Of a DNA stretch of 28,383 nucleotides, positions 1 through 28,383 are shown in pieces; the stretch's first letter is position 1; each line of letters starts with the position of its first letter. The notes under the pieces are model-generated. The model searched no databases. It saw only the letters and a list, made by a program, of their open reading frames with translations, and was not told where the DNA came from. This DNA is from an uncultured bacterium (GTDB lineage Bacteria; Eisenbacteria; RBG-16-71-46), in assembly GCA_964568385.1 (NCBI GenBank), contig CAZMQP010000003.1:1-28383 (forward strand), written 5' to 3'. A program made the position numbers and the translations under genes.

Positions 1-6972: not shown

Positions 6973-8879
6973 TTGATCCCTCCCACCAGCTCATGGAACT
7001 TCGACAGCACCTTGTCCTTGGCGCTGGTCATCACCGTGCGGGCCGCCTCCTGCGCCTCGGACTTGAGCTTCGGCACCGAGAGCATGTCCTCGGGGATGGA
7101 CGCGTAGATGTAGTCGTCGCCCATCTTGGCGCTCCACGGCGTCGCCAGCTTCCCGTCGGTCTTGGAGTCCACGACGAGGCGGTACACGTACCCGCGCGCC
7201 TCGCGGTCCATGAAGATCTTGCGCGACACCAGCGCCTCGTTGCGGGCCGGGGAGATGCTGATGTTCTCCTCGACCTCCTCCCCCAGCTTGGGATAGTGGA
7301 TCTGCACCGTGATGCGCGTGATGCCGCTCGCCTTCATCGCCTCGAGGTCGGACTCCACTTCGATGGTGCGGGGCGCGATCGGCGCCGACAGCGTCACGCC
7401 CTCCCATCCGCCCTTGACCCACGCGGGCGTGGCGGGCCACACGCGGCCGCCGCGGAAGCTCCACTGGGTCTGGTACTCGTAGGCGTCGGGGTTCGAGTCC
7501 TCGCCGCGCGCGTAGGTCACCGTGGCGTTGATGCCCTTCTCGGCCACGAACTTCTGGTCGATGGTGACGCGGTCCTCGAACGGGTTCCCCGCACTGCGCT
7601 TCTTGCGCACGTTGATCGTGACGTAGTTGGCCTGCTGCTCGAACAGGTCCTTGGCGTCGAGGTCGAGGATGAAGTGGATGTCGCGGTGCTGGAAGAACGG
7701 ATCGTTGAGATTCACGGCGGCGACGCACTTTGGATTATCGCGCACGCCGTCGTACCACGAGCCGAGGTTGCCGGTGAGCGTGTGCGGCTTCTTGAACGCC
7801 AGCCGCGAGTTGAGCGAGATGACGCGCGACTTGCTCTGGTAGGCGGACCGGATCGCCGACCGGTTGAACGTGTAGCCCGACCCCTTGCGGGCGTCGGGGT
7901 CCTTGTCCTCGGCGGCGGCCGCGGGCGGGGGCGGCGCCGGCTCGGCGATCGAGTTCAGGAACAGCTGCAGGAAGGCCTCGCGCACCTTGGCCACGCGGTC
8001 GTCCGAGACCAGTTCGTCGAACTGGAGCTTGATGACCTGCTTCTCGACGAGGAAGTCGAACTGCGACTTCACCTCGTTGTAGCTGTACGAGTAGATGCCC
8101 GAGCAGCTCCAGAATCCGCACTTGGTGCCGGTGCGGGTCCGCGTGTACTGCGAGCTGAGCGTGGTGCTGTCCTTCTCGAGCTTGGACCAGTCCACCGTCA
8201 TCGTCGCCCGCACGGCGGGCGTGAGCACGGTGTAGGCGAAGTGGAGGTCGAGCGACACGTCGCTGATGGACCGCTGCCTCTCGAACGTCGCCGCCAGGAG
8301 CTGGGCCCCCTCCGACGACAGGCGCGCTGCGGCGGCGGCCTTGCCGCCCGGCACGAGCGGCGCCCGGCCCGAGTTGACCATGGCCGTGGTGAGCTTGTTG
8401 TCGGACATCGTGGCCGAGATGATCTGGAAGCTGCCCGACTCGCCGTGGGCCTCCATCGGCACGACGCCCATGAGCTCCGCCTTGGCATCCACCTTCTTGA
8501 GCTTCTCGGCGAGCTCGGTCTCCTGGGCCGGCGTCAGCCCCCACTCCATCAGGAAGTGCATGAGCCCGCCGTTGATGCCGCCCGCGTCGGCACGCGCCTC
8601 GGTGGTGAACTTGAGGAACAGGAACTCCGGCACGCCGTCCGCCCGCCGCGACAGGCGCAGGTTCGCGGGCAGGTAGTAGTACTGCTTGGTCTTCGCATCC
8701 CCGGTGGCGCCGGCGACGGCGATCAGCGTGATGGGCGTGTTGTCGCCGAGCGTGATCGTGAGCCGGTTCTCGTCGTCGAGCACCACGGCCCGCGCGGGCG
8801 CCGCCAGGTGCATCCCCATGACCGTCGTGACCACCGCCAGCGCCGCCCGTGCGGCCCTGCGGATCCGTGCCGCTCCCAT
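6969..8879 (-). CDS. g5: exported protein of the unnamed paralogue family, subtype B (636 aa)
   Basis: The track ORF starts at 9314, but its first 145 codons overlap g4 and the g4-g5 spacer. ATG 8879 has a strong SD (GGAGGGAGG) and opens a signal peptide (..HLAAPARA|V). An in-frame ATG at 8951 is an alternative start. Motifs QYYYLPANLRL, GVPEFLF, SGRAP, VNLNDPFFQHR, WSFRGG. Confidence 0.88.
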   Translation of the reverse strand: MGAARIRRAARAALAVVTTVMGMHLAAPARAVVLDDENRLTITLGDNTPITLIAVAGATGDAKTKQYYYLPANLRLSRRADGVPEFLFLKFTTEARADAGGINGGLMHFLMEWGLTPAQETELAEKLKKVDAKAELMGVVPMEAHGESGSFQIISATMSDNKLTTAMVNSGRAPLVPGGKAAAAARLSSEGAQLLAATFERQRSISDVSLDLHFAYTVLTPAVRATMTVDWSKLEKDSTTLSSQYTRTRTGTKCGFWSCSGIYSYSYNEVKSQFDFLVEKQVIKLQFDELVSDDRVAKVREAFLQLFLNSIAEPAPPPPAAAAEDKDPDARKGSGYTFNRSAIRSAYQSKSRVISLNSRLAFKKPHTLTGNLGSWYDGVRDNPKCVAAVNLNDPFFQHRDIHFILDLDAKDLFEQQANYVTINVRKKRSAGNPFEDRVTIDQKFVAEKGINATVTYARGEDSNPDAYEYQTQWSFRGGRVWPATPAWVKGGWEGVTLSAPIAPRTIEVESDLEAMKASGITRITVQIHYPKLGEEVEENISISPARNEALVSRKIFMDREARGYVYRLVVDSKTDGKLATPWSAKMGDDYIYASIPEDMLSVPKLKSEAQEAARTVMTSAKDKVLSKFHELVGGIK

Positions 8880-8901
8880 GTGATCGCCTCCCTCCACTCG
8901 G

Positions 8902-8919
8902 CCGGATCCGCGGATCCGG
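8902..8919. other. Perfect 18-bp palindrome CCGGATCCGCGGATCCGG in the g4-g5 spacer
   Basis: Read directly from the sequence; it lies just upstream of the g5 ribosome-binding site. Function unknown. Confidence 0.5.
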
Positions 8920-8947
8920 GAGAATCGTTGCACTGCCTCGAACGGCC

Positions 8948-10684
8948 TCATGGCAGCTCGTCCACGAAGACCAGCCCGCTCGACAGCTGCCGCTTCGCCG
9001 TCACCCGCTGCCCGCCCGCGAGCTGCCATGTCAGCATCACCTCGTAGGCGGGCTGGCCGAGCGGCAGCGTGATCTCCAGCTGCTTGCGGTCGAAGGGCTC
9101 GTCCGGCCGCACCACCATCTGGGGGCGGCGGCGCTCGCCGAAGAATGGGTAGTCGATCTCGACCACCACGGCGCGCACGCCGCGCGCGCGCAGGGCGTCG
9201 GGGTCGCCGGCGAGCTGGATGACATGGCGCTCGTAGGGCGCGAACAGGTCGATCATGGGCGCCTCCGAGCGGATCCAGTCCGTGGCATGCACGCCGCCGC
9301 CGCGGAAGCTCCACCGCGTCCGGTAGTCATAGCCCAGCCACGCCACGCGGTCCCGGTCATCGTTCCAGCCGTAGACCATGCGCAGCCCGGCCGTGGAGCC
9401 GCTGGCGTTGTGGCGGTCGAGCACGAGCTCGCGCAGCGTCTGCTCGCCGTTCGAGTGGGTCTTGCGCATCGTGACGGTGATGCTGTTGATGACGCTCTGC
9501 AGCTCGGGCAGCAGCGCGCCGTCCACGCCCACCTGCACCTCGCGCTGCTGGAACGCCGCATCCCCCAGGTTGACCGTGCGGAAGTGCCGCGGGTCCGAAC
9601 CGTGCGTCCGCTCGAAGTCGCCGAGGTTGAACGCGATCGAGTGATGCCGCTGCACCGAGGCACGGTGGTCGAACGTCATCACGCTCCGGCCCTCGGACCG
9701 GACGTCGCGGATCTGGTAGGCGAGCTCGGCGCCGTAGCCCAGCATCTTGCGGCTCGACATCGCGCTCCCCGAGCCGAACATCGTGCCGAGGGCGTCCATG
9801 AGCCCGCCCCGCTCGGCGGGCGGCACGCGCTCGGGTTCGACGGGCTTGAACAGCAGGTCGAGCAGGCGGCCGTACACCGTGTTCAGCAGCCCCTCCGTGA
9901 CGGGGTCGTTGCCCGCCGTGCGCAGCTCCACTGCCTGGGTGCGCCGCAGTTCGTCAATGGCGACGCCGATGTCCGCGCTCACGAAGTAGGCGGTGGCTCC
10001 CGCCGAGAACGTCTTGCTCTTGCGCACCTCGGACCAGTTCACCGTCAGGTCGGCGCGGTAGGCGTCGGTGAGGCCGGTGAAGGTGAGGTCGAAGAGCAGG
10101 GACACATCGGGCGTGGCCATCGCGAACGACTTGAGCAGCAGGGTGGCCCGCTCGGGATCGAGATCGAACGACAGCGCGAGGCGGTTGCCCTCGAGCACCG
10201 GCGCCCGGCCGGTGGCGAGCGCGTGCCGGGACGACGACTCGCGCCCCGGCTGCAGGACGGACGAGACGAGCGTGTAGCGGCCCTCGCTGCACACGATCGG
10301 GCCCCGCAGGCTGACGCGCGGGTTCCCGACCTGCTGGCGCAGGGCAGCGCCCGCCTCCTGCACCATCGCCGCTGGGGTCTCGAGCTCGACCAGGAACGTG
10401 AGCACGCCGCCGCCGCGGGCCTCGGTGATGCTCGAAGCGCTCGCGCTGTCGCCGCTCGTGTTGATGACGTAGCGCACGAACGAGAACTGCGGACGGCCCT
10501 GCTCGTCCTCGGCGAGCCGGACCGCCGCGGGCAGATGGACGTAGGTGAGGCTGTCGGTGGTGAGCGGGAAGCACCACAGCCCGCCCGCGCGCACGCCCCG
10601 GTCCACGAGCACCGGCTGGGCGAGCGCCGCCGGCGCGCACGCCAGCAGGACGCCGAGGCTGCAGGCGAGGGTGGTGCGCCTCAT
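8948..10684 (-). CDS. g4: exported protein of the unnamed paralogue family, subtype A (578 aa)
   Basis: ATGA overlap with the g3 stop. Signal peptide ..APAALA|Q, with a possible lipobox LLAC. Motifs TYVHLPAAVRL, GRPQFSFVRYV, TGRAP, VNLGDAAFQQR, WSFRGG and C-terminal VDELP. Confidence 0.9.
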   Translation of the reverse strand: MRRTTLACSLGVLLACAPAALAQPVLVDRGVRAGGLWCFPLTTDSLTYVHLPAAVRLAEDEQGRPQFSFVRYVINTSGDSASASSITEARGGGVLTFLVELETPAAMVQEAGAALRQQVGNPRVSLRGPIVCSEGRYTLVSSVLQPGRESSSRHALATGRAPVLEGNRLALSFDLDPERATLLLKSFAMATPDVSLLFDLTFTGLTDAYRADLTVNWSEVRKSKTFSAGATAYFVSADIGVAIDELRRTQAVELRTAGNDPVTEGLLNTVYGRLLDLLFKPVEPERVPPAERGGLMDALGTMFGSGSAMSSRKMLGYGAELAYQIRDVRSEGRSVMTFDHRASVQRHHSIAFNLGDFERTHGSDPRHFRTVNLGDAAFQQREVQVGVDGALLPELQSVINSITVTMRKTHSNGEQTLRELVLDRHNASGSTAGLRMVYGWNDDRDRVAWLGYDYRTRWSFRGGGVHATDWIRSEAPMIDLFAPYERHVIQLAGDPDALRARGVRAVVVEIDYPFFGERRRPQMVVRPDEPFDRKQLEITLPLGQPAYEVMLTWQLAGGQRVTAKRQLSSGLVFVDELP

Positions 10685-12510
10685 CGCGCCGCACCCCGTG
10701 CCGCGGGAGAGGGCGGGACCAGGAACAGGTAGTCCGACTCGAGCAGCGACAGCTTCTCCTCATGGCTCCCGCTCGCCGAGTGCCACGACACGCGGTACGC
10801 CACCGGCGAGTCGCGGTCCACGTAGAGCGCCACGCGCGTGGTCGGCGTGGCATCCGCCGCCCGCAGGGTGGCCTTGCGCTCTAGCTTGGGCTTGCCGGCC
10901 TGGAGGATGGCGAACTCGACGACGCCGGTGTTGACGCCCTGGGTGGCGAAGCCCTGCCGGTCGGACTCGATCTCGACGATCCGCTTGGTGAGCGGCGGGA
11001 CCAGCGAGATCGCCGCGTCGGAGCTCTTGATCCACTCCTCCTCCTTCGGCGGCACCGAAAGCGTCGGTCCGCCGCGCAGGCTCCAGCGCACCTGGTACTC
11101 GTACTGGGTCCAGTCCTTGCCCGTCAGGCCGAGGCGCGGGAACGCGATGGTGGCGGTGGTGCGGCCCGCCTCGAGATCGGCGCGGCTCAGCTGGATGGAC
11201 TTGGTGAACGCCGGACGGTCGGCGTAGGTCTTGCGGAAGCTCACCGAGACGAAGTTGATGGTCTCCTGGAACGCATCCAGGAAGTCGCCGTCGAGCTGGA
11301 AGTAGACCGGCCGGAACTCGAACGCCGCGTCGGCGAGATTCACGATGCGGAAGCAGCGGCTGTCCTCCGCCAGCTCCCGATAGAGCCCGCCCAGGTTGCC
11401 GGACGTGCTGACCGGCACGCGGATCGACGAGTTCTTGTTCAGGACGAGCGTGAACGTGCTCTGCCGGATGTCCTTGCGGTTCTTGAGCACCCACTGGTCG
11501 TCCGAGACGTAGTTCTGGTTGCCGCTGCCCGAGAACAGCTTGGACAGGAACCCCCGCGACTGCCGGCCCTGGAGCTGCCCGCGCTCGACGGCGACCTCGG
11601 TGGCGGGCACCTTCGACCAGCCGCTCGAGTCGTCGAACATGAGCGTGGTGAGCTTGTCGGTCACGAGCTGCAGGATCCCCGCCATGTCGTCGGACTTGAT
11701 CCCCAGCCCCGCGCTGCGATCGACCACGTCGATCTTGAGCGTGCCGTTGCGATGCAGCTGGTCCACGATGTCGCGCACCTGCCGGCGGGTGTAGCCCTTC
11801 TGCGCGTTCGCGATCTGGCTGAAGTGCTCGTAGACCGCCGAGACGTCGGCCGTGACGCGGGCGTTGTAGCCCTGCACCAGCGCCTCGTAGTAGCCGTGCA
11901 CCGAGACCGACACGTCCGAGGTGGGACCGGAGAGCGAGTTCCACAGCAGGGTCGCGCCCTGCGGCGAGAGGATGGCCGCGACCACGGCGCGCGAGCCGGG
12001 GGTGAACGGGGCGCGCCCCGACGCCACCACCGAGCGCGTGAAGCCCCCCTCGCCCTTGTTCGAGAGCACCGCCGAGACCACCTCGAACGAGCCGGTGCCC
12101 TCGACGCCGTCCTTGGTGGCCTGCATGAGCGGGACCGGGCCCATGATGCGGACGTTGCCCGCGCTCTTGCGCAGCTCCGCCTCCACTTTGGCGAGCCGGT
12201 CCTGCGGCAGCGTGAACTCGACCAGCGCGTGCAGGAGCCCGCCGCTCGTCCCCCCCTGCGCGTCCACGTACTTCAGGCACAGCAGCTCGTAACTGCCGTC
12301 CTCGCGCTGCGCGAGCCGCGGGTACTGGGGCACGTAGTAGTAGGCGGTCGGGTCGCCGGAGTCCTGCAGCAGCTGCACCCCGAGCACGACGCGCGAGCCC
12401 TGGTCGTAGTTCACGATCGCCCGGGCGGGGGCGGCGCTCAGGGACAGCGCGGCGCTCGCGACAAGCGCGGCGGTGCGGTACGCGTGCTCGATGCGGCGGA
12501 ACCGGATCAT
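10681..12510 (-). CDS. g3: exported protein of the unnamed paralogue family, subtype B (609 aa)
   Basis: Signal peptide ..SAAPARA|I. Motifs AYYYVPQYPRL, GGLLHALVEF, SGRAP, VNLADAAFEFR, WSLRGG. Confidence 0.9.
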   Translation of the reverse strand: MIRFRRIEHAYRTAALVASAALSLSAAPARAIVNYDQGSRVVLGVQLLQDSGDPTAYYYVPQYPRLAQREDGSYELLCLKYVDAQGGTSGGLLHALVEFTLPQDRLAKVEAELRKSAGNVRIMGPVPLMQATKDGVEGTGSFEVVSAVLSNKGEGGFTRSVVASGRAPFTPGSRAVVAAILSPQGATLLWNSLSGPTSDVSVSVHGYYEALVQGYNARVTADVSAVYEHFSQIANAQKGYTRRQVRDIVDQLHRNGTLKIDVVDRSAGLGIKSDDMAGILQLVTDKLTTLMFDDSSGWSKVPATEVAVERGQLQGRQSRGFLSKLFSGSGNQNYVSDDQWVLKNRKDIRQSTFTLVLNKNSSIRVPVSTSGNLGGLYRELAEDSRCFRIVNLADAAFEFRPVYFQLDGDFLDAFQETINFVSVSFRKTYADRPAFTKSIQLSRADLEAGRTTATIAFPRLGLTGKDWTQYEYQVRWSLRGGPTLSVPPKEEEWIKSSDAAISLVPPLTKRIVEIESDRQGFATQGVNTGVVEFAILQAGKPKLERKATLRAADATPTTRVALYVDRDSPVAYRVSWHSASGSHEEKLSLLESDYLFLVPPSPAARGAAR

Positions 12511-12535
12511 CGTGGAGGATCCCCCTGGCGGCGCC

Positions 12536-13723
12536 TCAGCGGATGGGACGGACCCCGGTGGCGGCCGCCGGCGCGGGCGTGGTCAGGTCGAGGACGTCCA
12601 GCCAGTCACGACCCGCCCGCCAGCCGCCCTGCGTCGAACTCCCGTCGGGCCGGACCTCCGCCACCCGGTAGCGGTAGGGTCGGTCCAGCCGAACGGCGAC
12701 CGGGAAGCGAAGGCTCGTCTGGTATACGTCCGGATGAGCCCGGGCGAACACGGCCTGCAGCCGCACCGGGCGGCCGGCCACGGACTCGGCCTCCACTTCG
12801 ACCTGCTTCTCGTACAGATCGGGCCGCCGGTTGTCGCGGAAGTCGTAGCAGTACACGTCCATGGCCGCGTAGCCGGTCCGCGTCCCGGCGTCGAGGTCGA
12901 CGCGCCGCATCAGGTCCGGGAAGCGGCGGGCATCCACGTGGATCGGGATGACCCCCGCGGCGACCACCCGCCGGAGCATCGAGTCGGCGCCGGTGGCGCC
13001 CGCCGCGGACTCCGCGGCCAGTTCCCGGCCGAGCGCCTCGGCCAGCATCGGCGGCGCGTCCACGAGGCCCCACGGCTCACGCGCCACCCGCCCGTCGGCC
13101 ACCACCGCATAGGCGAGGCTCATGGACAGCAGCCCCTGCTCGAAGGCGGCGCGCAGCGCCTGGGCGGTGAGCGAGTCCAGCCCCACGCTGAACACGCGCT
13201 CCCTCCAGTAGCCCTCGCCCACCGGGCCCTCGTGCTCGCGGCTCGCGAGGAGGCGTCCTCCCGGCACTCCATGGCGGACGGTGTCGGCGGAGGCGCCGAT
13301 CGAGATGAAGAGCAGTGCGGCGCTCAACCGGCGGATGGGCAGCGGCCGCAGCTCGGCGGCGCGCCCCGCTGGCCCGAGCTGCCGGGCACAGGACGCCAGC
13401 ACCTCGGCCGGGTGGGCCGGCAGCTCCACGCGGATCGTCAGCAGGCTCTTGTGGAGCGTGAGCCCGCGATCGCGCGCCAGGGCGTTCCCGGTGTAGCGCA
13501 TGTCCACGAAGCTCAGATCGGGCCGGCCATCCTCGGCCGTGACGAGCCGCATCTCCGCGGGTGCGTAGTGGAAGAGGTCGGCCCGCTGGTCGTCCGCGAA
13601 GACGGTCACCCCGGCCACCACCCGGCGCGAGGCCAGGTCGGGCACGGCGCCGGCCGGCGCGGCGAGCACGAGCAGGAGCAGCGCGAGCCGGGCGCTCCGG
13701 CGAATCCGTGAGCAGCCGCGCAC
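12536..13723 (-). CDS. g2: exported, shortened and divergent member of the same family (395 aa)
   Basis: GTG start 3 nt after the g1 stop. Signal peptide ..LLLLVLAAPAGA|V. Motifs VFADDQRADLFHYAPAEMRL..DGRPDLSF, ELRPLPI and RRVDLD, then one C-terminal beta-rich unit (PYRYRV..DG..W). Confidence 0.82.
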   Translation of the reverse strand: MRGCSRIRRSARLALLLLVLAAPAGAVPDLASRRVVAGVTVFADDQRADLFHYAPAEMRLVTAEDGRPDLSFVDMRYTGNALARDRGLTLHKSLLTIRVELPAHPAEVLASCARQLGPAGRAAELRPLPIRRLSAALLFISIGASADTVRHGVPGGRLLASREHEGPVGEGYWRERVFSVGLDSLTAQALRAAFEQGLLSMSLAYAVVADGRVAREPWGLVDAPPMLAEALGRELAAESAAGATGADSMLRRVVAAGVIPIHVDARRFPDLMRRVDLDAGTRTGYAAMDVYCYDFRDNRRPDLYEKQVEVEAESVAGRPVRLQAVFARAHPDVYQTSLRFPVAVRLDRPYRYRVAEVRPDGSSTQGGWRAGRDWLDVLDLTTPAPAAATGVRPIR

Positions 13724-13726
13724 GGC

Positions 13727-15820
13727 TCAGCGCTCCAGCCGCGTGCCCAGCGACTGCTCCAGCTGGCGGCGCCCGATCGGCATCCACGACTTGTCGCCGG
13801 GCACCCACGCGGCGTCGCCACCCACGACGGCGCCGTCCTTCATGGTGAGCGAGAGCCGGAACTCGAACAGCGGCCCGGAGCGGCCCGCCGCCCGCTCCAG
13901 CCCGAACACCGGCCCGAGCGTGAAGTCCTTGCCGTCCGCATCCACGACGAACGAGCGCGTCCGGGTGGCTTCGCCCTGGGGATCGAAGTGCCTCGAGCGC
14001 ACCTCCACCAAGATGTGCTGGGCGCCCGATTCGGCCAGCGGCGTCAGCGAGCGGAACGTGAACTGCGACGAGCCGGCGGCCGACACGCCCCCGGTCAGAC
14101 CGGCGATGGCGTTCGCGCCGCACTCCCGGCACGACGCGTCCACGGTGTAGTCGATCCAGATCTTCTGGGCCTGTGCGTCGATCCAGAACGGCACCGAGGC
14201 GGCGCTCCAGCGCACCTGGCCGCCCGGCGGGACCCGCGTCTCCCCCAGGCTCCACGAGTTCACGACCGGCGGGGCGCCGTCGGCGACGCGCAGGGCGTGC
14301 AGGTAGCGCAATGTGACCGGGTAGGGCGTCGGGTTCTTCCAGCCGGTGCGCTCCCACCGGAACGGGCCGAACGTGCCGTAGTCCGCCAGCCGCATGTGGA
14401 TGGGCACCACCCTCGGCCCGAGGCCGTTGCCCGTCGGGCGGTAGATCACGCTGCCGCTGATGCCGACGTTCTCGATCAGCGCCTCCTGGATGAAGTCCTT
14501 GGTGCGCTCGTCGGTGATCCACGACACGTCGAGCTGACCGGCGACATCGGTGAGTCCGTTGACCGAGATGCGGTTCGCCGGAACGCTGTAGCGGCCCAGG
14601 TCGTCCGACAGCGAGACGGTGAGCGAGTCGATCGGCAGCGGCCGCAGTTCACGGAAGGGCATGCCCCGCGCCTTGGCGTGCGCCCGCACGATCTGGACCG
14701 CGACGCCCAGGTCGCGCGCCCCGATGCCGCCATCGAGGCGCGCCGACATGAGCACCTCGCCCGCGGCCCCCGGGGCCGCGGCGGAGTAGACGCTCCGGAG
14801 TGCGTAGCCGTCCGCCTGGTCCCACTTGAGCGCGTAGTCGTGGGGCAGGAAGTAGAAGATCCCCGAGGACGGCTCCTGGTCCGGATAGACCTCCGGGTAC
14901 ACGTTGAGCACGCGGGTCAGGTCGAGTCGGATGTCCTCGGTGCGGACATCGGCGAACGTCGGGAGCGGCAGGGCGCCCGGCCCGCGGGCGCCGCGGCTCG
15001 CGTCCGCCGGGGTGAGCCCCAGCGTGACCGAACGCGCCTCGAGCAGCCGCGCGGTGGGCAGCGCGCGCGTGGCCGTGCCGGCCTGGGTCTCGGCCGGCGG
15101 CTTGGTGACGGGCAGGACCGACCGCGTGGCCGTGATGGCCCGCGTCCGCGGGGCGGTCGTGGCCGGCGCCGGCGCGGGCGGCGAGGTGGATGCGGAGGGT
15201 GCGATGCGCACGGTGCTCGCCGGCACCACCATCGACGGCGTGGGCCCGAGCTCGGCGGTCCGGCCGACCGGCTGCGGTGCGATCGTGACCACGAAGCCCT
15301 CGCCGGAGGCGGCCGTCCTCGACCACTCCTTGCCCAGCCGGAAGAGGCGCGTGTAGCTCGCGGTGCGGCGCCCGGCGGCGGCGACGCTGACCCTCAGCAG
15401 CGCGGAGGGCGGCGGCACCACGCCGGGCTCCGACTCGAAGGTGAGCGTCAGTTCGCCCGACCCCTCGGCGATCGAGGCGGGCTCCGGCATGACGACCCCC
15501 GCTTGCCGCCGCCGGTCCGCATTCAGGAGTTCGCCCCACAGCCGCGCCCCCAGCAGGCCGTCATGGCTGACCCGCACCACCAGGCGGCGCGGCGCGTCCT
15601 CGTCCACGACCGCTCGGGTCACATGGCCCTTGAGCTCCCCTCCGAGCAGGCTGCCCGCGAGCGACTCGAGACCCGAGCGCACCTCATCCGCGGGCGGCAG
15701 TTCCCTGCCCTCGAGCGCGCCGGGGGCCGGCGCCGGCCGCGCCGGGACCGGCGCGAGCGAGCACATCGCGAGCACCAGGGCGAGGGACGCCGCCCATGGG
15801 CGGAGGGACCGAGGTCGCAT
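13727..15820 (-). CDS. g1: exported protein with an N-terminal beta-rich domain, a Pro/Thr/Ala linker and a divergent copy of the family domain (697 aa)
   Basis: ATG 15820 (codon 24 of the track ORF) has GGAG upstream and opens a signal peptide MRPRSLRPWAASLALVLAMCSLAPVPA. The C-terminal half has VYPDQEPSSGIFYFLPHDYAL, ELRPLPI and a terminal beta-rich unit (FEFRL..DG..W). Confidence 0.8.
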   Translation of the reverse strand: MRPRSLRPWAASLALVLAMCSLAPVPARPAPAPGALEGRELPPADEVRSGLESLAGSLLGGELKGHVTRAVVDEDAPRRLVVRVSHDGLLGARLWGELLNADRRRQAGVVMPEPASIAEGSGELTLTFESEPGVVPPPSALLRVSVAAAGRRTASYTRLFRLGKEWSRTAASGEGFVVTIAPQPVGRTAELGPTPSMVVPASTVRIAPSASTSPPAPAPATTAPRTRAITATRSVLPVTKPPAETQAGTATRALPTARLLEARSVTLGLTPADASRGARGPGALPLPTFADVRTEDIRLDLTRVLNVYPEVYPDQEPSSGIFYFLPHDYALKWDQADGYALRSVYSAAAPGAAGEVLMSARLDGGIGARDLGVAVQIVRAHAKARGMPFRELRPLPIDSLTVSLSDDLGRYSVPANRISVNGLTDVAGQLDVSWITDERTKDFIQEALIENVGISGSVIYRPTGNGLGPRVVPIHMRLADYGTFGPFRWERTGWKNPTPYPVTLRYLHALRVADGAPPVVNSWSLGETRVPPGGQVRWSAASVPFWIDAQAQKIWIDYTVDASCRECGANAIAGLTGGVSAAGSSQFTFRSLTPLAESGAQHILVEVRSRHFDPQGEATRTRSFVVDADGKDFTLGPVFGLERAAGRSGPLFEFRLSLTMKDGAVVGGDAAWVPGDKSWMPIGRRQLEQSLGTRLER

Positions 15821-16020
15821 GCACGGACTCCGAGCGCACCGCGCGTTCGAGGGGCGGCGGCGCCACGCGCCGGACGAGCCCCACGGCATGCGCTCGCCTC
15901 GGTCGCTGCACCGCCTCGAACCCCCTTACGTCCGAGCCGGGCGAACCGAACACGGGGCCGGGCGGGCCGGTGGCGCAGGGGGGCGCGCCCCACCCGCGCC
16001 GCCCGCGCCGCGATCCGCGG

Positions 16021-16509
16021 TCAGTCCCCTTCCGCCGACTTCCTCAGCGAGACCGCGTTGATGCAGTAGCGCAGGCCCGTCGGGGCCGGGCCGTCGGGGA
16101 ACACGTGCCCGAGGTGCGCGTCGCACACCTGGCAGGTCACCTCCACGCGCTGCATGCCGTGGCTCTCGTCGAGCACGTACCCGACCACGCCGGCGGTGAG
16201 GGGCTCGGTGAAGCTCGGCCAGCCCGAGCCGCTCTCGAACTTGGTGGTCGCATCGAACAGCAGCGTGCCGCAGCACACGCACGCGTAGCGGCCCGGTTCG
16301 AACAGGCTGCACATCTCGGATTCGAACGGCCGCTCGGTGCCGCCGCGCCGGGCCACCTGGTACTGCGCGTCGGTCAGTTGCGCGCGCCACTCGGCATCGG
16401 ACTTCTCGAGGCGCCGCGGCGGCGGCACGTTGCCGTGCCGCGCCCACGCGAGCACGGTGGCCCAGCGAGGGGGCGCGTCGGCCGGGGGACGGCGGGTGAT
16501 GTCGGTCAT
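16021..16509 (-). CDS. msrB: Peptide-methionine (R)-S-oxide reductase MsrB
   Basis: GTERPF, two CxxC zinc motifs (CVCC, CQVC), SGWPSF, AHLGHVFPDGP, RYCIN; SD AAGGAG. Confidence 0.97.
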   Translation of the reverse strand: MTDITRRPPADAPPRWATVLAWARHGNVPPPRRLEKSDAEWRAQLTDAQYQVARRGGTERPFESEMCSLFEPGRYACVCCGTLLFDATTKFESGSGWPSFTEPLTAGVVGYVLDESHGMQRVEVTCQVCDAHLGHVFPDGPAPTGLRYCINAVSLRKSAEGD

Positions 16510-16588
16510 GGCAGGGCTCCTTCCTTCGGGAGGCCGCGGCCGCCCGGGCTCCCTCTACGCCGGAGCGGGCGTTCCGTGACGCCCGCCG

Positions 16589-17611
16589 TCAGCGCGCGTA
16601 CGGGCTCACCTGCACGCCCGCCTCCTCCTCGGCCGCGTCCGCCCACGTGCGCACGATCGAGCCCGCCGGGTCGATGGAGTGGATCGCCTCGACGCTCTTG
16701 CCGGCCTGCCAGAACTCGCCGCGGCCCTTGGGCACGCGCAGCGACTTGCGCAGCGTGGACAGCGAGCGCATCGCGAAGAACGTGCGCATCAGGTGCTTGG
16801 TGCGCGGCTGCCGGAGCATCCAGCGCTCGAACGCGTTCGCCTTGAGGCCCAGACGGCGCACCGAGGGCGAGTCGAGCACGGCCACCGGCACGCCGGTGAT
16901 GCGCTCGGTCATCACCACGTCGCGGGCGCGCGCGTCGAGTAGCGCCTGCTTGTAGTCGTCGCTCGCCGAGCACTCGGGCGTGGCGATGAACCGCGTGCCG
17001 CACTGGACGCCGGCATAGCCCATCTTGAGCGCGTCGATGAACCCGCGGGCGTCGCCCACGCCGCCGGCGCACACGACCGGCAGCGCGAAGGGGGCGAGTT
17101 CGTCGAGCAGCGCGCGCGGGTCGCGCGGCCCGGCGTGCCCTCCGGCACGCGCGTTCACGGCGATCAGGCCGTCGGCGCCGCCGTCCTTCGCTTTGGCGGC
17201 CCACTTGGCCTCGGTCACATCGTGGTACACGACGCCGCCCACGGCGTGCGCCTTCTCGACCACCCAGCGCGGGTCGCCGAGCGAGGTGACGAAGAACCGC
17301 ACGCCCTCCTCGAGCGCGATGTCCACCCAGCGGCGCATCTGCTCCAGGTAGCGCTTGGACGACTTCTCGATGAGCGCGTTGAACCCGATCGGCTTGGTGG
17401 TGCGCGAGCGGATGAGCCGGAGGCCCTCGCGGAAGTCGTGGCCGAGCACGTAGGTGAGCGTGAGCGGCTGCACCACGCCGATGCCGCCGGCCTCCGACAC
17501 GGCCGCCACGAGCTCGGGGTCGCTGCACGGGTACATGGGGCCGCAGATGAGCGGCACGGCGATGCCGGCGTGCCGCGTGAGCGGCGTGTCGAGCGGAGTG
17601 GCCGGACTCAT
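16589..17611 (-). CDS. Nitronate monooxygenase / FabK-like FMN-dependent oxidoreductase
   Basis: LVAAVSEAGGIG, AGGHAG, VVCAGGVGD, GVQCGTRFIATPEC match the NMO/2-nitropropane dioxygenase family pattern. ATGA overlap with the upstream gene. Confidence 0.9.
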   Translation of the reverse strand: MSPATPLDTPLTRHAGIAVPLICGPMYPCSDPELVAAVSEAGGIGVVQPLTLTYVLGHDFREGLRLIRSRTTKPIGFNALIEKSSKRYLEQMRRWVDIALEEGVRFFVTSLGDPRWVVEKAHAVGGVVYHDVTEAKWAAKAKDGGADGLIAVNARAGGHAGPRDPRALLDELAPFALPVVCAGGVGDARGFIDALKMGYAGVQCGTRFIATPECSASDDYKQALLDARARDVVMTERITGVPVAVLDSPSVRRLGLKANAFERWMLRQPRTKHLMRTFFAMRSLSTLRKSLRVPKGRGEFWQAGKSVEAIHSIDPAGSIVRTWADAAEEEAGVQVSPYAR

Positions 17612-18081
17612 GCGCGCACGTCCAGTCGCCAGTGCACATGGATGCGGGCCACGGCATCGCCTGCGGCATCCGTCAGTGCCGCCGTCACGACGTGGTCGGT
17701 GGGGCCGGTCACATGGGGCACCACGACGCGCGCCTCGGCGGTGATGCGGCCGCGCGCCTTCTTCACGAAGTCCACCTCGATGCGGGTGACGATGCTGCGC
17801 AGGTGCGCCGGCAGCGCCGCGATCATCGCGATGCCGCTGGTGAACTCGCCCAGGTTGGCGAGCGCCACGGCGTGCACCGAACCGAGGTGATTGCGCACGG
17901 CGCCGCGGTCGGCCATCGAGACGCGCGCATGGCCCGGCTCGAGCACCTCCACGCGCGGCGCGGTGCTGGCGCTGTAGGGCACCATGCGGCCGATGAGCAG
18001 GCCGAACAGGCCGCGTCCGAGCGGCAGCCGCTCGCAGGTGCGCCAGGCCGACAGCAGCCGCGCGGCCGGCGAGGCGCTCAT
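17608..18081 (-). CDS. Hotdog-fold thioesterase-like protein (PaaI/DUF4442-like)
   Basis: NHLGSVHAVALANLGE, IEVDFVKKARG; 157 aa. Confidence 0.85.
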   Translation of the reverse strand: MSASPAARLLSAWRTCERLPLGRGLFGLLIGRMVPYSASTAPRVEVLEPGHARVSMADRGAVRNHLGSVHAVALANLGEFTSGIAMIAALPAHLRSIVTRIEVDFVKKARGRITAEARVVVPHVTGPTDHVVTAALTDAAGDAVARIHVHWRLDVRA

Positions 18082-18103
18082 CGGAGCCCGCCGCGGGGCA
18101 CGT

Positions 18104-18673
18104 TCAGAGCCCGAGGTCGCCAGCGCCCGACTGCAGCGCCGCGAGCACGAACGCGATGTGGGCGTCGAGGTCCACGCCCAGTTCGGCGGCGCCGTTCACG
18201 ATGTCGTCGCGGTTCACGTTGCGGGCGAAGCCGGCGCTCTTCATCTTCTTGCGCACCGACGGCACCTCGACCGAGGCGAGCCTGCGGTCGGGCTGCACCA
18301 GCGCGCACGCGGTGAGCAGGCCGCACAGCTCGTCACACGCGAACAGCGCCTTGGCCATGCGCGTCTCGCGCGGCGTGCCGGTGTGCGGCGCGTGCCCGAG
18401 CACCGCGGTGAGCACGTCCTCGGGCCAGCCGAGCGTGCGCAGGTGCGCCACCCCCTGCACCGGGTGGCGCTCCAGGTCGGGGTGGCGCTCCCAGTCGAAG
18501 TCGTGGATGAGCCCGGTGATCCCCCAGCGCGCCTCGTCCTCGCCGAACTCGCGCGCATAGGCGCGCATCGCCATCTCGACGGCGAGCGCGTGCTTGCGGA
18601 GGTTGGGGTTCTCGACCCACTCGTGCAGCAGGGCGAGCGCCTGGTCGCGGTCGGGCAGCGTGCCGGTGGTCAC
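18104..18673 (-). CDS. HD-domain (HDIG-type) metal-dependent phosphohydrolase
   Basis: H..AVE, GLIHDFD, AVLGH, LFACDELCG. Confidence 0.9.
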   Translation of the reverse strand: MTTGTLPDRDQALALLHEWVENPNLRKHALAVEMAMRAYAREFGEDEARWGITGLIHDFDWERHPDLERHPVQGVAHLRTLGWPEDVLTAVLGHAPHTGTPRETRMAKALFACDELCGLLTACALVQPDRRLASVEVPSVRKKMKSAGFARNVNRDDIVNGAAELGVDLDAHIAFVLAALQSGAGDLGL

Positions 18674-18680
18674 GCGCGCG

Positions 18681-18917
18681 TCACTTCTCGAAGTGGACGC
18701 GGTTCTTCTCGGTGTAGCTCGCCCACTTCTCGGGCACGCCGTTGTCGGGGAAGATCGCCTGCACCGGGCACGCGGCCTCGCACGCCTGGCAGTCGATGCA
18801 CTCGTCGGGGTGGATGTAGAACATGTCCTCGCCCTCGTAGATGCAGTTCACGGGGCACACCTCGACACAGGACTTGTCCTTGACGCCGATGCACGGCTCG
18901 GCGATGACGAATGTCAT
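18681..18917 (-). CDS. Dicluster ferredoxin, 7Fe ([3Fe-4S]+[4Fe-4S]) FdxA-like
   Basis: C-x7-C-x3-CP followed by C-x2-C-x2-C-x3-CP; 78 aa. Confidence 0.95.
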
Positions 18918-18986
18918 GGAACCCTCGGGGCGCGGGGGAGACGCCGGCGCGGCGCGCCGGCGCGCGGATGTGAGTCCGGACCGCGA

Positions 18987-19015
18987 AGTCTAGGGGGACG
19001 GTTTGCGGAACGCAA
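18987..19015 (-). promoter_or_regulatory. Putative sigma70-type promoter for the ferredoxin operon
   Basis: Minus strand TTGCGT-17 nt-TAGACT upstream of the ferredoxin ATG. Confidence 0.6.
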
Positions 19016-19047
19016 GGACGCGCGGGCGCCGGAGGCGTCCGCCGCCG

Positions 19048-19794
19048 TCAGCGGGCGAGGCCGGCGGTGTCCCCGGGCATCGAGCCGTAGCCGACGAACC
19101 AGGGGTGCAGCTCGACCGCCAGCCGGCCCGCCCTCACGGCCGGATCGTCGAGCGCTCGCCGGCGCGCGGCGGTCGAGTCTCCGCGGTAGACCAGCACGCC
19201 GCGCAGGTCGCCCCCGCCGCCGAAGGGTCCCGCGGTCACCAGCTCCCCCGCCGCGAGCCCGGCGAGGATCGCGTTCACGTGCGCGGCCTGGAGCGCGCGG
19301 GTCTCGGGCGAGTCGTCCGCGGTCCAGCGCGGGCCCCTGCGGAGCAGGACCAGCTGCAGCCGCACCATGCTGTCCCGGTGCCCGGGCTGGCGGGCGAGCC
19401 GCCGGTACGGCTCGCCGATCCCGGCCGGCGCGAACCAGGGGTGGAGGTCGAGCGTGAGCCGCCCGGCCCGCACCGCGGGGTCGCGCGCCACCTCGGCGCG
19501 CAGGCGCTCGACCGAGTCGGCGCGGAACACCAGCACGCCGCGCAGGTCGCCGCCGTCGAGCAGCGGGCCTGCCGCGACCAGGATCCCCGCCTCCGCCATG
19601 CGGCCGATGTTCGCGAGGTGGCCGGCCTGGATGCTGTCCGAGGCAGGCGTACGCTCAGCGCTCCAGGCCGGCCCGCGGCGCAGCAGCCCGAACTGGTAGG
19701 CCGACATCTCGGGCATCGGCAGCGTGCCGTCGGCCGCCAGGGGTACCGCGAGCAGCAGCGCGAACGGGAGCAGGGCGCGGCGCAGGTCGGGCAT
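19048..19794 (-). CDS. Exported protein with two tandem YCII-related domains
   Basis: Signal-like N-terminus (LLPFALLLAVPLAA). Two repeats of LLRRGP.W...H.....GP...GGDLRGVLV...DPAVRAGRL..(D/E)LHPWF. Confidence 0.85.
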   Translation of the reverse strand: MPDLRRALLPFALLLAVPLAADGTLPMPEMSAYQFGLLRRGPAWSAERTPASDSIQAGHLANIGRMAEAGILVAAGPLLDGGDLRGVLVFRADSVERLRAEVARDPAVRAGRLTLDLHPWFAPAGIGEPYRRLARQPGHRDSMVRLQLVLLRRGPRWTADDSPETRALQAAHVNAILAGLAAGELVTAGPFGGGGDLRGVLVYRGDSTAARRRALDDPAVRAGRLAVELHPWFVGYGSMPGDTAGLAR

Positions 19795-19800
19795 CGGCTC

Positions 19801-19830
19801 ACTCTAGCGGCACGCGCGGCCGGGCGGCAA
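19801..19830 (-). promoter_or_regulatory. Putative sigma70-type promoter for the YCII gene, probably leaderless
   Basis: Minus strand TTGCCG-18 nt-TAGAGT ending 6 nt before ATG 19794; no SD. Confidence 0.5.
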
Positions 19831-19847
19831 ACGCCGCGCGCCGCGCC

Positions 19848-19876
19848 TTGACCGGCATCGCCCCGCTCGCTAACTT
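19848..19876 (+). promoter_or_regulatory. Putative sigma70-type promoter for the MFP/ABC operon
   Basis: TTGACC-17 nt-TAACTT, 30 nt upstream of ATG 19907. Confidence 0.65.
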
Positions 19877-19906
19877 GGGCCGCTTCCTCACCCACCCGGG
19901 ACTCCC

Positions 19907-21106
19907 ATGAACACGACCCCGCCCGACCTCGCACGCCTGCGCATCGACCGCAGCGAGCCCCCGCCCGGCCCGCGCGGAGGCACCCGCTTCGCCGTCCCGG
20001 CCGGGATCGGGGTGGTGCTGATCGTGCTCGCGGTCGTGCTGTGGCCGCGCCTCTTCCCGGGCGCGATCGAGGTGCGCACGGCGGTCGCCGCCGCGACCGG
20101 CGGCGCCGCGTCGCCCGGCGGCGGCATCAGCGCCAGCGGCTACGTGGTGGCCCGCACCAAGGCCTCGGTGTCGGCCAAGGTGCCGGGGCGGCTCGCCTAC
20201 CTCGGCGTCGGCGAGGGCTCGGTCGTGCGCCGCGGCGAGGTGATCGCGCGGCTCGAGAACGACGACTTCCGCGCGGCGGTGGACGCCGCCGAGGCGCGGC
20301 TCCGCCAGCTGACGATCGAGCGCGACCAGGCCGAGCGCGACCTCGAGCGGGCGACCCGGCTCCACGAGCGCCGCCTGCTCTCGGACGCCGAGCTCGAGAC
20401 CCAGTCGGCGCGCCTGCGCTCGCTCGCCGCGCAGGCGGACGCCGCGCGCGCACAGCTCGCGCTGAGCCGCGCCAGCCTCGACAACACGATCGTGACCGCC
20501 CCGTTCGACGGCACCGTCCTGCGCAAGGACGCCGAGGTGGGCGAGTTCGTCGCCCCCTCGACCGCGGGCGGCGGGCTCACCCGCAGCGCGATCGCCACGA
20601 TGGCCGATCTGCGCACGCTCGAGGTCGAGGTGGACGTGAACGAGGCCTACATCTCGCGCATCCGGAACGGGCAGTCGTGCCGCATCACGCTCGACGCCTA
20701 CCCCGACACCTCGTTCGCGGGTCGCGTGCGCCAGGTGGTGCCGACCGCCGACCGGCAGAAGGCGACCGTGCAGGTCAAGGTCTCGATCCTCGACCGCGAC
20801 CGCCGCATCCTGCCCGAGATGGGCGCCAAGGTGGAGTTCGCGCCGCCGGGCGACTCCGAGTCCGAGACCGGGCCCGTCCCGCCGCGCCGCGTGCTGGCCC
20901 CGGCGGCGGCGGTGGTGGGCAGCGGGAGCGACGCCCGGGTGTGGGTGGTGTCCGGCGGGCGCGCCGCGGCGCGAACGGTCGAGACCGGCGTCGCGCGCGG
21001 GGAGCAGGTCGAGATCCGTTCCGGGCTGAGCGGCGGGGAGAGCGTCATCCTGTCGCCGCCGCCCGGGCTCGAGGACGGGGCGCGCGTGCGCGTCCGCGGC
21101 AGCTGA
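19907..21106 (+). CDS. Efflux periplasmic adaptor / membrane fusion protein (MacA/HlyD-like)
   Basis: N-terminal TM anchor, ASGYVVAR, lipoyl-like halves flanking a coiled coil, IVTAPFDGTVL, LEVEVDVNE. Confidence 0.93.
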   Translation: MNTTPPDLARLRIDRSEPPPGPRGGTRFAVPAGIGVVLIVLAVVLWPRLFPGAIEVRTAVAAATGGAASPGGGISASGYVVARTKASVSAKVPGRLAYLGVGEGSVVRRGEVIARLENDDFRAAVDAAEARLRQLTIERDQAERDLERATRLHERRLLSDAELETQSARLRSLAAQADAARAQLALSRASLDNTIVTAPFDGTVLRKDAEVGEFVAPSTAGGGLTRSAIATMADLRTLEVEVDVNEAYISRIRNGQSCRITLDAYPDTSFAGRVRQVVPTADRQKATVQVKVSILDRDRRILPEMGAKVEFAPPGDSESETGPVPPRRVLAPAAAVVGSGSDARVWVVSGGRAAARTVETGVARGEQVEIRSGLSGGESVILSPPPGLEDGARVRVRGS

Positions 21107-21155
21107 CGGAACCCAGGACCCCGCCCGCCGGCGGGGAACGGCGAAGGAGGGCTCG

Positions 21156-21827
21156 ATGGCGCTGGTGACGGTGCGGGACGTGCACAAGGAGTATCGCCGC
21201 GACACCCAGGCGGTCCCGGTGCTGGCCGGGCTCACGCTGGAGATCGCCGAGGGCGACTTCGTCGCCCTGATGGGTCCGTCCGGCAGCGGCAAGACCACGC
21301 TGCTCAACCTGATCGGCGGCATCGACCAGCCGACCGCGGGCGAGGTCGAGGTCGGCGGCAGGTCGATCGGGCGCCTCAAGCCGCGCGAGCTGGCGCGCTG
21401 GCGCTCGCGGCACATCGGCTACATCTTCCAGCTCTACAACCTGATCCCGGTGCTGACCGCGATCCAGAACGTCGAGCTGCCGCTGCTGCTCCAGAAGATG
21501 AGCGGCAAGGAGCGGGTCGAGCGCGCCACCCACGCGCTCGAGAACGTCGGCCTCAAGGACCGGCTCAAGCACTACCCGCGCCAGCTCTCGGGCGGGCAGG
21601 AGCAGCGGGTGGCGATCGCGCGGGCGCTGGTGAGCGACCCGACGCTGCTGCTCGCGGACGAGCCGACCGGCGACCTCGACCGCAAGTCGGGCGAGGAGAT
21701 CCTCGGCCTGCTCGAGCGGCTGAACAAGGAGTTCAAGAAGACGATCGTCATGGTCACGCACGACCCGCACGCCGCCGAGCGCGCGCATCGCGTGCTGCAC
21801 CTCGACAAGGGCGTGCTGTCCAACTGA
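21156..21827 (+). CDS. ABC transporter ATP-binding protein (MacB/LolD-like)
   Basis: Walker [10 protein letters not shown], signature LSGGQEQR, Walker [11 protein letters not shown]-loop VTHD. Confidence 0.97.
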
Positions 21828-21840
21828 GCGCGGGGAGCCC

Positions 21841-23037
21841 ATGAGACTGTTCTCGCTGGTCCTCGTCAACCTCGGCCGCAACAAGCTGCGCACCACGCTC
21901 ACCCTGATGAGCGTGGTCGTCGCCCTGTTCCTGTTCTGCGCGCTGCGCGGGGTGCTCGACACGCTGGCCGCCTCGATCGAGGTCGGCAGCGAGGCGCGGC
22001 TCGTCACCCGCAACGCGATCTCGCTCATCTTCCCGCTCCCGCTCTCCTACCGGGAGCGGCTGGCGGCGATCCCGGGCGTCAAGGCGGTGAGCTACGCGAA
22101 CTGGTTCGGCGGCCGCGACCCCAACGACCCCGGAAACTTCTTCGCCCAGTTCGCCTGCGACGCCGAGACCTACCTGCCGATCTACGACGCCGACGTCGAG
22201 ATCGTCGCCGGCGACTCGTCGGCGGTGCCCCTGCCGGTGCCGGCCGGGATGGACCCCCGGCTGGCGATGTTCCTGAGCGAGCGCGACGCCTGCGTGGTCG
22301 GCCGGAGCCTGTTCGAGCGCATGGGATGGAAGATGGGCCAGAAGGTGCCGATCTCGGGCACGATCTTCCCCGGCACCTGGACCTTCACGATCCGCGCGGT
22401 CTACCGGGCGAAGGACCCGGCGTTCGGCGAGGAGTCCATGCTGTTCCACTGGAAGTACCTGAGCGAGCGCGGCATGGGCGGCCAGGGCATGGTGGGCTGG
22501 TACGTCCTCCAGCTCGCCGAGCCGGAGCGCGCGGGCGAGATCACCGAGGCGGTGGACGCGCTCTACGCGAACTCGGCCGCCTCGACCCACACCGAGACCG
22601 AACGGGCGTTCCAGGCCGGGTTCGTCAGCATGTACGGCAACGTCCCGTTCCTGATCGGCGTGATCGGGATCGCGGTGGTGTTCGCGATCCTGCTGGTGGC
22701 GGCGAACACGATGATGATGGCGACCCGCGAGCGGACCGCCGAGTTCGGCGTGATGAAGACGCTCGGCTTCACGGACGGCACCCTGTTCCGCCTGGTGCTC
22801 ATCGAGGCCGCCATCCTCACCTTCGGCGGCGGCACGCTGGGGGCGCTGCTCGCCAAGTTCGTCATCGAGGGATCGAAGTTCAACGCCGGCGGGTTCCTGC
22901 CGCCGATGACCGTCAGCTGGAACTCGGTCGCCATGGGCGTCGGCATCGCCGTGCTCATGGGCGCCACCAGCGGCATCATCCCGGCCCTGCAGGCGTCGCG
23001 CCTGCGCATCGTCGACGCGCTGCGGCGCGTCGAGTAG
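21841..23037 (+). CDS. ABC transporter permease, FtsX/MacB family
   Basis: RNKLRTTLT + TM1, large extracytoplasmic domain, then three TMs with [15 protein letters not shown]. Confidence 0.93.
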
Positions 23038-23046
23038 GGAGCGACC

Positions 23047-24216
23047 ATGGCCATCCCGATCTCCTACAACCTGCGCAACGTCACCCAGCGCCCGCTCTCG
23101 ACCCTCGCCACCACGCTCGGGATCGCGCTCGTCGTGGCGATCCTGGTCGGCACCTTCGCGCTGGCGTCCGGCTTCCAGGCGGCGCTGGTCGAGACCGGCT
23201 CGCCCGAGAACCTGATCGTCCTCCGCACCGGGGCCGACTCCGAGATCTCGAGCGGGATCTCGCGGGACGCCGCCAACATCCTGCGCGCGCTGCCCGACGT
23301 CGCCACCGGCCCCGACGGCCGCCCGCTCGCCAGCGCCGAGATGGTGGTGCTCATCAACCAGCCGCGGCTGGGGCAGAGCGGCTCGTCGAACGTGACCGTG
23401 CGCGGCATCGACGCCGAGGGACTGCGGCTGCGCGACCAGGTGCGCATCGTCGAGGGCCGCATGTTCGCCCCCGGCACCGACGAGATCATCGTCGCGCGGC
23501 GCATGGCGCGCCGGTTCGCGAGCTGCGGGATCGGCGACCGGCTGCGCTTCGGACAGCGGGACTTCACCGTCGTGGGCCACTTCGCCGCCGGCGGTTCGGG
23601 GTTCGACTCGGAGGTCTGGGGCGACAACGCGGTCCTGATGCCGGCGCTCAACCGCGAGAGCGCGTTCCAGAGCGTGACGCTGCGCATGCGCGACACCACG
23701 CGCTTCGCGGCGCTCAAGCAGCAACTGGAGGGCGACCCCCGCCTCGGGGTCCAGGTGCGGACGGAGCGCGGCTGGTACAGCGAGCAGTCGCAGGCGATGG
23801 GCATCGTCATCCGGGTCGGCGGCATCTTCATCACCCTGATCATGGCGGTCGGGGCCATCTTCGGCGCCATGAACACGATGTTCGCCGCCGTCCAGCAGCG
23901 CACGCGCGAGATCGCCGTCCTGCTGGTCCTCGGCTTCACGCCGTTCGCGATCACCCTCTCGTTCCTGATCGAGTCGGTGCTGATCGCCCTGATCGGCGGG
24001 ATCGCCGGCTGCGTCCTCGCGCTGCCGATCAACGGCATCACGACCAGCACCACCAACTGGGCGTCGTTCAGCGAGATCGCGTTCGCGTTCCGCGTGACGC
24101 CGACCGGGATGGTGATCGGCCTCGTCTTCGCCGCCGTGCTGGGCGTGGTGGGCGGGTTCCTGCCCGCGCTGCGCGCCGGCCGCCAGTCGCTCGCCGCCAG
24201 CCTGCGCGCGGCGTAG
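23047..24216 (+). CDS. ABC transporter permease, FtsX/MacB family (second subunit)
   Basis: TM1, extracytoplasmic domain, QRTREIAVLLVLGF, C-terminal TM with LPALRA. Confidence 0.93.
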   Translation: MAIPISYNLRNVTQRPLSTLATTLGIALVVAILVGTFALASGFQAALVETGSPENLIVLRTGADSEISSGISRDAANILRALPDVATGPDGRPLASAEMVVLINQPRLGQSGSSNVTVRGIDAEGLRLRDQVRIVEGRMFAPGTDEIIVARRMARRFASCGIGDRLRFGQRDFTVVGHFAAGGSGFDSEVWGDNAVLMPALNRESAFQSVTLRMRDTTRFAALKQQLEGDPRLGVQVRTERGWYSEQSQAMGIVIRVGGIFITLIMAVGAIFGAMNTMFAAVQQRTREIAVLLVLGFTPFAITLSFLIESVLIALIGGIAGCVLALPINGITTSTTNWASFSEIAFAFRVTPTGMVIGLVFAAVLGVVGGFLPALRAGRQSLAASLRAA

Positions 24217-24237
24217 GGCCCGGCGCCGCCCGGGCCC
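24216..24237 (+). terminator. GC-rich stem-loop directly after the permease stop (possible terminator, no U-tract)
   Basis: GGGCCCGG-6 nt-CCGGGCCC. Confidence 0.3.
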
Positions 24238-24254
24238 GCCGGGCCAGTTCGCGC

Positions 24255-24283
24255 TTCTCCCCCGGCGGGCGGGGCCGTAGGAT
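24255..24283 (+). promoter_or_regulatory. Weak candidate sigma70 promoter for the ACT gene
   Basis: TTCTCC-17 nt-TAGGAT; the -35 match is poor. Confidence 0.3.
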
Positions 24284-24327
24284 GCGGTCAGCGCATCGCA
24301 CGACGCGATGCCTGAAAGGGGGGCGTG

Positions 24328-24738
24328 ATGTCCGCTCGCAAGATCCGCTACTGCTACGTGACGGTCCCCAACCGCTCCGGTCAGGGCGCCATGGTCCTCG
24401 GCGCGCTCAAGGACGCCCGGGTCAACCTGCTCGCCTATTCCGGATTCCCCGGCCGCGGCGGCAAGGCCCAGCTGGACCTGGTCGCCGAGAGCCTGACGCC
24501 GATCCGCCAGGTCGGCCGCCGGCACGGGTGGAAGGTCAGCGGCGTCAAGAAGGGCTTCCTCATCCAGGGGAAGGACAAGCCGGGCGCCGTCCACCGCCAG
24601 ATCCAGAAGCTCGCCGAACGCAAGATCAACGTCACCGCCGCCGACGCGGTGGTCGCGGGCAAGGGACAGTACGGGATGCTCCTGTGGGTGAAGGAGCGCG
24701 ACTACTCCCGGGCCGCGCGGGCGCTCAAGGCCCGCTGA
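24328..24738 (+). CDS. Stand-alone tandem ACT-like domain protein (136 aa)
   Basis: Two units with ACT-like pattern (VPNRSG..VLGAL..ARVNL; GKDKPG..IQKLAERKINV). ATG 24328 or GTG 24325 after AAAGGGGGG. Confidence 0.75.
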   Translation: MSARKIRYCYVTVPNRSGQGAMVLGALKDARVNLLAYSGFPGRGGKAQLDLVAESLTPIRQVGRRHGWKVSGVKKGFLIQGKDKPGAVHRQIQKLAERKINVTAADAVVAGKGQYGMLLWVKERDYSRAARALKAR

Positions 24739-24746
24739 CGCCCGCG

Positions 24747-24766
24747 GGCGCCGGCCGGCCGGCGCC
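24747..24766 (+). terminator. All-GC 20-bp palindrome just after the ACT gene stop (possible stem-loop terminator)
   Basis: GGCGCCGGCC|GGCCGGCGCC; no U-tract. Confidence 0.3.
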
Positions 24767-24854
24767 GCCCTCCCCGCCCGCATTCCGGTTGCGCCGGCCG
24801 CCCCCGGGGTGGACACTCGCCGTGTCGGCCGCGATCCCCCCGGGAGGTAGGACG

Positions 24855-25289
24855 ATGAGCACGGTCCAGATGGTGCTCGCCAGGAAGGGCGGCGAGGTGG
24901 TCACGATCGGCGTCGCCGACACGGTGCTGACGGCCGCGACGCTGATGAACGAACGCGCGATCGGCGGTCTGGTCGTGCTCGACGGCGGCAAGGTGTCGGG
25001 GATCTTCACCGAGCGCGACATCCTGCGCCGGGTGGTGGCGAAGCGCCGCGATCCGGCCTCCACCCTGGTGCGCGACGTGATGACGACCCCGGTGGCCTTC
25101 TGCCGGCAGGAGACCACCCTCGAGGAGTGCCGCGCGGTGATGACCGAGAAGCGCATCCGCCACCTGCCGGTGGTGGACGCCCGGGGCGTGTGCGGGATCG
25201 TCACGATCGGCGACCTGATGGCGCACGACGTCACCGACCGCGAGGCGACGATCCAGTACCTGAACGAGTACATCTTCGGCGTGCGGTAG
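24855..25289 (+). CDS. CBS-pair domain protein (144 aa)
   Basis: SD GGGAGGT. IGGLVV..GIFTERDIL, VRDVMT, RIRHLPVV..GIVTIGDL. This is the true 3' part of the track's 22326..25289 ORF. Confidence 0.93.
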   Translation: MSTVQMVLARKGGEVVTIGVADTVLTAATLMNERAIGGLVVLDGGKVSGIFTERDILRRVVAKRRDPASTLVRDVMTTPVAFCRQETTLEECRAVMTEKRIRHLPVVDARGVCGIVTIGDLMAHDVTDREATIQYLNEYIFGVR

Positions 25290-25371
25290 CGGGCGCGGCG
25301 CCCGCCGCCGATCCCCGCCGCACCGTTCGCGCGGCCGCCGCATCCCAAACCCGGGAGCGGGCGACGGCCGC

Positions 25372-25401
25372 TTGGGCCGGCCCGCGCGGTTGCACTAGAA
25401 T
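25372..25401 (+). promoter_or_regulatory. Candidate sigma70 promoter for trxB
   Basis: TTGGGC-18 nt-TAGAAT. Confidence 0.45.
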
Positions 25402-25440
25402 GCCTGCCGCCGCACCCGCCCCCCCGACCGGGAGAACCGC

Positions 25441-26442
25441 TTGGCCACCGTCCACGACGTGCTCATCCTCGGCTCCGGCGCCGCCGGCTACACGGCGGCC
25501 CTCTATGCCGCCCGCGCCAACCGCAAGCCGACGCTGATCGGCGGCCCCCAGCCGGGCGGCCAGCTCACGATCACCAGCGAGGTCGAGAACTATCCCGGCT
25601 TCCGCGAGGCGATCCTCGGGCCGGAGCTGATGGAGCGCATGCGCGACCAGGCCGCGCGCTTCGGCACCGAGATGGTGTGGGCGACCGCCGAGAGCGTGGA
25701 CCTCTCGCGGCGTCCCTTCACCGTGCGGGCGGACGGGAAGGAGTTCCAGGCGAAGACCCTCATCGTGGCGACCGGCGCCTCGGCGAAGCTGCTGGGCATC
25801 CCGAGCGAGACGAAGCTGATGGGGATGGGCGTCTCCGCCTGCGCCACCTGCGACGGGTTCTTCTACAAGGACAAGCGCGTGGTGGTGGTCGGCGGCGGCG
25901 ACACGGCGATGGAGGAGGCCACCTATCTGACGCGCTACTGCAGCGAGGTCGTGGTCGTCCACCGCCGCGACTCGATGCGCGCCTCGAAGATCATGCAGGA
26001 CCGGGCGCAGGCGAACGCCAAGATCCGCTTCGTCTGGGACAGCGAGGTGGTCGAGATCCTGGATCCCGGCGAGAAGAAGGTCACCGGGGTGCGCCTCCGG
26101 AACCTCAAGACCGGCGAGACGAGCGAGCACCCGACCGACGGCGTCTTCATCGCCATCGGCCACCAGCCGAACACGGACTTCCTCGCCGGCGCCCTGCCGA
26201 CCGACTCCCGCGGGTACCTGCTGGTGAAGCCGGGCGGCACCCGCACCGAGGTCCCCGGCGTGTTCGCGGCGGGCGACGTGGTGGACGCCGTCTACCGGCA
26301 GGCGGTCACCGCCGCCGGGATGGGCTGCATGGCGGCGATCGACGCCGAGCGCTTCCTCGAGGCCGAAGGCGACGTGGACCACGGCGGCGACGACGCGGCC
26401 CCCAGGACCGCGAAGCCCGAGACCGCCTCGCGCGGCGCATGA
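25441..26442 (+). CDS. trxB: Thioredoxin-disulfide reductase
   Basis: [27 protein letters not shown] redox motif, [19 protein letters not shown] start after GGGAGA. Confidence 0.97.
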
Positions 26443-26490
26443 GCCGACACCGCGCGTCCGGCGGCTCCGTCCGTCACCCGGGAGGGACCC

Positions 26491-28182
26491 GTGGAACGTG
26501 AGGTGCTGGAGTTCGACGTCCAGTTCGTCGGCGCCGGTCCCGCCGGACTCGCCGGGGCGATCCACCTCGCCGACCTGATCGCCCGTCACGAGCGGAACAT
26601 CGCCGCCGGCGCCCCCGGCCAGTCGCTGGGCGAGGTCACGATCGCGGTGCTCGAGAAGTCGGCCCGGGTCGGCGCCCACGGCATCTCGGGCGCGGTGCTG
26701 GACCCGCGCGCGCTGCGCGAGCTGATCCCCGACTTCCGCGAGCAGGGCTGCCCGATCGGCAGCGAGGTCACCGGCGACGAGGTCTACATGCTGCACGAGC
26801 GTCGCCACGCGCGCCTGCCGCTGGTGCCGCCGATGCTCTCGAACCACGGCAACCTGGTCCTCTCGCTCGGCGACCTCGTCGCCTGGATGGCGGGGATCGC
26901 CGAGGCGAAGGGCGTCCTCATCGCGACCGAGACGCCCGCCGCCCGCCCGCTGGTCGAGGCCGGGCGGGTGCTCGGCGTGCGCACCGGCGACAAGGGCGTG
27001 GACCGCACGGGCGGGCGCAAGCCGACCTTTCAGCCGGGCGCCGACTGCCGGGCGAAGGCGACGGTGCTGTGCGAGGGGCCGCGCGGGACCATCGCGCGGG
27101 TGCTCGAGACCCAGCTCGGCCTCACGGTCGGGCGCAACGCGCAGGTCTACTCGACCGGGGTCAAGGAGCTGTGGGAGATGCCGCCCGGACGCGTCCAGAA
27201 GGGCCGCGTGATCCACACGATGGGGTTCCCGCTCCCCAACTCCACCTTCGGCGGCGCGTTCATCTACGGCCTCGACGACACCCACTGGTCGGTCGGGTTC
27301 GTCACCGGCCTCGACGCCCGCGACCCGACCAACGACCCGCACGGCTACCTGCAGCGGTTCAAGACCCATCCGCTGGTGAGCGCCCTGCTCGAGGGCGGCA
27401 AGCCGGTCGCCTACGGCGCGAAGGCGATCCCCGAGGGCGGCTGGTGGGCGATGCCGAAGCTGTCCGCGGACGGCCTGCTGCTCGCCGGCGACACCGGCGG
27501 CTTCCTGAACGGCGCCCGGCTCAAGGGCATCCACCTGGCGATGAAGTCGGGGATGCTGGCCGCCGAGACGCTGTTCGAGTGCCTGCTCGCGGACGACTTC
27601 TCGAAGGACCGGCTCGCCGGCTACGAGCGGCGCGTCGAGCACTCGTGGGCGGCCGAGGAGCTGCGCGCGGTGCGCAACTTCCATCAGGGATTCGAGCACG
27701 GCCTCCATGCCGGGATGCTGAACACCGCGATCGGCATGGTCACCGGGGGGCGCGACTGGCTGCTGCGCGACCGGGTGAAGAACGTCCCGGGCCACGAGCG
27801 CATGCGCAAGCTGGCCGACGCCCATCCGAACGGGAAGCCGGCGCCGCAGCCGTTCGACGGCTCGCTCACCTTCGACAAGCTGGCCGACGTCTACCTCTCG
27901 GGCACCATGCACGACGAGGACCAGCCCGTGCACCTGGTGGTCGCGGACACCTCGGTGTGCGCGACGCGCTGCCGCAGCGAGTACGGGAACCCGTGCCAGC
28001 ACTTCTGCCCGGCGGCGGTGTACGAGATGGTCCCCGACCCGGCGAAGGAGGGCGCGCTCAAGCTGCAGATCAACGCCTCGAACTGCGTCCACTGCAAGAC
28101 CTGCGACATCGCCGACCCCTACCAGATCATCACCTGGGTCACCCCCGAAGGCGGCGGCGGGCCGGACTACAAGCGGCTGTAG
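26491..28182 (+). CDS. Electron transfer flavoprotein-ubiquinone oxidoreductase (FAD + C-terminal 4Fe-4S)
   Basis: GAGPAGL, LEK....GAH..SGAV, KGIHLAMKSG, and C-terminal CPA.VYE...NCVHCKTCDI.DP.Q.I.W..PEGGGGP.Y. Confidence 0.95.
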   Translation: MEREVLEFDVQFVGAGPAGLAGAIHLADLIARHERNIAAGAPGQSLGEVTIAVLEKSARVGAHGISGAVLDPRALRELIPDFREQGCPIGSEVTGDEVYMLHERRHARLPLVPPMLSNHGNLVLSLGDLVAWMAGIAEAKGVLIATETPAARPLVEAGRVLGVRTGDKGVDRTGGRKPTFQPGADCRAKATVLCEGPRGTIARVLETQLGLTVGRNAQVYSTGVKELWEMPPGRVQKGRVIHTMGFPLPNSTFGGAFIYGLDDTHWSVGFVTGLDARDPTNDPHGYLQRFKTHPLVSALLEGGKPVAYGAKAIPEGGWWAMPKLSADGLLLAGDTGGFLNGARLKGIHLAMKSGMLAAETLFECLLADDFSKDRLAGYERRVEHSWAAEELRAVRNFHQGFEHGLHAGMLNTAIGMVTGGRDWLLRDRVKNVPGHERMRKLADAHPNGKPAPQPFDGSLTFDKLADVYLSGTMHDEDQPVHLVVADTSVCATRCRSEYGNPCQHFCPAAVYEMVPDPAKEGALKLQINASNCVHCKTCDIADPYQIITWVTPEGGGGPDYKRL

Positions 28183-28383
28183 CGCGGCGGGCCGAAGCGA
28201 CGCACGAGAATTCCCTGTTGACACCTGCCGGCGTGCACGACGTCGCGAGGTCGCGGCGTGTTGCGCCGTCGCGGGCCATCGCGCCTGTGGCGCCCGCGCA
28301 CGAGCGTTCATCGCGCAGTCCACGACCGTTCCCGTCGCCGCCCCCGTGCCTCGTCCTCCGCGCATCCTCGAGGGTCGAACTCG

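Follow-up and report, generated by a model that had tools for sequence, protein, structure and literature searches.

The window analysed here, a 28,383-nucleotide stretch of DNA from an uncultured bacterium, holds an operon of exported paralogues, one of which (g5) carries a short segment that is variable, hairpin-like and tipped with aromatic residues. What is this segment for? An earlier note had proposed a membrane-inserting or target-binding element and, more specifically, a pre-stem hairpin of the sort that forms the barrel of pore-forming toxins. We argue that the first claim, taken loosely, is still the best reading of the segment, whereas the specific claim of a pre-stem or TMH barrel hairpin is unsupported. 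The features on which the argument turns are collected in Table 1.

Table 1. The operon, the g5 protein and the parts of its variable segment, with positions in the window.
Feature	Residues (aa)	Position (nt)	Strand	Basis
Host operon, six exported paralogues		4783..15889	minus	ORFs, synteny in 80 loci, signal peptides
gA		13727-15889	minus	operon ORF
gB		12536-13723	minus	operon ORF
g3		10681-12510	minus	operon ORF
g4		8948-10684	minus	operon ORF
g5, 636-aa exported protein		6969-8879	minus	translation
g6		4783-6972	minus	operon ORF
g5 domains	N-domain 32-380; beta-sandwiches 381-498 and 499-595; C-terminal helix 597-632		minus	
DWS anchor and two short helices before the hairpin, DWSKLEKDSTTLSSQ	230-244	8148..8192	minus	DSSP helices 231-236 and 238-244
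Ascending polar basic arm, YTRTRTGTK	245-253	8121..8147	minus	model strand 249-254
Aromatic hydrophobic turn CGFWSC, Cys pair on both sides, putative disulfide	254-259	8103..8120	minus	model turn 255-258
Descending Ser/Tyr arm SGIYSYSYN, tyrosine ladder	260-268	8076..8102	minus	model strand 259-263
Closing helix EVKSQFDFLVE, (E/D/Q)-(V/I)...L anchor	269-279	8043..8075	minus	model helix 267-279
Cys385, third Cys of mature g5	385	7725..7727	minus	invariant in orthologue alignment A2
C-terminal amphipathic helix tail, g5-type subunits only	596-636	6972..7094	minus	helix 603-621 in model
g4 short counterpart KTFSAGATAYFVSADI, without insertion		9968..10015	minus	alignment and translation
g6 short counterpart KAFGAGLASSFLAAEV, without insertion		6247..6294	minus	alignment and translation
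g3 short counterpart HFSQIANAQKGYTRRQV, without insertion		11776..11826	minus	alignment and translation

The order gA-gB-g3-g4-g5-g6 is kept across at least eight phyla (synteny in 80 loci), and the family numbers about 800 clusters when its sequences are grouped at 50% identity. In every case its members form an operon of six exported paralogues; an accessory gene accompanies the six in their fixed order. Carriers include cultured Flavobacteriia (Tenacibaculum, Aquimarina and Flavivirga) and metagenome-assembled genomes labelled Eisenbacteria, Acidobacteriota, Verrucomicrobiota, Armatimonadota, Proteobacteria and Spirochaetales. Sec signal peptides are found on all subunits, which should thus reach an oxidising compartment; anchoring of the subunits as lipoproteins was considered and rejected, because the lipobox is absent. 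Homologues of gA bear swappable Ricin-B lectin, PAN or DUF7452 modules. Secreted proteases lie within or beside some of the operons, and a caspase-like domain is fused to some members of the family. Profile searches against Pfam, NCBIfam, PADLOC and PHROGs returned no match for g3-g6, gA or gB. Apart from CDC-like toxins, nothing of relevance emerged from literature searches on DUF7452 or on any described system of this type.

The g5 protein begins with a signal peptide (residues 1-31) that ends in ...APARA, followed by VV, and it belongs to a family of 759 homologues and 807 representative clusters. We modelled it with AlphaFold2 from a 105-sequence alignment, which gave a mean pLDDT of 92.1 and a pTM of 0.70. 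A search for expression data found the gene in DNA metagenome runs only. The C-terminal tail of g5 has a median length of 42 residues in 81 sequences with a long segment, as against 5 residues in 21 sequences with a short, paralogue-type segment. A role for this tail as a specific cap over the hydrophobic tip was nevertheless rejected, since the g5-type tail accompanies hydrophobic and polar loops alike.

Translation confirms that the variable segment of g5 comprises residues 230-269, DWSKLEKDSTTLSSQYTRTRTGTKCGFWSCSGIYSYSYNE, at 8073-8192, with the Cys-bracketed aromatic tip CGFWSC at 8103-8120; the stretch from KDSTT to YSYN occupies 8076-8174. The paralogue segments quoted earlier are likewise present in the translations of g4, g6 and g3. 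When the six paralogues are aligned, g5 has a 17-residue insertion at the segment that is absent from the others. In the model the segment, which follows a 23-residue strand (208-230) and precedes further strands, folds as a beta-hairpin, with strands at 249-254 and 259-263 joined by a turn at 255-258 (GFWS) and with DSSP helices at 231-236, 238-244 and 267-279 around it. Successive ten-residue blocks over 241-270 of the full model have mean pLDDT values of 77, 86 and 85. When the N-domain was modelled alone, from an alignment that also differed from that of the full-length run, the pLDDT of the hairpin fell below 50, and so in the monomer the hairpin may pack onto the C-terminal domains.

We compared the segment among 109 orthologues of g5 (56-92% identity). 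Every one of them has a tip of 4-7 hydrophobic or aromatic residues, placed between an arm rich in T, R, K or G and an arm rich in S and Y. The tip itself varies in length and in sequence (CGFWSC, CFIIFC, CVLLAC, CLLWWC, FLFFSW and FLGITI all occur), and is invariantly CGFWSC in the closest clade. Its composition is dominated by F (25%), W (14%) and L (13%); that of the first arm by T (24%), R (13%), G (12%), S (12%) and K (10%), with a mean net charge of +2.0; and that of the second arm by S (29%) and Y (25%). In 80 of the 109 sequences, no more than two other 6-mers of the mature protein are more interface-seeking than the tip. Of the residues that frame it, W231 of the DWS anchor is invariant, with D230 and S232 nearly so; Y245, E269 and L277 are invariant; and Y263, Y265 and Y267 are nearly invariant.

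One account of so variable a site is that it is a structurally tolerated loop with no dedicated function, and the lengths accepted there do indeed run from a few residues to over 100. We consider this account very improbable. Orthologues maintain the hydrophobic tip and its coupled cysteines, as well as Y245 and the tyrosine ladder of YSYSY, and unrelated sequences at the same site, described below, converge on a hydrophobic core with basic flanks. The pattern of tip, arms and cysteines across the orthologues thus argues that the segment is more than a product of chance.

The segment has either both cysteines or neither: 55 of the 109 orthologues have two, 54 have none, and no orthologue has one. 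On a tree built without the segment, at least five changes between the two states are required. Taken together with export, this paired-or-absent pattern and its repeated switching argue for an optional disulfide staple, and Cys254-Cys259 would be such a disulfide in g5. Were these two residues to pair, Cys385, whose equivalent in g3 is Cys386, would be left without a partner within the molecule. Judged from sequence alone, a loop with two Cys in a 636-residue protein exported by Sec is unlikely to bind metal through the C-x4-C motif or to form crosslinks of the lanthionine type.

Could the segment line a pore? Under this hypothesis the hairpin would refold, together with the helices at 231-244 and 267-279, into a transmembrane hairpin lining an oligomeric barrel. 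Its position is suggestive, since it lies between the long strand 208-230 and more strands, its flanking helices are short and could in principle unfurl, and the segment is rich in Ser and Thr. The alternation of TRTRT and YSYSY described earlier is also present; its character, however, is polar/basic in one arm and polar/Tyr in the other, and not hydrophobic/polar. Averaged over 90 distinct orthologue segments, the two faces score -1.6 and -1.5 on the Kyte-Doolittle scale in the first arm and -0.7 and -1.0 in the second, and some arm face exceeds 1.0 in only 6% of segments. The g5 segment thus has no alternating hydrophobic/polar arms of the aerolysin type, with about two times ten or more residues, and residues 231-279 present no alternating hydrophobic face in beta-register, as MACPF/CDC TMHs would. 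At 5-6 residues, moreover, the modelled strands are too short to cross a bilayer.

The comparison among paralogues points the same way. A barrel hairpin would be expected in every protomer, and here the segment is missing from g3, g4 and g6, while gB stops upstream of the insertion site; four segments therefore cannot form one shared barrel, as had been suggested. Even among g5-type loops the hydrophobic tip is missing from about one third (30 of 83 distinct loops, see below).

Whole-model Foldseek searches return Ig/FN3-like matches, which fall on the C-terminal sandwiches, and below these in rank come marginal rows for PFO, SLO, ILY and MAC (E 1e-3 to 4e-3, probability 0.12-0.25, TM about 0.1). 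These CDC and MAC chains, at E of about 1e-3, would count in favour of the barrel hypothesis. We discount them because the N-domain searched by itself gives no such match: against the PDB it has nothing at E<0.01 (best E 1.7e-2), and none of its best 50 matches is to aerolysin, MACPF/CDC or gasdermin. Profiles for MACPF, Thiol_cytolysin and gasdermin gave no match at E<=0.1. Sequence and profile searches of PDB chains with g5 and with the full-length profile A2 found nothing, those with the N-domain profile A4 found three chains at E of about 1.2, and a Foldseek search of the model against BFVD found no match. The MACPF/CDC fold is defined by a bent four-stranded central sheet with two flanking helical clusters, and gasdermins are cytosolic proteins freed by cleavage of an inhibitory C-terminus; for g5 a gasdermin fold match is absent, and the subunits bear Sec signals. 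Given the polar arms, the short strands, the paralogues without the segment, the acidic loops at the orthologous site and the lack of a fold match, we regard a pore-lining hairpin as highly improbable, and the earlier suggestion of one as unsustained.

A wider survey of the site took in 80 loci, which yielded 83 distinct g5-type loops, and shows how far its chemistry can change. Loop length ranges across the family from roughly 10 to more than 100 residues. Distant homologues carry Trp triplets at the site (GHWWWKK, GYWWWKD), a Lys-flanked amphipathic stretch (KKSRGGLFGGVADALFGKK), or glycine-zipper-like stretches of 22-34 residues (GVVGGIVGGPIGAAIGWFG; GDIAAGAAIGAGVGSLFFGVGAIPGAVIGGMMAA). In profile searches all matches of the glycine-zipper inserts fell below threshold; among them were DUF6861 (9.6e-5, 22 bits against a cut-off of 28), DUF3482, DUF1269, C19orf12 and FUN14. 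Short, acidic loops without a hydrophobic tip account for 30 of the 83, and in other phyla for about a third of g5-type loops. The mean net charge is +2.0 for loops with a hydrophobic tip, as against -1.6 for those without. From the short acidic loops it follows that the tip element is not core to the mechanism of the family, and that the finger is dispensable in many lineages. An extra short g5 gene found in Flavobacteriia was examined as a possible source of a missing hydrophobic element, and rejected, as it proved to be no more than an N-terminal paralogue in truncated form.

We tentatively prefer the interpretation that the g5 segment is an interfacial membrane-anchoring finger, similar to a fusion loop, and give it a little less than an even chance of being correct. 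A surface beta-hairpin inserted in the N-domain of g5-type subunits would present a tip of 4-7 hydrophobic or aromatic residues; in g5 this tip, G-F-W-S, would be closed by a Cys254-Cys259 disulfide formed after Sec export. The aromatic tip would dip into one leaflet as an interfacial (monotopic) anchor, with the basic flanks and the Tyr ladder lying in the anionic head-group region. In this way g5 would supply the membrane contact of a heteromeric secreted complex, gA-gB-g3-g4-g5-g6, for which gA would provide targeting modules. Solvent exposure of the finger, its binding to membranes and the existence of the complex are all things that we infer.

Several observations favour such an anchor. 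Hydrophobic or aromatic residues stand at the tip of the modelled beta-hairpin, and the tip keeps this character across the 109 orthologues, one mark of the anchor class; their placement exactly at the turn counts in its favour, as do the interface-seeking rank of the tip and the paired-or-absent cysteines on an exported protein. The Trp triplets, amphipathic stretches and glycine-zipper stretches at the same site can be read as chemically convergent solutions reached by different lineages. Proteins that bind anionic bilayers usually show an aromatic core with basic residues on either side, and the contrast in charge between loops with and without a hydrophobic tip therefore speaks for an anchor in anionic membranes. 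The wide variation in length, and a pLDDT below that of the surroundings, fit an exposed loop. The lectin-type modules of gA, the proteases and the caspase-like fusions fit an extracellular complex that targets cells. Against the anchor we count the 30 short acidic loops among the 83, the drop in hairpin pLDDT when the N-domain is modelled alone, the sub-threshold matches of the glycine-zipper inserts to membrane-segment families, and the invariance of the tip within the closest clade, which would also fit a specific protein partner.

On the alternative raised in the earlier note, a clasp between subunits, the tip never meets lipid, and instead plugs a pocket of g4, g6 or the next g5, thereby locking the assembly. 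The fixed order of the six paralogues points to a hetero-oligomer of defined make-up; a tip that is invariant in the closest clade, and of discrete types between clades, resembles a co-evolving interface; and the pLDDT of the hairpin depends on the presence of the remaining protein. A lock-and-key contact, however, should not survive the replacement of a four-residue turn by Trp triplets, by an 11-residue amphipathic stretch, by 22-34 glycine-rich residues or by acidic loops, and these replacements occur while the remainder of g5 is 40-65% identical. Nor would one expect a buried plug to pair a hydrophobic core with basic flanks. We therefore consider a plug between subunits unlikely, though worth keeping in view.

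The strong variation of the site in length and chemistry could also reflect recognition of a target other than lipid: a hypervariable finger that binds a surface protein, a glycan or a hydrophobic substrate, and that diversifies by lineage. Aromatic, Tyr/Ser and Arg residues are frequent in glycan- and protein-binding loops, so that the make-up of the finger would suit this role, and the swapping of lectin-type modules in gA suggests that the system adapts to its targets. On the other hand, targeting is apparently delegated to gA itself, and aliphatic tips such as CFIIFC, CVLLAC and FLGITI, like the glycine-zipper stretches, make poor glycan binders. Our judgement is that such a recognition loop is decidedly unlikely.

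No other feature gives so clear a chemical hint of the role of the complex as the finger. If it does anchor g5 to a membrane, then there is a strong case that the operon encodes a multi-component, membrane-targeting complex of a new class, with which microbes would antagonise or prey on others. A broader proposal, which we put forward as a possibility more likely wrong than right, is that the hairpin serves as the first-contact anchor of an undescribed secreted machine of the membrane-attack type, in which gA targets a foreign cell by its swappable modules, the reduced paralogues gA and gB initiate, the g5 finger docks the growing assembly on the target bilayer, and the g3-, g4- and g6-type subunits together with a protease complete or activate it. 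Such a machine would be a bacterial analogue of complement in its stepwise assembly, with an N-domain fold that has no relation to those of MACPF/CDC, aerolysin or gasdermin.

At the level of the operon, a parallel can be drawn with the complement membrane attack complex (MAC) and with the two-component CDC-like toxins of Bacteroidota (PMC11169675, PMC11952106), in which homologous paralogues are encoded or act together. A division of labour among subunits (targeting or initiation, first membrane anchor, polymerising units), and activation by proteolysis, would relate the g5 operon to them as an operon-level analogy only. The g5 operon differs from both in that its six paralogues keep a fixed order and are joined by an accessory gene, and in lacking any MACPF/CDC match by fold or profile.

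At the level of the segment, the pre-stem of aerolysin and TMH1/2 of MACPF/CDC proteins resemble g5 in being Ser/Thr-rich insertions between long strands, with a hydrophobic tip. Unlike them, the g5 hairpin has polar arm faces and strands of 5-6 residues, is missing in the paralogues as well as in many orthologues, and has no fold match. A further comparison is with the loops by which CDCs and gasdermins dock. In CDC domain 4, the Trp-rich undecapeptide and loops L1-L3 have aromatic tips, with a Cys in CDC, and dock the protomer before the barrel forms; in the gasdermin N-domain, a hydrophobic beta1-beta2 loop with basic patches docks on the bilayer. An aromatic tip with basic residues nearby is common to these loops and to the g5 finger. 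The finger, however, sits in an N-domain that matches neither the CDC nor the gasdermin fold, whereas the CDC loops belong to a C-terminal Ig-like domain. Tachyplesin, arenicin and thanatin are also short, disulfide-stapled hairpins with Arg/Lys and aromatic residues, and peptides of this type are surface-active on anionic membranes. The resemblance is chemical only: the g5 hairpin is internal to a folded protein of 636 residues, has a single staple at its turn, and has a much lower charge density.

In mechanism, the finger would be like the class II fusion loops, in which a loop rich in W, F, L and G at the tip of a hairpin, commonly held by a disulfide, enters the outer leaflet only and anchors a beta-rich ectodomain. 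The likeness to the fusion loops of flavivirus E, alphavirus E1 and HAP2/EFF-1 is one of mechanism alone, since Foldseek against PDB and BFVD reveals no relation to class II fusogens in fold, and there is none in sequence. g5 is a Sec-exported bacterial subunit of a multi-paralogue operon, while the fusogens alone are tied to trimeric refolding and fusion. Soluble proteins are known to grip membranes by means of hydrophobic loops stapled on polar hairpins, and for this reason the g5 finger would be a further instance of an established device; the operon that carries it is the more novel and the more important object.

Translation of g5 from its most plausible start (MGAARIRR) gives a signal peptide ending APARA, before VV, and a segment at amino acids 230-269, DWSKLEKDSTTLSSQYTRTRTGTKCGFWSCSGIYSYSYNE, which matches window positions 8073-8192 exactly, with CGFWSC at 8103-8120. 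Translation and coordinates thus bear out the earlier note's description of the segment, and the segments it quoted from g3, g4 and g6, paralogues in the same operon, were found at the positions it gave. The same note raised the idea of a pre-stem hairpin, with the four segments lining up into one barrel, and gave an inter-subunit clasp as an alternative. In the paralogue alignment, however, g5 carries an insertion of 17 residues that is absent from the other paralogues, and the proposed four-segment barrel therefore cannot form.

We modelled g5 with AlphaFold2, as a monomer only, from an alignment of 105 sequences (mean pLDDT 92.1, pTM 0.70; 77, 86 and 85 for the 10-residue blocks covering amino acids 241-270). 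The modelled strands and turn imply that Cys254 and Cys259 flank an aromatic turn of four residues. A separate model of the N-domain, made from a different alignment, had unchanged secondary structure, and the pLDDT of residues 237-271 fell below 50; the hairpin may lean on the C-terminal domains, or the drop may be an effect of the changed alignment. A low-confidence Pro/Ala-rich linker, AEPAPPPPAAAAEDKDPDARKG (mean pLDDT 54 in block 321-330), is a possible protease-sensitive hinge; g6 has a coiled-coil insert of ~180 residues at this site.

Features of the window, of the g5 protein and of related loci
Feature	Position	Strand	Basis or content
gA	13727-15889	-	ORF
gB	12536-13723	-	ORF
g3	10681-12510	-	ORF
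g4	8948-10684	-	ORF
g5	6969-8879	-	ORF
g6	4783-6972	-	ORF
g7	3360-4754	-	ORF
g8	2-3358	-	ORF
Exporter genes	19907-24216	+	
g5 N-domain	aa 32-380 (7740-8786)	-	AlphaFold2 model; two very long strands, 208-230 and 351-371
Short helices opening segment	aa 231-236, 238-244	-	AlphaFold2 model
Hairpin strand 1	aa 249-254	-	AlphaFold2 model; RTGTKC
Hairpin turn	aa 255-258	-	AlphaFold2 model; GFWS
Hairpin strand 2	aa 259-263	-	AlphaFold2 model; CSGIY
Helix after hairpin	aa 267-279	-	AlphaFold2 model
Pro/Ala-rich linker	aa 312-335 (7874-7945)		
Beta-sandwich domain 1	aa 381-498	-	AlphaFold2 model
Cys385	7725-7727		
Beta-sandwich domain 2	aa 499-595	-	AlphaFold2 model
C-terminal helix	aa 597-632	-	AlphaFold2 model
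Amphipathic tail	aa 596-636 (6972-7094)		
Module-bearing gA homologues	L024:2805-5228, L023:3249-5252, L033:2739-5168, L012:2814-5231		
Module-bearing gA homologues	L076:16134-18485, L047:18330-20765, L057:18161-20545		
Extra gene upstream of g5	L076:10007-10699, L048:8460-9176		
Astacin-C70 fusion	L076:14657-16111		
InhA-like M6 peptidase	L001:1-2648		

The pre-stem reading is also at odds with sequence, geometry and fold. Both arms are non-hydrophobic on either face, and the strands in the model run for 5-6 residues. In Foldseek searches the full model gave Ig/FN3-type matches to the C-terminal sandwiches only, plus marginal CDC/MAC rows (E ~1e-3, probability 0.12-0.25, TM ~0.1). Against the PDB the N-domain found nothing better than E 1.7e-2 (best row EF-G) and no aerolysin, MACPF/CDC or gasdermin fold; against BFVD it had no match. 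The N-domain may be a new fold, although parts of its stand-alone model are of low confidence. We consider a transmembrane pre-stem very improbable.

A word-seeded search returned 759 g5 homologues, and an exhaustive phmmer search 807 clusters at 50% identity; all named members are annotated 'hypothetical protein', the nearest being from Candidatus Eisenbacteria MAGs. Sequencing runs containing the g5 gene are DNA metagenomes only, and the G+C content of the window is ~72%. Across 109 orthologues (56-92% identity) a single design is retained at the site: an invariant Tyr245, a T/R/K/G-rich first arm (mean net charge +2.0), a tip of 4-7 hydrophobic or aromatic residues (F 25%, W 14%, L 13%), and an S/Y-rich second arm with a nearly invariant terminal YSYSY. 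In 80 of the 109, the tip ranks in the top three of the mature protein's 6-mers for interface-seeking (Wimley-White scale). Its types are discrete (CGFWSC, C-SSFWMFSS-C, CFIIFC, CVLLAC, CLLWWC, FLFFSW, FWVFSW, FLGITI).

Two cysteines occur in 55 of these segments, none in 54 and a single one in no case, with at least five changes of state required on a tree that leaves the segment out. Since the cysteines are gained or lost as a pair in a Sec-exported protein, the pattern suggests a disulfide staple, useful yet not obligatory. The invariant Cys385 lies four residues before a VNL motif and has an equivalent only in g3 (Cys386, about 11353-11355); if Cys254 and Cys259 pair, it is left without an intramolecular partner, and one may speculate about an inter-subunit disulfide between these two type-B paralogues.

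Over the wider family, g5-type proteins are distinguished from the other paralogues by a long segment at the hairpin site and a C-terminal helix tail of ~40-50 residues. The tail is amphipathic (consensus ...AK.AA....SAK.KVLDKF.ELLGG) and accompanies hydrophobic and acidic loops alike. The loop is a hot-spot of variation, with Trp triplets (GHWWWKK, GYWWWKD, GHWFWKH) in some lineages, a Lys-flanked amphipathic stretch, KKSRGGLFGGVADALFGKK, in Tenacibaculum, and elsewhere glycine-zipper-like hydrophobic stretches of 22-34 residues or helical inserts of 60-90. Short acidic loops make up about a third of the distinct g5-type loops (30/83), mostly in Chitinophagia, Saprospiria and Bacteroidales, so that the hydrophobic tip is dispensable in many lineages. 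Mean net charge is +2.0 for hydrophobic-core loops and -1.6 for polar ones. A functionless variable loop seems improbable, and a loop setting target specificity only a little less so.

Because unrelated sequences converge here on a hydrophobic core with basic flanks, and because the site includes stretches resembling re-entrant membrane segments, we favour a non-specific hydrophobic partner over a lock-and-key protein pocket. The same evidence disfavours an inter-subunit clasp, which the invariance of the tip within the closest clade would suit and which we regard as unlikely, if the likeliest of the rivals. Of the earlier note's suggestions, the membrane-inserting element is retained, in the form of an anchor, and the pre-stem hairpin is not supported. 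Our tentative preference, held at somewhat less than even confidence, is that the hairpin, or 'finger', is an interfacial membrane anchor: with its polar basic stalk, its ladder of Tyr residues, its greasy aromatic tip and, optionally, a disulfide, it would engage a partner such as an anionic bilayer.

The operon keeps the order gA-gB-g3-g4-g5-g6 in 80 loci, from cultured Flavobacteriia, other Bacteroidota and MAGs labelled Eisenbacteria, Acidobacteriota, Verrucomicrobiota, Armatimonadota, delta- and gamma-Proteobacteria and Spirochaetales. It is found in cultured Tenacibaculum skagerrakense, Aquimarina, Flavivirga, Muriicola, Hyunsoonleella and Neolewinella, among others. Flavobacteriia loci have gA-gB downstream of g6 and an additional short g5-like gene. 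Directly upstream of g5, many Bacteroidota loci have an extra gene of ~230 codons that corresponds only to the first third of a g5-like protein; several Saprospiria/Chitinophagia loci have two full g5-type and two g6-type genes. A gene of 464-508 aa without a family match, g7 in the window, also lies 3' of g6 in the distant loci L001, L019, L024 and L048, with a poorly conserved sequence. The g8 gene, containing CARDB, is mostly limited to loci that bear the Eisenbacteria label or closely resemble these. Four kb from the operon stands a MacAB/DevCA-like exporter (HlyD-type adaptor, ABC ATPase, two FtsX-type permeases), probably unrelated, since it is absent from L001, the sole other locus with annotated flanks.

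All operon subunits have type-I signal peptides and none has a lipobox. Homologues of gA bear swappable N-terminal binding modules ahead of the family core: Ricin-B lectin repeats (Aquimarina, Muriicola, Flavivirga), a PAN domain (a Gallionellaceae MAG) or three DUF7452 repeats (Tenacibaculum, Emticicia, Lewinella). The N-terminal part of the window's gA is beta-rich, and gA looks like a targeting subunit. Proteases are linked to the family: an astacin and papain-like Peptidase_C70 fusion in the place of g7 in Tenacibaculum, an InhA-like M6 peptidase of 1680 aa upstream of the operon in an Acidobacteriota MAG, and caspase-like Peptidase_C14 fusions (P0124, P0201), one also joined to an FGE-sulfatase. 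Signal peptides, modules, proteases and fusions together fit a complex that is secreted, binds a target and is possibly activated by proteases; a subunit that grips the membrane would make sense in it.

No paralogue was recognised by the Pfam, NCBIfam, PADLOC or PHROGs profile libraries, PDB sequence and profile searches gave nothing significant, and our literature search found no description of the host family or operon, both of which appear undescribed in these sources. The finger itself adds a new case to a known kind of device. Fusion loops, the domain-4 loops of CDCs and the hydrophobic loop of gasdermin are interfacial membrane anchors of such design.
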